Shown one piece after another: positions 1-55,485 of a DNA stretch of 55,485 bases. The stretch lies in the NCBI GenBank assembly GCA_043819555.1, contig JBDREQ010000007.1:1-55485 (forward strand), read 5' to 3'. The stretch is from Candidatus Zixiibacteriota bacterium. GTDB taxonomy: Bacteria; Zixibacteria; MSB-5A5; GN15; JAAZOE01. The stretch's first letter is position 1. Each line of letters begins with the position of its first letter. A program made the position numbers and the translations under genes. The notes beneath the pieces were generated by a model, which did not search any database, had not been told where the DNA came from, and saw nothing but the letters and a program-made list of their open reading frames with translations.

Positions 1-95
1 GTATTAAACGGGAAACGATGAAATTGAGAAAATATCACAATTTAAAACAATATGTGATGGCATAAGAAAGTGATTGCAATGAGAAAAGGTGTCTC

Positions 96-335
96 TTATA
101 TTTGAAATACAAAATACGAAAGGTTTTGACGACGTACACTCACTTTCTTAGCAAGCCCTTCAATCTCCCGCAGGGCAAGAGGTGATGGTTGGCTTCGTCC
201 CGCTTCCCAACGGTTGACGGTGGAAAAAGTCACGCCTATTTTGGCCGCGAACTGTTCTTGTGTGAGGTCCAGTTGGATACGAAGTCGTTTGATTGTATCA
301 GCTCTATCTTTTCCGCTGGCTTTCTTACCGGCCAT
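96..335 (-). CDS. XRE/Cro-family helix-turn-helix transcriptional regulator
   Basis: LRIQLDLTQEQFAAKIGVTFSTVNRWEAG is a typical HTH_3 motif. The start is moved to ATG 335 because a GGAGGT SD lies at 343-348. Confidence 0.85.
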   Translation of the reverse strand: MAGKKASGKDRADTIKRLRIQLDLTQEQFAAKIGVTFSTVNRWEAGRSQPSPLALREIEGLAKKVSVRRQNLSYFVFQI

Positions 336-368
336 GAACTTTACCTCCGCCAAGGAAGAACAGAACGT

Positions 369-424
369 CTATGTCAAATCGCATATGATATAGCAAACTA
401 TATAGATTGTTGTATGGATGTCAA
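369..424 (-). promoter_or_regulatory. Promoter and probable autoregulatory operator of the XRE gene
   Basis: Minus strand TTGACA-N16-TATAGT. An imperfect inverted repeat CTATGTCA-N9-TGATATAG lies at 369-393. Confidence 0.55.
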
Positions 425-549
425 TCAAAATATGATTACTTAGTCCATACTGGCAAAGCCCTAGTGGTCTACTATGGGTTGTGCGATATACCATGTTATT
501 CTTAGTTATTAGGGGCGAAATCTGCGTAAGTACTTGTGGTACAATAAGA

Positions 550-714
550 TGGAGGTGGGGGGATTCTCCAAAGCCTGTCTTTGCAATCTCATGGGGCATG
601 GTCAAGTGCGACATAACCCGCTATACTGGAGTCAATTAGGCATTTTTGTGTAGTTTTGTCTATCTTTGCCTAGTTGTGTCTATGTTGGTCATAGGTGGGC
701 ACAGAGTGGGCACA
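550..714 (-). other. att-like site: tmRNA 3'-end fragment with phased repeats and arm-type direct repeats
   Basis: Minus strand 566-550 reads GAATCCCCCCACCTCCA, matching the 3' half of the tmRNA T-arm plus acceptor strand. Four phased 10-mers lie at 651-690. GTGGGCACA is repeated at 695-703 and 706-714. Confidence 0.55.
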
Positions 715-749
715 AACAAAGAGAGGACCACATCCGGCATGGTCCTCTC
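714..749 (-). terminator. Intrinsic terminator downstream of the beta-helix gene
   Basis: GAGAGGACCA/TGGTCCTCTC 10-bp stem followed by TTTGTTT on the minus strand. Confidence 0.7.
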
Positions 750-800
750 GCGTATTAGAGACGTCTTTCTCAGTTGTCTACATCAGTAAACATTGTATTG

Positions 801-2414
801 TCACCGCACTCGATGACTCATCATTGCCAACTTTGCTTCATGCTTTTGCCGCATCGCATTCTTTACGCTGTGGCTCACCTTGATGTACATGTTATTGACA
901 CCCGTGAAGCTGTTATTCTTGGGAACTACGTTCTCGCGGACTGACTTGTCATCGTACGTCTGCGCATTACCGTTGGCATCTGGTGGAAGCGGATTATCAT
1001 CCCAGTCATATCCTGGTTCATCGAAGATGTTCACCTTATTATTACCCCCTACAACAACAGAATTTGTGACATAAGAACCAAGCCAGATAGGCGCCGCTGT
1101 GAAGCCCCAGGGATTGACACCGGTGTTCTCCCATTGCTGTAGGTTATTGCCTATCAAGGTTGCGCTTCCGGGCCACTGTTCCAAAACCCCCAGATGAATA
1201 GCCGCTGATCCCCTTCCGGTGATTTTGTTGTTCGCTATTAACACATCACGCACACCTTCTGTGAAGATCGGTCCAAACAGGAAGGAATCATCACTGTGGA
1301 TATTGTTGTTCGAAATAACAGCCGATATTTCTCCTTTTTCTGGCTCGACCCAGAGTTCAACACCGGCAAACCAAGAATCCGGAATCATGTTGATCGTATT
1401 GTTCTTAAAACTAAGAGAACACATGACATTATTTTCATCAGCCCAAAAACCAAATCCTGCGGAATTGTTTATTTCAACGCGAGAAATGTTGATGTTACAG
1501 TCACCTACACCATAAGCATTTATTGCATATACCTGTGCTTCAGTAGTATTGGTGTATGTGTTTTTGTCAGCAGGTTTTCCTCCAATATTAATAGTAGCTC
1601 CTTCAAGAGCACCATAATCCATCATTACAAAGTTACCGTCTATAAAATCACAGGACTTCATATTATGAACACCTGCGCCGCCACCGTAGCATTCCCACAT
1701 AAGTGGTATTTCAGGCATGCCCTCTGAGTTAAGACTCCCTTTGAATTGGACATTGATACAATCGGTGCCCAACTGTCCACCCAGACCATAAATACCGGAG
1801 CCAAGATTAACATACGACAACAGACCATTCGTTGCTGGAAGTCCGGGGAATTCCCACTGATCGGCTGGTCCGGATTCAGATTCAAATGAAAGATCCCGGA
1901 TACCAAAGTAATCGAAATCCCAAACCATGAATATTGCCGGAAGATCAAGGAACGTCTCAAAGGGTGCATCTCCGGGGCCGCGGACTGCCTTAATTGTGGT
2001 AACGCCTTTTCCAGATCCTTTAATTGTACCGACAAATAGATCAGCACAGTATCCCTGAAGATCCTCATCAAAAGACTGTCTCACGAGACCTCCATGTACA
2101 TAAAAAGTTCCCGGCCCAAGATAAAGCGTTCCCCCCGAGTTCATCACCGGGTCAAGGATGGCCGCCCGAAGATTCTCGGTATCCTGTGTGGCATCCCCAC
2201 TCGGCATAAGCGAGATACTGGGACCACTGGCATGTACTTTTAACATCGCATCATTCTGTAACACATCCTGATCTTCAACCTTAAGAATGCTGCCGCTTTC
2301 GCCGCATCCACAGATCATCAGGCACAAAATCGCAAGCAAACCTGCGAAAAACGAAAGGATGATTGCTGTACGTCCCGTGTTTTGGTGTGGATGAAGTTGA
2401 ACATTGTTCCTCAT
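801..2414 (-). CDS. Secreted or lipoprotein with right-handed parallel beta-helix repeats (element cargo)
   Basis: Hydrophobic N-terminus ending ICGC, a GGTLYLGPGTF start motif, repeated (I/V)xNNxI turns and a GGGAGG SD. Confidence 0.65.
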   Translation of the reverse strand: MRNNVQLHPHQNTGRTAIILSFFAGLLAILCLMICGCGESGSILKVEDQDVLQNDAMLKVHASGPSISLMPSGDATQDTENLRAAILDPVMNSGGTLYLGPGTFYVHGGLVRQSFDEDLQGYCADLFVGTIKGSGKGVTTIKAVRGPGDAPFETFLDLPAIFMVWDFDYFGIRDLSFESESGPADQWEFPGLPATNGLLSYVNLGSGIYGLGGQLGTDCINVQFKGSLNSEGMPEIPLMWECYGGGAGVHNMKSCDFIDGNFVMMDYGALEGATINIGGKPADKNTYTNTTEAQVYAINAYGVGDCNINISRVEINNSAGFGFWADENNVMCSLSFKNNTINMIPDSWFAGVELWVEPEKGEISAVISNNNIHSDDSFLFGPIFTEGVRDVLIANNKITGRGSAAIHLGVLEQWPGSATLIGNNLQQWENTGVNPWGFTAAPIWLGSYVTNSVVVGGNNKVNIFDEPGYDWDDNPLPPDANGNAQTYDDKSVRENVVPKNNSFTGVNNMYIKVSHSVKNAMRQKHEAKLAMMSHRVR

Positions 2415-2942
2415 TACAATTTACCTCCCATGATAAATGTGATGTAAGGATAATGATATTATTTGGTTAATCTCAGTTTTGATAGAGTAATCCGAAGCGA
2501 GAGACAGAAGAACTTGAACGAAAAATGCTCTCTTCACGTCGCCTTGGTTATGGGTGGAATTGTCAGTCACCCCCGTACATAGATATGAGTGCACCATTGC
2601 CCGAATTACCCCCAAGAGATCTGTCTATGCGTTATCTATTGGCCGAATACACTAAATTTACAGAATTGAACTCCTTAAATATAACAATTATGGCCCATTT
2701 TGTCAACGAAATAGCGGTGTGTAGAGATATCGATAAAATTTTTCAGGTAGTGCGAATAGTCCAAAATCAATCATAATTTACTTGACATTATTTAAATGAT
2801 TGCCGATAGTATAAGTGAACCTCATACGACCCGGCATTTTTTATGCCCGAAAATATAGCCCGTGAGACGGGTGCCTACTTTCTTTACCGGGAGTATGGGG
2901 TTCCACTCGTCGAGCGGGCATTTTGTTTGAAAGGAGTTCCTT

Positions 2943-3758
2943 ATGAACCCCAAGGAAACTTCTCAGACGGTTCCCAGGGGGATAATTCCCGGGGAATCCC
3001 CTCCACCAATCATTGCAGGCTATATCCGGGTTTCAACCGAAAAGCAGGTTGACGGATATAGCCTTGAAGCCCAGGAATGTGAGATTCAAGAATATGCACG
3101 AAAGAAAAAGCTGGGTAAAATCTTCATACATATTGAAAGGGGCATATCTGGTGACTTGGAAGAGCGCCCTGCTCTTGGTCGGTTAATGGTCAGTGTCAAG
3201 GAAGGTTGTGTCGGGAAGGTAATAGTCGTCAGGCTCGATCGACTGGCCCGTGACCTGATGCTTCAGGAAAACATTCTGGCCGATCTCAAAAAACATAACA
3301 CCGAGCTGATTTCAATCGATGAGCCGGGTTTATGCAGCTCTGATCCAACCCGTGTATTATTTCGTCAAATCAAAGGTGCAATCAGCGAATATGAAAAGAA
3401 GATGATCAAAGTTCGTCTGAAAGCTGGGCGCATGTCAAAAGCGGGTAATGGCGGATTTGTCGGTGGACGCAGGCCGTTGGGCTATAAGCGCGTTGATCAT
3501 TTCAATGGGAAGAAGCGACCCGATTTAGAAATTGATCCTGAATCAATGGAAACAATTGGCTTGATCTTCATTCTCAAACGCAATGGCTGGAGCCAATCAA
3601 GGATCGCGCGCTATTTGCAGGAAAACGGATTCAACACCGCTCGCAGTGGAAATTGGTATCAAAGCACTGTACGTGCGATCTTGACAAATCCTATTTATAA
3701 AGGTTGCATGAAATATAATGGGTTGTCCATTAAGAGATCAGACCTCAAGATAAGTTGA
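2943..3758 (+). CDS. Serine recombinase (resolvase catalytic domain plus recombinase domain, no zinc ribbon)
   Basis: GYIRVSTEKQ catalytic Ser, RLDRLAR, GGRRPLGY and WYQSTVRAILTNPIYKG motifs; AAGGAG SD. Confidence 0.9.
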   Translation: MNPKETSQTVPRGIIPGESPPPIIAGYIRVSTEKQVDGYSLEAQECEIQEYARKKKLGKIFIHIERGISGDLEERPALGRLMVSVKEGCVGKVIVVRLDRLARDLMLQENILADLKKHNTELISIDEPGLCSSDPTRVLFRQIKGAISEYEKKMIKVRLKAGRMSKAGNGGFVGGRRPLGYKRVDHFNGKKRPDLEIDPESMETIGLIFILKRNGWSQSRIARYLQENGFNTARSGNWYQSTVRAILTNPIYKGCMKYNGLSIKRSDLKIS

Positions 3759-4066
3759 ATGATGAAAAACCGTCATCATTATTTGGGTCGAATTCACACA
3801 ACCCTGAAAATCGTTAAGGTAAAAGTACAATACGATTTTTAATTTATAACCGGGCTACACGTAGATTCATTCTGGCGACCTAGGTAAATTAAGTGCTTTG
3901 CTCATCGATTAGAATAGACCAAGAATAGAGTTGGCCTAACGAAAATAAAATTCAAAAATTAAAATAACTGAAACTTCTTTTGATAAAACACGTATGCAAT
4001 GTAGAGGGTATAATTTAAAACATTAAAGGAATGTGGTAATTTGAATTATTTAATGGAGTTAGCCGA

Positions 4067-4321
4067 ATGAGAAGTTTTTTGACACGTCTCAATAGACTCG
4101 AGGATAAAGTGAAATCCAAGATTCCTCCCTTTGATCCTGCCATTACAGCATTGCGACGCAGTAAGGCAGCTATTGGTTTGTCTCGATATCACATACAAGT
4201 GACTCCTCGTTTAATTGACAAGCTGGTCTTGGGTAATTTGAATCGATTCGGTGATCGCTTTGAATCAGAGATAAAATATATTATAGACAATCCTTGCAAT
4301 GTAGAGGATTTTGACACATGA
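4067..4321 (+). CDS. Hypothetical protein (element)
   Basis: 84-aa ORF with a GGAG SD, co-oriented with the element module. Confidence 0.5.
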   Translation: MRSFLTRLNRLEDKVKSKIPPFDPAITALRRSKAAIGLSRYHIQVTPRLIDKLVLGNLNRFGDRFESEIKYIIDNPCNVEDFDT

Positions 4322-4538
4322 AACCAAAAGGAGACTGATAAAAACAGGTGAGAAAAGGTACAAATTACGCCAAATATGCCTGTAAACCATTATGTTAGCC
4401 AGAGGAGAATGTATGAAAATAAATAAAAATCCGCCTTAGCGAAGACAAGATTGAAATACGGTAATATCCGTTTAATTACCGAAAGAGAGAAGAAAGCGAC
4501 AGGATCAGTTTTTTTAATCAATTTCTAAAGGAAAAAAA

Positions 4539-4670
4539 ATGAGAAAACAAATGATCAAAGTCGCACAAATTCCAGAAGAACTTATCATTCTGGGTGATGC
4601 AATAGCGGTGATTCTCGCGAAAGATTATCTGCGCAAGCATAAGGAGAACAAAAAGGGGGGAATCTTTTAG
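4539..4670 (+). CDS. Small 43-aa protein MRKQMIKVAQIPEELIILGDAIAVILAKDYLRKHKENKKGGIF (not in the ORF track)
   Basis: AAGGA upstream; its TAG stop directly abuts the ATG at 4671. Confidence 0.5.
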   Translation: MRKQMIKVAQIPEELIILGDAIAVILAKDYLRKHKENKKGGIF

Positions 4671-4970
4671 ATGTCAAATAAATATGACTCAAGAAAAAAT
4701 GAATATCGAACGACAGATATTTATCTTACTTCGTTCCTAATTGCAGCTGAGCATACTCGGCTTGTTTGTGTAGAACCATCAGGAATGCGACGCAAAATCT
4801 TTGTATTGCAGCCTTATCCTGATGAAAAAATCCTACAATCATTCTACTCCAAAGGAAAATCCTCAAGGATCGCGGCTCTAACAATAATGAACGAGCTGCG
4901 AAATTTGAAGGCTATAATTATGGCACAGCATTGTGCCCCGAAGGGAGGTGATATCAGTGAATGGTGTTGA
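4671..4970 (+). CDS. DUF5659-like small protein
   Basis: The pattern YRTTDIYLTSFL...RKIFV resembles DUF5659 proteins of phage-like elements (recalled from memory). Confidence 0.6.
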   Translation: MSNKYDSRKNEYRTTDIYLTSFLIAAEHTRLVCVEPSGMRRKIFVLQPYPDEKILQSFYSKGKSSRIAALTIMNELRNLKAIIMAQHCAPKGGDISEWC

Positions 4971-5051
4971 TTCAATCTTAAACATTACGACCATTGCATA
5001 TTTAATATTTCTGCCAAATAGACTCCACTCCCTTCATAAGGGGGTTAAGAT

Positions 5052-6410
5052 ATGCAAGTAGAATCAAAAATTGAAGAATCTATAAACAATGACAAAAATG
5101 AATCATCAATTGCTTATAAATATAAAGATCTAAAAAGGGTAATCGTTGCAAATTTCGATGAGCGAGTATGGTTTTTGGCTGATGCATGTCTTTCAGTTAT
5201 TGCAACACTTGGATTGAAGGACCAGCAGAATCCAGTTGGATTGAATATAATTGGCCCTGCATCATCGGAAAAGACCACTGTATTGTCGTTTTTCTATGGT
5301 AACGATGATTTGGTTTATCACTCTGATAATTTTACACCAGCGTCGTTTGTGTCACATTCCGCCAATACTAAAAAGGCCAAACTGGTAGATGTGGATATGC
5401 TCCCGAAAATAAAGGGAAAATGCCTCATTATACCAGAGTTAGCGCCTATATTTGGCACAAATAAAGACGAATTGTTGCGCAATTTTTCTGTGTTAACCCG
5501 CGTATTCGATGGCGAAGGTTTAACAACCAATTCAGGAGTACATGGACAGCGCGGTTATGAGGGTGATTATTATTTTGCCTGGTTAGGTGCTTCTACTCCA
5601 ATTCGAAAAGCTGTTTGGAACATTATGGGACAATTAGGGAGCCGCTTGTTGTTTTTAAGCTTGCCTTCCGGACTTTCCGTTAGAGCCAAACAAAACAAGA
5701 TGCTTGAAGAGTTTTTTGGTCGTGAGGCTTATCGTGATCGAGTGAATGCTTGTCAAGTAGCTGTACGGGACTTCCTGGAGTATTTTATGGCACAGTTTGA
5801 GGGTGAAGGCCCCAATCGGTATTATCGCGCCGTTGATTGGGAGAGACATACTGAATCCAAAGACATTGTCGAGCAAATAATCAAACTGTCATCATTTACT
5901 GTCAGGGCTCGTCAGGCAATTACAAACTGGAACGAAAACCATAGTGGTAGGACAGAAGTCAATTATAGTCAACCAATTCCTGAAGAGCCTGATAGACTAT
6001 TTTCAGTGCTGTATGGTTTGGCGCGTGGACATGCGATACTAAGTGGTCGAAAGAGATTAACTTCTGACGATATGCCGCTAATAACTGAAATCGCGTTATC
6101 AACCATGCCTGATGACCGTCGAGATACTGTTGAACTTTTGTTAAGCGAGCATCCCGATAAATCATCTGGTTTAGGTAGTCTAACATCATCTGAGTTAACC
6201 AGTATCAAGAAAATCAGCAAGCCAAAAGCTTTGCGGATATTCGAAAAGATAGCTGTGCTCGGATTGGTCACTCTAGATAAATCTGAAGGTCCAGGACCCA
6301 GTAGAATCAAGTTAATAAAAGAATTTGATTGGCTTTTGAGTGGTATCTTTCAGAAAAACCGATTTGCATGGCAACACCGGCAGAATTTTGATCCGGAATT
6401 ACCATTTTAG
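5052..6410 (+). CDS. AAA+ ATPase, putative replicative helicase (MCM-like) with C-terminal winged helix
   Basis: Walker A variant GPASSEKTT, Walker B-like CLIIPE, LGSRL arginine-finger-like motif and a C-terminal HTH-like segment. Confidence 0.6.
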   Translation: MQVESKIEESINNDKNESSIAYKYKDLKRVIVANFDERVWFLADACLSVIATLGLKDQQNPVGLNIIGPASSEKTTVLSFFYGNDDLVYHSDNFTPASFVSHSANTKKAKLVDVDMLPKIKGKCLIIPELAPIFGTNKDELLRNFSVLTRVFDGEGLTTNSGVHGQRGYEGDYYFAWLGASTPIRKAVWNIMGQLGSRLLFLSLPSGLSVRAKQNKMLEEFFGREAYRDRVNACQVAVRDFLEYFMAQFEGEGPNRYYRAVDWERHTESKDIVEQIIKLSSFTVRARQAITNWNENHSGRTEVNYSQPIPEEPDRLFSVLYGLARGHAILSGRKRLTSDDMPLITEIALSTMPDDRRDTVELLLSEHPDKSSGLGSLTSSELTSIKKISKPKALRIFEKIAVLGLVTLDKSEGPGPSRIKLIKEFDWLLSGIFQKNRFAWQHRQNFDPELPF

Positions 6411-6420
6411 TCAGGTAAAA

Positions 6421-6448
6421 GGAATGGGAGTTTTCGGACTCCCATTCC
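6421..6448. terminator. Strong hairpin between the helicase-like gene and the integrase
   Basis: GGAATGGGAGT-6 nt-ACTCCCATTCC perfect 11-bp stem. Confidence 0.55.
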
Positions 6449-6602
6449 CTGAAATTTAAAGTAAGAGAGTGGTTTATGAGAAAACGGAATATGAGCATTG
6501 GTGTTACTTTAACATTTTTTAGGATTGTGTGTGAAAACAGATACTTGCGTTTTGAGAATGTAAGACCTATTTTAAACCAATCTATAAACCAGGGGCATAT
6601 TT

Positions 6603-8264
6603 ATGAAATGTGCGATTTATGCGCGGTATTCATCAGATAATCAAAAAGAAACTTCGATTGAAGATCAAATACGGGAATGCAAATCTTATATTGACCGGCA
6701 AGGGTGGGTGTTATCTGAAGAACATATTTATACAGATTACGCTTTGAGTGGAGCTGATACTTCCCGTCCAAGTTATATGGCTCTTAAGCAAATGGCTAAC
6801 CAGCTAAAATTCGATGCAATCGTAGTCGATGATTTAAGCCGATTAGGACGTGATGCGGGTGAGTCAATCACTGTTTATAAGGAATTTGAAATTCTTAACG
6901 TTGGAATTGTGTCTGCCTCCGAGGGTATCGATACCTCCACAAAGTCAGGCAAATTACCACTATATTTTAAGGGAATCATGAATGAAATGTTTCTTGATGA
7001 CCTAAAAACTAAAGTTAGAAGAGGACTTAAAGGTCAGGTGGAGCGAGGATATTCAGCCGGTGGCCGAGTGTACGGCTACAAATACGTTCCTGAATACGAT
7101 CCATCTGGTGCGAAGGATAAATTTGGTCGCCCAAAACGGATTGGTGTGAGGATTGAGATTAACGAAGCGCAATCAGAGGTTATTAGAGAGATTTTTGATT
7201 TGGCTCGAAGAGGGTATGGGCAACGATATATAGCAGATTATTTAAATCGAGAAGGAATTTGTTCCCCGCGGGCCAAAACCAAGAACAGGTCTGGCCTTTG
7301 GTCTAAATCGTCAATCTTCACCATTCTAAATCAGCGGAAATATATCGGTGACTGGACATGGAATAAGTCCCGGATGATCAAGTTCCCAGACCGTAAAAAT
7401 CGAGTGCGTATTGCCAATCCAGAAGTGGATTGGGTAAAACATCAATGTGAAAACTTAAGAATTGTCTGTCAGGATGACTGGAGCGCGGTTCACCACAAGC
7501 CCGGATATAATGGATTGCGGAAAATGAGCCCGGCGAGGAATAAGAGTTCTTATCTTCTTTCTGGATTGTTAAGATGCTCAAAGTGCGGTCGCTCAATGAT
7601 TGTAAACAATTCAGGTAAATACTCGGCATATATGTGTAGCGGGTACAAAAATGGTGGGATTTCGGTTTGTGACAATACGAAGCGAATACTAAGGTCGAAG
7701 TTAGAAGCTGTAGTTATTGATGGCATCCGTCAACCATTTACGAACCCAGTTTTATTAAACGCAGCATATTGGAAATTCATAAAGAAGATAAAAGAAGGTC
7801 AGTCTAGAAACCGATTGTGCCAGAATGAACTTATAAATCAAAGGGTCGATTTGGAAAATCAGATTGATAATATCGTTTCATTCATCCAGTCGGGTGATAC
7901 CAGTAAAGCCGTGCGAGCCAAGCTGTCAGCTTTAGAAGATAAACTTTCCCTAATTGAAGCGGAGTTGGATTCTATTAAATCAGGTTCCAAGCTCCCGAAA
8001 GTCTCAATATCTGAATTTTCGAATGATGCTATTGCCCTTATAGATGGTTTGGGAGAGAAATCGGATTCAACTGTAAGAATTAATCATGTTCTTAAGCAGA
8101 TAATTCCGGAGCCGATGTCAGTGAGTTATTCTGAGTTGTCGGACAAGGTTTTATATAAAGTAAATGGGGAGCTTAGGCCTTTTAGGCTTCCACTCCCCGA
8201 CTTTCCCAACGTCTGGCAGCGGTACTGGGCTGCCCCGCAGCTTGCGGTGGGAAAAATAACTTAA
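6603..8264 (+). CDS. Large serine recombinase (integrase)
   Basis: YARYSSDNQ, DDLSRLGR, a recombinase domain, a zinc ribbon LLSGLLRCSKCG...YMC...C and a coiled coil. Confidence 0.93.
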   Translation: MKCAIYARYSSDNQKETSIEDQIRECKSYIDRQGWVLSEEHIYTDYALSGADTSRPSYMALKQMANQLKFDAIVVDDLSRLGRDAGESITVYKEFEILNVGIVSASEGIDTSTKSGKLPLYFKGIMNEMFLDDLKTKVRRGLKGQVERGYSAGGRVYGYKYVPEYDPSGAKDKFGRPKRIGVRIEINEAQSEVIREIFDLARRGYGQRYIADYLNREGICSPRAKTKNRSGLWSKSSIFTILNQRKYIGDWTWNKSRMIKFPDRKNRVRIANPEVDWVKHQCENLRIVCQDDWSAVHHKPGYNGLRKMSPARNKSSYLLSGLLRCSKCGRSMIVNNSGKYSAYMCSGYKNGGISVCDNTKRILRSKLEAVVIDGIRQPFTNPVLLNAAYWKFIKKIKEGQSRNRLCQNELINQRVDLENQIDNIVSFIQSGDTSKAVRAKLSALEDKLSLIEAELDSIKSGSKLPKVSISEFSNDAIALIDGLGEKSDSTVRINHVLKQIIPEPMSVSYSELSDKVLYKVNGELRPFRLPLPDFPNVWQRYWAAPQLAVGKIT

Positions 8265-8346
8265 CACACCCCGCCCCTGACAGGGCATCCCTCTATAGAT
8301 GGGAAAAAATAAAATGCGATAGCAGGAGCCCTTCAGGCTCCTTCCC
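8225..8346. repeat. Cluster of REP-like palindromic elements at the right boundary of the element
   Basis: Short hairpins CCGCAGCTTGCGG and GCCCCTGACAGGGC. GCAGGAGCCC-N4-GGCTCCTTCCC (8322-8346) recurs at 46097-46121. Confidence 0.55.
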
Positions 8347-8453
8347 GGTTTATTGACGGCGTAAAAATAATAATCAATCCCATTCAATCATAAATTTTTC
8401 TTTGCATTGCTTTTTACAAATTCTTATTATTGAATAACGACAGGTGATAAAAT

Positions 8454-8789
8454 ATGGAAACAGCGACGCGCAAAATAGACGACATCCTTATAATCGAACC
8501 CAAGGGCAAGCTGATGGGCGGCCCGGAATCGGCTTCGTTGAAGGAATTACTCCAGGACAACATTGATCAAGGGCAAATAAAGTTTATTATTGATTTAGCC
8601 AAAGTCAACTGGATGAATTCAAGCGGTCTGGCGGTTTTAATTTCGGCTCTGAAAACGATTCGTAACTCCGGGGGCGAGTTATTCCTCGCCAATATCTCCG
8701 AGAAAATTCAATCAATTTTGGTGATAACGAAACTGGCGCCCGTATTCAAAACTTGCGATTCTCTTGATGAAGCAATTTCATCATTTTAA
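8454..8789 (+). CDS. STAS-domain anti-sigma factor antagonist
   Basis: IIDLAKVNWMNSSGLAVLI STAS signature. Confidence 0.9.
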   Translation: METATRKIDDILIIEPKGKLMGGPESASLKELLQDNIDQGQIKFIIDLAKVNWMNSSGLAVLISALKTIRNSGGELFLANISEKIQSILVITKLAPVFKTCDSLDEAISSF

Positions 8790-8874
8790 GAATAAAATCC
8801 GGGCTGGGCAGTCATTTCAAATAAATTCAAAATGCGCGATCGACATTAATTAAAACATGTTTCACGGAATATTT

Positions 8875-10296
8875 CTAATTCCAGGGATATAAAATTCTGT
8901 CGACGCAATAAGAACCGGAACTGGGCTGATCCGTCAATTCCACCGTGAAGCTTAAAGGCTCCTGTCCATTCAAATGCAGGCCGATGATAGTTATGGTGTA
9001 ATTTCCGGGCGTTAATCGCTTAAGATCATATTCCAAATCATAAAGACAGATGCAATCGCAACCGCCGTCTTCAAGGACTTCGATTTCGGTAAGCCAGAAT
9101 TCTTTCTTCTTTTGAAAGATATCGACATTCAACTCTTCGATACAGCAATTAAAGGCAGTGTTTTCATGCATGAGGTGAAGAATCGACTCACCGTCATAGG
9201 ACCAGTGAATACAATCCTGATTCGCTGCCAAATCCCCCAATTCTTCGGAGGTTGGAGAGTTATTGCAGTAATATTGGGTTGTTACAACATCGGGATAAGC
9301 AGGGCACAGTGGTTCGGGACCAAATTTATGAACATGATTAATTATCATTACAGCATCGCCAACATCGGTGTTGCCATCGGCATTGGCGTCCCCCGAGCTC
9401 AAAGGTGCCGGATATGGGCCAAACTTAAATACATAATTTATAATAAAAACAGCGTCGCCCAAATCTGTATTGCCATTGCCATCGGCATCGCCGCATAAAT
9501 AATCGCAGACATCGCCGATTCCGTCGCCGTCGATATCACTCTGGTCAGGATTATAGGTCTCAGGACAATTATCGTATTTATTGGCAATCCCATCGTTGTC
9601 ATTGTCCGGGGCATCCCAGCAAAAAGTCGCATCAAAATTGAAATTATACTCAATACCGTATAGATCATCCATCAGACGCCATTCTCCCTGGTAGCTGCCT
9701 CCCCCCGAAAATCCCGGGAAATTGCCATCGTCGCTCATAACCGCGAGGATTTCTCCCTCCGCCCCGGAGTTTGCCACGCCGCAAATCAGCATTTCTCCGG
9801 CGGCATATTCCAAATTAAAAGTAGAAAAATCAGCAGTGGCAACACCTATCTCTTTGGGCAAATCATTAAAAGGAATTGTCACTCGAGCCAACTCCAGACC
9901 CGGATAACCGGATGGCTGATACTGCCAGATTATTACATCAAGATCGGGAGTTCCGATATACGCCGGAGTGTAAACCCAGACTCTAATCTCATCTAATCTC
10001 GCGATTTTTGATATTGGCGCTGGATTTTGAATCGGCATAAAAAGTGAATCGAGATAAAAATTATTCGGCAATTCCCAGATAAAATACGGCGACCCTGACA
10101 ATGTAAAATTCTGGCAATCATCGGCGGATTTAGATATTGTTGAAGACTGAGCCATTTCCCATGCGGTTTGAATCGAATTTAGCTCATTGTCCGGTATTTT
10201 AACAGGAAATGAATCAGCCGCGGCGGAACAAATCGGCAATCCAGGTAAAAAAATCAGTACTAATAAAAATGGGACTATTCTTACGAATGATTTCAC
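8875..10296 (-). CDS. Secreted protein with thrombospondin type-3 repeats, a type-I dockerin and a Cys-rich C-terminal domain
   Basis: Signal peptide; DNDNDGIANKYDNCP...DQSDIDGDGIGDVCD; duplicated GDADGNGNTDLGDAV/GDANADGNTDVGDAV. A GGAGG SD favours GTG 10296 as the start. Confidence 0.8.
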   Translation of the reverse strand: MKSFVRIVPFLLVLIFLPGLPICSAAADSFPVKIPDNELNSIQTAWEMAQSSTISKSADDCQNFTLSGSPYFIWELPNNFYLDSLFMPIQNPAPISKIARLDEIRVWVYTPAYIGTPDLDVIIWQYQPSGYPGLELARVTIPFNDLPKEIGVATADFSTFNLEYAAGEMLICGVANSGAEGEILAVMSDDGNFPGFSGGGSYQGEWRLMDDLYGIEYNFNFDATFCWDAPDNDNDGIANKYDNCPETYNPDQSDIDGDGIGDVCDYLCGDADGNGNTDLGDAVFIINYVFKFGPYPAPLSSGDANADGNTDVGDAVMIINHVHKFGPEPLCPAYPDVVTTQYYCNNSPTSEELGDLAANQDCIHWSYDGESILHLMHENTAFNCCIEELNVDIFQKKKEFWLTEIEVLEDGGCDCICLYDLEYDLKRLTPGNYTITIIGLHLNGQEPLSFTVELTDQPSSGSYCVDRILYPWN

Positions 10297-10516
10297 CGCG
10301 AAACCTCCCAATAATACAAATATAGAGAACTCAAAACCATATCTGGGGCGTTATCTTACAAAGGTTAGACCAAAAACCGGTTTTACGCTTACCATAATGA
10401 TACCTATAATTTCATAAATGTCAACCGATTATTGCACCCTCAAACCAATCTGTTTTATCACTTTATCAAACACTATAAACTTGTGCATTTGAGTATTTTA
10501 TGCTATAATCCGCATT

Positions 10517-11695
10517 ATGAAAAACCTACTTATAACTCTGATAGTAATCCTGGGGGCTTTCTTTGGCTGCAGTGGTAATCAAATTGATTATCTAAAACTG
10601 CATAATAACGCTATCGTCGTTGATTTGCATAGTGACACGGCGCTAAGGATGATGAGGGGCTTTGATATCTCTCTTAGAGACACGACCGGTCATATGGATA
10701 TACCCCGTCTTGTCGAAGGCGGCGTGAATTTGCAGGTTTTTGCCTGTTTTCTGTCCACTGATACCCCGCTTGAAGAATGTCGAGAATTGGCTGACGAAAT
10801 AATTGATAGTATGGAAGCGCAGTTTTCCGCCAATAGCGACAAGATTGAAGTTTGTTTGACGGCCGCCAATGCTGAGAGAATTATAGGCGAAGGGAAAATC
10901 GCGGCTTTCATCGGCATTGAAAATGGCGTCGCCATCTCCAATAGTATCGAGAATCTGGAGCATTTCTATAATCGCGGCGTCAGGTATTTGACGCTTACCC
11001 ATACCAGTTCAAATGACTGGTGTATTTCTTCAGCAGATACGCTTCCTGCCTTCAACGGGCTAACAGATTTTGGCCGCGAAGTTGTCAGGAAAATGAATGA
11101 CCTTGGGATGATAATTGATATTTCCCACTCTCATGCCCTGACGGTCGAGGAAGTATTAAAAATCTCCACGGATCCGATCATTGCATCACATTCATGCGTT
11201 TACGATTTATGCCCGCATGACAGAAATCTGACTGACGAACAAATAAAAGCCATTGCCCAAAACGGAGGAATGATAGGTATTAATTTTTATACCGGGTATC
11301 TGTCCGGTGAAATCAACCGTATTTCAGATTCTGCCTGGGAAGTTCTGGGACCTGTTTATGATTCGCTTCGGGTGGAATATGAGCGTAATGATTCTCTCTG
11401 GAGAGAAGCCCGGAGAGACTTATACCGACAGGTTCGTGAAGCAACCGCTGGCGTAGAAGTTAACGTTGCCACAGTGGTTGACCATATCGATCATATCGTA
11501 AACCTTGTGGGCGCCGATTATGTTGGGTTCGGCTCAGATTTTGACGGAATTCCTACCCTCCCGGATGGATTGACAGATTGCTCAATGGTACCAAATATTA
11601 CCGCGGAACTCGTTAATCGAGGTTACACTGAACAAGACATAAGGAAGATTCTCGGTGGAAACTTTATGCGTGTCTTCCATCAGGTTTGTGATTAA
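10517..11695 (+). CDS. Membrane dipeptidase (peptidase M19), lipoprotein
   Basis: DLHSD, GIENG, IDISH, ASHS and GSDFDG motifs; lipobox FFGC. Confidence 0.92.
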   Translation: MKNLLITLIVILGAFFGCSGNQIDYLKLHNNAIVVDLHSDTALRMMRGFDISLRDTTGHMDIPRLVEGGVNLQVFACFLSTDTPLEECRELADEIIDSMEAQFSANSDKIEVCLTAANAERIIGEGKIAAFIGIENGVAISNSIENLEHFYNRGVRYLTLTHTSSNDWCISSADTLPAFNGLTDFGREVVRKMNDLGMIIDISHSHALTVEEVLKISTDPIIASHSCVYDLCPHDRNLTDEQIKAIAQNGGMIGINFYTGYLSGEINRISDSAWEVLGPVYDSLRVEYERNDSLWREARRDLYRQVREATAGVEVNVATVVDHIDHIVNLVGADYVGFGSDFDGIPTLPDGLTDCSMVPNITAELVNRGYTEQDIRKILGGNFMRVFHQVCD

Positions 11696-11697
11696 AA

Positions 11698-12045
11698 TCA
11701 TGACTCCCGCGACCAGAGGTATATATCTAAGTCAACGGAGTCATTTTCCCTGAAAATAACACCTTCATCAAGAAGTAATTGCCTTTGCAATTCATATCCT
11801 TCACCCGGTTTCAAACCGATTTTCCCCTGACTGTTTATGACACGATGCCAGGGCAGCTTTTCTTTGCGCGAGCTGGCATGTAAAGCCCGAACAACCTGCC
11901 GCGCCGCCCGTGGACTGCCGGCCAACGCGGCTATTAGACCGTAGGTCGCGACTTTACCTCGAGGAATCTTCTTTATAATCTCGACTACTTTTTGATGAAA
12001 ACTCTGTTTCCCGTTTTTGCCCATATTAATTTTTACAAAACTCAT
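11698..12045 (-). CDS. Alkyltransferase-like protein (MGMT/ATL family)
   Basis: IPRGKVATYG and PWHRV, with Trp in place of the catalytic Cys. The true start may be ATG 12024. Confidence 0.88.
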   Translation of the reverse strand: MSFVKINMGKNGKQSFHQKVVEIIKKIPRGKVATYGLIAALAGSPRAARQVVRALHASSRKEKLPWHRVINSQGKIGLKPGEGYELQRQLLLDEGVIFRENDSVDLDIYLWSRES

Positions 12046-12214
12046 TCCAAATAAGCAATGATTTTCATGGAGATTAAAAATTATTATTGGTATTTTTTGA
12101 AGTGGCCATCAATTGTCCTCTTTGCAATTATATATGGGAGGATATGCTCGAAATTCTGCTGTACAAAATCAGGGATGATTATTTATAGCAATTAGTTCGA
12201 GCCAGTATTGTTAA

Positions 12215-13150
12215 TCAAAAGACCGAAAATTTAAAATATTTTCTTGGATTTTTCTCAATATCCGCGATCAGGTTATTAATCCTGACAACAAGATTCCTGA
12301 TCTCTTCATATAACTCTGCATCGTTCAATAAGGCCCCGGCCGAACCCTCGCCCCGGTCAAGTTTGATCAATATTGAATCAAGATTTCCGCTTGAACGATT
12401 TAGATTATTATATAGCTCTTCATCAGATAGGAGTTTTCCAATAGTCCCATCGCCTGAATTCAGTCCCGCCATGATTTTATCGGTTCCTTGCAGAGTTGAT
12501 TCCAGCTTGGATAAAATCTCCTGCTGATTTTTCTTAATATTAGCCATTATTTCGGTGGCGTCATCAAGGGCGTTGACAAGATTGGCATAAAGATTTGTAT
12601 CGTTGATAATTTTCCCCGCGGTTCCTTCGCCTCGGGCAATCATGCCCGATATTTCTTTCATATTAATCAATAATGAATCAATCGAGCTAGCCATGTCCGG
12701 AACTTTGGCCGTAACCGCATCCAGACCGACTCCATCATCAACCGGAATTTCATTTCCCGGCTCCATGACCGGTAAATCCTTTGTTCCGGGCAATATCTCA
12801 ATGTATTTATCTCCAAGGAATCCGATGGTACCGAGTCTGACCCTGGTATCCATCGTAATAAACTCCCAGACCGATTTTTTGATCGTCAAAACCGCCTTGA
12901 TTCGCTTGTCTTCGCTGATATTGACAAATTGTACGCTACGAACATTACCGACTTCGACTCCCGCCAACCAAACCGGAGCGCCTTTTACAAGTCCATTGAC
13001 ATTTTCAAAATACGCAATTGCCGTGTTTTTTCCCTCAAAAATAGAAGTTCCGCCGCCGCGAAATGACGAATACAACATAACGGCAATTGCCAATGTGACT
13101 ATAATTCCAACCCGGAGATTCCCCCATTTTACTTTTCCGCTCCGTTCCAT
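12215..13150 (-). CDS. mlaD: MCE/MlaD-family substrate-binding protein
   Basis: N-terminal TM, GLVKGAPVWLAGVEVGNV, GFLGDKYIEI and a helical tail. Confidence 0.88.
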   Translation of the reverse strand: MERSGKVKWGNLRVGIIVTLAIAVMLYSSFRGGGTSIFEGKNTAIAYFENVNGLVKGAPVWLAGVEVGNVRSVQFVNISEDKRIKAVLTIKKSVWEFITMDTRVRLGTIGFLGDKYIEILPGTKDLPVMEPGNEIPVDDGVGLDAVTAKVPDMASSIDSLLINMKEISGMIARGEGTAGKIINDTNLYANLVNALDDATEIMANIKKNQQEILSKLESTLQGTDKIMAGLNSGDGTIGKLLSDEELYNNLNRSSGNLDSILIKLDRGEGSAGALLNDAELYEEIRNLVVRINNLIADIEKNPRKYFKFSVF

Positions 13151-13161
13151 ATTTCTAATCC

Positions 13162-13932
13162 TTAAATTACTTGTTTGGCCACAACTTCCTTTATGGAATT
13201 CTTAAATGGCGCCAGAAAGCTGGTTACTTCCGGCGATTCGCATTGACGCATATCTTCCAATCCTCCGTCAAAAACGACTCGTCCATCCCGAATGATGACA
13301 AATTTATCCGATAACTTTAGAGCGTCCGCTATCTGGTGCGTGACTATTATGACGGCAATATTATGTTTTTCCTGCAGTTTGCAAATCTGATCTAACACAT
13401 TTTGCGTCGCCTGCGGATCGAGGCCTGTCGTCGGTTCATCAAAAAGCATAATCCGCGGCTGAGTCGATAAGAGCGCTCGCGCCAAGGCCACCCGCCGCCG
13501 CATCCCGCCTGATAATTCCTCGGGAAGCTTATCGAAAATCTCATCCGGGTCCAGGTCGACAAAAGTAAGCATTTCACGAGCCTTTTCTTCTATTTCCGCT
13601 TCGCTCATTTTAGTATGTTCAAATAGATAAAAACCGACATTCTCACCTATCGTCATGGAATCAAACAAAGCCCCATCCTGAAAAACCATCCCGATACGTT
13701 TGCGAATTTCCTGCAGTTTTCGCAGAGGCTGGCCGCAGATATCCTCGCCGTTAATATAAACTTTGCCCGTCCAGGGACAATCCAGACCCAGGATTAACCG
13801 TAATAGTGTGGACTTACCCGAACCCGACGGCCCCATAATAATCCGGCTCTCACCCGGTTTAATATGAAAGGATACATCATTGAGGACCGGCTTACTATTG
13901 TATCCAAAATTAATTTTCTCCAAACGGATCAT
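13162..13932 (-). CDS. mlaF: MlaF-type ABC ATPase
   Basis: GPSGSGKS, FQDGALFDSM, LSGGMRRRV and DEPT. ATG 13932 overlaps the mlaE stop. Confidence 0.88.
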   Translation of the reverse strand: MIRLEKINFGYNSKPVLNDVSFHIKPGESRIIMGPSGSGKSTLLRLILGLDCPWTGKVYINGEDICGQPLRKLQEIRKRIGMVFQDGALFDSMTIGENVGFYLFEHTKMSEAEIEEKAREMLTFVDLDPDEIFDKLPEELSGGMRRRVALARALLSTQPRIMLFDEPTTGLDPQATQNVLDQICKLQEKHNIAVIIVTHQIADALKLSDKFVIIRDGRVVFDGGLEDMRQCESPEVTSFLAPFKNSIKEVVAKQVI

Positions 13933-14723
13933 AAATATCCCTTTAAGTACGAGAAGACAACTTTGGTCAAAAGAAAATTCACAATTAATATGGATATCGA
14001 AGAAATCATGACCGATTCGGTCGTAGAACGGCCCACGCCTTTGGTGCCCCCCGTTGTCGTAAACCCTTTGTAGCATGAAATAAATCCGATGACAAAAGCA
14101 AAAACAATCGGCTTGGCTATACCGATAAAGATATTTCCAAATGTGAGTTTTTCATTCACCGCCGAAATATATGTTGTCGAAGTTATGTGAGCGATAAAGA
14201 TCGCGACGACCCAGCCTCCCACAATAGCAATAAGATCACAGATAATCGTTAGAGTCGGAACCATAACAATAAGAGCAATCAAACGCGGCGTCGCCAATTT
14301 CCGGATCGGATTGACTCCGAACGCCAAAAGAGCGTCGAGCTGATTGGATGATTTCATCGAACCTATTTCAGCAGTTATTCCCGCCGCGACGCGAGCGGCA
14401 ACCATTAACCCCGTTAATATCGGACCCAATTCCCGAACAATCGCCAACGACATTATTCTGCCCAGATAATTCTTTGACCCAAAATCGGCCAATTCCATTG
14501 AAAACTGAAAAGCCATCGCCTGACCAGCAAAAATTCCGGTAAGAATAACCAGGAATAGAGACCCGACTCCGATGACATACATTTGCTCCATCGTTTCAGA
14601 AAAATATATCGGCCGGCCAAAACAATTTAAAATCATTTTGACCGAAAACCGGGTCAATTGATCCAACTCAAAAACAAATATCTTAAAACTTCTGAATAGG
14701 TATCCGATCATATTCTCATCCAT
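13929..14723 (-). CDS. mlaE: MlaE-family ABC permease
   Basis: RELGPILTGLMVAARV...AEIGSM and GVGRSTT motifs. Confidence 0.9.
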   Translation of the reverse strand: MDENMIGYLFRSFKIFVFELDQLTRFSVKMILNCFGRPIYFSETMEQMYVIGVGSLFLVILTGIFAGQAMAFQFSMELADFGSKNYLGRIMSLAIVRELGPILTGLMVAARVAAGITAEIGSMKSSNQLDALLAFGVNPIRKLATPRLIALIVMVPTLTIICDLIAIVGGWVVAIFIAHITSTTYISAVNEKLTFGNIFIGIAKPIVFAFVIGFISCYKGFTTTGGTKGVGRSTTESVMISSISILIVNFLLTKVVFSYLKGYL

Positions 14724-14847
14724 TCAATCAAATCAATATATACTATTGGCTGAGGGACTTAGTGTCAAGGTAATATTCACCAAATTCAGGCCAATAATTG
14801 TTGACATGTTTGCGTTATATGATATGTTTTGCGATGAGGTTTGATAT

Positions 14848-15858
14848 ATGGCAAAAAAAGGACACGGTATAGCTCTATTTTCGGGCGGTTTGGATTCAGC
14901 TCTTGCCATTTTGATGGTAATGCGCCAAAATGTCGAAGTGACAGCATTATCATTCATGAATCATTTCGGCTGCGACATCACCGATAAATCTTCCTGCTCA
15001 AAGGATCCTTATCCCATCGCGGAAAAATTCGGTTTCACAGTCAAAATGGTTCATCTCGGGCATCAATTCGTTGATATAGTACGAAATCCCAAATATGGTC
15101 ACGGCAGGAATATGAATCCCTGTATTGATTGCCGCATCCTGATGCTCAGGGAAGCCAAAACTTTCATGGAATTGGTCGGCGCCGATTTTGTCTTCACCGG
15201 TGAAGTTGTCGGGCAGCGGCCGATGTCGCAATATAAACCTCAATTGGCATTGATTCTGCGGGAATCAGGTCTGGGAGATAAATTGGTGCGTCCGCTGTCA
15301 GCCAAATTACTTCCCGAAACCTTGCCCGAACGTATGGGGATTTTAGACCGTAAGCAATTGGGCGATATAAACGGTCGTTCCCGCAAGGCGCAAATGGAAC
15401 TTGCCGACAAATACGGCCTGGAAAACTACCCCGGCTCGGCAGCAGGCTGCCTCTTAACCGATGCCGGTTATTCCAAACGGCTTCGCGATTACTTTTCCCA
15501 TCAGGAACAGGTCGATTTTAATGAGCTGAATCTACTCCGCATTGGACGCCATTTCAGAATAGATGAAAACACGAAAATTATAGTTGGGCGCGACGAAAAA
15601 GAGAATGACAAGATCGAGAAACTCAGAAAACCGGACGAATGGCTGTTTGAGGCCCGCGATACCGGTTCTCCAATTACACTCGTCAAAGGAACTATCTCTG
15701 ATGAGATAATAAGCACCGCGGCGGCCATAACGGCTCGTTACTGCCGCGCCCGGAATGAAAAAACAGTTAATATTTCTTTCTGGACTAGCGAAGGAAATTT
15801 AAGAACAATTAATGCCCAACCGACATCGGATGAATATCTGAAAAAAATCCGTCTTTAA
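14848..15858 (+). CDS. PP-loop tRNA thiouridylase-like protein (ThiI/MnmA-related) with C-terminal DUF814/NFACT-R-like domain
   Basis: SGGLDS, NPCIDC, TGEVVGQRPMSQ, GCLLTD and IIVGRDEKEN motifs. Confidence 0.75.
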   Translation: MAKKGHGIALFSGGLDSALAILMVMRQNVEVTALSFMNHFGCDITDKSSCSKDPYPIAEKFGFTVKMVHLGHQFVDIVRNPKYGHGRNMNPCIDCRILMLREAKTFMELVGADFVFTGEVVGQRPMSQYKPQLALILRESGLGDKLVRPLSAKLLPETLPERMGILDRKQLGDINGRSRKAQMELADKYGLENYPGSAAGCLLTDAGYSKRLRDYFSHQEQVDFNELNLLRIGRHFRIDENTKIIVGRDEKENDKIEKLRKPDEWLFEARDTGSPITLVKGTISDEIISTAAAITARYCRARNEKTVNISFWTSEGNLRTINAQPTSDEYLKKIRL

Positions 15859-15886
15859 AAAAAACCGGATTCACATCCGGTTTTTT
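15857..15886. terminator. Bidirectional intrinsic terminator
   Basis: A8-CCGGAT-TCAC-ATCCGG-T6. Confidence 0.8.
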
Positions 15887-16012
15887 CAATCGTAATTTAT
15901 AACAATTATGAATTATCATTGTCGAGCCCCTATCCGAAAATGACAGGGGCCCTCCTCTCCAGTGCCCGATACGAACGGCCATCAGCTTAGCCGTACTCTC
16001 CCCGTATCAGAC
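15857..16012 (-). ncRNA. Candidate structured small RNA of unknown family
   Basis: TTGCAC-N16-TATATT promoter (16046-16019), three stems that close fully with G-U pairs only on the minus strand, and a downstream terminator. Confidence 0.5.
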
Positions 16013-16182
16013 ATATTTAATATATACAAAGATTGAAAATGTGCAAATTCTTTTTAAAAATTTCTTGCTAAATTCGGAAGGGATATGAGCCCAAAACCAA
16101 AGAAAAATATTAATTATCGCATATCCTGCGATATTATCGGTCTTCGATCAAAATGGGATAAGTATGACTCGCATACTTTGCG

Positions 16183-16213
16183 AAAAAAGAGCCCCATGCA
16201 TAACATGGGGCTC
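16183..16213 (-). terminator. Intrinsic terminator of the cohesin gene
   Basis: GAGCCCCATG/CATGGGGCTC stem followed by T6 on the minus strand. Confidence 0.8.
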
Positions 16214-16267
16214 GTGAGCTTTGAGCTAGAAGGATTTCGCGACCTGATCCTCCCGACGAATTGCCAG

Positions 16268-17089
16268 TTACTTGGTTAGAACCATTTTCTTTGTTTCAGA
16301 GTAATCATTAATCTTGGCCCGGTAAAAATAGACGCCACTGGCAACTTTGGAACCATTTTCATCAGTTCCATCCCAGAGGAATTCATAAGTACCGGCTTCA
16401 CGATAACCACTACTAAGTTCATTGACTTGCTGGCCGAGAATATTGAAAACCGACACATTTAATTCACCGGCAAACGGCGTCGACAAACTGAAACTTGTAC
16501 TCGGATTAAATGGGTTCGGCCAGTTTTGACTGAGGCCATAGGCCGTCGGGATCGCGTTACCGCCACCTGTCAAAGACAATGTTCCAAATGACAACTCCGG
16601 ATTAATCTGTCCCAATTCAGGTCTTCCGTTTGTATAATCGTTGTAATAGAAAGTCAAAGAGTGATTCGGGTCTTCAGATTCAAACGGTTTGAGCTCCACC
16701 GTTTCCACTCCGGCGTCAAGCTTAAAGTGCAATTCAGCAATTACGCCCTGGCCGGTTGGCAAATCAGGAGCTTCATTGGTAACCATTGAAACCAATCCAA
16801 TGATAACCTGATTCTTTTCGTTGTCAATCATGGCGTGCTTGAATTCAAATTTATCAACGCGGTCGGTAAAGACCACCTTTTCAAGCATAGCGCCTTCTGA
16901 AAATTCCAGCGGGATATCAAGGGCCGCCAATTCCTGTGTATTACCAACTTCCAAAGGCACTACCAGGATATTGCCTTCCATTACGATCGCTTTAGCCGCC
17001 GCCAATTTATCGACATTGGCCGACAATGCTATCGCCGGAATCAGAAACATGACAAGGACGGATGCGACGAGCAGGTTACGCTTCATCAT
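16268..17089 (-). CDS. Secreted cohesin-like protein with C-terminal T9SS type-A / FlgD-Ig sorting domain
   Basis: Signal peptide; cohesin-like VVPLEVGN..ELAALDIPLEF...GVIAELHF; SQNWPNPFNPST...WDGTD..G..VASGVYFYR...KKMVLTK. Confidence 0.75.
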   Translation of the reverse strand: MMKRNLLVASVLVMFLIPAIALSANVDKLAAAKAIVMEGNILVVPLEVGNTQELAALDIPLEFSEGAMLEKVVFTDRVDKFEFKHAMIDNEKNQVIIGLVSMVTNEAPDLPTGQGVIAELHFKLDAGVETVELKPFESEDPNHSLTFYYNDYTNGRPELGQINPELSFGTLSLTGGGNAIPTAYGLSQNWPNPFNPSTSFSLSTPFAGELNVSVFNILGQQVNELSSGYREAGTYEFLWDGTDENGSKVASGVYFYRAKINDYSETKKMVLTK

Positions 17090-17610
17090 ACATCACCCCC
17101 TCCATATTAAGGGTTTGATTTACGGCTATATGTGTCACTAATTACCTCCTTGTACGCAATACAGCCATTTCCAATTAAAAACTATACTCTCTGACGGATT
17201 AGTGACATGAGGGGTGGGATACCTCTCCTTGTATCCAATATAATAATCTACACAATTCTTGTCAACTGTTTTTTCCCTCACCCCAGGAAGAACTTAGGCG
17301 CGAATCCTCAAAGCATATATGAAAATCCAAAAGGTACTTTCTCAAACGACCTGGGAATATCAGCAAATCCTCCTCACACTCATTATAATTGTTTTAGCAT
17401 GCGATAGTTCCAATATTTTTCAAAAAAAATGAACAGCGGTCTAATAATTGACTGTTCACTTTAATATTAATTTATTACCTCATGTTATTCACACCTTTGC
17501 AATCGTATGAAAATTTTTTGGCTTTTTGCCATAAAATTATAAATATTCACGCTCATTGCTATAAATGGAGAATAAAACAGCTCACTTTCAAAACCCAGTT
17601 TTCTTTACAC

Positions 17611-17639
17611 TTGACTAACGTTATACGCAACCGTACCTT
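17611..17639 (+). promoter_or_regulatory. Sigma70 promoter of the OPT gene
   Basis: TTGACT-N17-TACCTT. Confidence 0.55.
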
Positions 17640-17690
17640 GCGATATTGAAAAAATTAGCTTCATGGTTTTCCATTAGATAAGGAGGCGCT

Positions 17691-19685
17691 GTGGCAACCA
17701 ATTCTGACCCCGCAGTAAATACCAATTCCAACCAGAAATTTGAACCGTACATTAAGGCCGATCAAATCGTTCCTGAGGTTACGCCCAAAGCGATAATTCT
17801 CGGCGCGATTATTTCTGTCGCATTCGGTCTGGCCAATGCGTATTTGGCGGTAAAGTTCGGCATGACCGTATCAGCCTCAATCCCTGCCGCGGTAATATCA
17901 ATGGCGGTTTTGAGACTTATGTTCAAACGAGTCAGTGTACTTGAGAATAATATAGTACAGACTATTGGCTCAGCCGGTGAATCTCTGGCCGCTGGTATTA
18001 CTTTCACAATTCCCGCCTTTTTTATCTGGGCTTCCAATCCGGAAATGGTTGGCATGGGATATACTCATGAAATTACTAAAGTCCAAATCTTTTGGATGTC
18101 AATGCTGGGCGGTTCGCTTGGTATCCTTCTTATGATACCTTTGCGCAAATACCTTGTTGAAAAAGAGCATAATAATTTGCGATTTCCCGAAGGAACCGCC
18201 TGCGCCGAAATTATAACTGCCGGTGACGAAGGCGGCTCAAAGGCTAAGATGGTTTTCATGGGTCTCGGACTTGGGGCTGTCTATAAATCAATGATGGTAA
18301 TCGGACGTTTCTGGAATGAATCACCCGGATACGATTTTAAGGGCCTGCTCAAAGGCGGAACGATTGGTATTGATGCCTCCCCCGCTCTGGTCGGAGTCGG
18401 ATATATTATTGGACCCCGTATAGCCGCTTTAATGCTCTCAGGGGCCGTTTTAGGATATCTCGGGATCGGTCCCCTGCTGGCTTTTATCGGTGACCAGATA
18501 CCGGGAATTATCATCGCACCCGGTACTTTGCCTCTATCCGATATGGATCCGGGACAATTGAGGAATTTTTATATAAAATATCTCGGTGTCGGAGCCGTCG
18601 CATTTGGCGGAACAATTTCGTTAATAAAATCATTGCCAACGATTGTTCATTCTTTCTCAGCTGGTTTCAAACAAATTGTCAATCGCAAATCGGCCGGACA
18701 GGATAAAACTCCTCGAACTGATCAGGATATGCCGATGTCAATGGTATTAATCGGAACCGTTCTAATCGTATTCGCTATTTGGCTTCTCCCCGGTATCGAA
18801 CTTCACTTTCTGGGGGCCATGCTGGCCGTTTTATTCGGATTTTTCTTTGTCGTAGTCGCGGCCCGAATTGTAGGATTGATCGGTTCATCTTCCAATCCGG
18901 TTTCAGGAATGACAATTTTTACTCTTTTGATGACCTGCCTTATTTTGCTCTGGCTGGGTTATGACGGCGTTAATGGGATGATAACAGCCATGTCGGTTGG
19001 AGCCGTTGTTTGTATCGCTGTTTGTATGTCGGGCGATATCGCGCAGGATTTGAAAACCGGATATCTACTTGGTGCAACACCGCGCAAACAGCAGTTGACC
19101 GAATTTATCGGACTCCTCTTCCCCGCTCTGGCGATGGGCTTCGCATTATATCTTCTGGGGGAAGCCTTCGGGTGGGTTGAATCGCCGGAACATCCCACTC
19201 CGCTTTTGGCTCCGCAGGCCAACGTGATGGCAACTGTTGTCCAGGGAGTTATCGGAGGAAATATTCCCTGGACCCCAATATTAGTTGGAGCGATGATGGC
19301 GTTGGGAATTGAACTATTAGGAATTAATTCTCTTCCGGTCGCGATCGGATTATATCTTCCCCTCTCACTTTCAACTCCGCTTATGCTTGGCGGAACCGTT
19401 GCGCTGATGGTTAAAAAAACGGCCAAAGATGATGGCATCTTTAAGAAACGACAGGAAGGCGGCATTTTATTCGGTTCCGGTCTTGTCGCGGGAGGCGGCC
19501 TTATCGGCGTTCTCTCGGCCGGATTGATCGCCGGTATCCCCTCTTTCAAAGCCTTTTCAGAAAAATATACTGAACTATCATTTATAACCGGAACCTGGAG
19601 CGAACCAATTTCAGTGATTATGGTTATTGGACTTGCCACTACATTATTTTTGGTTGCCCGTTCATTCGGAGGTAAGAAAGCATAA
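17691..19685 (+). CDS. OPT-family oligopeptide transporter
   Basis: ENNIVQTIGSAGE, FPEGTACAE, SSNPVSGM and QDLKTG motifs; AAGGAGG SD before GTG. Confidence 0.93.
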   Translation: MATNSDPAVNTNSNQKFEPYIKADQIVPEVTPKAIILGAIISVAFGLANAYLAVKFGMTVSASIPAAVISMAVLRLMFKRVSVLENNIVQTIGSAGESLAAGITFTIPAFFIWASNPEMVGMGYTHEITKVQIFWMSMLGGSLGILLMIPLRKYLVEKEHNNLRFPEGTACAEIITAGDEGGSKAKMVFMGLGLGAVYKSMMVIGRFWNESPGYDFKGLLKGGTIGIDASPALVGVGYIIGPRIAALMLSGAVLGYLGIGPLLAFIGDQIPGIIIAPGTLPLSDMDPGQLRNFYIKYLGVGAVAFGGTISLIKSLPTIVHSFSAGFKQIVNRKSAGQDKTPRTDQDMPMSMVLIGTVLIVFAIWLLPGIELHFLGAMLAVLFGFFFVVVAARIVGLIGSSSNPVSGMTIFTLLMTCLILLWLGYDGVNGMITAMSVGAVVCIAVCMSGDIAQDLKTGYLLGATPRKQQLTEFIGLLFPALAMGFALYLLGEAFGWVESPEHPTPLLAPQANVMATVVQGVIGGNIPWTPILVGAMMALGIELLGINSLPVAIGLYLPLSLSTPLMLGGTVALMVKKTAKDDGIFKKRQEGGILFGSGLVAGGGLIGVLSAGLIAGIPSFKAFSEKYTELSFITGTWSEPISVIMVIGLATTLFLVARSFGGKKA

Positions 19686-19709
19686 CCTGAAATACAAACT
19701 GTAAAAGAC

Positions 19710-19770
19710 ACCAGACACTGTTCTTTAATAATATTAAGACATTTCAGGGGATTCAGTGTCTGGTTTTTTT
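19710..19770 (+). terminator. Terminator-like stem with a large loop after the OPT gene
   Basis: ACCAGACACTG (19710-19720) pairs with CAGTGTCTGGT (19754-19764), followed by a T run. Confidence 0.55.
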
Positions 19771-19795
19771 ATTTTCAGAAAATTATTGATAAACC

Positions 19796-20737
19796 CTAAT
19801 ACTTCTTCCTTCGCTCAATAACGTAATTGGAGCCTTTGAGGGATTTGGTATATTTCTTCAAATCGGCCAGCATGTGCGACAGCTCGCCGACATGTTTGAA
19901 CATTTTGCCCTTATTTATCACGACTGCAATTGAAAGCGTCATTATCTCGAATTTTTCTTCTTCGTCAGAGCGGTTTTTTGTAATTATATATCCTCGTTCC
20001 CGATCATCTGGGGCATACCTGAATGGTATAAAAGTATCAAATGTGCGAAGAATATTTTCACAGATTTTGGGCACCATATCCCCGGGGATAATAAAAATAA
20101 AATCATCTCCCCCGATATGCCCGACAAATCCTTCACGGCACAAATCAAAAACAACATCCTTAATAATTCTTGAAGTCAGGCGAACGACCCGATCGCCATA
20201 ATAATATCCGTAATAATCATTGAAGGCCTTAAAATTATCCAGATCGGCGTAACACACCGCGAATTGCTGCCCCAGCTCGATCTGCCGTTCAATCTCCAAT
20301 TCGATTATGCCGGGACCCGGCAATCGGCTTGACGGGTTAACTGATAAATCCCGTATGGCACGATTAATTATCATTACCGTTTTGGTACGGGCAATATTCA
20401 TCGGGATTTCATCAGTAAAGAATTCTTCAGCCCCATTTTCAAAAGCGGCCGTTAGAGAATTATCTTCCGGCCGGGGTTGATATAAAATCGTCGGCAATAT
20501 AGCCAGATAGGTGTGATCTTTTATTCTCCGGACCATCTCAAGAATATTAATAATTGACCCGTCACCCGAGCCGCTGGTACCCATGTAGGCCAAATCAAGC
20601 GTAAACCGCTGGGCCAGGGTCAAGAGCTCTTCAACCGTGCTGAATCTATGCATAGAAGCTTTTTTACCCTCAATAATCCGTGAAAGAAAAAATTCTGCTT
20701 GAGTACCCTGCGTATGACAGGCAATATGCAGCATCAC
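19796..20737 (-). CDS. GGDEF-domain diguanylate cyclase with a degenerate receiver domain
   Basis: DLDNFKAFNDYYG and HIGGDDF. The REC-like N-terminus lacks an obvious phospho-Asp. Confidence 0.85.
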   Translation of the reverse strand: MMLHIACHTQGTQAEFFLSRIIEGKKASMHRFSTVEELLTLAQRFTLDLAYMGTSGSGDGSIINILEMVRRIKDHTYLAILPTILYQPRPEDNSLTAAFENGAEEFFTDEIPMNIARTKTVMIINRAIRDLSVNPSSRLPGPGIIELEIERQIELGQQFAVCYADLDNFKAFNDYYGYYYGDRVVRLTSRIIKDVVFDLCREGFVGHIGGDDFIFIIPGDMVPKICENILRTFDTFIPFRYAPDDRERGYIITKNRSDEEEKFEIMTLSIAVVINKGKMFKHVGELSHMLADLKKYTKSLKGSNYVIERRKKY

Positions 20738-21648
20738 CGCCCGCCTTTCGATATCGCCCGCGGATGAAACTGGCGGTGGATTTCAAGCAGGTATTCCTTA
20801 TTGAGATGGGTATAAATCTGTGTTGTGCTGATTGAGGCATGTCCTAATAATTCCTGAACAACCCGCAGATCGGCGCCTCCTTCCAGCAAATGAGTCGCGA
20901 AAGAATGACGAAATGTATGAGGAGTCACTTCTTTTATAATTCCGGCTTTCATTATATATCCGCGTATTAATTTCCACATGCCCGAACGGCTAAACCCGCG
21001 GCCAAATCGGGAAATAAACAGTCGATTGCTGGCGGCGCCTTTTGCGGCCAACGTTGGTCTTGATTTATCTATATATCGGTCAATAGCCTTTACAGCATAA
21101 CTGCCGAGAGGGACCAAACGCTCCTTATTCCCCTTTCCCGTCACTATGATATAAGAAATCTCCGGAACATATACCGACAGGTTCAAATTGATAAGTTCAG
21201 AAATCCTCAGTCCTCCGGCATAGAGAATTTCCAGAATGGCATTATCTCGTATTTGAAGCGGACCATCACCCATCGCGCCATCCAGTATTCTTTTAACCTC
21301 ATTAACTGATAAAACTACGGGTAATTTTCTGATTAAACGCGGCCCTTGTATATTTCCGGTGATTTCCGTATGTCCAAGATACTTAAAGAATTTCTTGATG
21401 GCCGAAAGGCGCCGGTTGATTGTTGACGGATTTATTCCGCAGGCATATAAATCCCGGGTATATAGATTTATGTCTTTCTGTTTAATTTTGTCCGGATTTT
21501 TGCCCGCATGAAAAACAAAAAAATCATATAAATCCCGTCGGTAAGCATCAATTGAATTGGCCGACAAACCTTCTTCCAGAGCCGCCGCCCGAAGAAATTC
21601 ATCCACCTGTTTTTTGCAGTCAATTAACTTTTCAGATAAATCCGACAT
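20734..21648 (-). CDS. xerD: Tyrosine recombinase XerD
   Basis: LYAGGLRISEL, GKGNKERLVP, TPHTFRHSFATHLLEGGADLRVVQELLGH and TTQIYTH. Confidence 0.88.
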   Translation of the reverse strand: MSDLSEKLIDCKKQVDEFLRAAALEEGLSANSIDAYRRDLYDFFVFHAGKNPDKIKQKDINLYTRDLYACGINPSTINRRLSAIKKFFKYLGHTEITGNIQGPRLIRKLPVVLSVNEVKRILDGAMGDGPLQIRDNAILEILYAGGLRISELINLNLSVYVPEISYIIVTGKGNKERLVPLGSYAVKAIDRYIDKSRPTLAAKGAASNRLFISRFGRGFSRSGMWKLIRGYIMKAGIIKEVTPHTFRHSFATHLLEGGADLRVVQELLGHASISTTQIYTHLNKEYLLEIHRQFHPRAISKGGR

Positions 21649-21688
21649 TTTTCAATATTGATGATTATGGCAGGATAGGCAACAAGTT

Positions 21689-22423
21689 TTAGACGGCCGT
21701 GGCCGCTACTGCGGCGATTATTCTTTGAGCCGAAGCTTCCTTAAGGACTCTTTCATTCTCTCGAAGCGTCGCTCCCGAAGTAGTTACATCATCAACAAGC
21801 AATATTGTCTTGTGTTTTAAGATACGGTCGGGGTCATCGACCGCAAATGCGCCTCTGACATTAGCCTCCCGATCATGCCCGTGCAATTTGGCTTGCTGGC
21901 GGGTTTTTCTCGTCGAGTATAAAACATCTGTATATATTGGCAGGCCGGTGATGTGTGATATGGCCCGGGCAATTTCTTCAGCCTGATTGAAACCCCGTTC
22001 ATAATGCCGCGATTGATGCAATGGCACGGGAACGATCAAATCAATTCTTTTTACATAATCATGCTCAGTCAGTTTTTCCCCCAGCTTTTCCCCAATTTTA
22101 TTGGCCAGAGGCTTTAGATTCTCAAATTTCAGGAAATGAATAATATCCCGCAAATGAGTATCAAAATATCCAAGAGACCAGACTGTAATTGATTCCCTGC
22201 CGCAGTCCCGGCACAGCATTCCCTGTGTTAAAAACGAACGGCATTGAGAGCAATAAGCGGCGTCAAATCCCTGAATAAAATCCCAGCACCGCCTGCAAAT
22301 CAATTGATCATTCGAGTCGGCTTTCCGTTCACAAAGACAACATACCGGAGGATAAAACAGATCGACTAATCCATTCGAAACCTGTCTAATGTAATTGATA
22401 ACGCCGGCTTTAAAATCACCCAT
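21689..22423 (-). CDS. comF: ComF-family double zinc-ribbon phosphoribosyltransferase-like protein
   Basis: CxxC pairs, VPVPLH..R..ERGFNQA and LVDDVTTSGAT. Confidence 0.88.
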   Translation of the reverse strand: MGDFKAGVINYIRQVSNGLVDLFYPPVCCLCERKADSNDQLICRRCWDFIQGFDAAYCSQCRSFLTQGMLCRDCGRESITVWSLGYFDTHLRDIIHFLKFENLKPLANKIGEKLGEKLTEHDYVKRIDLIVPVPLHQSRHYERGFNQAEEIARAISHITGLPIYTDVLYSTRKTRQQAKLHGHDREANVRGAFAVDDPDRILKHKTILLVDDVTTSGATLRENERVLKEASAQRIIAAVAATAV

Positions 22424-23468
22424 TATTTGCCCTGCTTATTTTGATCATTACTTTGCGAAAATAATGTCTGCCCGTATAATACATCAGCGTTATTGACAAA
22501 AACACACCCGCAATCAAATCATGCCAGCCCAAAGACTCATGCCCGGAACTTATATTTGTCACATAATAATTGGAAGAAAACAGGTCATTTCCGAATAAAT
22601 CAACAAGTATCCCCAGGATTAATGAAGTCAGGATGATGCCTGCCGTCATCAGAATCATCCCTTTGAATCCCAGAATCCGCTTCTGGACTACGAGTGATGT
22701 CATATTGACAGCCGGTCCGATTAACAAAAAGGCCAATACCGCCCCCGGCATCACTCCCATTGACAATAATACTGCGGCCAGCGGCGTCGATGACGTGGCA
22801 CAAACATAAACCGGCAGACTGAAGGCAATTATCGCAAGGTACTGAATCCATCCTGAGACATTATCTTTAATTAAATCAGGCGGGATAACCGCGGCGGCCA
22901 AACCGGCCAGGACGAAGCCCCAGAATAAATAATAAGCCAACTCGGGATAGACGCTTTTTATAATGTATTTTTGGCCATCGATTAGTTGCTTGATTAAACT
23001 TTCTGGCTGATTTTTATCTACAATAGGCATTTCCGGCATCGGACGCCCTTCCGTATCTCGGTCAAGAAGCAAGGAAATCAGCCCGCTGATGAACGCCGTT
23101 ATCAGCGCCGCAATCGGCCGTATTAGTGCAAAATATGGCCCCAGGAGGCGATAACTCAGTGCAATCGAATCAGCACCCGTTTCCGGAGTGGATATCAAAA
23201 ATGCTACCGTTCCGGGACGCGACAATCCCGAACGGCTCAATTGATCGGCGACCGGCAAAACTGAACAACTGCACAACGGCAGCGGAATCCCGATAACAGA
23301 AGCGCGGAAAATTTGTGCCTGAGGTTTCCGGCCAAATAATGATTTCATCGCGTCAGGAGTAATCAATGCCCGAATTATTCCGGCGATAAAAAACCCTATC
23401 AATAGCAAAAGAGCTGACCGGATAATCATATCCCAGGTCAGCTCAAACCATTTAATAAATAAATCCAA
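22416..23468 (-). CDS. DUF318/ArsP-type (SO_0444-like) metal-related permease
   Basis: PLPLCSCSVLP, FLISTPETGADS and YVCATSSTP motifs; multiple TM segments. Confidence 0.82.
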   Translation of the reverse strand: MDLFIKWFELTWDMIIRSALLLLIGFFIAGIIRALITPDAMKSLFGRKPQAQIFRASVIGIPLPLCSCSVLPVADQLSRSGLSRPGTVAFLISTPETGADSIALSYRLLGPYFALIRPIAALITAFISGLISLLLDRDTEGRPMPEMPIVDKNQPESLIKQLIDGQKYIIKSVYPELAYYLFWGFVLAGLAAAVIPPDLIKDNVSGWIQYLAIIAFSLPVYVCATSSTPLAAVLLSMGVMPGAVLAFLLIGPAVNMTSLVVQKRILGFKGMILMTAGIILTSLILGILVDLFGNDLFSSNYYVTNISSGHESLGWHDLIAGVFLSITLMYYTGRHYFRKVMIKISRANNG

Positions 23469-23470
23469 AT

Positions 23471-24109
23471 CTATTCCCTTAGAAGCGGCATCATCAATTC
23501 TTCCGCGCGCTTGCGGAGTTCCGGAGGCGGGTTTTCCTCCAGGAGCTTACTCCACCATTCAATGGCATTAGCGGAATCGGAAATCGAATAATATACAATA
23601 CCCAGATTGAACTTGGCCGTCTGATGATCGGGTTGGAATTCAAGGGCCTTCTTAAATTGTGCAATCGCTGCCTGACTATTGCCGCTGCCCTGCTGGCACG
23701 CCCCCAGATCGACTCGCACATTGGCGTTCGTCGAATCAATTCGCAATGCTTTGGAATAACATTCAATGGCTAAAGGATACTGCCCTTGATCCATAAGAGA
23801 ATTACCCATCTGAACCAGGGATTCAAATGATTCGGGAAGATTATTTCTATAAGCGGTTAAATCGGTCATTGAGGGCGCATTGGCCGAATCCCGCGGTGAT
23901 TGATCCGTTTGATCTTTGTCACCCGTCAATATAAAGCCCGAATAAATTGCCGCAGCCACAATTAATATGGCAATTATAATGACATGATTTTCCCCCGATG
24001 AGTCATGCTTTTGTCTCTTTCCGCTTTTTATGGCGGCGCCGCATTCGGGACAATATTTTGTGGAGGAATTCAATTCGTGTCCGCAGCTTTGACATTTTTT
24101 GTCAGGCAT
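23471..24109 (-). CDS. Zinc-ribbon, TM and TPR repeat protein
   Basis: CQSCG...CPECG, one TM helix and three TPR-like repeats. Confidence 0.8.
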   Translation of the reverse strand: MPDKKCQSCGHELNSSTKYCPECGAAIKSGKRQKHDSSGENHVIIIAILIVAAAIYSGFILTGDKDQTDQSPRDSANAPSMTDLTAYRNNLPESFESLVQMGNSLMDQGQYPLAIECYSKALRIDSTNANVRVDLGACQQGSGNSQAAIAQFKKALEFQPDHQTAKFNLGIVYYSISDSANAIEWWSKLLEENPPPELRKRAEELMMPLLRE

Positions 24110-24129
24110 AAGTTCACAAACCTTTCAAA

Positions 24130-26304
24130 TTACTTGATCTGATTTTCATCATCGCCTTTTCCAAAAGGAGCGAAATCTGCCCCCTTAGCCCGTTCGATTG
24201 ATATCACTCCCTTGACCCTGTTTATCTTCTGTATAACGCGGTTGAGATGCGTAAGGTTCTTGATTTCTATAACAAATGTCCCGGTTACGGGACTTCCTTC
24301 TCCAGAGATTTCCGCCCCTCGAACATCACCGTCCAAATCAGATATAGCCTCGGTGATATCCCTCAACATATTCTTTCTATCTTCAAGTAGGATATCTAAT
24401 CGGACAATAAAAGCCTGGTCTTTGGCTACGTCCCATTCAACCTCGACAACTCTTTCCGGAGATTCCGTCAATTCCAGTGCCGTCGGGCAATCGGCTCGAT
24501 GAATAGTAATCCCGCGGCCGCGGGTTATAAATCCGACTATTTTTTCACCCGGTACCGGCTGGCAGCACCCCGCGAATCGAAACATCATATTGCCGATTCC
24601 CTGAATCTTTATCCCTTTGCCACCTCGAGCGGTATCAATAAAGCGCTTGACTAAAGTTGGTTTGGTTTCCGCATTTTTATCAGGAGCGATTTTTGTCACA
24701 ACCTGTTTCACCGAAAGAGTGCCATTCCCGATGGCGGCCATCATGCCTTCAATCGACGCGTAATTTAAAGACTGAGCGTGATCTTCCATTTCCGCCGACT
24801 TTGGCATCGATATTCGTGATTTCTTTAATTCACGCTCCAACATCTCCTGCCCAAGGCTGACCGACTGCTCATATCCCTGCTGTTTTAACCAGCGTTTTAT
24901 CTTGGCTCGCGCCTTGGATGTCTGAGCGATCCTTAACCAATCATTGGAAGGCTTTTGATTGGGCGATGTCAAAATAGCGCCTTCATCGCCTGATTTTAGT
25001 TTGAACCCCAAAGGAACCATCTTTCCGTTAATCTTGGCCCCGGTAGTTTTCAATCCGACATCGGTATGTATGGCAAAAGCAAAATCCAACGCGGTCGAGC
25101 CGGCCGGAAGATGAATCAGATCTCCGCGCGGCGTGTAAACATAGACATCTTCCTGAAGTAAATCGATTTTCAGATACTCAAGAAATTCCGAAGGATTGCT
25201 TAAATCCTTTTGCCAATCCAATACTTCCCGCAGCCAGCTCATTTGCCGGTCGGCTTTATCCATTTGCTGCCGCCCCTCTTTGTAGAGCCAATGCGAGGCA
25301 ATGCCGTATTCGGCTATCTGATGCATGCCATTAGTGCGAATTTGAATTTCCAGCATTTTATCGGCCGGTCCAAAAACAGTAGTATGAAGGGATTGATAGC
25401 CATTAGGTTTTGGATTGGCGATATAGTCATGAAATCGATTGGGGACCGGTTTCCATAGCGTATGAATCACGCCCAGAACGTGATAACACTCTTTCTTGGA
25501 TGAAACAAGGACCCTGATTGCCAGCAAATCATAGATTTCTTCAAGAGGCAAATTTCTCAATCTCATTTTTCGAGATATGCTGTCGAGATGCTTGGCTCGG
25601 CCGGAGATTGATATCTTTATTCCTTCCTCGATTAATGCCTTTTTTATAGGTCCCGTTACCTGGCGTATATATTCCTCTCGCTCCTGGCGCGTCATCTCCA
25701 GCTGTTCGGAAATAAATCTATACTCTTTCGGTTGAAGATATTTAAAACATAAATCCTCAAGCTCTGTTTTCATTCTGGCGATACCGAAACGATGCGCCAG
25801 AGGAGCGTAAACTTCATTCGTCTCGCGGGCAATCCGCTTTTGCTTATCCTCCTTTAAAAATCCCAGGGTGCGCATATTATGCAATCGGTCGGCCAATTTG
25901 ATAAGAATAACTCTGATATCCCGAGCCATTGAAAGCAGCATTTTGCGGAAATATTCAACCTGCTCTTCTTCTCGCGATTTAAACTCAACCTTTCCCAGCT
26001 TGGTAACGCCATCAACCAAAAGCGCGATCTCTTCTCCAAATTCCTTTTTTACTTCTTCAATCGTAACCGGCGTATCTTCGACGACATCGTGAATTAAGCC
26101 GGCCGCGATTGTAGCCGAATCCAGGTGCTGTTCAGCCAGGATAAAGGCCACTTCCAGACAATGGGTCGCATACGGCTCGCCTGATTCCCTTGTCTGACCC
26201 GCGTGCGAATTACTCGAAAATTCGTAGGCTTTGCGAATTAAAGGAATATTAACATTGGCGTTAAACGCCTCAATCTGGATTATGAATTGAGCTAAATTCA
26301 GCAT
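24130..26304 (-). CDS. rel: Bifunctional (p)ppGpp synthetase/hydrolase
   Basis: HD hydrolase IHDVVED, KLADRLHNMRT, YQSLHT, and TGS and ACT domains. Confidence 0.95.
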   Translation of the reverse strand: MLNLAQFIIQIEAFNANVNIPLIRKAYEFSSNSHAGQTRESGEPYATHCLEVAFILAEQHLDSATIAAGLIHDVVEDTPVTIEEVKKEFGEEIALLVDGVTKLGKVEFKSREEEQVEYFRKMLLSMARDIRVILIKLADRLHNMRTLGFLKEDKQKRIARETNEVYAPLAHRFGIARMKTELEDLCFKYLQPKEYRFISEQLEMTRQEREEYIRQVTGPIKKALIEEGIKISISGRAKHLDSISRKMRLRNLPLEEIYDLLAIRVLVSSKKECYHVLGVIHTLWKPVPNRFHDYIANPKPNGYQSLHTTVFGPADKMLEIQIRTNGMHQIAEYGIASHWLYKEGRQQMDKADRQMSWLREVLDWQKDLSNPSEFLEYLKIDLLQEDVYVYTPRGDLIHLPAGSTALDFAFAIHTDVGLKTTGAKINGKMVPLGFKLKSGDEGAILTSPNQKPSNDWLRIAQTSKARAKIKRWLKQQGYEQSVSLGQEMLERELKKSRISMPKSAEMEDHAQSLNYASIEGMMAAIGNGTLSVKQVVTKIAPDKNAETKPTLVKRFIDTARGGKGIKIQGIGNMMFRFAGCCQPVPGEKIVGFITRGRGITIHRADCPTALELTESPERVVEVEWDVAKDQAFIVRLDILLEDRKNMLRDITEAISDLDGDVRGAEISGEGSPVTGTFVIEIKNLTHLNRVIQKINRVKGVISIERAKGADFAPFGKGDDENQIK

Positions 26305-26322
26305 AATATCAACTTATACACC

Positions 26323-27414
26323 TTAATTATTCCCGGCAAGCACTCTCTTATATAAATCGGATATTTTTTGCACATTCTCAACGATATTGAACTTATTCGA
26401 AATATCCAATGATTTCAGACCCATCTTAATTTTCATATTTTTATCTGAGAGTATCCTGACCATCGCATCCGCAAAATTTCTATAATTGCCCACTTCGCAC
26501 AAAATCCCATTTTCGCCATTGCCGATTATTTCCGGCAATCCGCCGACATTTGACACCACTAAAGGCAGGCCGCAGGCTTCGGCTTCCACCGCTGAATTAT
26601 TGAGTCCTTCGCTGGTTGAAGTAAGAAGGAAAAGTTCGCATTTCTTAAACACCGGCGCCATCGGTTCAATATGTCCCAAAAGGAAAATGTTTTTTAGCCC
26701 TGAATCGGAAATATATTTTTCCAGCCTTGGACGCTCCGGTCCTTTGCCAAGTATAAGCAAACCAATTCCGGGTATCTTTTTTTCTGCTTCTGATACCGCC
26801 TTTATCGCCGTTAAATAATCTTTTTCTTTGGTCAGGGCGCCGGCCGTTGTAATCAAGCTGGTGCAATTGTCTTTGATGACATTAGGAATATCCCAGTTAC
26901 TTATATCGTCTTTTATTGCCTGTATATAGAGGCTTGAATTTATTACCTCAACGCGATCTTTATCCACGCCGGCCGAGACCAGTCCGTCCGCAACAGCTTT
27001 GCTGACCGCAATAAATTTATCCACCCTGTCTGAATATTTATATTTTCGGCTCAGGCGACCGGACGGGGGGAAAATAACTCTGCGAGTGACTATGAGTCTG
27101 GCGCCAGTAATGGAACGCTTTAGCCTCAGCCCAATCGTATGAGCCGCAGAATCATGAGCATGAATGATATTAATATTTTTCTCTCTGGCAATCTTTTTGA
27201 TTTTCCCTGTTAGAATTTTTCTTAGAAAGGAATTTGACGCCAGTTTTATTTTAGGAATAAAATCAATGCGTCGATCCAGTTCGCTGCCCTCCGGAATGGC
27301 GATTGTTTGTTCAATACCCATCCGCTTAAGTTCTATGGTCATCATCAATACCTGTCTTTGGCCGCCGCGAAATTCCCGGCCGGTATCGATATGCAATACG
27401 GAAATGTCGGACAT
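26323..27414 (-). CDS. Glycosyltransferase family 4
   Basis: RGGQRQ, HAHD, EGLNNSAVEA and VGGLPE. Confidence 0.88.
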   Translation of the reverse strand: MSDISVLHIDTGREFRGGQRQVLMMTIELKRMGIEQTIAIPEGSELDRRIDFIPKIKLASNSFLRKILTGKIKKIAREKNINIIHAHDSAAHTIGLRLKRSITGARLIVTRRVIFPPSGRLSRKYKYSDRVDKFIAVSKAVADGLVSAGVDKDRVEVINSSLYIQAIKDDISNWDIPNVIKDNCTSLITTAGALTKEKDYLTAIKAVSEAEKKIPGIGLLILGKGPERPRLEKYISDSGLKNIFLLGHIEPMAPVFKKCELFLLTSTSEGLNNSAVEAEACGLPLVVSNVGGLPEIIGNGENGILCEVGNYRNFADAMVRILSDKNMKIKMGLKSLDISNKFNIVENVQKISDLYKRVLAGNN

Positions 27415-27420
27415 GATATT

Positions 27421-28191
27421 TTACAATGCCGTTCGTTTGGATTTCTGCGCCTCAATATGCATAGAGCGCAGCTTGGCATATTTCAGCAGTGTACCGGTGG
27501 ACGTCAGGTAGGCGATTAAAAAACCTTCCCAGCCGTCGCGCCAGCCCTTTTGAAATACTAATTTCCTCAAAAAAGAAAACGGCGGTTTTATAGCCAAAAA
27601 ATACGGCGAGCATTTCTGGCCCCGCTTAAATAACTCTTCTGCACCCAGAGTTGAGTACTGGTCAAGCTTTCGCAAATAATCTTCCAGCGTTGGATATGAA
27701 TAGTGCATCATGGGATTATGCAGCCTGCCTGTCTGGCCGTCAACTTCGACTTTTTCATGCACGAGTACGTCGGTAAACCGACCGGAACATTTCTTAAATA
27801 ATCGCAAGACATAATCGGGGTACCATCCCGAGAATAAAATCCATTTTCCCAAAAACTGTGTCTTGCGGGGGATATAATAGCCATCGTTCGGCGGGTCATT
27901 TTCCAGAAGCTGCAGGATTTCATTTTTGAGAGTGAAGGAAATTTCTTCATCCGCGTCAATGGATAAAATCCAGTCGCCAGTTGCTTTATCCAGAGCGTAC
28001 TGTTTGGCCTGGCCAAAACCGGTCCATTCGGGTGAATAAATTCGTGCGCCATACTTTTGGGCTATTTCAATGGTCTGATCCGTCGAATGCGAATCGACGA
28101 TAACTATTTCATCCGTCCATGAAACCGATTGTAAACAACGCTCAATATTAGCTTCTTCATTTTTTGTAATAAGTATGGCCGATATTTTCAC
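27421..28191 (-). CDS. Glycosyltransferase family 2 (LPS core, KdtX/LgtF-like)
   Basis: ITKNEEANI, VDSHSTD, IDADE and VHE. Confidence 0.9.
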   Translation of the reverse strand: MKISAILITKNEEANIERCLQSVSWTDEIVIVDSHSTDQTIEIAQKYGARIYSPEWTGFGQAKQYALDKATGDWILSIDADEEISFTLKNEILQLLENDPPNDGYYIPRKTQFLGKWILFSGWYPDYVLRLFKKCSGRFTDVLVHEKVEVDGQTGRLHNPMMHYSYPTLEDYLRKLDQYSTLGAEELFKRGQKCSPYFLAIKPPFSFLRKLVFQKGWRDGWEGFLIAYLTSTGTLLKYAKLRSMHIEAQKSKRTAL

Positions 28192-29300
28192 CGATAAACC
28201 TCTGTTTTCAATACTCTCAATACTTCATTATATACGTCAGCAACTTCGATATCAAAGATATTGTAATCATTATTCGACACTACCGCCCCTCCGTCCTGAT
28301 TATATGGCTTCCATAATTTGAAGTTCTTATCGAAGCGCGTATACAGACCGACGACCGGAACCCTGAAAGCCCGTGCGATATGCACCAATGATGTATCAGG
28401 GGTGATTAGAAGCTCAAGTCTGCTGATGATGGCTGACACCTCGAGTAAATTAAGTCCCATGGGAAAAGTACAAACTCTCGAAGCAAATTTGCTCGCCAGA
28501 GCTTCAGCCCGGTTTCTTTCGGAAGGATCACTTGATATTACTACTCGATATCCCATCAGATTATCAATGATTCTGTTAATCAGTTCGACATTTTTCTCTT
28601 CGGGCCAAACTCGTGTTGGCCTCCCGGCAGATATATTCAGCCCGATTATTCTATCGCCCGTGCCATTTTGTACCGATTGCAAAAACCGCTCGGCGGAATC
28701 GAAATATTTTTTATCAATTGTCGGGGGAACATGCAATTCCAAATTCTCAGTTTTAATTCCAAAAGCGGTCAGAAGTTTGATTGTGTTTTCAATGACATGC
28801 GCTTCATCGCCGGTACGGTATTCGTAATTGGAATCATAATATTCGCGATGCTTCGATTTGCCCACTCCGATGCGCCACGCCCCGGGAGAACTATACTGAG
28901 ATAGAAACAATGCCGTCACTGAATCATCACAAATCATATCAACCACGGCGTCAACTTTCAGATTTCGTACTTCACCCAGCATTTTCATATCATCAATGAT
29001 ATGTTTCGTATACAAATAGTTTTTTTCAATTCGTTCATCGTTTTTCACAATCGCGATATTTCTCGGTGAGCATATGGTATATATTTTTAAATGAGAATAG
29101 AGTCTCTTGAGATTATAAAACACCGGCAGAGAAATTACCATATCCCCCAATTTTTCGGGCCGCAGGAAAAGAACGCTTCTGATTTCCAACGGATTTATCC
29201 GGGCAAAATCCTTTCGACCTTTTTTAAAATAAAGGCGGGATAGTGAAAAAAACACCCGCTTAAATCCATGCTCAAGCCTTTTGATAATCGATATTTTCAT
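28188..29300 (-). CDS. Glycosyltransferase family 9 (heptosyltransferase-like)
   Basis: KLGDMV and ITPDTSLVHIARA. Confidence 0.88.
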   Translation of the reverse strand: MKISIIKRLEHGFKRVFFSLSRLYFKKGRKDFARINPLEIRSVLFLRPEKLGDMVISLPVFYNLKRLYSHLKIYTICSPRNIAIVKNDERIEKNYLYTKHIIDDMKMLGEVRNLKVDAVVDMICDDSVTALFLSQYSSPGAWRIGVGKSKHREYYDSNYEYRTGDEAHVIENTIKLLTAFGIKTENLELHVPPTIDKKYFDSAERFLQSVQNGTGDRIIGLNISAGRPTRVWPEEKNVELINRIIDNLMGYRVVISSDPSERNRAEALASKFASRVCTFPMGLNLLEVSAIISRLELLITPDTSLVHIARAFRVPVVGLYTRFDKNFKLWKPYNQDGGAVVSNNDYNIFDIEVADVYNEVLRVLKTEVYR

Positions 29301-30409
29301 TGAACCGGTTTTAATAAATGCGCCTCTACTTTATCAACCATGATTTCCAAATTGAATTTCTCAGTGAATCTTTCATATCCGAAACGGCCATATTTTTCAC
29401 GCAATGTTTTGTCATTATAAAAAAGTTCAATCGCCGCTGTCAAATCTGTCGCGTCGGCCGGATTAACCAAAATCGCGTTTTCATTTTCAGATACAACTTC
29501 CGGTATTCCCCCCACTCGTGTCGCCACAATCGGCAATCCGGCCGCCATTGCCTCAACCAATACAATTCCAAACGGCTCGGCTATGGCCGGATGAACATAT
29601 AAATCAGAACCAAATACCGCTCGCTGATGTTTCTCCAACAGACCCGCAAAAATAAATCGTTCGCCAAAACCAATAGCCTCAATTCGCTTCCGGTGTTCGT
29701 TTTCCAATGGTCCATCGCCCAGCCATAGAAAATAAATATTCCCGCATCTTCTCAAAAGCTGTTCTGCCGCGTCAAGCAAGTACTTATGGCCCTTCTGCTC
29801 AACAAATCTCCCCGATGTCAGGCACACAAAAGCATCGTCAGGAATTCGGTATTTACTGTGCAGGAATTTCCGACCCTCGTTGCGATTAGATTTCCATAAT
29901 TCTCGATCAATTCCAATCGGAAGGACATCGAATTTATTTTTTTCAATAAATCCCGATTCAGTTATTTCATCCCGCAAATAAGCTGAAGGAACAATGACGG
30001 AATCTATATATTTCAAAAACATATTTCTATGCGACCATGTCTTTTTTGCCAGATTTACGCCGGGACTCCAGACAATTTTATACTTACCGCCAAATTTCCG
30101 CGCCAATCCCGCCATCCGCGCATCTTTGACTAAATTACAAACAACAACATCAATCGAATATGATTTACTTATTTGCGATATCTTTTTTATTACAAACGGA
30201 TTGAAATCCCCCCCAATTTTCATTGGAAATATACTTAATTTATCATGCGATGAAATTCTTTTCAAAAACTTCGACTTGGCGCGACCGGCGAAATATACCT
30301 GATGTCCTTTTTGCGCCAGCCCCAGGCCGCACATCTCCATCCAGTTTTCCAGTCCCCCCCAGATCGATTTATCGATCGAATTGAGAAAAAAAATATTAAG
30401 ACGCGCCAT
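29297..30409 (-). CDS. Glycosyltransferase family 4
   Basis: WGGLE, GRFVEQKG and EPFGIVLVEAMA. The start is ATG 30409 or 30415. Confidence 0.88.
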   Translation of the reverse strand: MARLNIFFLNSIDKSIWGGLENWMEMCGLGLAQKGHQVYFAGRAKSKFLKRISSHDKLSIFPMKIGGDFNPFVIKKISQISKSYSIDVVVCNLVKDARMAGLARKFGGKYKIVWSPGVNLAKKTWSHRNMFLKYIDSVIVPSAYLRDEITESGFIEKNKFDVLPIGIDRELWKSNRNEGRKFLHSKYRIPDDAFVCLTSGRFVEQKGHKYLLDAAEQLLRRCGNIYFLWLGDGPLENEHRKRIEAIGFGERFIFAGLLEKHQRAVFGSDLYVHPAIAEPFGIVLVEAMAAGLPIVATRVGGIPEVVSENENAILVNPADATDLTAAIELFYNDKTLREKYGRFGYERFTEKFNLEIMVDKVEAHLLKPVQ

Positions 30410-32309
30410 TGCCATTTTGAAACTGCAATTGATACAACCTGGCATACAAACCGCCCTCTTTCAAAAGCGTCTGATGATTCCCTTGCTGCACAATGCGCCC
30501 CTTATCCATGACAAGTATATTATCCGCCGACGTAATCGTTGATAGGCGGTGCGCGATAACCAGCGTCGTCCGGCCCTGCATCAACCGATTAATGGCCTCC
30601 TGCACCTGAACCTCCGATTCCGTATCCAGCGACGACGTTGCCTCATCAAATATCAAAATATCCGGATTACGAAGAAGAGCTCGGGCGATGGCCAATCGTT
30701 GCCGTTGTCCTCCTGACAGCATGACGCCCCGATTGCCAATCTGCGTTTCAAATTTATCCGGTAGCCGCAAGATGAAATCATAAGCATTGGCCATCTTTGC
30801 CGCTGCGACAAGGTCATCTTCACAGGCATCGGATAAACCATAAGCGATATTATTCCGGACTGTATCATTAAATAGAAAAGTTTCCTGCGTTACAATTCCC
30901 ATCAGCGATCTCAGGCTGCGAACTGAAACATGTTTTATATTCACGCCATCAATCTCAATACTGCCCTGTTGCGGATCATAAAATCTCGGCAATAAATCAA
31001 ATAACGTTGATTTACCGGCGCCGCTCGGTCCGACTACCGCGAAAATCTTACCCTTTTTGACCTCGAAGGAAATCTCATCCAGCACCCGATCACCCGTATC
31101 GTATGAGAAAACAATGTCTTTATATTTAATTGAATCTGAAAAGCGCTTCAGCTCGATCGAATTATCGGCATCCTTAACCAGCGGCCGCGTATCCAGAACT
31201 TCAAATATCCGTTCCGCTGCGGCCATCCCTTCCTGAACTTTAATATGAATATTCGAAAGCGATTTGACCGGCTTAATCATCGAAAACATGGCAAAGATGA
31301 ACAGTATAAAATCCGCCCCCGCCAATGTCGATTCGGCGGCCAGAATTTTCGTCCCGGCATACCACAAAATAAATAGCCCGGCCGCTGTCGCCATGATATC
31401 GTTTATCGGCGTCGCCAGCATCCGCACTCGGACCATCTTGAGAAGCGCCTTAAAAAACCGATGAGTGGCGATCTTGAATTTATTGGTCTCAAATTTATCC
31501 ATGGCGTAGGCTTTGACTATTCGAATATTGGAAACATTTTCTTCAAGGACCGAAGTCACATCGGCCATTCTCTCCTGCGACCGTACCGAATATTTTCTCA
31601 GCTTGCGCCCCACGTAATAGATAAAATAAAATATAACCGGCAATACAATTGACGCCAAAAGCGTCAGCTTCCAGCTAAGAATAATCAGAAACGACGCAAA
31701 AATCACAACTGCCAGAGAATCCGCCACCAGATGATTGAACCCGATGTCAATCGTTTCATTCAAAACGACAACATCATTGGTCACCCGTGACATCAACTGC
31801 CCTGTTCGCGTTCGATGAAAATAAGCCATTGATAATTGTTGATACTGCTCAAAAAGGCGATTGCGAATATTGCGGATAAACGACTGCTGCACAAACGCCA
31901 TGAAAAATCCCTGGATGTATAAAAATATGTTTTTGGATACAGCAATCAGCAATGTCACCCAGCAGATTCGAACCAGCGTATCAGTCTTGTCCGGCCTGAC
32001 GATAACGCTATCAATTTGGGCCTTTATCCAAATCTTGATCTCTTCGGGCGTTTCCAGAATCTTATCAATAAAACCTTTTGCGGTTTCAGGATTTTCAACC
32101 GACTCGATTATTGCCGGCGGCGTCGTTAAACCGGATAGTCCTGTCAGATCGCCTCCGTCGGCTGAAAACAGAGTTCCCAAAAGCGGCCCAATCATCCAGA
32201 TCAATGCCCCGGATAAAACCGCAAACATCATCGCCGATAATGATGAAACTATCAGCCGAAACCAGTACGGCCGGATAAGCCGAAAAGTTTTCAGATACAA
32301 ATTAGCCAT
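30396..32309 (-). CDS. msbA: MsbA-like ABC exporter (fused TMD and NBD)
   Basis: GPSGAGKST, LSGGQRQR and DEATS; clustered with LPS glycosyltransferases. Confidence 0.82.
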   Translation of the reverse strand: MANLYLKTFRLIRPYWFRLIVSSLSAMMFAVLSGALIWMIGPLLGTLFSADGGDLTGLSGLTTPPAIIESVENPETAKGFIDKILETPEEIKIWIKAQIDSVIVRPDKTDTLVRICWVTLLIAVSKNIFLYIQGFFMAFVQQSFIRNIRNRLFEQYQQLSMAYFHRTRTGQLMSRVTNDVVVLNETIDIGFNHLVADSLAVVIFASFLIILSWKLTLLASIVLPVIFYFIYYVGRKLRKYSVRSQERMADVTSVLEENVSNIRIVKAYAMDKFETNKFKIATHRFFKALLKMVRVRMLATPINDIMATAAGLFILWYAGTKILAAESTLAGADFILFIFAMFSMIKPVKSLSNIHIKVQEGMAAAERIFEVLDTRPLVKDADNSIELKRFSDSIKYKDIVFSYDTGDRVLDEISFEVKKGKIFAVVGPSGAGKSTLFDLLPRFYDPQQGSIEIDGVNIKHVSVRSLRSLMGIVTQETFLFNDTVRNNIAYGLSDACEDDLVAAAKMANAYDFILRLPDKFETQIGNRGVMLSGGQRQRLAIARALLRNPDILIFDEATSSLDTESEVQVQEAINRLMQGRTTLVIAHRLSTITSADNILVMDKGRIVQQGNHQTLLKEGGLYARLYQLQFQNGNGAS

Positions 32310-32440
32310 AAGCTTGAAACATAATATATCGATTATTCCCCGTCAACCGAGTGACTGCCGAAAAACCGCTGAATGAGTCTCCCCACATCCTGGCCCCGCA
32401 AACATAAAATTTGGTTATGCAGGTTTAAAAAGCATTAGTT

Positions 32441-32483
32441 GCGGCGGGTCTTGATTTCGCGAGGCGAAATTGTGACCTGTCGC
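32441..32483 (+). repeat. REP-like compound hairpin
   Basis: GCGGCGGGTC/GACCTGTCGC outer stem and ATTTCGC/GCGAAAT inner stem. Confidence 0.5.
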
Positions 32484-33244
32484 TAAAGTGATTCGACCCT
32501 CCGCGCCGAAGCCGGAATATCGACTTCAAATTTCCGATTTTTTATCTGAATATTATATTGCTGCTCCCGCACAAATCCCCGCGCGCGAAAGTTGTAATTG
32601 GCGTTATAATAGAGAATATCATTCGTTTTATAAAATGGATATTTCGTCGAATGCAAGCCATAATTGACGACAATAGAATCGCCGCAAATTGCATCAATCA
32701 ATTTTTCCTTTTTCGGCAAGCTCTTTTTATTTAAGAAAACTGTTCTGCTAAATCGGCCGTCCTGATACTCAAACCTCCGCGGGCTTTCATAAAATATAGC
32801 CAGTTCTTCAATTTCGTATATATCTGTCCTGCCGGATAATAGAGATAAAACATAAAGTAATACTTCACCCGGCCGAGAGCATTCCGCGCCCGAATTAAAA
32901 TCTGCCAAAGACCCGGAAAAATACTCGTTTTCGGAACTGAAAAATATTGTCACCATGTCGTTAATCACGTTCCCTTTGAATGCTCCCCGGCCCACATATC
33001 CCCTGCCGTAAAATCCAACCGAATCACCGGAAAAGTATGCTTCGGTTGTTACTGAAAATTTCTTGCCATCATCGTTTATCCGCAAATCAATCAAATAAGC
33101 CGCCGATTGAAATTGCCCGGAACGCTGTTCGATATTATTTGAATAGCCCTGAATAATCTTATCCGCATTTACTCGCCCAGCCTTATAAGGGGCACAGGAG
33201 ATGGCCATTAGGCACAATATGGCTATAATTAGTATTTGTTTCAT
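32483..33244 (-). CDS. Hypothetical lipoprotein
   Basis: Signal peptide with lipobox AISC; overlaps the upstream stop codon. Confidence 0.7.
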   Translation of the reverse strand: MKQILIIAILCLMAISCAPYKAGRVNADKIIQGYSNNIEQRSGQFQSAAYLIDLRINDDGKKFSVTTEAYFSGDSVGFYGRGYVGRGAFKGNVINDMVTIFFSSENEYFSGSLADFNSGAECSRPGEVLLYVLSLLSGRTDIYEIEELAIFYESPRRFEYQDGRFSRTVFLNKKSLPKKEKLIDAICGDSIVVNYGLHSTKYPFYKTNDILYYNANYNFRARGFVREQQYNIQIKNRKFEVDIPASARRVESL

Positions 33245-33879
33245 GCCAATTGAATGCCGGAAAACAAAAACACGAATAATTTTATAAATGGTCCAAGAAG
33301 TAGCCAGATTAAAGACACGGGAAGAACAAAACTGCTGAAAATCAATATCATTAAAATTATGGGAGAATATCGCTGGATGCTGTCAAAAAATGGTCCATAT
33401 CGCTCTGGGACTATATTTCGTAAAATATGAGAACCATCAAGAGGAAAAATCGGAATTAAGTTAAATATCGCCAGGGATACGTTTATGGATATCATAAAAA
33501 ACAAAAATAAATAAAAAGCCTCAAAATCGGGAAACATATTTAATACCGACAAAATCCGCCATAATGTTCCAAAAACCAAAGCCAGCCCCATATTCGAAAG
33601 CGGCCCCGCCGCCGAAATCCAGAAATCATCGCGGCGCAGATTTTTTAAATTATATGGATTGACCGGAACCGGCTTAGCCCACCCAAATCTGAAATTAGAT
33701 AAAACCAGCATCAGAGTGCCCATTAAATCCAGATGGGCGAGTGGATTTAGCGTCAGGCGTCCCATATTTTTGGCGGTTGGATCGCCTAATTTATTTGCCG
33801 CCCAGGCGTGAAAGAATTCATGCACCGTCAGAGAAAATATTATCGCCGGAGCCGCAAGTATTAATCTTTCTACTGTCAT
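33241..33879 (-). CDS. Site-2 protease (peptidase M50)
   Basis: HEFFH, AGPLSN and FNLIPIFPLDG. Confidence 0.92.
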   Translation of the reverse strand: MTVERLILAAPAIIFSLTVHEFFHAWAANKLGDPTAKNMGRLTLNPLAHLDLMGTLMLVLSNFRFGWAKPVPVNPYNLKNLRRDDFWISAAGPLSNMGLALVFGTLWRILSVLNMFPDFEAFYLFLFFMISINVSLAIFNLIPIFPLDGSHILRNIVPERYGPFFDSIQRYSPIILMILIFSSFVLPVSLIWLLLGPFIKLFVFLFSGIQLA

Positions 33880-33943
33880 AAAAAACCTCGAAGCAAAAAC
33901 TTATGCTTTTATACGTTGCTTCAAGGATAAAGTCAAAGAATAT

Positions 33944-35215
33944 TTAAGCATAAACGCCCCGGAGGAGCAAAACTTCGGTCACTCGCCTCACTGCCAAAAT
34001 ATAAGAAGCCAGCCGGAGCGAACATTTAAATTCTTTAGAAACTTCCAGAACATCATTAAATGCCCTTACCATATGCTCTTCCAGACGGTTATTGACGTCT
34101 TCCTCGCTCCAGAAGTAACCTAAACGATCCTGCACCCATTCAAAATACGATACCGTCACGCCTCCGGCATTACAGAGAATATCAGGAATGACAGTCACGC
34201 CCTTCTTGAATAATATTTTGGCGGCATCAGGCGTCGTCGGGCCGTTGGCTCCTTCGCCAATAATTCTTGCCTTTATCCTGCGGGCATTATTCTTGGTGAT
34301 CACGTTTTCCAGCGCGGCGGGAACCAGAATATCACAATCGTATTCAAGAATCATATCTTTATCAAATGCCGCCGCCCCGTCAAAGCCAACGATGCTGCCT
34401 TTATTTTGTTTTGTGTGTTTTATTAAGGCGTCGATATCGATTCCGTTATGATTTTCCAATCCGCCATTGACGTCGCTTACGGCCACAATCTTTAGGCCCA
34501 TTCGATTCAGGGATTTTGCCGCGATTGAACCGACGTTGCCAAATCCCTGAATCGCGGCCGTACAATCTTTCAGTTTCATCCCCAGAGCTTTGGCGGCTTC
34601 ACGGATGGTAATCCCAACGCCATTTCCAGTGGCATCATGGCGTCCCCGCGAACCTCCCAAAACTACCGGCTTGCCGGTCACAACTGAGGAATTATAATTA
34701 CCCGAATGCATACAGTAAGTATCCATAATCCAGGCCATGGTTTGTTCATTGGTGTTTACGTCAGGAGCGGGAATATCTCTTTCGGGACCGAATACATCAA
34801 TCAAATCAGCTGTGTATCTCCGCGTCAATCGTTCCAGTTCATGGGGTGATAACTTTTGGGGATCGCAGGTTACTCCCCCTTTAGCGCCTCCAAACGGTAT
34901 CCCCATAACAGCGGATTTCCACGTCATCCAGGCCGCCAGAGATTTAACTTCATCAAGATTAACATTGGGATGATATCGTATTCCCCCTTTACCCGGCCCC
35001 CGGACCACCGAATGCTGCACCCGGTAACCGATAAAAATTTGAAATGAACCATCATCCATTTGGATTGGCAAATTTACAATTGTTACCTTGCGGGGCTCTT
35101 CAATGATTTTGAGCAGATTCGGATCCAGATCAATAGCTTTAGCCGCTTCGGCCAGATATTGCAAAACATACTCATAGGTTGACACCTGAATTGTTTTTGA
35201 TTTTGGCTCAGACAT
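33944..35215 (-). CDS. gdhA: Glutamate dehydrogenase (Glu/Leu/Phe/Val family)
   Basis: GPGKGGIRY, GGAKGG, IPAPDV, QGFGNVG and EGANGP. Confidence 0.92.
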   Translation of the reverse strand: MSEPKSKTIQVSTYEYVLQYLAEAAKAIDLDPNLLKIIEEPRKVTIVNLPIQMDDGSFQIFIGYRVQHSVVRGPGKGGIRYHPNVNLDEVKSLAAWMTWKSAVMGIPFGGAKGGVTCDPQKLSPHELERLTRRYTADLIDVFGPERDIPAPDVNTNEQTMAWIMDTYCMHSGNYNSSVVTGKPVVLGGSRGRHDATGNGVGITIREAAKALGMKLKDCTAAIQGFGNVGSIAAKSLNRMGLKIVAVSDVNGGLENHNGIDIDALIKHTKQNKGSIVGFDGAAAFDKDMILEYDCDILVPAALENVITKNNARRIKARIIGEGANGPTTPDAAKILFKKGVTVIPDILCNAGGVTVSYFEWVQDRLGYFWSEEDVNNRLEEHMVRAFNDVLEVSKEFKCSLRLASYILAVRRVTEVLLLRGVYA

Positions 35216-35260
35216 AGTTACTCCCTGATTTATTAAATATCATTTAGCGCCATATGACGC

Positions 35261-35845
35261 TTATCTTCTCGACACATAATCGGAATCGCCGTCAAAAAAC
35301 CGCCACAGCTTTCCCCGGCCGTTTTTGATACCGATGCGACGAGATGATTTTATATTGATTACGCTTTGATTGCGGTCAATGATGTATAATTTTTCACCGG
35401 TCAAATCAAATCCGTTTTGATCCCGCGCCAATCCAAAAGCGCGGCAGAACTTACCCGGTCCATCAGTATATTTCAGGCACTTCTCCGGCGATTTATCTTT
35501 CATTATTTCAATTCCAGCAACCGGTTCAACTCCTCTGATTAAAACCGCCGCCGGACATTCTTTCTCCTCAGTGACAACATTGAAACAATGATACATTCCA
35601 TAGATAAAATATATATACGCATATCCGCCCGATCCAAACATTACCGCGTTACGCTCAGTCTTGCCCGCCGCAGCATGACAGGCGGGGTCGTCTTTGCCGA
35701 TATACGCCTCGACCTCAACAATATCCGCGGCGATAATTCCATCTGCATGATGATAAACAATTGTTTTCCGAAGCAGTTCCCGAGCCACCGTCAAAGTCGG
35801 CCGATTATAAAATAACCTCGATAATTTCCTCCCGGATAGATTCAT
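35261..35845 (-). CDS. DNA-3-methyladenine glycosylase (MPG/AAG family)
   Basis: IVEVEAY, YIYFIYGMY, AVLIRG and GPGK. Confidence 0.92.
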   Translation of the reverse strand: MNLSGRKLSRLFYNRPTLTVARELLRKTIVYHHADGIIAADIVEVEAYIGKDDPACHAAAGKTERNAVMFGSGGYAYIYFIYGMYHCFNVVTEEKECPAAVLIRGVEPVAGIEIMKDKSPEKCLKYTDGPGKFCRAFGLARDQNGFDLTGEKLYIIDRNQSVINIKSSRRIGIKNGRGKLWRFFDGDSDYVSRR

Positions 35846-35857
35846 AATAGACTGTAA

Positions 35858-36697
35858 TTATTCATCGGTATAAGGAAACAGCTCATACGCTACCGTTGAT
35901 GCGACTTCAAAATCAAGAGCCAGTTGCGAAGGCTTATGAGCGTCCGAACCAACCGACTTCAGACATACTCCTTTTTCACGCGCCAGATTAACTATTTCCA
36001 TGGTGGGATAATATTCGCTCAGACCGTGCCGGATGGCTGAAGTATTAATCTCATATCCGACTTCATTAGCCTTCATAATATCAAAAAGTTTTTCGATCCG
36101 GCCCCGATGAATTGTATTAATTTCCTCCCCATAATACTCTAACCCATATTTTCTATACACATCAATATGCGCAATACAATCAAACAACCCGCTTCCCGCG
36201 CAGTTATATAATTTCTCAAAATAATTATCCGCGATTTTATCAAGAGGCATTTTTTCAAACAATTTCTTAGCCGAATCTTTACAGCAGATGCACAATCCAT
36301 TTATCGTATGCACCGCGCCGATTTTATAATCCAGCGGAAACTTCTTGATGACTCTCGAAAGTTCCTTTTCGCATCCGTCAAACCACCCAAATTCCAAACC
36401 GGAACGAACCATCATCCCCAGCATCCCATATTCTTCATGCACCCGCGCGACATCTTTCACATAATGCCCAATAGCGTCATCAGATAGTCTCTCCTTCTTA
36501 CCATCAATAACAATCAACGAATCATCAGGATGCTTCGGGTCGGCGTCATAATGCGTCGTAAAACACAATTCCAAAACATAACCGTTCAAAGCCGCCTGAC
36601 AATATTCATCGAGACTCCCCTCGGCATCGATTGAATAATCGGGATGAACATGAAAATCAGCCGCCAGTTCAATCATTGGTGCGTTCATATCATTCAT
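35858..36697 (-). CDS. PHP-family histidinol phosphatase-like protein
   Basis: DFHVH, FTTH, AHID, EINTS and GSDAH. Confidence 0.85.
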   Translation of the reverse strand: MNDMNAPMIELAADFHVHPDYSIDAEGSLDEYCQAALNGYVLELCFTTHYDADPKHPDDSLIVIDGKKERLSDDAIGHYVKDVARVHEEYGMLGMMVRSGLEFGWFDGCEKELSRVIKKFPLDYKIGAVHTINGLCICCKDSAKKLFEKMPLDKIADNYFEKLYNCAGSGLFDCIAHIDVYRKYGLEYYGEEINTIHRGRIEKLFDIMKANEVGYEINTSAIRHGLSEYYPTMEIVNLAREKGVCLKSVGSDAHKPSQLALDFEVASTVAYELFPYTDE

Positions 36698-37325
36698 ATC
36701 CGCCTCCCGTCAAAAATGGATTACATTTGCGTTCAAACCCAATTGATGTTGCCGGGCCATGCCCGGGATAGCAAACAGTTTCATCGGGAAGAATCAAGAG
36801 TTTGGTTTTAATCGAATTAATTAGTTGTTCATGACTGCAGCCCGGAAAATCCGTCCGCCCGATTGAACCGAAAAATAATGTATCACCGCAAAAAAGTATC
36901 TTCTCAGAATAGTAACATACCCCCCCCGGAGAATGCCCCGGCGTTTGAATGACCGTGAAGGCATGAAAACCAAAATTTACTTTATCATCATCAATCAACA
37001 ATCTCTCCGGTTGAGGACACACCACCGGCATCCCCACCGCCGATGACATGTTTTTTTCAGCCGACGCCAAAAGCTCCTCCTCGCCTTTTCCGGCATACAG
37101 AGGAATCTTGAATTTATTAACGACCTCGTTAACTCCTCCGACATGGTCTCCGTGCCCATGAGTTAAAATCACAGCCGTTGGCTTCACGCCGAATTTATCA
37201 GTCTCATCAATTATCCTATCCGCCTCGTCGCCCGGATCGATTATTACACCTTCTTTTGATTTTTCATCATAAACGAGATAGCAATTGGTCTGGAACATAC
37301 TCACCACAATCGTCTCAATCTTCAT
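36690..37325 (-). CDS. MBL-fold metallo-hydrolase (glyoxalase II-like)
   Basis: THGHGDH, TPGHSPG, GDTLF and PGHG; the ATG 37325 start is preferred. Confidence 0.9.
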   Translation of the reverse strand: MKIETIVVSMFQTNCYLVYDEKSKEGVIIDPGDEADRIIDETDKFGVKPTAVILTHGHGDHVGGVNEVVNKFKIPLYAGKGEEELLASAEKNMSSAVGMPVVCPQPERLLIDDDKVNFGFHAFTVIQTPGHSPGGVCYYSEKILFCGDTLFFGSIGRTDFPGCSHEQLINSIKTKLLILPDETVCYPGHGPATSIGFERKCNPFLTGGGYE

Positions 37326-37485
37326 AAGAATCCTTTCAAATTGAATTCCCATAAACTATGGCAGGATTATTATAAGGCAACCTATTTTTTAACCATTATG
37401 CGCGGTTCAAAAAGAAAATCCTCAAAATCTCAATTTTTCCCATAAAAATCTTCAAAAATATTGAAGCCAAAAGTCATTATAACTG

Positions 37486-37514
37486 TTGACGTGACGCAAC
37501 AAATTTTGTAAAAT
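37486..37514 (+). promoter_or_regulatory. Sigma70 promoter of the prfB operon
   Basis: TTGACG-N17-TAAAAT. Confidence 0.6.
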
Positions 37515-37541
37515 ATACGTCCTTTTGTTGAGGATAAGAAT

Positions 37542-38643
37542 ATGGATAATGAAGTACGAGAAATTGTAAGTGGTTTGAAGTCAAGAATTTCCAAAATCGG
37601 GAGGTTTCTTTGACTTAGACCGGCGTCGTGAAAAAATTAACAAACTCGAAAAAACAAGCGCCATTCCCGACTTCTGGAATAATCAGGAAAACGCTCAGGC
37701 GGTCATGCGTGAACTCGCCAATCATAAAAAATGGGTCAATGAATTCGAAAAACTTGAATCCGAATTTAAAGACCTCGCCGAATTAGGCGAATTGACCGGC
37801 GATAACGCCGAGGATCTGGCTGATGTCAAAAAAGGTTTGGATGAGTTTATCACAACCATCGATGATTTTGAATTATCTACCTACCTATCAGGTGACGATG
37901 ACGTCCGCAATGCGATTCTAACAATTCATCCGGGAGCCGGTGGGACTGAGTCACAAGATTGGGCCGAAATGCTTTTTCGCATGTACAACCGCTGGGCGGA
38001 ATCTCAAGGCCACACGGTCAGCCTGATAGATTATCAACCGGGAGAAGAAGCCGGGCTCAAATCAGCTACGATTTCAATTAAAGGCGAATATGTATACGGT
38101 TACCTCAAATCAGAATCAGGCGTTCACCGCCTGGTCCGCATTTCCCCGTTTGACGCTAACAGCCGCCGCCATACATCATTTGTCTCTGTCCACGTCAGTC
38201 CCGAAATCGATGACAATATCGAAATTGATATCAATGAGGATGATCTCAGGATCGACACCTATCGAGCATCCGGAGCCGGAGGTCAGCACGTTAATAAAAC
38301 TTCTTCCGCCGTGCGAATTACCCATGCCCCGTCCGGAATCGTCGTCCAGTGCCAATCGGAGCGCAGTCAACACAAAAATCGCGCTTCGGCCATGAATGTT
38401 CTAAAATCTCGATTATATCAAATGGCTCTCGAAGAGCAGCAAAAAGAACAGGAAAAATACACCAAAGACAAAAAGAAAATCGAATGGGGTAGTCAGATAC
38501 GCAGTTATGTCTTTCACCCCTATAATATGGTCAAAGATCACCGCACCGACGCGGAAACCTCAAATATCCAAAAGGTCATGGATGGCAATCTGCAATTGTT
38601 TATCAACGCCTACCTGACTTCGGGATTAGGAAAAGTAAATTAA
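37542..38643 (+). CDS. prfB: Peptide chain release factor 2 with programmed +1 frameshift
   Basis: A 23-codon ORF0 ends GGGAGGTTT CTT TGA C (TGA 37611-37613). The +1 frame continues to the SPF and GGQ motifs. Confidence 0.96.
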
Positions 38644-38658
38644 AACGGAATAAATGTC

Positions 38659-39651
38659 ATGAATGTACTTGATCAAATCAAAGATAAGGCCAGATCTTTG
38701 GGCCGAAGGGTAGTACTGCCGGAAGGCACCGAAGAACGCACGATCATCGCCGCAAAAGGCCTGATTGAACAAAACATCACAAAAGTTACTCTACTCGGCG
38801 AAATTGAAAAAGTAAAAATCCTTTGCGGACAAAATGGACTCGATCCGGAATCGGTTTCGATTATCCATCCTGAATCCTCACCTGATTTTGATGCTTGCGT
38901 CGAACTCCTTTTGGAACGTCGCAAAGACAAGGGTATGACCAGAGACGATGCTGCCGAACTGATGAAGCAGGAACTTTTCTTTGGGGCCGCTATGGTCAAA
39001 TCAGGCAAAGCCGACGCCTCCGTCGCCGGGGCCGTCAATACCACCGGAAACGTTCTGCGGGCGGCATTATACGTTATTGGACTGGCCGAAGGAATAAATA
39101 CTCTTTCCTCATGCTTTTTAATGACGCTGCCCAAATTTCTCGAGACCGAGGAGAAAGTCTTTACTTTCGCCGACTGCGCCGTAGTTCCCAACCCGAACCC
39201 AAAACAGCTGGCATCGATTGCGGCATCCAGCGCGGACACTATGAAAAAATTAACGGGTGAAAAACCAAAGGTGGCGTTTCTTTCATTCTCCACCAAAGGG
39301 TCCGCCAAACATAGCGACATCGATAAAGTTCTTGAAGCTCTTGAAATATTTAAAAACAAATACCCTGGCATTGAAGCCGATGGCGAATTACAGCTCGACG
39401 CCGCCGTCATCCCCAGTATAGGCCAAAGAAAAGCCCCGGGATCTGCCGTCGCGGGCAATGCCAATGTACTGATATTTCCTGATCTTGACGCAGGAAACAT
39501 CGGTTATAAATTGACTCAGCGCATGGCCGGAGCCACCGCCACCGGTCCGATTATTCAGGGCCTTGAAGTACCGGCTAACGACTTGTCACGGGGATGTTCA
39601 GCCGAAGATATCATTGATGTTTCAGCTATTGCCGTTGTTTTGAAAGGATAA
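38659..39651 (+). CDS. pta: Phosphate acetyltransferase
   Basis: VLPEG, FADCAV, LSFSTKGSA, DGELQLDAA, GNIGYK and DLSRG. Confidence 0.93.
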   Translation: MNVLDQIKDKARSLGRRVVLPEGTEERTIIAAKGLIEQNITKVTLLGEIEKVKILCGQNGLDPESVSIIHPESSPDFDACVELLLERRKDKGMTRDDAAELMKQELFFGAAMVKSGKADASVAGAVNTTGNVLRAALYVIGLAEGINTLSSCFLMTLPKFLETEEKVFTFADCAVVPNPNPKQLASIAASSADTMKKLTGEKPKVAFLSFSTKGSAKHSDIDKVLEALEIFKNKYPGIEADGELQLDAAVIPSIGQRKAPGSAVAGNANVLIFPDLDAGNIGYKLTQRMAGATATGPIIQGLEVPANDLSRGCSAEDIIDVSAIAVVLKG

Positions 39652-39654
39652 ATA

Positions 39655-40872
39655 ATGAGTCTCAGTAAATTAGCTCTTGAAATCGCCGAATCCCCAACAC
39701 TGGCGCTTAACCAGAAAGCTGGTCAATTACGTGAAGCGGGAGAGGCGGTTATACATCTCGGCGCAGGAGAACCAAAATCAAAAGTTCCCTTTGAAGCCAT
39801 TCAGGCCGCCGCCTCCAAACTTACATCCGCCGAAATCAGATACACACCGACCAAAGGGATCGCTCCCCTGATAAGCGCCATCATCAAATACACCGAAGAA
39901 AATTATAATAAAACCGTCACTTCAAATAATGTGGTCGTATCTGCCGGAGCTAAACAGGCGATATATAATTTGATGATGACTCTCCTTAATCCCAACGATG
40001 AAGTCATTATGCTTGCTCCTTATTGGGTCAGCTATCCTGAAATTATCAAAATGCTATACGGAAAACCGGTCATAGTTAATCCTCCGGACGGTACGTTTGA
40101 GCCCCGCATTCAGGATATCAACGACAAAATAGGTTCCAAAACAAAAGCAATCATCATCAATAGCCCCAATAATCCTTCGGGAGTAATGTATTCGGAAGAA
40201 CTTATCGCGGCCCTGGTCGGGTTGTGTGAGAAAAAAGGCATTTATTTAATAATGGACGACATCTATCATAAACTTATTTTTGATAATAAAAAATGGCCGG
40301 TTTGTTATGAATACGCCAAAGATAATTCTGACTCCTCCCCGCTTATTGTCGTCAACGGCGTCTCCAAAATGTATGCCATGACCGGATTTCGTATCGGCTG
40401 GACGATAGCCAATAAAGAAATTTCAAAAACAATGGTAAACGTTGCCGCCCAGAATACATCCTGTCCTTCAGTTGTGCAACAGGTAGCCGCTGTAGGAGCG
40501 CTGAACGGTGACCAGAATAATGTTGAAAATCTGCGCCTGACGCTTGAAAACAACCGCAATATTATGCTCGAAGAACTAAACTCTGTTAACGGTCTAATAA
40601 CCCATAAACCTGAAGGGACTTTCTACTGTCTTCCTGATTTCCGTGCTTATGGACAGGATTCAACCAGGATGTCAAAATTACTTCTTGAGAAGGCCCTGGT
40701 CGTTTCCGTTCCGGGCGGAGAATTCGGACTTGAAGGACACCTTCGTTTGAGCTATTGCGGTTCGATAAAAGATATCAAAGAAGGCGTCGCTCGCATCAAA
40801 TGGGTATTTGATCCCGATTCACCCGATGAAATTTATATCGGCGACAAGAAAATGAAAAGGGATTGGCTATGA
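39655..40872 (+). CDS. PLP-dependent aminotransferase class I (aspartate aminotransferase-like)
   Basis: NSPNNPSG, DDIY and SKMYAMTGFRIGW. Confidence 0.9.
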   Translation: MSLSKLALEIAESPTLALNQKAGQLREAGEAVIHLGAGEPKSKVPFEAIQAAASKLTSAEIRYTPTKGIAPLISAIIKYTEENYNKTVTSNNVVVSAGAKQAIYNLMMTLLNPNDEVIMLAPYWVSYPEIIKMLYGKPVIVNPPDGTFEPRIQDINDKIGSKTKAIIINSPNNPSGVMYSEELIAALVGLCEKKGIYLIMDDIYHKLIFDNKKWPVCYEYAKDNSDSSPLIVVNGVSKMYAMTGFRIGWTIANKEISKTMVNVAAQNTSCPSVVQQVAAVGALNGDQNNVENLRLTLENNRNIMLEELNSVNGLITHKPEGTFYCLPDFRAYGQDSTRMSKLLLEKALVVSVPGGEFGLEGHLRLSYCGSIKDIKEGVARIKWVFDPDSPDEIYIGDKKMKRDWL

Positions 40873-42530
40873 ATATAAATCATTCGGATATAAAAACTCC
40901 CGCGCAGGATAAGGCCGGAAAAATAAAAAGCGAATTTGGATTAGACACAATCGGCTTGAATAATCTTAACAACGTTTACTGGAATTTAAATACCGAAGAT
41001 TTATACGAGGAAATTCTTTATCGTGGTGAAGGCGCAAAAACGGAAGTTGGGCCAATTGTAGTTCATACCGGAGAAAGAACCGCTCGCTCCATCAATGATA
41101 GATTTATTGTTAAAGAATCAACTACAGAAAATGAGATTTGGTGGGGTGAGTACAATCGGCCATTCAGCCCTGACAATTTCAATGCTCTGACCAATCGCAT
41201 CAGGGCCTTTCTGCAGAAACGAGATGTTTTTGTTCAGGATTGTTATGCCTGCGCCGATGAAGACTATCGCCTGCCCGTGCGAGTAATTACCGAATACGCC
41301 TGGCACAGTCTTTTTGCCCGCAACATGTTGATTCGTCCGAAAACAGAACAGGAGCTTAAGCAATTCGTACCTGAGTTCACGATTATTGATGTCCCTTCTT
41401 TTTGCGCCGCACCTGAAATTGATGGAACCGCGTCAGGCGCTTTTGTTATTATTAATTTTGAGCAAAAACTATGTCTCATTGGAAACATCGGATATGCGGG
41501 TGAAATAAAAAAATCCGTGTTTTCTTTCCTGAATTATCATTTGCCTTTTGATAATGTCCTGTCCCTGCACAGCGGAGCCAATACTGACTCCAGGGGAAAT
41601 ACGGCTCTCTTTTTGGGATTGTCCGGAACCGGTAAAACCACGCTTTCCACCGATACTGTTCGAGACTTCATAGGCGATGATGAAATCGGATGGACTGACA
41701 AGGGTATATTCAACTTTGAAGGCGGCTGTTATGCCAAAACGATATTCCTCTCACCCGATGAACAGCCGCTAATCTATGATTGCTCGCGTAAATTCGGAAC
41801 CATTCTTGAGAATGTAATCTATAATCCGGAAACAAAGAACATCGACTTTAATGATTCAAGTTTAACGGAAAACGCACGCGCCGCCTATCCGGTAATCTTT
41901 GTTGATAACAATATTCCGGCTTCAATGGGCAGTCATCCAAAAAACATCTTCCTCCTTACCTGCGACGCGACCGGGGTTATGCCTCCAATTGCACGCCTGA
42001 CTCCCGAGCAGGCGATTTATTATTTTCTGTCCGGATATACTTCGAAAATCCCCGGCACAGAGATGGAACTGAGCAAAGAACCGGAGATTACATTCAGTCC
42101 CTGTTTTGCCGCGCCGTTCATGCTTCACCATCCCTGTAAATACGCTGAGATGCTGAAAAATAAAATTCTCAGATATTCTCCTCAATGCTGGCTGGTAAAT
42201 ACCGGTTGGATCGGCGGTAAATTCGGAGTTGGTAAACGCATAAGCATTCCGCAAACTCGCGCAGTTATTCATGCCGCCGCTGACGGCTCATTGGATGATG
42301 CCAAATATATTGAAGATCCCGTTTTCGGATTCAAAATCCCGGAAGTCTGCAAAGATATCCCAAAGAATATTCTATGCCCTGAGCAGACATGGGATAATCC
42401 GGATAAGTATAATGAAAAATCCCGCCGATTGGCTTTGTTGTTCGTTGAGAATTTCAAGAAGTTTGCCGATGATATGCCCCGGGAAATAATAGAAGCCGGG
42501 CCGAAATTGCCCGCAAAAGTAACCGTTTAA
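40869..42530 (+). CDS. pckA: Phosphoenolpyruvate carboxykinase (ATP)
   Basis: YAGEIKKS, GLSGTGKTTLS, GDDE and NFEGGCYAK; ATGA overlap with the upstream gene. Confidence 0.92.
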   Translation: MNINHSDIKTPAQDKAGKIKSEFGLDTIGLNNLNNVYWNLNTEDLYEEILYRGEGAKTEVGPIVVHTGERTARSINDRFIVKESTTENEIWWGEYNRPFSPDNFNALTNRIRAFLQKRDVFVQDCYACADEDYRLPVRVITEYAWHSLFARNMLIRPKTEQELKQFVPEFTIIDVPSFCAAPEIDGTASGAFVIINFEQKLCLIGNIGYAGEIKKSVFSFLNYHLPFDNVLSLHSGANTDSRGNTALFLGLSGTGKTTLSTDTVRDFIGDDEIGWTDKGIFNFEGGCYAKTIFLSPDEQPLIYDCSRKFGTILENVIYNPETKNIDFNDSSLTENARAAYPVIFVDNNIPASMGSHPKNIFLLTCDATGVMPPIARLTPEQAIYYFLSGYTSKIPGTEMELSKEPEITFSPCFAAPFMLHHPCKYAEMLKNKILRYSPQCWLVNTGWIGGKFGVGKRISIPQTRAVIHAAADGSLDDAKYIEDPVFGFKIPEVCKDIPKNILCPEQTWDNPDKYNEKSRRLALLFVENFKKFADDMPREIIEAGPKLPAKVTV

Positions 42531-42561
42531 AAACGGGATACGAGTAACAGGAGATTTTTTC

Positions 42562-42837
42562 ATGCCGACTTACCAGTACATTTGCAAACACTGCCAGCAT
42601 GAATTTGAGGAATTTCAGAGCATTGTCGAAGCGCCGATTTCAAAATGCCCTAAATGCGGAGAAAAACCCCAGCGACTGATTACCGGTGGCGCCGGATTTT
42701 TACTAAAAGGTTCCGGTTTTTATACAACTGATTACCGCTCCCCATCATACAAAAAAGACGCCGCCAATGACAAACCACCGATTCCCAAAACCGATAGTGC
42801 CAAAAAATCTGATGCACCGGCTAAAAAGAAAGATTAG
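42562..42837 (+). CDS. FmdB-family zinc-ribbon protein
   Basis: MPTYQYICKHC...CPKCG...KGSGFYTTDY. Confidence 0.9.
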   Translation: MPTYQYICKHCQHEFEEFQSIVEAPISKCPKCGEKPQRLITGGAGFLLKGSGFYTTDYRSPSYKKDAANDKPPIPKTDSAKKSDAPAKKKD

Positions 42838-42911
42838 ACCTGTCTGATATCTAAAATCCAATAAAAATCTTCGGATAAACCTTAAAATTTGAGTCAAATG
42901 CATAGAAGATA

Positions 42912-43003
42912 TTGACAAATTCACTGAAAAGTATTTTATTGTCGCAAGTGATAAGTTTCACAAAGTTGAACATAGATTTTTGAATCGAATGATAATCATT
43001 ATT
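42912..43003 (+). promoter_or_regulatory. Citrate synthase promoter with Rex/CRP-like and Fur-like boxes
   Basis: TTGACA-N17-TTTATT; AAGTGATAAGTTTCACAA at 42946-42963; AATGATAATCATTAT at 42988-43002. Confidence 0.55.
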
Positions 43004-43023
43004 ACTTAATTGGGAGGTTATAA

Positions 43024-44301
43024 ATGTCCAAATTAAAAGCCAAATTTGAGAGCCAGATTCCGGGGATGCGTGAAGAGATCAGCAGCCTCATTAAGGAACA
43101 CGGTTCCAAGGTGGTTTCCGAAGTCACTCTCAAGCAGGTCTATGGCGGTATGCGCGGCGTCCGCGGCCTGATTTGCGATACTTCTCTGGTGCCACCGGAA
43201 AAGGGTCTCATTATTCGAGGCATCCAGCTTAAAGAATTATTCGATAAGTGGCCCGAAGAAATATTCTGGCTCCTTGTCACCGGCGAGCTTCCGACCAAAG
43301 ACGAGGTCAAAGACCTGCAGAATGATTACAAACAACGCGCGGGCGTTCCCCAGTATGTCTGGGACGTTCTCCGCGCCATGCCTGCAGATTCTCACCCGAT
43401 GTGCATGCTCGACACCGGTATCCTGGCGATGGAAGGCGAATCGGTCTTCCGCAAACGCTATACCGAAGGCATGACCAAACTCGATTACTGGGAACCGACC
43501 CTCGAAGACAGTCTGCGCATTTTGGCTATCCTGCCCGAACTCGCGGCTGGTGTTTACCGCATCCGCTACAAAAAAGGCGATCTCATCGCTCCCGACCCAA
43601 AACTCGATTGGGGCGCCGATTATGCCCGGATGCTTGGTATCGCCGACCCGACCGGTATATTCGCCAAACTGATGCGCCTCTACCTGACTCTGCATTGCGA
43701 CCATGAAGGCGGAAATGTTTCGGCTCACGCCTGCCATTGCGTTGGCTCAGCCCTGTCCGACCCGTACTATTCCATTTCAGCCGGTCTCAACGGACTGGCA
43801 GGCCCTCTGCACGGTCTGGCCAACCAGGAATGCCTCAAGTGGGTTCTCGAAGTTATGAAGAAATTCAACGGAGCTCCGTCCAACGAAGAACTTGAAAAAT
43901 TCGCCTGGGAGACTCTCGAATCAGGTAAAGTAGTTCCCGGATACGGCCACGCCGTCCTGAGAATCACCGATCCTCGTTTTGACGCTTTCCTCGCCTTCGG
44001 TAAGGAATACTGCTCCGACGATCCGGTTTATCAGACCGTTGCCCGCGTCTTTGAGGTTGTCCCCGGAGTTCTGCGGCAAATCAAAAAGATTGCCGATCCA
44101 TGGCCAAACGTCGATGCCGGTTCAGGCGCTTTGTTGTACAAATTCGGCCTGACTGAATTTGAATACTACACGGTTCTCTTCTCCGTTTCACGTGCGATGG
44201 GTATGGCTTCACAGCTTATCGTTTCGCGCGCATGGGGCGAACCGATTGAGCGTCCGAAATCATCGACCACCGAATGGCTCAAAAACGCCGTCGGCGCCTG
44301 A
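43024..44301 (+). CDS. gltA: Citrate (Si)-synthase, eukaryote-like type
   Basis: YGGMRG, DHEGGNVSAH, GLAGPLHGLANQE, PGYGHAVLR, WPNVDA and IERPKS. Confidence 0.93.
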   Translation: MSKLKAKFESQIPGMREEISSLIKEHGSKVVSEVTLKQVYGGMRGVRGLICDTSLVPPEKGLIIRGIQLKELFDKWPEEIFWLLVTGELPTKDEVKDLQNDYKQRAGVPQYVWDVLRAMPADSHPMCMLDTGILAMEGESVFRKRYTEGMTKLDYWEPTLEDSLRILAILPELAAGVYRIRYKKGDLIAPDPKLDWGADYARMLGIADPTGIFAKLMRLYLTLHCDHEGGNVSAHACHCVGSALSDPYYSISAGLNGLAGPLHGLANQECLKWVLEVMKKFNGAPSNEELEKFAWETLESGKVVPGYGHAVLRITDPRFDAFLAFGKEYCSDDPVYQTVARVFEVVPGVLRQIKKIADPWPNVDAGSGALLYKFGLTEFEYYTVLFSVSRAMGMASQLIVSRAWGEPIERPKSSTTEWLKNAVGA

Positions 44302-44318
44302 GTCGTCAAATAAATATC

Positions 44319-44387
44319 TTGTAGGTCGAAACCCTTGCGGTTTCGACAAATAATTCTTGTGGGGCAGGATCCTTTCGGGGTCCTGCC
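44319..44387 (+). repeat. Two REP-like hairpins (GTAG and GTGG types)
   Basis: GTAG-GTCGAAACC...GGTTTCGAC (44319-44349, exact inverted copy at 46548-46578) and GTGG-GGCAGGATCC...GGGTCCTGCC. Confidence 0.75.
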
Positions 44388-44397
44388 TAAGTTTAAT

Positions 44398-44424
44398 AGC
44401 TCGGCAAACGCCGGGCTTTTTTTT
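44398..44424 (+). terminator. Intrinsic terminator of citrate synthase
   Basis: AGCTCGGC-AAAC-GCCGGGCT followed by a T run. Confidence 0.75.
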
Positions 44425-44465
44425 ATTTCCACAGATAGCCACACCGCGCGACAGCAAAAAAGGGA

Positions 44466-44580
44466 TGTCATCCCCGACGCGGCGATCTAAATTAATATAA
44501 AGTATAGATTGCCACACTCGCTTCGCTCGTTCGCAATGACAGAAATTGATTTTTGTGGGCGGCAGACGTCCTCGTCTGCC
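44466..44580. repeat. Palindromic repeat (GTCAT...GCGATCT...AGATTGCCAC...CGCAATGAC family, internally shortened) plus a GTGG REP
   Basis: Same family as 46644-46733 and 55285-55389; GGCAGACG/CGTCTGCC hairpin at 44561-44580. Confidence 0.7.
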
Positions 44581-44624
44581 CCTTAAAATGGGTTTGTTTC
44601 CTCAGATTAACGTTTAGGGTCATA

Positions 44625-45215
44625 TCAACTCGATGGTGATTCAGGCAAGGCAGGACGTTGTTTTTGTATCGATTCCAATTGCTGCATAGATTGAAGATGA
44701 ATCAGGAGTTGATAGGCTCGAGATATCTGGCGGTCGAGGCGCATTTCATATCGCAAAATATTAAAGGAAGTTGAGGTTTCGGGAAGAGATAGTTTTTTGA
44801 TGAGGTTGGTTCTGATGAAATCATCATCTTTTTCTTTCATTGGGTATCCGACTATTTTTGAAAGTGTTTTTGTCCTTTCCATTTTTCGTTCAATGCTGCC
44901 AAGTTGCTCAGTGATTGCAGCGGTTTCGGCACGGATTGCTCGTTGTGAACGCCAAAGACAATTGGCGATTTTTTGGACGAGACAACTTTGAAATTTGGTC
45001 ATCGGTTTGAGTTCTTCGATTAAGGCGGATAATAGAAGTTCATAATCTTCTTCGTTTTCTTTAAGATGAGGTGAGTCGATTACCAAATCTTTGGCGTAGA
45101 GACCATGCTTTGTGGGGTTGCGGGCGACTATTTCCTTGCCTTCACTAGATTTTGGACCGGTTGATTTTTGGGCATTTTGTCTATTGGCTTCGATTTGCTT
45201 TTTGCTGGTGGGCAT
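44625..45215 (-). CDS. Hypothetical protein with an N-terminal ANRxNAxKSTGP..EGK motif
   Basis: Widespread N-terminal motif of unknown function; AAGGAGG SD. Confidence 0.75.
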   Translation of the reverse strand: MPTSKKQIEANRQNAQKSTGPKSSEGKEIVARNPTKHGLYAKDLVIDSPHLKENEEDYELLLSALIEELKPMTKFQSCLVQKIANCLWRSQRAIRAETAAITEQLGSIERKMERTKTLSKIVGYPMKEKDDDFIRTNLIKKLSLPETSTSFNILRYEMRLDRQISRAYQLLIHLQSMQQLESIQKQRPALPESPSS

Positions 45216-45320
45216 ACTTCCTCCTTATAGATGGCTCCATAAAAAGAGGATATTTCTTATTTAGTAGTGAATTGGTGGGGAAAATGTGGGAGGATTTGAA
45301 TTCGTAGGAAGTGTTTTGAA

Positions 45321-46001
45321 TCAATGGATTAGGCGTGTAGAACCTATATCAATACAAAAATATTCGTCAGGTTTTACGTCGACATTTCGCCATTTATCAT
45401 TGAACTCTCTTGTCTTAGATAGCTTCAAGCTTGGACCATTTTTGGTCAATGCAAAGGAATAGCACTTTATAACAGAGTCTATTAATGATTCGTATTTGGG
45501 GCGTCTCCACTCATACCGCGCAATAATTTTAAATGAGTAATTTCGATCAATGAAAATTGGAATAAGTTCATTATCAACCACTGCATTACTAGATCCGGAT
45601 GCAATCACATAAGAACCATCTCTTGAATAATAAAATCCAATACTATCGTCAGTAATTGAGGAAATGGAAATACTATCCACATATGCTGGTGATACGCCGT
45701 TATTTTCTAAAGTGAAATATATCCTTAATGCTTCTACCCCATCTATAAATATGGGATCATATTTGGGTGATTTCTTAATATCTCCAGGCTTAATTGTCCG
45801 AATATTAAGTATTGGTCTATTGGAATACATAATGGCTTCATTTTGTTCTCGAATACTCTCTATCTGCCAAATAACGGCCCCAACTGTTAATAAAGGAGCT
45901 GCAATAGCGACTATGTTACGAACGGTCCATAATTTTCCCTTTGGCATCTTTGTAACTTCAACCGTACGATGTTTCGTCCTCCGTATTCGCCGAAAATGCA
46001 T
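45321..46001 (-). CDS. Hypothetical membrane-anchored protein
   Basis: One N-terminal TM segment and a GGAGG SD, with its own TTGCCT-N17-TATAAT promoter. The start could instead be 45947. Confidence 0.6.
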   Translation of the reverse strand: MHFRRIRRTKHRTVEVTKMPKGKLWTVRNIVAIAAPLLTVGAVIWQIESIREQNEAIMYSNRPILNIRTIKPGDIKKSPKYDPIFIDGVEALRIYFTLENNGVSPAYVDSISISSITDDSIGFYYSRDGSYVIASGSSNAVVDNELIPIFIDRNYSFKIIARYEWRRPKYESLIDSVIKCYSFALTKNGPSLKLSKTREFNDKWRNVDVKPDEYFCIDIGSTRLIH

Positions 46002-46038
46002 AACGCCCCTCCAAGAGTTTTGGATTGATTGGTCTGTA

Positions 46039-46079
46039 TTATAATGGGTTTGGTAATGTTAGGCAAGGGATATATTTTG
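46039..46079 (-). promoter_or_regulatory. 41-bp promoter module, copy 1 (copy 2 at 46585-46625)
   Basis: The copies match at 40 of 41 bases; the minus strand reads TTGCCT-N17-TATAA(T/C). Confidence 0.75.
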
Positions 46080-46174
46080 CGTGTGAATGTCATTTGGCAG
46101 GAGCCCGCTGGGCTCCTTCCCTACAAAAATAAACAGCCGGCGTATGGGGGACATGCACCGGCCTGAAGTCATTG

Positions 46175-46262
46175 AAAAAAAAGCCCGATCCCCTCAGACG
46201 GGCTTGGGTCTTTTCCCAATGATAAATATTGTCTGATGCCCAACGTTTCCGAGGGGCATGCG
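46175..46262 (-). ncRNA. Candidate small RNA or attenuator
   Basis: GTGACA-N16-TATAAT promoter (46296-46269), two hairpins and a terminator with U8. Confidence 0.45.
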
Positions 46263-46520
46263 AAATATATTATATGGGTGTGACATATAGTGTCACCTTA
46301 AAACAAAAAAACGGCCGTTTTCGAAAAAATATTTACCACCCTATGTGATTCTAACCCGCCCGGAATCGACTTCTTCCCACAATCACCACCGAATCCGTAG
46401 CTAATAGCCAAAAAAGACAGAACAAAGCCATTTTGCTATAACCGACTACGTTATATTAACATACAAGGAACTATCACAAATAAAATGTGGATAACTTCAC
46501 CAGATTGTGCAACTCAATTG

Positions 46521-46578
46521 TGTAGCGACAACTCTCGAGTTGTCGGATTGTCGAAACCGCAAGGGTTTCGACCTACAA
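46521..46578. repeat. REPIN-like doublet of inverted GTAG REPs
   Basis: GTAG-CGACAACTC-TC-GAGTTGTCG followed by an inverted GTAG-GTCGAAACC REP. Confidence 0.75.
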
Positions 46579-46643
46579 ACTACGTTATAATGGATTTGGT
46601 AATGTTAGGCAAGGGATATATTTTGTGTCTGATGGAGTAGATC

Positions 46644-46733
46644 TGTCATCGCGAGGATGCCAAAGGCCGACGTGGCGATCTGTCGTTTACAAAAACATAG
46701 ATTGCCACGCTCGTTTCACTCGCTCGCAATGAC
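46644..46733. repeat. Palindromic repeat family copy
   Basis: TGTCATCGCGAGG...GTGGCGATCT...AGATTGCCAC...CTCGCAATGAC. Confidence 0.75.
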
Positions 46734-46755
46734 GAAAACTAATTGTCGCTTTGTT

Positions 46756-47274
46756 TTACTGATAAACTTTGATATCGCCGATAAACGAACTGCAATTTAT
46801 GACCAGTCTTTTTTCGGCGGAATCATAATTGGAGGTTTTGTCTTCGCACGAAGTTATAAACCCGCCAAAACTTTTATCAAATAGAAAAACATCGCCGATG
46901 AAATTACTGGCGTGGGCTCGGACGGCGGCGTCTTTGGGAACAGTCAGGCGAACATCACCGATGAAGGTCGACACCCTGATATGATTATCGCCCGGCTGAA
47001 GTTCGATTCCGGTCAGGTCAAGATCGGTATCGTTTATAAAATAGCTGTAATTGCTTCCGCGGATAGTCCCGGTCAGGCTGGTTCGTTTGGAACCGCCAAA
47101 CGATTCGGCATGGACGTTATCGGAAGTGCTCCGGCGTGTGGATTTGTAGATCAAATAAACCCCGGCGGCAATAATCAGGCTCGGCCAAAACATCTCAAAA
47201 AGATCAATATGGAATTTATCGAGGATAAAAAGCGTCCCCAGAATGACGAGAATGACTCCGAAAATGCGATTCAT
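46756..47274 (-). CDS. LiaF/DUF2154-like cell-envelope stress membrane protein
   Basis: Two N-terminal TM helices (FWPSLIIAAG) and repeated FIGDV motifs. Confidence 0.8.
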   Translation of the reverse strand: MNRIFGVILVILGTLFILDKFHIDLFEMFWPSLIIAAGVYLIYKSTRRSTSDNVHAESFGGSKRTSLTGTIRGSNYSYFINDTDLDLTGIELQPGDNHIRVSTFIGDVRLTVPKDAAVRAHASNFIGDVFLFDKSFGGFITSCEDKTSNYDSAEKRLVINCSSFIGDIKVYQ

Positions 47275-47421
47275 AAAATCCCCCAATCAAAAGATACCGT
47301 TAAATATAATTTCTTCTTCTGTTACGAGCAATACAAAAGCCCGGTTGCACTTAATGTGAACAAAGAGAATTATTCCCCAATTGAGCAAAAACTGGATTTT
47401 ATAAAGATATTATTCAAAGAT

Positions 47422-47455
47422 AAAAAAAAGGAGGGCTTGTAGGGTAAGCCCTCCT
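47422..47455 (-). terminator. Intrinsic terminator of the porin-cytochrome operon
   Basis: AGGAGGGCTT/AAGCCCTCCT stem with a T run on the minus strand. Confidence 0.75.
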
Positions 47456-47476
47456 CTGTCCACCAATGATGTATTA

Positions 47477-48865
47477 TCAGCGGTTGTAACGCTTTTTGAA
47501 TTCTTCCGAATCTGCTTTACGCCTCGCTTTTTCCGCCGGATCCATCTGGCCGGTAAACCATTTATGGTCATCGGAGGAAAGTATATCCTCAATAATTTTT
47601 TTGGCTTCTTCAGCGACCTTCGCTTTTTCACCGCCCTCTGCGAGAGCGTGCTCGATGATTTCTTCAGCTTCGGAAATAAAATCCATATAAAATCTCTCGG
47701 CGACTTCATAAAAGCCATGCCATTGGGTATAGTCGGGAGCGAACATAGCGGCACCCATTCTTGCCCGGCGGCCTTCGTGATGCCAGAGATAGAAATAAAT
47801 CCACTCAAACTCATCGTCAAAATCGATGTCATTGGTGATAAGTCCGCCGCTTCGAATTTTATTGTAAATATCAGTCGCCGGTATCGCGAATTTATTATTA
47901 TAAAGTTCAACGACATTATCATACTGAACATAGAAATTATCGACCCACGACGACGTATGGCAATTACCGCAGACGTTCTTCATATCATTGCGACGATCCT
48001 GCCAGGGCTTAACTGTATTACCGGCCGCTTTGGCCTTGGCATCAATATATTGCGAAATCGGTGGACGCAGAGTCCAGCTTATCCGGTCGCCGACATCATG
48101 AGTCATCGCCAAATCCTTGGTTGCCGACATATGGCACGTAGCGCAGGTCGGAGCCGCCGAATAATCCTGCCCGACAACCCACGAGGGATTATCAAGATTC
48201 ATGCGATTAATATGCGAGTAAAAGGCAATGCCGTGTTTTGATTCCTCATAGATTTCTTTTTGCGGATGATCGGGTCCCAGATGACATTTTCCGCAGTTCT
48301 CCGGTTGGCGGGCCAGTCTGGCGGAAAACGAATGGCGGCTGTGGCAGGCCGTACACGAACCTTTTGAACCGTCAGGGTTAAGGCGTCCAATTCCGGTATT
48401 GGGCCAGGTTGCGGGGTCAAGGGAACCATCATCATTTACTTTAATAACAGAACCGTGACATTGTTTGCATCCGGAAACAGCCGCGGCCGGTCCTTCAATA
48501 ATTTCACCGAGAACATTATCGAGCGATCCCAGAATTTTTCCACCATTGGCATGATGCGAGCGGTCAAATGCCGTAAATTCGCGTTCATGGCACCGCGAAC
48601 AATCTTTTGGGGATACTATAATCGAAATCAAAAAATCATTGTGTTCAATTGCGTCCGGGTCGCCGGTTTCGGCCTTGTGGCATTTATAACAGCCGACATC
48701 GCCCGCAAAATGACGCGACGCCCCCCATTCGGCAACCAGGCCTAGCATCTGATCCTGATGGCATTCAATGCAGGCGGCAGATTCTTCGGTCATCCCGGCA
48801 AACGCAAAACCCGCAAAGCAATAGCAGGCAATAACAGCCAAACTAATTATAATTGCCATCTTCAT
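47477..48865 (-). CDS. Octaheme cytochrome c, hydroxylamine oxidoreductase (HAO)-like
   Basis: Signal peptide and 8 CxxCH motifs (CIECH, CYKCH, CSRCH, CKQCH, CTACH, CGKCH, CATCH, CGNCH); HLGPDHPQ.EIY.ESKHG. Confidence 0.88.
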   Translation of the reverse strand: MKMAIIISLAVIACYCFAGFAFAGMTEESAACIECHQDQMLGLVAEWGASRHFAGDVGCYKCHKAETGDPDAIEHNDFLISIIVSPKDCSRCHEREFTAFDRSHHANGGKILGSLDNVLGEIIEGPAAAVSGCKQCHGSVIKVNDDGSLDPATWPNTGIGRLNPDGSKGSCTACHSRHSFSARLARQPENCGKCHLGPDHPQKEIYEESKHGIAFYSHINRMNLDNPSWVVGQDYSAAPTCATCHMSATKDLAMTHDVGDRISWTLRPPISQYIDAKAKAAGNTVKPWQDRRNDMKNVCGNCHTSSWVDNFYVQYDNVVELYNNKFAIPATDIYNKIRSGGLITNDIDFDDEFEWIYFYLWHHEGRRARMGAAMFAPDYTQWHGFYEVAERFYMDFISEAEEIIEHALAEGGEKAKVAEEAKKIIEDILSSDDHKWFTGQMDPAEKARRKADSEEFKKRYNR

Positions 48866-48901
48866 AATCGACCTCCCATATATATAACTTCTATCGTCTT
48901 T

Positions 48902-50161
48902 TTAAAAATCTATGGTTGTCATCGTGTACAGCCACATGCCTGTGCTGCGATTGGCTCCAGCGGCGGCATAATGTTCATCAGCGGCAAAGAAAGACATTCC
49001 CCCAGATAAAATTGCCCCGCTGATGATTTTCGTTTTGATAGTCAAATCAATTTCTAAGCCAATATTTGAAGTCAGGGTCGTGTCGTCGGATTTACTGACG
49101 TAATTCTGGGCCGCTTTGAAATAATGGAAATCACATTCCAGCCACCAATCAGGCGCGGGGCTGCCTTTTACACGAAACATGGCATCAATTAAACCATGCT
49201 CCGGAGATGATACGAATTCGTCCATATACCCGCGAAATTTATGCCCAGTATAATAATCATTAGCATAAGCTTTGTATTTGGTTGAATCCGCATGGTCATC
49301 ACCAGATGTATAATCGATGCCGACACCGGTATAGACGCCGCCTCTGCCTTCAAATTTATAACCGAGCTCGCCATTGAGCATAAACGCAGAAATATCCTGA
49401 ACCAAAATATCGGGTAACAAACTGCGCGGCCTTTCGCCAAACTGTAAATTTCCCTGCAGTGTTAGATCGATTTTATCAAACGAGTTATTATAATATCCGC
49501 CAATATTAAATCTTTTCAATTTCTGCTGAACATACGCGTTGCTATCGGCATCCAATTCATAAAATCCGAATAGGTCAAGATTGTATTTTTTGAACATGCC
49601 GTAAAAACCGACAATATCAAAATCTCGGTTATAATTTTCAGAATTCATCTCAATTTTTTTCAGCCAGAAAATATCGAATTGGACGTCTTCAGGTCGAATG
49701 GATGCTATTCCGCCCTCCCAGCTGCGGCCGACATTACTCCAACCTACGGCGCCGAAAACACGCTGGTTGCCGTAATTGACTTCAAAGCGTCCGGCCTTAC
49801 AGTAAAGCCATTCCCAGATTGCCTGATGAAGTTCAAAGTATGCCTGATGCAAATCGACATTATCGGATGCCGATAAATCTCCCGAACTCGGGTCGCCCAG
49901 CCGGCGCGAATCCTGAAATTGAATATAGGCTAATGCCTTATCGGTCGGCTCGAATTTCAATCCCACCCGCGTCCGTAAATCGGCAAATGTCTGTCCATGG
50001 CGCTCGGCCGCTAATGATTTTAAATTCAGCTCATCCCTTAACCGAATTTGCCCGTCATAACTGAATTTCGTTTCGGCCATTGCCGTTCTGGCAATACATG
50101 CGCTGATAATGATTGCGAAAATAATCTGTGTTATTCTGCACATCTCTCCATTCCTTTCCAT
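48902..50161 (-). CDS. Alginate-export-family outer-membrane beta-barrel protein
   Basis: Signal peptide, GQIRLRDE, DLHQAY, YGNQRVFG.VGWSN.GRS and a C-terminal Phe. The start may be a few codons downstream. Confidence 0.8.
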   Translation of the reverse strand: MERNGEMCRITQIIFAIIISACIARTAMAETKFSYDGQIRLRDELNLKSLAAERHGQTFADLRTRVGLKFEPTDKALAYIQFQDSRRLGDPSSGDLSASDNVDLHQAYFELHQAIWEWLYCKAGRFEVNYGNQRVFGAVGWSNVGRSWEGGIASIRPEDVQFDIFWLKKIEMNSENYNRDFDIVGFYGMFKKYNLDLFGFYELDADSNAYVQQKLKRFNIGGYYNNSFDKIDLTLQGNLQFGERPRSLLPDILVQDISAFMLNGELGYKFEGRGGVYTGVGIDYTSGDDHADSTKYKAYANDYYTGHKFRGYMDEFVSSPEHGLIDAMFRVKGSPAPDWWLECDFHYFKAAQNYVSKSDDTTLTSNIGLEIDLTIKTKIISGAILSGGMSFFAADEHYAAAGANRSTGMWLYTMTTIDF

Positions 50162-50383
50162 GTTTTTTGAATAATACTTGAAGCCTCTAATATAAAATTC
50201 AATAATAAGACAATTAAAATCAACAAAAAATTGGGGATAGTAAATCCATTTTCTTTAATGTAATTCTGCTCATTATAGTAGCCTTCAATAGATTTGAGTA
50301 TTTAGAACAACTTTTCCTTGACTTTAATCGGGTCAGCCATTATTTGAAGGCAATTTTGCAAACTTTATTATGAGAGGTGAATT

Positions 50384-51289
50384 ATGACTCGTTCATTTGT
50401 CCAAATAACAGATTTGACTGCCGATGAAATTTGGGAAGTTTTTGACCTTTGCGGAAAAATGAAAAAAGGCGAGATCTCGCCCAAACCCTTTGAAGGAAAA
50501 TCAGTCGGATGTATTTTTCACAAGCCGTCTCTGCGGACCCGGATATCATTTGAAACCGGAATCGCGCAATTGGGCGGGCAATCTTTGTATATCACTGAGA
50601 AGGAGATCCAACTTGGTGTACGAGAATCAATATATGATGCCGCCAAAGTGCTTTCCCGCTATCTGGCCACAATAATGATTCGTACTTTCAATCATAATGA
50701 CGTTGAGCAATTGGCTGAACATGCTGATGTTCCTGTTATAAACGGACTTACTGACCTGACCCATCCGTGCCAGATTATGGGTGATTATTTTACTTTACTT
50801 GAACACCGAGGTAAACGGGATGATTTCAAAATAGCCTATTTGGGCGATGGCAATAACGTCACCAACTCTTTTCTAAATCTTGCTTCGCGCATTCCAATGA
50901 AGTTTCATATTGGAACCGCCGCGGATACTCGGCCAGATCCAACGATATTAAAAAATGCGCAAAATGCTGGCATTTCAGAAATTATGCTGACTGAAGACCC
51001 TAAAGAAGCCGTTGCCGACGCCGATGTAATTTATACAGACGTATGGGCCTCAATGGGCCAGAAAGATAAGGCAGAAGATAAAGCAAGGTTATTAAAACAA
51101 TATCAGGTCAATGATGCGCTCGTGAAGCTGGCCTCACCGGATTGTCTGGTAATGCATTGTCTTCCGGCAGAGAGAGGAAAGGAAATAACCGCTGAGGTTA
51201 TTGACGGACCTCACTCCATTGTGTTCGATGAAGCGGAAAACAGACTGCATATCCAAAAGGCAATCATGCTGTTTTGCATGACGCACTGA
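50384..51289 (+). CDS. argF: Ornithine carbamoyltransferase
   Basis: SLRTR, HPCQ, DVWASMG and HCLPAERG. Confidence 0.9.
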   Translation: MTRSFVQITDLTADEIWEVFDLCGKMKKGEISPKPFEGKSVGCIFHKPSLRTRISFETGIAQLGGQSLYITEKEIQLGVRESIYDAAKVLSRYLATIMIRTFNHNDVEQLAEHADVPVINGLTDLTHPCQIMGDYFTLLEHRGKRDDFKIAYLGDGNNVTNSFLNLASRIPMKFHIGTAADTRPDPTILKNAQNAGISEIMLTEDPKEAVADADVIYTDVWASMGQKDKAEDKARLLKQYQVNDALVKLASPDCLVMHCLPAERGKEITAEVIDGPHSIVFDEAENRLHIQKAIMLFCMTH

Positions 51290-51338
51290 TTCCGGCATAA
51301 GTGAGCGGTAGTTGACCGAAGGAAAGGAGTTGTTTAAT

Positions 51339-52220
51339 ATGCGACTCGGCAAATTTACCGCCCTGGCAGGGATACTAATCATTGCGACAGCTTTCATAAT
51401 CAGCTGTTCGTCCGATGACAACAAGGCAACCACTCCGACAATCACTTATGGGGATAACAATGATCCGGAATTTGTACCTATACAGGTTCAGATTGATAGT
51501 GTTCTTCAAAATTTCGCATCTGATATTTTGGACGGATTGGAGAATTTACAAACTCCTCCGGGAGATCCGACTCAAACACGCGCTGATTTGGTTCCGGCAG
51601 GGGAAATTCCAATTGATACCGATCCAGATACCCTAATCCATGTCTATCAAAACGGATGGCATTATATTTATGCCAAGCATAGTGGTAATAGTTATGAGGC
51701 CCGCTTGCGCGACTCCGTTCGCTTTGAAACCGATAATGTCCCTGTAGAGGTAGCCACTAACGCCGTTGATTATATTCACGTCATAGATAACTGGACCTTC
51801 ACCGCCGTCAATCAAAATGTCACTCATACTGATTACGCCGGTCGTAACGAGTTCGAAATTTCCGGTTTGGATTTGAATGAATGCACAATTAACAGCTCGA
51901 CTAATAATAATATTTCCGTGCATTTCGTCCAGGGTGATTCGACTATGGATAATTCTTTCAGTTTTAACGTAAGCACTGACAACCTGATTGTTAAGAAAGC
52001 CACCGACGGTTGGTACTCAGGATGTCCTTCTTCCGGTACGGTTTCAATGACTCTATCCCATGTATTTACATGGGATAATGGATTAACCATCGGCAACGGA
52101 AGTTCAAGCTGGACGATTGAGGCAACATTCGACGATGGTACAGCTACCGTCACCGCGGATAACGGTACGGAAACATGGCGGTACACTTGCGAAGTTTGCA
52201 CAATGCCTATGACTCAGTAA
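51339..52220 (+). CDS. Hypothetical lipoprotein
   Basis: AAGGAG SD, lipobox IISC and a beta-rich mature part. Confidence 0.72.
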   Translation: MRLGKFTALAGILIIATAFIISCSSDDNKATTPTITYGDNNDPEFVPIQVQIDSVLQNFASDILDGLENLQTPPGDPTQTRADLVPAGEIPIDTDPDTLIHVYQNGWHYIYAKHSGNSYEARLRDSVRFETDNVPVEVATNAVDYIHVIDNWTFTAVNQNVTHTDYAGRNEFEISGLDLNECTINSSTNNNISVHFVQGDSTMDNSFSFNVSTDNLIVKKATDGWYSGCPSSGTVSMTLSHVFTWDNGLTIGNGSSSWTIEATFDDGTATVTADNGTETWRYTCEVCTMPMTQ

Positions 52221-52240
52221 AATATATCCCAACGAATATT

Positions 52241-52275
52241 AAAAGCCCCGGTTGCGCTCGACCGGGGTTTTTTTT
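52241..52275 (+). terminator. Intrinsic terminator
   Basis: GCCCCGGTT/GACCGGGGT stem followed by a T run. Confidence 0.8.
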
Positions 52276-52344
52276 GAGTCAAACGGTGAGTAACACCCCA
52301 ATTTTCTCATTGATTAAACTGTTTCAAATATCTACTTTGCCACC

Positions 52345-53283
52345 ATGAAAAACTATGGCGAATTATTGGCCGAATTCCTTGCTACGATGCGTGAATCGGG
52401 AAGGTACAGTCCACATACTATAAGTTCTTATCGCCTTGACCTGACTCGATTTGCTGAATATCTAATCGAACAGAATTTTACCAATAAATCATCGCCGGAA
52501 CTAAACAAAATTCTAATGCGTTCATATCTGGCAAGGTTGAATGATAAAAAAATTGGCAATCGTTCCATCTCGAGATTTCTCTCGGCGTTAGCGACATTTC
52601 AAAAATACCTGTTACAGAAAAAAGCCCCGGCTTCATCTCTTTTTGAAATTCCAAAAATAAAATATTCCCGGGGATTAGCCCCTTTTTTATCTCCCGAACA
52701 AATTGAGAGCGTTCTTGATTCAGATAAGAATTTCAAGCAGCCTCGCACGGATAAAGAGATGCTCAATAAATGGTTCAAGCTATTTCGTGATTTGACCATG
52801 CTTGAGTTTTTGTATTCCGCAGGGATTCGGCGTGCGGAACTGGCCGGAATGTCGCTTAATGCCATTGATTTTGACCGGGCATTGGTTTCGGTTCTGGGCA
52901 AAGGCAGCAAAGAGCGAAACGTCCCGTTAGGCCAGCCGGCGTTGAAAAGCTTCAAAAAATACAATCATCTACGCAAAAAAAAGCTGGAAGCTCTTGGAAA
53001 GAAAAGCGATTCTTTGTTTATTAACCGTTTCGGGGAACCTTTATCGGTACGAAGCGTAAACCGGATTGTGCGGGAATATGGATTGAAATCGGGTTTAGAA
53101 GTTACACCCCATATGTTAAGGCATAGTTTTGCCACGCATCTTCTCGACAACGGCGCCGATATCCGCGCTATTCAGGAGATGCTCGGGCATGAATCATTAA
53201 CCACGACGCAGATATACACACATGTGACGGCAGGGCGCCTGAAAGAAGCTTATAAAAAGGCTCATCCGCGGGCCGAAGAATAG
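52345..53283 (+). CDS. xerC: Tyrosine recombinase XerC
   Basis: LYSAGIRRAEL, GKGSKER and PHMLRHSFATHLL; sits upstream of hslVU, a conserved arrangement. Confidence 0.85.
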   Translation: MKNYGELLAEFLATMRESGRYSPHTISSYRLDLTRFAEYLIEQNFTNKSSPELNKILMRSYLARLNDKKIGNRSISRFLSALATFQKYLLQKKAPASSLFEIPKIKYSRGLAPFLSPEQIESVLDSDKNFKQPRTDKEMLNKWFKLFRDLTMLEFLYSAGIRRAELAGMSLNAIDFDRALVSVLGKGSKERNVPLGQPALKSFKKYNHLRKKKLEALGKKSDSLFINRFGEPLSVRSVNRIVREYGLKSGLEVTPHMLRHSFATHLLDNGADIRAIQEMLGHESLTTTQIYTHVTAGRLKEAYKKAHPRAEE

Positions 53284-53292
53284 AGGTACACG

Positions 53293-53832
53293 ATGAATAT
53301 GGAATTGCATGCCACAACAATCATTGGCATCAAAAGAGGAGACAAAGTTGCCCTCGCCGGTGATGGGCAGGTGACGTTTGGACAGACGATCATGAAAACA
53401 TCGGCGGTCAAATTGCGCCGGATGTATAACGATAAAATTCTGGCCGGATTCGCCGGATCGGCGGCCGACGCCTTTACGCTTTTTGAATTATTTGAAAAAA
53501 AGATCGAGGAATTTTCCGGCCAACTGATGCGCGCCGCGGTCGAACTGGCCAAAGAATGGCGTCGAGATAAATTCCTTAGGCATCTTGAGGCTCTTTTGGC
53601 CGTCGCCGATAGTAATCATTTATTGATTCTTACCGGTAAGGGCGACGTGGTCGAACCAGATGATGGCATTATCGCAATCGGTTCGGGGGGGAATTTTGCT
53701 CTCGCCGCCGCACGGGCATTGGTTTCAGAAACGGCTCTTGAAGCTCCGGAAATTGCCCGCAAAGCGCTTGAGATCGCGTCGAATATTTGCGTCTATACCA
53801 ATTCCAACATCACGGTCGAGACTTTGGAGTAA
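53293..53832 (+). CDS. hslV: ATP-dependent protease subunit HslV
   Basis: HATTII catalytic Thr, [16 protein letters not shown] and GSGG. Confidence 0.96.
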
Positions 53833-53834
53833 TC

Positions 53835-55214
53835 ATGGAAATAAAGACTTTGGAAACAAAAAATAACATAGCCGCAATTGAAAATCTGACTCCCCGGGAG
53901 ATTGTCGAGGAGCTTGATAAATATATCGTGGGGCAGGATAAAGCCAAGCGGGCCGTGGCTATCGCTTTGCGCAACCGTTGGCGCAGACAAAGCATCGATT
54001 CGGAAATCGCCAAAGAAATCATGCCGGCCAATATTTTGATGATCGGCCCGACCGGAGTCGGCAAAACTGAAATATCGCGGCGGCTGGCCGGACTGACAAA
54101 GGCTCCGTTTGTTAAGGTCGAAGCTTCGAAGTTTACCGAAGTCGGATATGTCGGCCGCGATGTCGAATCGATGATTCGCGATTTGGTGGATCTCTCGGTC
54201 AACATGATCAAAGAAGAAAAGGCTGAACAGGTGGCCGAAGAGGCCAAACGGCGAACGACTGAACGGCTTCTCGATTTGCTATTGCCTACATCGGAGAAAA
54301 AGCCGGAGATGACCGATGATGAACGCAGCCGCATGCGCAGCACCCGGGAGCGATTGAAAGGCATGCTTGAAAACGGCATGCTCGAGGAGCGCATAGTCGA
54401 AGTCGAAGTCTCCAGCTCCGGTTCGCCAATTATCGAAGTCTTCACTCCGCAGGGCATGGAAGAAATGGGCGTCAACTTCCGGGAGATGTTTGGTAATCTC
54501 ATGCCTCCCAAAAAGCGCAAACGGCAAAAAATGGCTATATCCGAGGCGCGCAAAATCCTTGAGGCCGAAGAAACCGGCAAGCTGGTTAATATGGATGAAG
54601 TCATAGCCATCGCTCTCGAACGCGCCCAGGAATCGGGGATAGTTTTTATAGATGAAATCGACAAAATCGTTGGCAAAGATACCGCGCACGGCCCCGATGT
54701 TTCCCGCGAAGGCGTCCAGCGCGACATCCTCCCCGTCGTCGAAGGATGCAACGTGACAACCAAGTATGGCATGGTCCGGACCGATCATATTTTATTCATC
54801 GCTGCCGGAGCTTTTCATGGCAAGTCGCCTTCCGATTTGGTGCCTGAGCTTCAAGGCCGACTCCCGATTAGGGTCGAGCTCAATTCCCTCGGGGCCGATG
54901 AGTTCGTTCGCATTCTGACCGAACCGAAAGCGGCTTTAACGAAGCAGTATAAAGAGATGATGGCAACCGAAGGAATCCAGATTGAATTCGATGATGATGC
55001 CATCAAAAAAATCGCGTCCATTGCCGCCGAGGTGAATGAAAAGGCCGAAAATATTGGCGCCCGGAGATTGCATACGGTCATGTCGGCCCTGCTGGACGAG
55101 ATTATGTTTGATGCTCCCGACTGTGAAAAAAATATTCGCATCACTGAAGAGACCGTCACTAAAATCCTTTCATCGATTGTCCAGGATAAGGATCTGAGTC
55201 GGTATATATTGTAG
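53835..55214 (+). CDS. hslU: ATP-dependent protease ATPase subunit HslU
   Basis: GPTGVGKTE, GYVG, DEIDK, GARRL and DLSRYIL; GGAG SD before ATG 53835. Confidence 0.96.
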   Translation: MEIKTLETKNNIAAIENLTPREIVEELDKYIVGQDKAKRAVAIALRNRWRRQSIDSEIAKEIMPANILMIGPTGVGKTEISRRLAGLTKAPFVKVEASKFTEVGYVGRDVESMIRDLVDLSVNMIKEEKAEQVAEEAKRRTTERLLDLLLPTSEKKPEMTDDERSRMRSTRERLKGMLENGMLEERIVEVEVSSSGSPIIEVFTPQGMEEMGVNFREMFGNLMPPKKRKRQKMAISEARKILEAEETGKLVNMDEVIAIALERAQESGIVFIDEIDKIVGKDTAHGPDVSREGVQRDILPVVEGCNVTTKYGMVRTDHILFIAAGAFHGKSPSDLVPELQGRLPIRVELNSLGADEFVRILTEPKAALTKQYKEMMATEGIQIEFDDDAIKKIASIAAEVNEKAENIGARRLHTVMSALLDEIMFDAPDCEKNIRITEETVTKILSSIVQDKDLSRYIL

Positions 55215-55284
55215 AGCACACACTATATCCTTTTCGTGTAACAACAGCTCTCGAATTGTCGCAATTGTTGAAAACTTAGATCCC

Positions 55285-55389
55285 GTCATTGCGAATCCTC
55301 TCCGTGGGACTCGGGGAGGATGTGGCAATCTATTGGTTTTCAGAAAATACCAGATCGCCACGTCAGCCTTCGGCCTCCTTGCGATGACA
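55285..55389. repeat. Palindromic repeat family copy (inverted relative to 46644-46733)
   Basis: GTCATTGCGA...GTGGCAATCT...AGATCGCCAC...GCGATGACA. Confidence 0.75.
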
Positions 55390-55485
55390 GGTCTTATGTA
55401 ATTTTCAAAAGTTATCCACATTTTATCTTTCAAAATTCCGTGTAATTTAATATGGCATTGTTAGTTACAGTAAATTGGCTTTGTT

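Follow-up and report, generated by a model that had tools for sequence, protein, structure and literature searches.

Genomic context

The window analysed here (the whole stretch of 55,485 nucleotides) harbours, between two genes, an element on the minus strand that runs from 16012 to ~15924 or 15857 (~95–155 bases) and whose parts are listed in Table 1. Upstream of it lies a gene encoding a 273-aa protein with a type IX secretion (T9SS) tail, the leader of which contains a conserved C-rich element (CCCACCCCUCA, 17202–17218) that can pair with its own Shine-Dalgarno (SD) sequence. The next gene downstream is convergent (14848–15858, plus strand), and its product joins a PP-loop ATPase to an NFACT-R RNA-binding domain. 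The original prediction, made from the sequence of the window, had described a GC-rich island in an AT-rich spacer, and the GC content is indeed 52–57% at 15930–16019 vs 22–35% in the flanks.

Table 1. Features of the RNA locus, from upstream to downstream on the minus strand.
Feature	Position	Strand	Remarks
Intrinsic terminator of the upstream gene (16268-17089)	16183-16213	-	Terminator scan: 11 pairs, 7 G-C, T-run
Distal enhancer-like palindrome TCGCA-N5-TGCGA	16169-16183		~-170 from the RNA 5' end
Proximal enhancer-like palindrome TCGCA-N5-TGCGA	16117-16131		52 bp from the distal one; ~-118
Sigma-70-like core promoter TTGCAC-N16-TATATT	16019-16046	-	Predicted function; sits where 12/14 family members have the sigma-54 type
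P1 5' arm GUCUGAUACGG	16002-16012	-	MFE fold; pairs with 15974-15964, 11 bp
Asymmetric internal loop GGAGAGU	15995-16001	-	MFE fold; GGGAAAG in most relatives
P2 hairpin ACGGCUA/UGGCCGU, 7 bp	15975-15994	-	MFE fold; sequence and loop variable
P1 3' arm UCGUAUCGGGC	15964-15974	-	Fold and covariation
Purine-rich linker ACUGGAGAGGA	15953-15963	-	Unpaired in MFE and centroid structures
P3 hairpin GGGCCCCUGUC/GAUAGGGGCUC, 11 bp	15924-15952	-	Stem invariant, loop variable (7-10 nt)
A/U-rich 3' spacer	15887-15923	-	In the RNA only if transcription passes P3; first 13 nt alone conserved with the sister species
A6-CCGGAU-GUGA-AUCCGG-U8 hairpin	15857-15886	-	Basis: fold

Two claims about the neighbourhood have stood up. 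The terminator of the upstream gene, which would insulate the RNA gene as proposed, is listed by the terminator scan, and a comparable hairpin follows the orthologue of that gene in relatives. No same-strand gene was found downstream of the element in any of the 14 loci of the family (among the four neighbour proteins tested), and the RNA is thus not a cis leader. The proposed 3' terminator is a more nuanced case, since an A/U-flanked hairpin followed by U8 is present in the fold but is missing from the list produced by the terminator scan, and its status rests on the fold. The convergent gene ends at 15858, and this hairpin looks like a bidirectional terminator shared with it. The preceding hairpin, P3, is followed by a run of at least five U in 6/13 relatives, in which it therefore looks like a terminator itself, and the window is without such a run; a second hairpin with a U-run is found 50–70 nt beyond P3 in most relatives. 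The RNA would thus end either after P3 (~93 nt) or at the shared terminator (~156 nt), while its 5' end, judging from promoter geometry only, is probably close to 16012.

Fold, covariation and uniqueness of the element

On the minus strand, the 16012–15857 segment folds with an energy of -66.9 kcal/mol vs -39.4 +/- 3.8 for 200 dinucleotide shuffles (z -7.29), none of which is as good. The plus strand reaches only -44.6, leaving the minus strand with an advantage of 22 kcal/mol. P1, its GGAGAGU bulge, P2, the linker and the 11-bp hairpin are all found in the minimum free energy (MFE) structure where they had been predicted. It had also been argued that five G-U pairs favour the minus strand: the strand preference is as claimed, but a hand count of the MFE structure gives six such pairs in P1–P3.

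The element is single-copy. A blastn search of the 3.35-Mb genome finds it at full length nowhere else, the other 30 matches being at most 33 nt long with E values of at least 0.048, and the covariance model R1 has exactly one match per genome in 14/14 genomes of the same GTDB family (hereafter f1). A dispersed repeat (REP/MITE-like) is ruled out by this one copy per genome, in agreement with the original prediction, which had also suggested a search for covariation. The latter is strong in P1 and P2. In the R1 alignment, 96.1% of cells are paired and 13/28 pairs display compensatory changes, a number reached by 0/500 shuffles and compared with 3–6 in slid controls. Both sides have changed in 6/10 of the consensus-alignment pairs of P1 and in 7/7 pairs of P2 (13 sequences). 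In P3, nine pairs are without variation and two have changed on one side (U-A to U-G and G-U to A-U); these one-sided changes preserve pairing through G-U/U-G on the minus strand only, which fits an RNA encoded on that strand.

Outside the paired regions, conservation is concentrated at two sites. In the internal loop, G12 (alignment numbering) does not vary and G11, G13 and A14 hardly do. Just before P3, GGAGAGGAG is, like the 11-bp stem that follows it, invariant within f1, and the linker and the first bases of P3 together form a 19-mer (GGAGAGGAGGGCCCCUGUC, 15942–15960) that is identical in 13/13 sequences. We propose that this stretch is the business end of the RNA.

No known family had been recognised at the locus, and Rfam 15 searched at the gathering score gives no match either, whether in the 55-kb window or in the loci of 11 relatives. 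In E-value mode, matches are sub-threshold and terminator-driven; the best, STnc50, scores 29.1 bits vs a gathering score of 55 and covers the terminator hairpin only. A 57-aa open reading frame that starts inside the element (15809–15982) was considered and discarded, as by hand reading it has frame shifts and an early stop in the sister species. All this makes it very probable that the region is a stand-alone gene for a trans-acting small RNA (sRNA), single-copy and on the minus strand, which belongs to a family absent from Rfam 15 and whose expression is predicted from sequence features.

What lies here could in principle be a site acting at the DNA level, or merely the stacked terminators of two convergent genes, since P3 and the last hairpin are inverted repeats in DNA and the promoter motif of the window, taken alone, is not above chance. 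This is hardly credible. The G-U pairs and the 22 kcal/mol are strand-asymmetric, the compensatory changes in P1 and P2 keep pairing as the sequence drifts, the upstream gene already has its own terminator and, as described below, nearly all loci have a sigma-54 promoter and an enhancer directed towards the element.

A promoter and enhancer-like module

Two CGCA-N5-TGCG palindromes are found at the same relative places in 14/14 loci of the family, the window included, and a pair of them 30–80 bp apart is unique in the whole genome. (The terminator scan mis-lists the proximal one as terminator-like.) In R1 loci they are positioned at -146/-94 from the GG (14/14 loci). A sigma-54-type promoter of the form GGCAYR-N4-TTG(T/A), in which the -12 element always has T or A in place of C, is located 12–14 nt before the RNA in 12/14 R1 loci and in 36/36 parsed loci of the second model, R2 (see below); by our own arithmetic, the relaxed pattern would be expected by chance ~0.03 times per locus. 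In R2 loci, an NRCA-N5-TGCG site occurs ~100 bp upstream of the -24 GG in 35/36 parsed cases. A positioned sigma-54 promoter with an enhancer aimed into the element is thus found in 48/50 parsed loci. The genome has rpoN and ~17 Sigma54_activat (activator) genes, none of which is on the contig of the window or adjacent to the RNA gene. That this module is conserved in relatives argues that the RNA has its own regulated promoter, and the module is apparently dedicated to this single RNA gene.

The window departs from this scheme. The -24 GG/-12 (T)GC promoter is absent in the window copy and in its sister species, and its place is taken by the TTGCAC-N16-TATATT motif of the original prediction, which the promoter scan reads as an overlapping TTTGCA-17-TATATT. 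The motif is present as claimed, but promoter-like sites are no commoner in the region than in shuffles (2 found vs 2.4 expected) so that, taken by itself, the motif is weak evidence. More weight comes from the same-genus sister species (G001), which keeps TTGCGT-N16-TATATT at the same distance. From this comparison, the genus appears to have swapped the sigma-54 core for a sigma-70-like promoter with both palindromes retained, a genus-specific replacement that goes beyond what had been predicted. Palindromes at -118/-170 make little sense with a sigma-70 promoter, and the control of the window copy is left unexplained by our best reading of the RNA.

Remodelled versions in other families of the order

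Beyond f1, the remaining families of the order (f2 to f4) have, in the same gene slot, i.e. after the 273-aa T9SS-tail gene and before the convergent PP-loop gene, a longer and differently folded RNA. Model R2 matches 68/99 in f3, 20/33 in f4, 1/5 in f2 and 0/13 in f1; a third variant of the RNA is found in f2. In f3 and f4, the RNA folds into a three-way junction, and two of its loops, UUGGCGGU and CCCGCAAC, do not vary. Shared between the versions are the closing helix, the GGAGAG-containing linker and the terminator, with GGAGAG in the linker the only motif common to the versions of all four families. In the MFE structures of f3 and f4, much of the purine tract pairs with the U-tail of the terminator and may thus not be free there, a point against the decoy reading discussed below. 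The family follows a common plan in which a 5'/3' closing helix, P1, encloses a variable inner domain, followed by an unpaired SD-like linker containing GGAGAG and a 3' hairpin or terminator, the whole placed under its own control region, where CGCA-N5-TGCG palindromes would feed a sigma-54 promoter.

Among the sampled genomes, this RNA family is restricted to one bacterial order; 121 genomes sampled elsewhere in the class, from its 15 remaining families, gave no match to either form. The version of the other families, too, gives nothing relevant in Rfam. Orthologues of the 273-aa protein were found by a genome search with its N-terminal 175 aa; an alignment of the protein, used as query, led to no orthologous loci, its matches being nearly all to the generic C-terminal sorting domain of T9SS in unrelated genomes of the FCB group.

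Possible modes of action

The reading that we favour, tentatively, is that the unpaired GGA tract is a decoy for the translational repressor CsrA. The exposed GGA-containing linker and the GGA of the internal loop, 40–45 nt upstream, would bind CsrA, and this would relieve CsrA-bound mRNAs with look-alike sites in their leaders, such as those of flagellin and of the adjacent gene for a T9SS-sorted protein. The linker GGAGAG is unpaired in both the MFE and the centroid structures of the window. The genome has one csrA, inside a flagellar cluster between flgK- and flgL-like genes, and CsrA is found in 78/81 genomes of the order (68/68 good ones). It is the only global RNA-binding protein found in this 97%-complete genome, in which Hfq and ProQ were not found. 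Versions from f4 read UAACAAGGAGAG, which fits the CsrA SELEX consensus RUACARGGAUGU, and the ACAAGGAG motif is present in the flagellin leader and, order-wide, in a hairpin loop of the leader of the neighbouring gene. That no convincing base-pairing target was found in the genome also counts towards a decoy. The original prediction had proposed, as an inference, that GGAGAG motifs titrate an RNA-binding protein; the motif is common to all four families and CsrA is present, but GGA is not over-represented. There are 3–5 GGA per RNA (mean 4.0 vs 3.66 in dinucleotide shuffles), of which 0–4, usually 3, are unpaired in the MFE structure, whereas CsrB has ~18–22 and RsmY/Z 5–8. At best, one CsrA dimer could bind per RNA. 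Moreover, as CsrA is universal in the order and FliW is present, co-occurrence is uninformative and a protein antagonist is already there. GGA recognition leaves the wholly invariant P3 stem of f1 unexplained, and the linker of the window (CUGGAGAGGAGGG) matches ACARGGA worse than the f4 version. A possible additional link to flagellin, UGGCGG, which is invariant in a loop of the f3/f4 RNA and occurs twice in the flagellin leader of this genome, was dropped because most flagellin leaders of 23 other genomes have GGCAGC at this place. In its fullest form, the proposal would be that the family is the first CsrA-antagonist sRNA outside Proteobacteria, operating beside FliW in a flagellated lineage with T9SS, in which sigma-54 and a dedicated enhancer-binding protein switch on a one-dimer decoy that frees CsrA from the mRNAs of flagellin and of the adjacent T9SS cargo gene, and that the genus of the window has rewired it to sigma-70. 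This combination of steps is speculative, and we consider it rather improbable as a whole.

The main rival to a CsrA decoy is a base-pairing riboregulator, a possibility that we also regard as doubtful, in which the invariant purine-rich strand UGGAGAGGAGGG, perhaps together with an opened 5' arm of P3, would be a seed for C/U-rich stretches of mRNAs. For example, it could free anti-SD elements in long leaders for translation, an anti-antisense activation as known for DsrA-rpoS. Its layout matches classical trans-acting sRNAs: the promoter is regulated, the body is structured and an unpaired conserved stretch adjoins a terminator hairpin, with a U-tail in relatives. A 19-nt invariant block also fits a surface that has to match several targets. 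There is even a candidate in the C-rich element of the adjacent leader, to which the linker of one f3 genome (CGGUUGGUGAG) is complementary at 10/11 positions (hand comparison). However, the linker of the window pairs poorly with this element (3+2+3 bp with mismatches, by hand), and RNAduplex finds its best site elsewhere. The f1 seed has few exact or one-mismatch complements in the genome, none of them in a leader, and a genome-wide duplex scan of both strands returned smoothly distributed energies with the best site (-28.4 kcal/mol) antisense to an lgt-like coding sequence. Purine-rich seeds are unusual, most seeds being C/U-rich and targeting SDs, and neither Hfq nor ProQ was found, though many bacteria do without them. 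Mimicry of the SD of the neighbouring gene was rejected, since the words shared by linker and ribosome-binding site are only 6–7 nt long (GGAGGG, GAGGAG; 10 nt in one genome) and absent in f4, no more than two SD-like strings would share.

It is less likely still that the RNA serves as decoy or scaffold for something other than CsrA, be it the 3' tail of 16S rRNA or the 30S subunit, C-rich small RNAs, for which it would be a sponge like RosA of B. subtilis, or a lineage-specific protein reading P3. The linker is a long SD mimic, and by hand GGAGAGGAGG pairs with CCUCCUUUCU over 10 bp, including 2 G-U, the 3' end of the 16S rRNA of this genome being CACCUCCUUUCU. This pairing shrinks to 5–6 bp in f3 and f4 (hand comparison) and only AGGAG or GGAGAG is common to the families, so that a long 16S pairing is not conserved. 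A P3 that is invariant without covariation suggests sequence-specific recognition of the helix, and the three-way junction and loops of f3/f4 look more like a folded body that binds a protein or ligand than like a mere carrier of a seed. In the f1 version, neither the junction nor the two invariant loops are present, and they therefore cannot be a shared functional core. No candidate RNA or protein partner was identified. A purely local role, finally, is very unlikely. The element might be a conditional terminator with read-through antisense to the PP-loop ATPase/NFACT-R gene, or a substrate or guide RNA of that enzyme, because the enzyme gene, in convergent orientation, adjoins the RNA in 11/14 R1 and 30/37 R2 loci and, P3 of the window having no U-run, the polymerase may continue to the shared terminator at the stop codon of the gene. 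Yet the RNA is separated from the body of the gene by the strong A6/U8 hairpin, and in genus g2 the RNA occurs with no enzyme gene next to it. A partnership with the enzyme is rejected on distribution, as it is matched at E <= 1e-40 in 12/15 families outside the order, where neither RNA model matches, and in genus g19 the RNA is present in 5/6 genomes and the enzyme matched in 0/3.

Comparison with known systems

The closest parallels in terms of control are CrcZ/CrcY (Pseudomonas, Azotobacter) and GlmY (enterobacteria), sRNAs driven by sigma-54 and enhancer-binding proteins that sequester a protein. Like them, the RNA described here has a stand-alone gene that, in relatives, is preceded by activator sites and a -24/-12 promoter which seem to serve this gene alone, and it is a proposed decoy acting via repeated short purine-containing motifs. 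Unlike them, it matches no Rfam model, theirs included, belongs to a T9SS-bearing non-proteobacterial order and has no adjacent activator gene, and the window copy is without a sigma-54 core promoter. The sites of CbrB or GlrR also differ from the CGCA-N5-TGCG palindrome. NrsZ is a further member of the sigma-54-dependent sRNAs; CrcZ/CrcY and NrsZ are the subject of two publications (PMC6292655, PMC4253122).

The similarity with CsrB/CsrC/RsmX/RsmY/RsmZ of Gammaproteobacteria lies in the unpaired GGA motifs between hairpins, the terminal terminator, the presence of CsrA in the genome and nearby mRNA leaders that carry look-alike ACAAGGAG sites. The CsrB/Rsm-type sRNAs have many GGA motifs (5 to ~22) in loops or single strands, unlike the 3–5 per RNA seen here, which are not above shuffles, and there is no Rfam match to those families. 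Control would be by a sigma-54 enhancer module rather than GacA/UvrY, and the host also has FliW. According to the literature (PMC4894983, PMC7829508 and, for B. subtilis, bioRxiv 10.1101/2020.07.02.184341), the CsrA antagonist known from C. jejuni and B. subtilis is FliW, and antagonist sRNAs of the gammaproteobacterial type are not used there.

A third comparison is with the Qrr sRNAs of Vibrio, controlled by sigma-54 plus LuxO, and with CJnc230 of Campylobacter jejuni, described as an RpoN-dependent flagellar sRNA (PMC11187230). A length of ~100 nt, sigma-54 dependence and trans action (both predicted for the present RNA), a conserved unpaired region followed by a terminator and a short upstream palindrome as activator site are common to these RNAs and the present one. 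Unlike Qrr and CJnc230, which use C/U-rich seeds (with Hfq in Vibrio), the conserved strand here is purine-rich, Hfq was not found and there is no homology.

Significance

These findings add to the known repertoire a well-supported RNA family missing from Rfam 15, with covariation, a single copy per genome, a fixed gene slot and a conserved control region. A search of the full-text literature for Ignavibacteria small RNA returned nothing relevant, and the lineage appears to be without a described regulatory RNA. The family also provides a sigma-54/enhancer/sRNA module outside Proteobacteria, seemingly for one RNA gene only, and a case in which orthologous sRNA genes differ between families in their inner fold (hairpin vs three-way junction) but have retained the closing helix, the linker with GGAGAG and the terminator. 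In the genus of the window, it would offer a natural example of a change in promoter class that left the enhancer sites in place. If the CsrA decoy proves to be true, this would change the view that FliW-type Csr systems operate without antagonist RNAs.

Structure and conservation of the predicted RNA

The GC-rich block (52-57%, versus 22-35% in its flanks) that the original prediction described as a structured ncRNA is, very probably, a regulated, stand-alone bacterial sRNA. Its 156-nt minus-strand form folds at -66.9 kcal/mol versus -39.4 +/- 3.8 in shuffles (z -7.29), while the complementary strand reaches -44.6 only, in accord with the strand preference noted at the outset. No known family was recognised at the outset, and nothing anywhere in the window reached the gathering score of an Rfam 15 family (E-value mode returned only sub-threshold, terminator-driven matches to enterobacterial sRNA models). 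Nor is this a multicopy repeat, the element itself being the only full-length copy in the 3.35-Mb assembly. The scan for terminators lists the one that insulates the RNA from the upstream gene T9SS-273. It does not list the last hairpin, the proposed 3' terminator, although its A6-stem-U8 architecture is seen in the fold, and the promoter-like hexamers alone are not above chance (2 sites found versus 2.4 expected), so that both parts of the observation rest on context.

Features of the RNA locus and its surroundings
Feature	Position	Strand	Description	Basis
PP-loop/NFACT-R gene	14848-15858	+	uncharacterised fusion, PP-loop ATPase + NFACT-R RNA-binding domain, convergent
Promoter-like hexamers	within 16050-15850	-	TTGCAC-N16-TATATT	sequence
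P1 5' arm		-	GUCUGAUACGG, starts 7 nt after TATATT	sequence + fold
Asymmetric loop		-	GGAGAGU, between P1 5' arm and P2	sequence + fold
P2 hairpin		-	ACGGCUA/UGGCCGU	sequence + fold
P1 3' arm		-	UCGUAUCGGGC, closes P1	sequence + fold
Free linker		-	ACUGGAGAGGA, between P1 and P3	sequence + fold
P3 hairpin		-	11 bp, GGGCCCCUGUC/GAUAGGGGCUC	sequence + fold
3' spacer		-	37 A/U-rich bases after P3	sequence
Last hairpin		-	A6-stem-U8, abuts stop codon of convergent gene	sequence + fold
Enhancer-like palindromes	16169-16183 and 16117-16131			sequence
T9SS-273 terminator	16213-16183			terminator scan
T9SS-273 gene	16268-17089		upstream of RNA; 273-aa protein with T9SS C-terminal sorting domain
T9SS-273 leader	17084-17265	-	TTGACA-N17-TATATT promoter
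Intergenic region	17090-17690		divergent, T9SS-273/OPT oligopeptide transporter gene; unusually long (~600 bp)

The core was located by blastn in genomes of the same GTDB family (f1), and the homologues were excised, then aligned (13 sequences, ~10 genera). The flanking proteins of these genomes share just 50-66% identity; GGAGAGGAGGGCCCCU(G/A)UC and GAU(A/G)GGGGCUC are essentially invariant and the P1 and P2 sequences drift. RNAalifold recovered P1, P2 and P3, with 96.1% of cells pairing in the consensus structure. Covariation, one of the checks named with the original prediction, is present: 13 of the 28 pairs changed on both sides (6/10 in P1, 7/7 in P2, 0/11 in P3), values reached by none of 500 column shuffles, and only 3-6 both-sided pairs remained when the 3' partners were slid by 1-3 columns. 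The sole P3 changes, U-A to U-G and G-U to A-U, preserve pairing only in an RNA of the minus strand. A covariance model of this form (R1) matched exactly once in each of the 14 f1 genomes; elsewhere in the order it gave one weak partial match in family f4 (1/33) and none in f2 (0/5) or f3 (0/99), and outside the order none in 121 genomes from the class's 15 remaining families.

The same gene slot in other families

Gene order is kept throughout the order (OPT transporter, T9SS-273, gap, convergent PP-loop ATPase/NFACT-R gene), and in f3 and f4 the gap holds a longer RNA (~125-160 nt) of different look and the same plan. Its closing helix P1 has 8 bp with compensatory changes (16 sequences), its inner domain comprises two hairpins with invariant loops CCCGCAAC and UUGGCGGU, its linker is UGGUGAGGAGAGA in f3 and UAACAAGGAGAG in f4, and it ends in a terminator with a U-run. 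This form is a three-way junction (e.g. relatives' loci L176:1503-1649 (-) and L172:1456-1600 (+)), and partial complementarity of the apical loops (CCGC/GCGG) suggests a possible loop-loop contact. The corresponding covariance model (R2) matched in 68/99 f3, 20/33 f4, 1/5 f2 and 0/13 f1 genomes, once only in 85 of the 89 matched genomes, and in none of the 121 genomes outside the order. A third version, in f2, has an AGGCGGU loop and linker AUGGGGAGAGAGGGGGG. None of these forms matches an Rfam family.

All versions share P1, a linker with GGAGAG and a 3' hairpin rich in G. T9SS-273 lies upstream of 13/14 R1 and 32/37 R2 loci, and the PP-loop gene downstream of 11/14 and 30/37, respectively. 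Since the two types are mutually exclusive by family, at one and the same place, we read them as orthologues with a remodelled inner domain. The predicted RNA family is new to Rfam and, among the sampled genomes, was found in this order only.

Control region

GGCAYR-N4-TTG(T/A) lies with its 3' end 12-14 nt upstream of the RNA in 12/14 R1 loci and in all 36 R2 loci parsed (of 37; the remaining one could not be anchored). Save for the last C, it fits the sigma-54 consensus TGGCACG-N4-TTGCW; the relaxed -24/-12 pattern, formulated after data inspection, has by our own arithmetic a chance expectation of ~0.03 per 420-nt search space. A pair of CGCA-N5-TGCG palindromes, at -146 and -94 relative to the GG and spaced by 52 bp, accompanies all 14 R1 loci, and NRCA-N5-TGCG stands at -87 to -112 in 35/36 R2 loci. 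Single palindromes occur in the window's genome at chance rate (32 seen versus 28.6 expected), and its only pair 30-80 bp apart is that at the RNA locus. The terminator scan lists the proximal palindrome (16115-16133) as terminator-like; because an A/T mix follows it rather than a T-run, it is better read as a putative protein-binding site. The genome encodes rpoN and ~17 sigma-54 activator genes, none on the window's contig. An activator gene elsewhere (contig C39, 90433-90932) looks split, adjacent matches covering profile positions 1-122 and 120-167, the second with one in-frame TAG.

Among these loci, only those of the window and its sister species lack the -24 element; there, TTGCAC-N16-TATATT and TTGCGT-N16-TATATT, respectively, lie as far from the RNA as the sigma-54-type element does elsewhere, and in the window a TCTTTG from the former -12 region can still be made out. 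Because of this distance, and because housekeeping promoters are of the TTGACA/TATAAT type, as upstream of T9SS-273 orthologues, the promoter originally proposed is plausible, and would be a genus-specific replacement of the sigma-54-type core. Although their spacers differ, both palindromes keep their half-sites in this genus.

Possible function

The PP-loop N-terminus of the downstream fusion, which is widespread in the class, is ThiI/MnmA-like, far below NCBIfam cut-offs; the protein is a candidate RNA-modifying enzyme. That the RNA is tied to it is unlikely because the enzyme occurs in 12/15 families outside the order, where neither covariance model matched, and was not found in the RNA-bearing genus g19. 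Upstream of the RNA, one relative (G010, contig C23, 2985-4652) has two tandem T9SS-273 copies.

The conserved unpaired purine-rich tract would be the obvious working surface of the RNA. Searches of the 97%-complete genome for the three classical global sRNA partners found CsrA but neither Hfq nor ProQ; csrA lies in the flagellar cluster, between flgK- and flgL-like genes. A fliW gene is 2 kb away, and the flagellin gene (outside the window, contig C25, ~155980-156200) is preceded by a sigma-28-like promoter, TAAAGT-N14-GCCGATTT; its ~190-nt leader contains several GGA sites. Together these form a complete FliW-CsrA-flagellin set in this T9SS-bearing lineage.

Across the order, flagellin leaders (24 parsed from 30 loci) have as many as five GGA sites, among them a hairpin loop, GCAAGGAAG, and the SD, UUCAAGGAGGA. 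In the leader of T9SS-273, the gene adjoining the RNA, the promoter is followed by ACAAGGAGAGG, in or beside a GGAUAC/GUAUCC hairpin where transcription is expected to begin. Next come the C-rich CCCACCCCUCA, able to pair with the SD of the same gene; GUACAAGGAGGU, an 11/12 match to the CsrA SELEX consensus; and the SD itself, GGAGGGGGUGA. This leader looks CsrA-controlled and/or anti-SD-gated, and an A(A/G)GGA-loop hairpin is kept upstream of T9SS-273 orthologues across the order. The f4 RNAs display ACAAGGAG, the motif of both leaders. Given the presence of CsrA and these look-alike sites, the single most likely mechanism, put forward tentatively, is that the exposed GGA-containing tract acts as a decoy binding CsrA. 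However, GGA is not enriched (4.0 per RNA versus 3.66 in shuffles), just two or three sites are free, the f3/f4 purine tract can pair with the U-tail, and the frozen P3 stem of f1 is left without explanation; moreover, as CsrA occurs throughout the order, its co-occurrence with the RNA is uninformative. The main rival, base-pairing with C/U-rich targets, is nearly as likely and found no support in target scans of the window's genome.

The original observation is thus confirmed, and its interpretation supported. The nearest functional analogues are CrcZ and GlmY, which are sigma-54/activator-driven and protein-sequestering, and likewise CsrA sponges, although the RNA is not a member of any of these families. 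In FliW-type Csr systems, control is described as exerted by FliW and not by sRNAs (PMC4894983; PMC7829508; bioRxiv 10.1101/2020.07.02.184341), and a CsrA decoy in this order, if true, would therefore be new.
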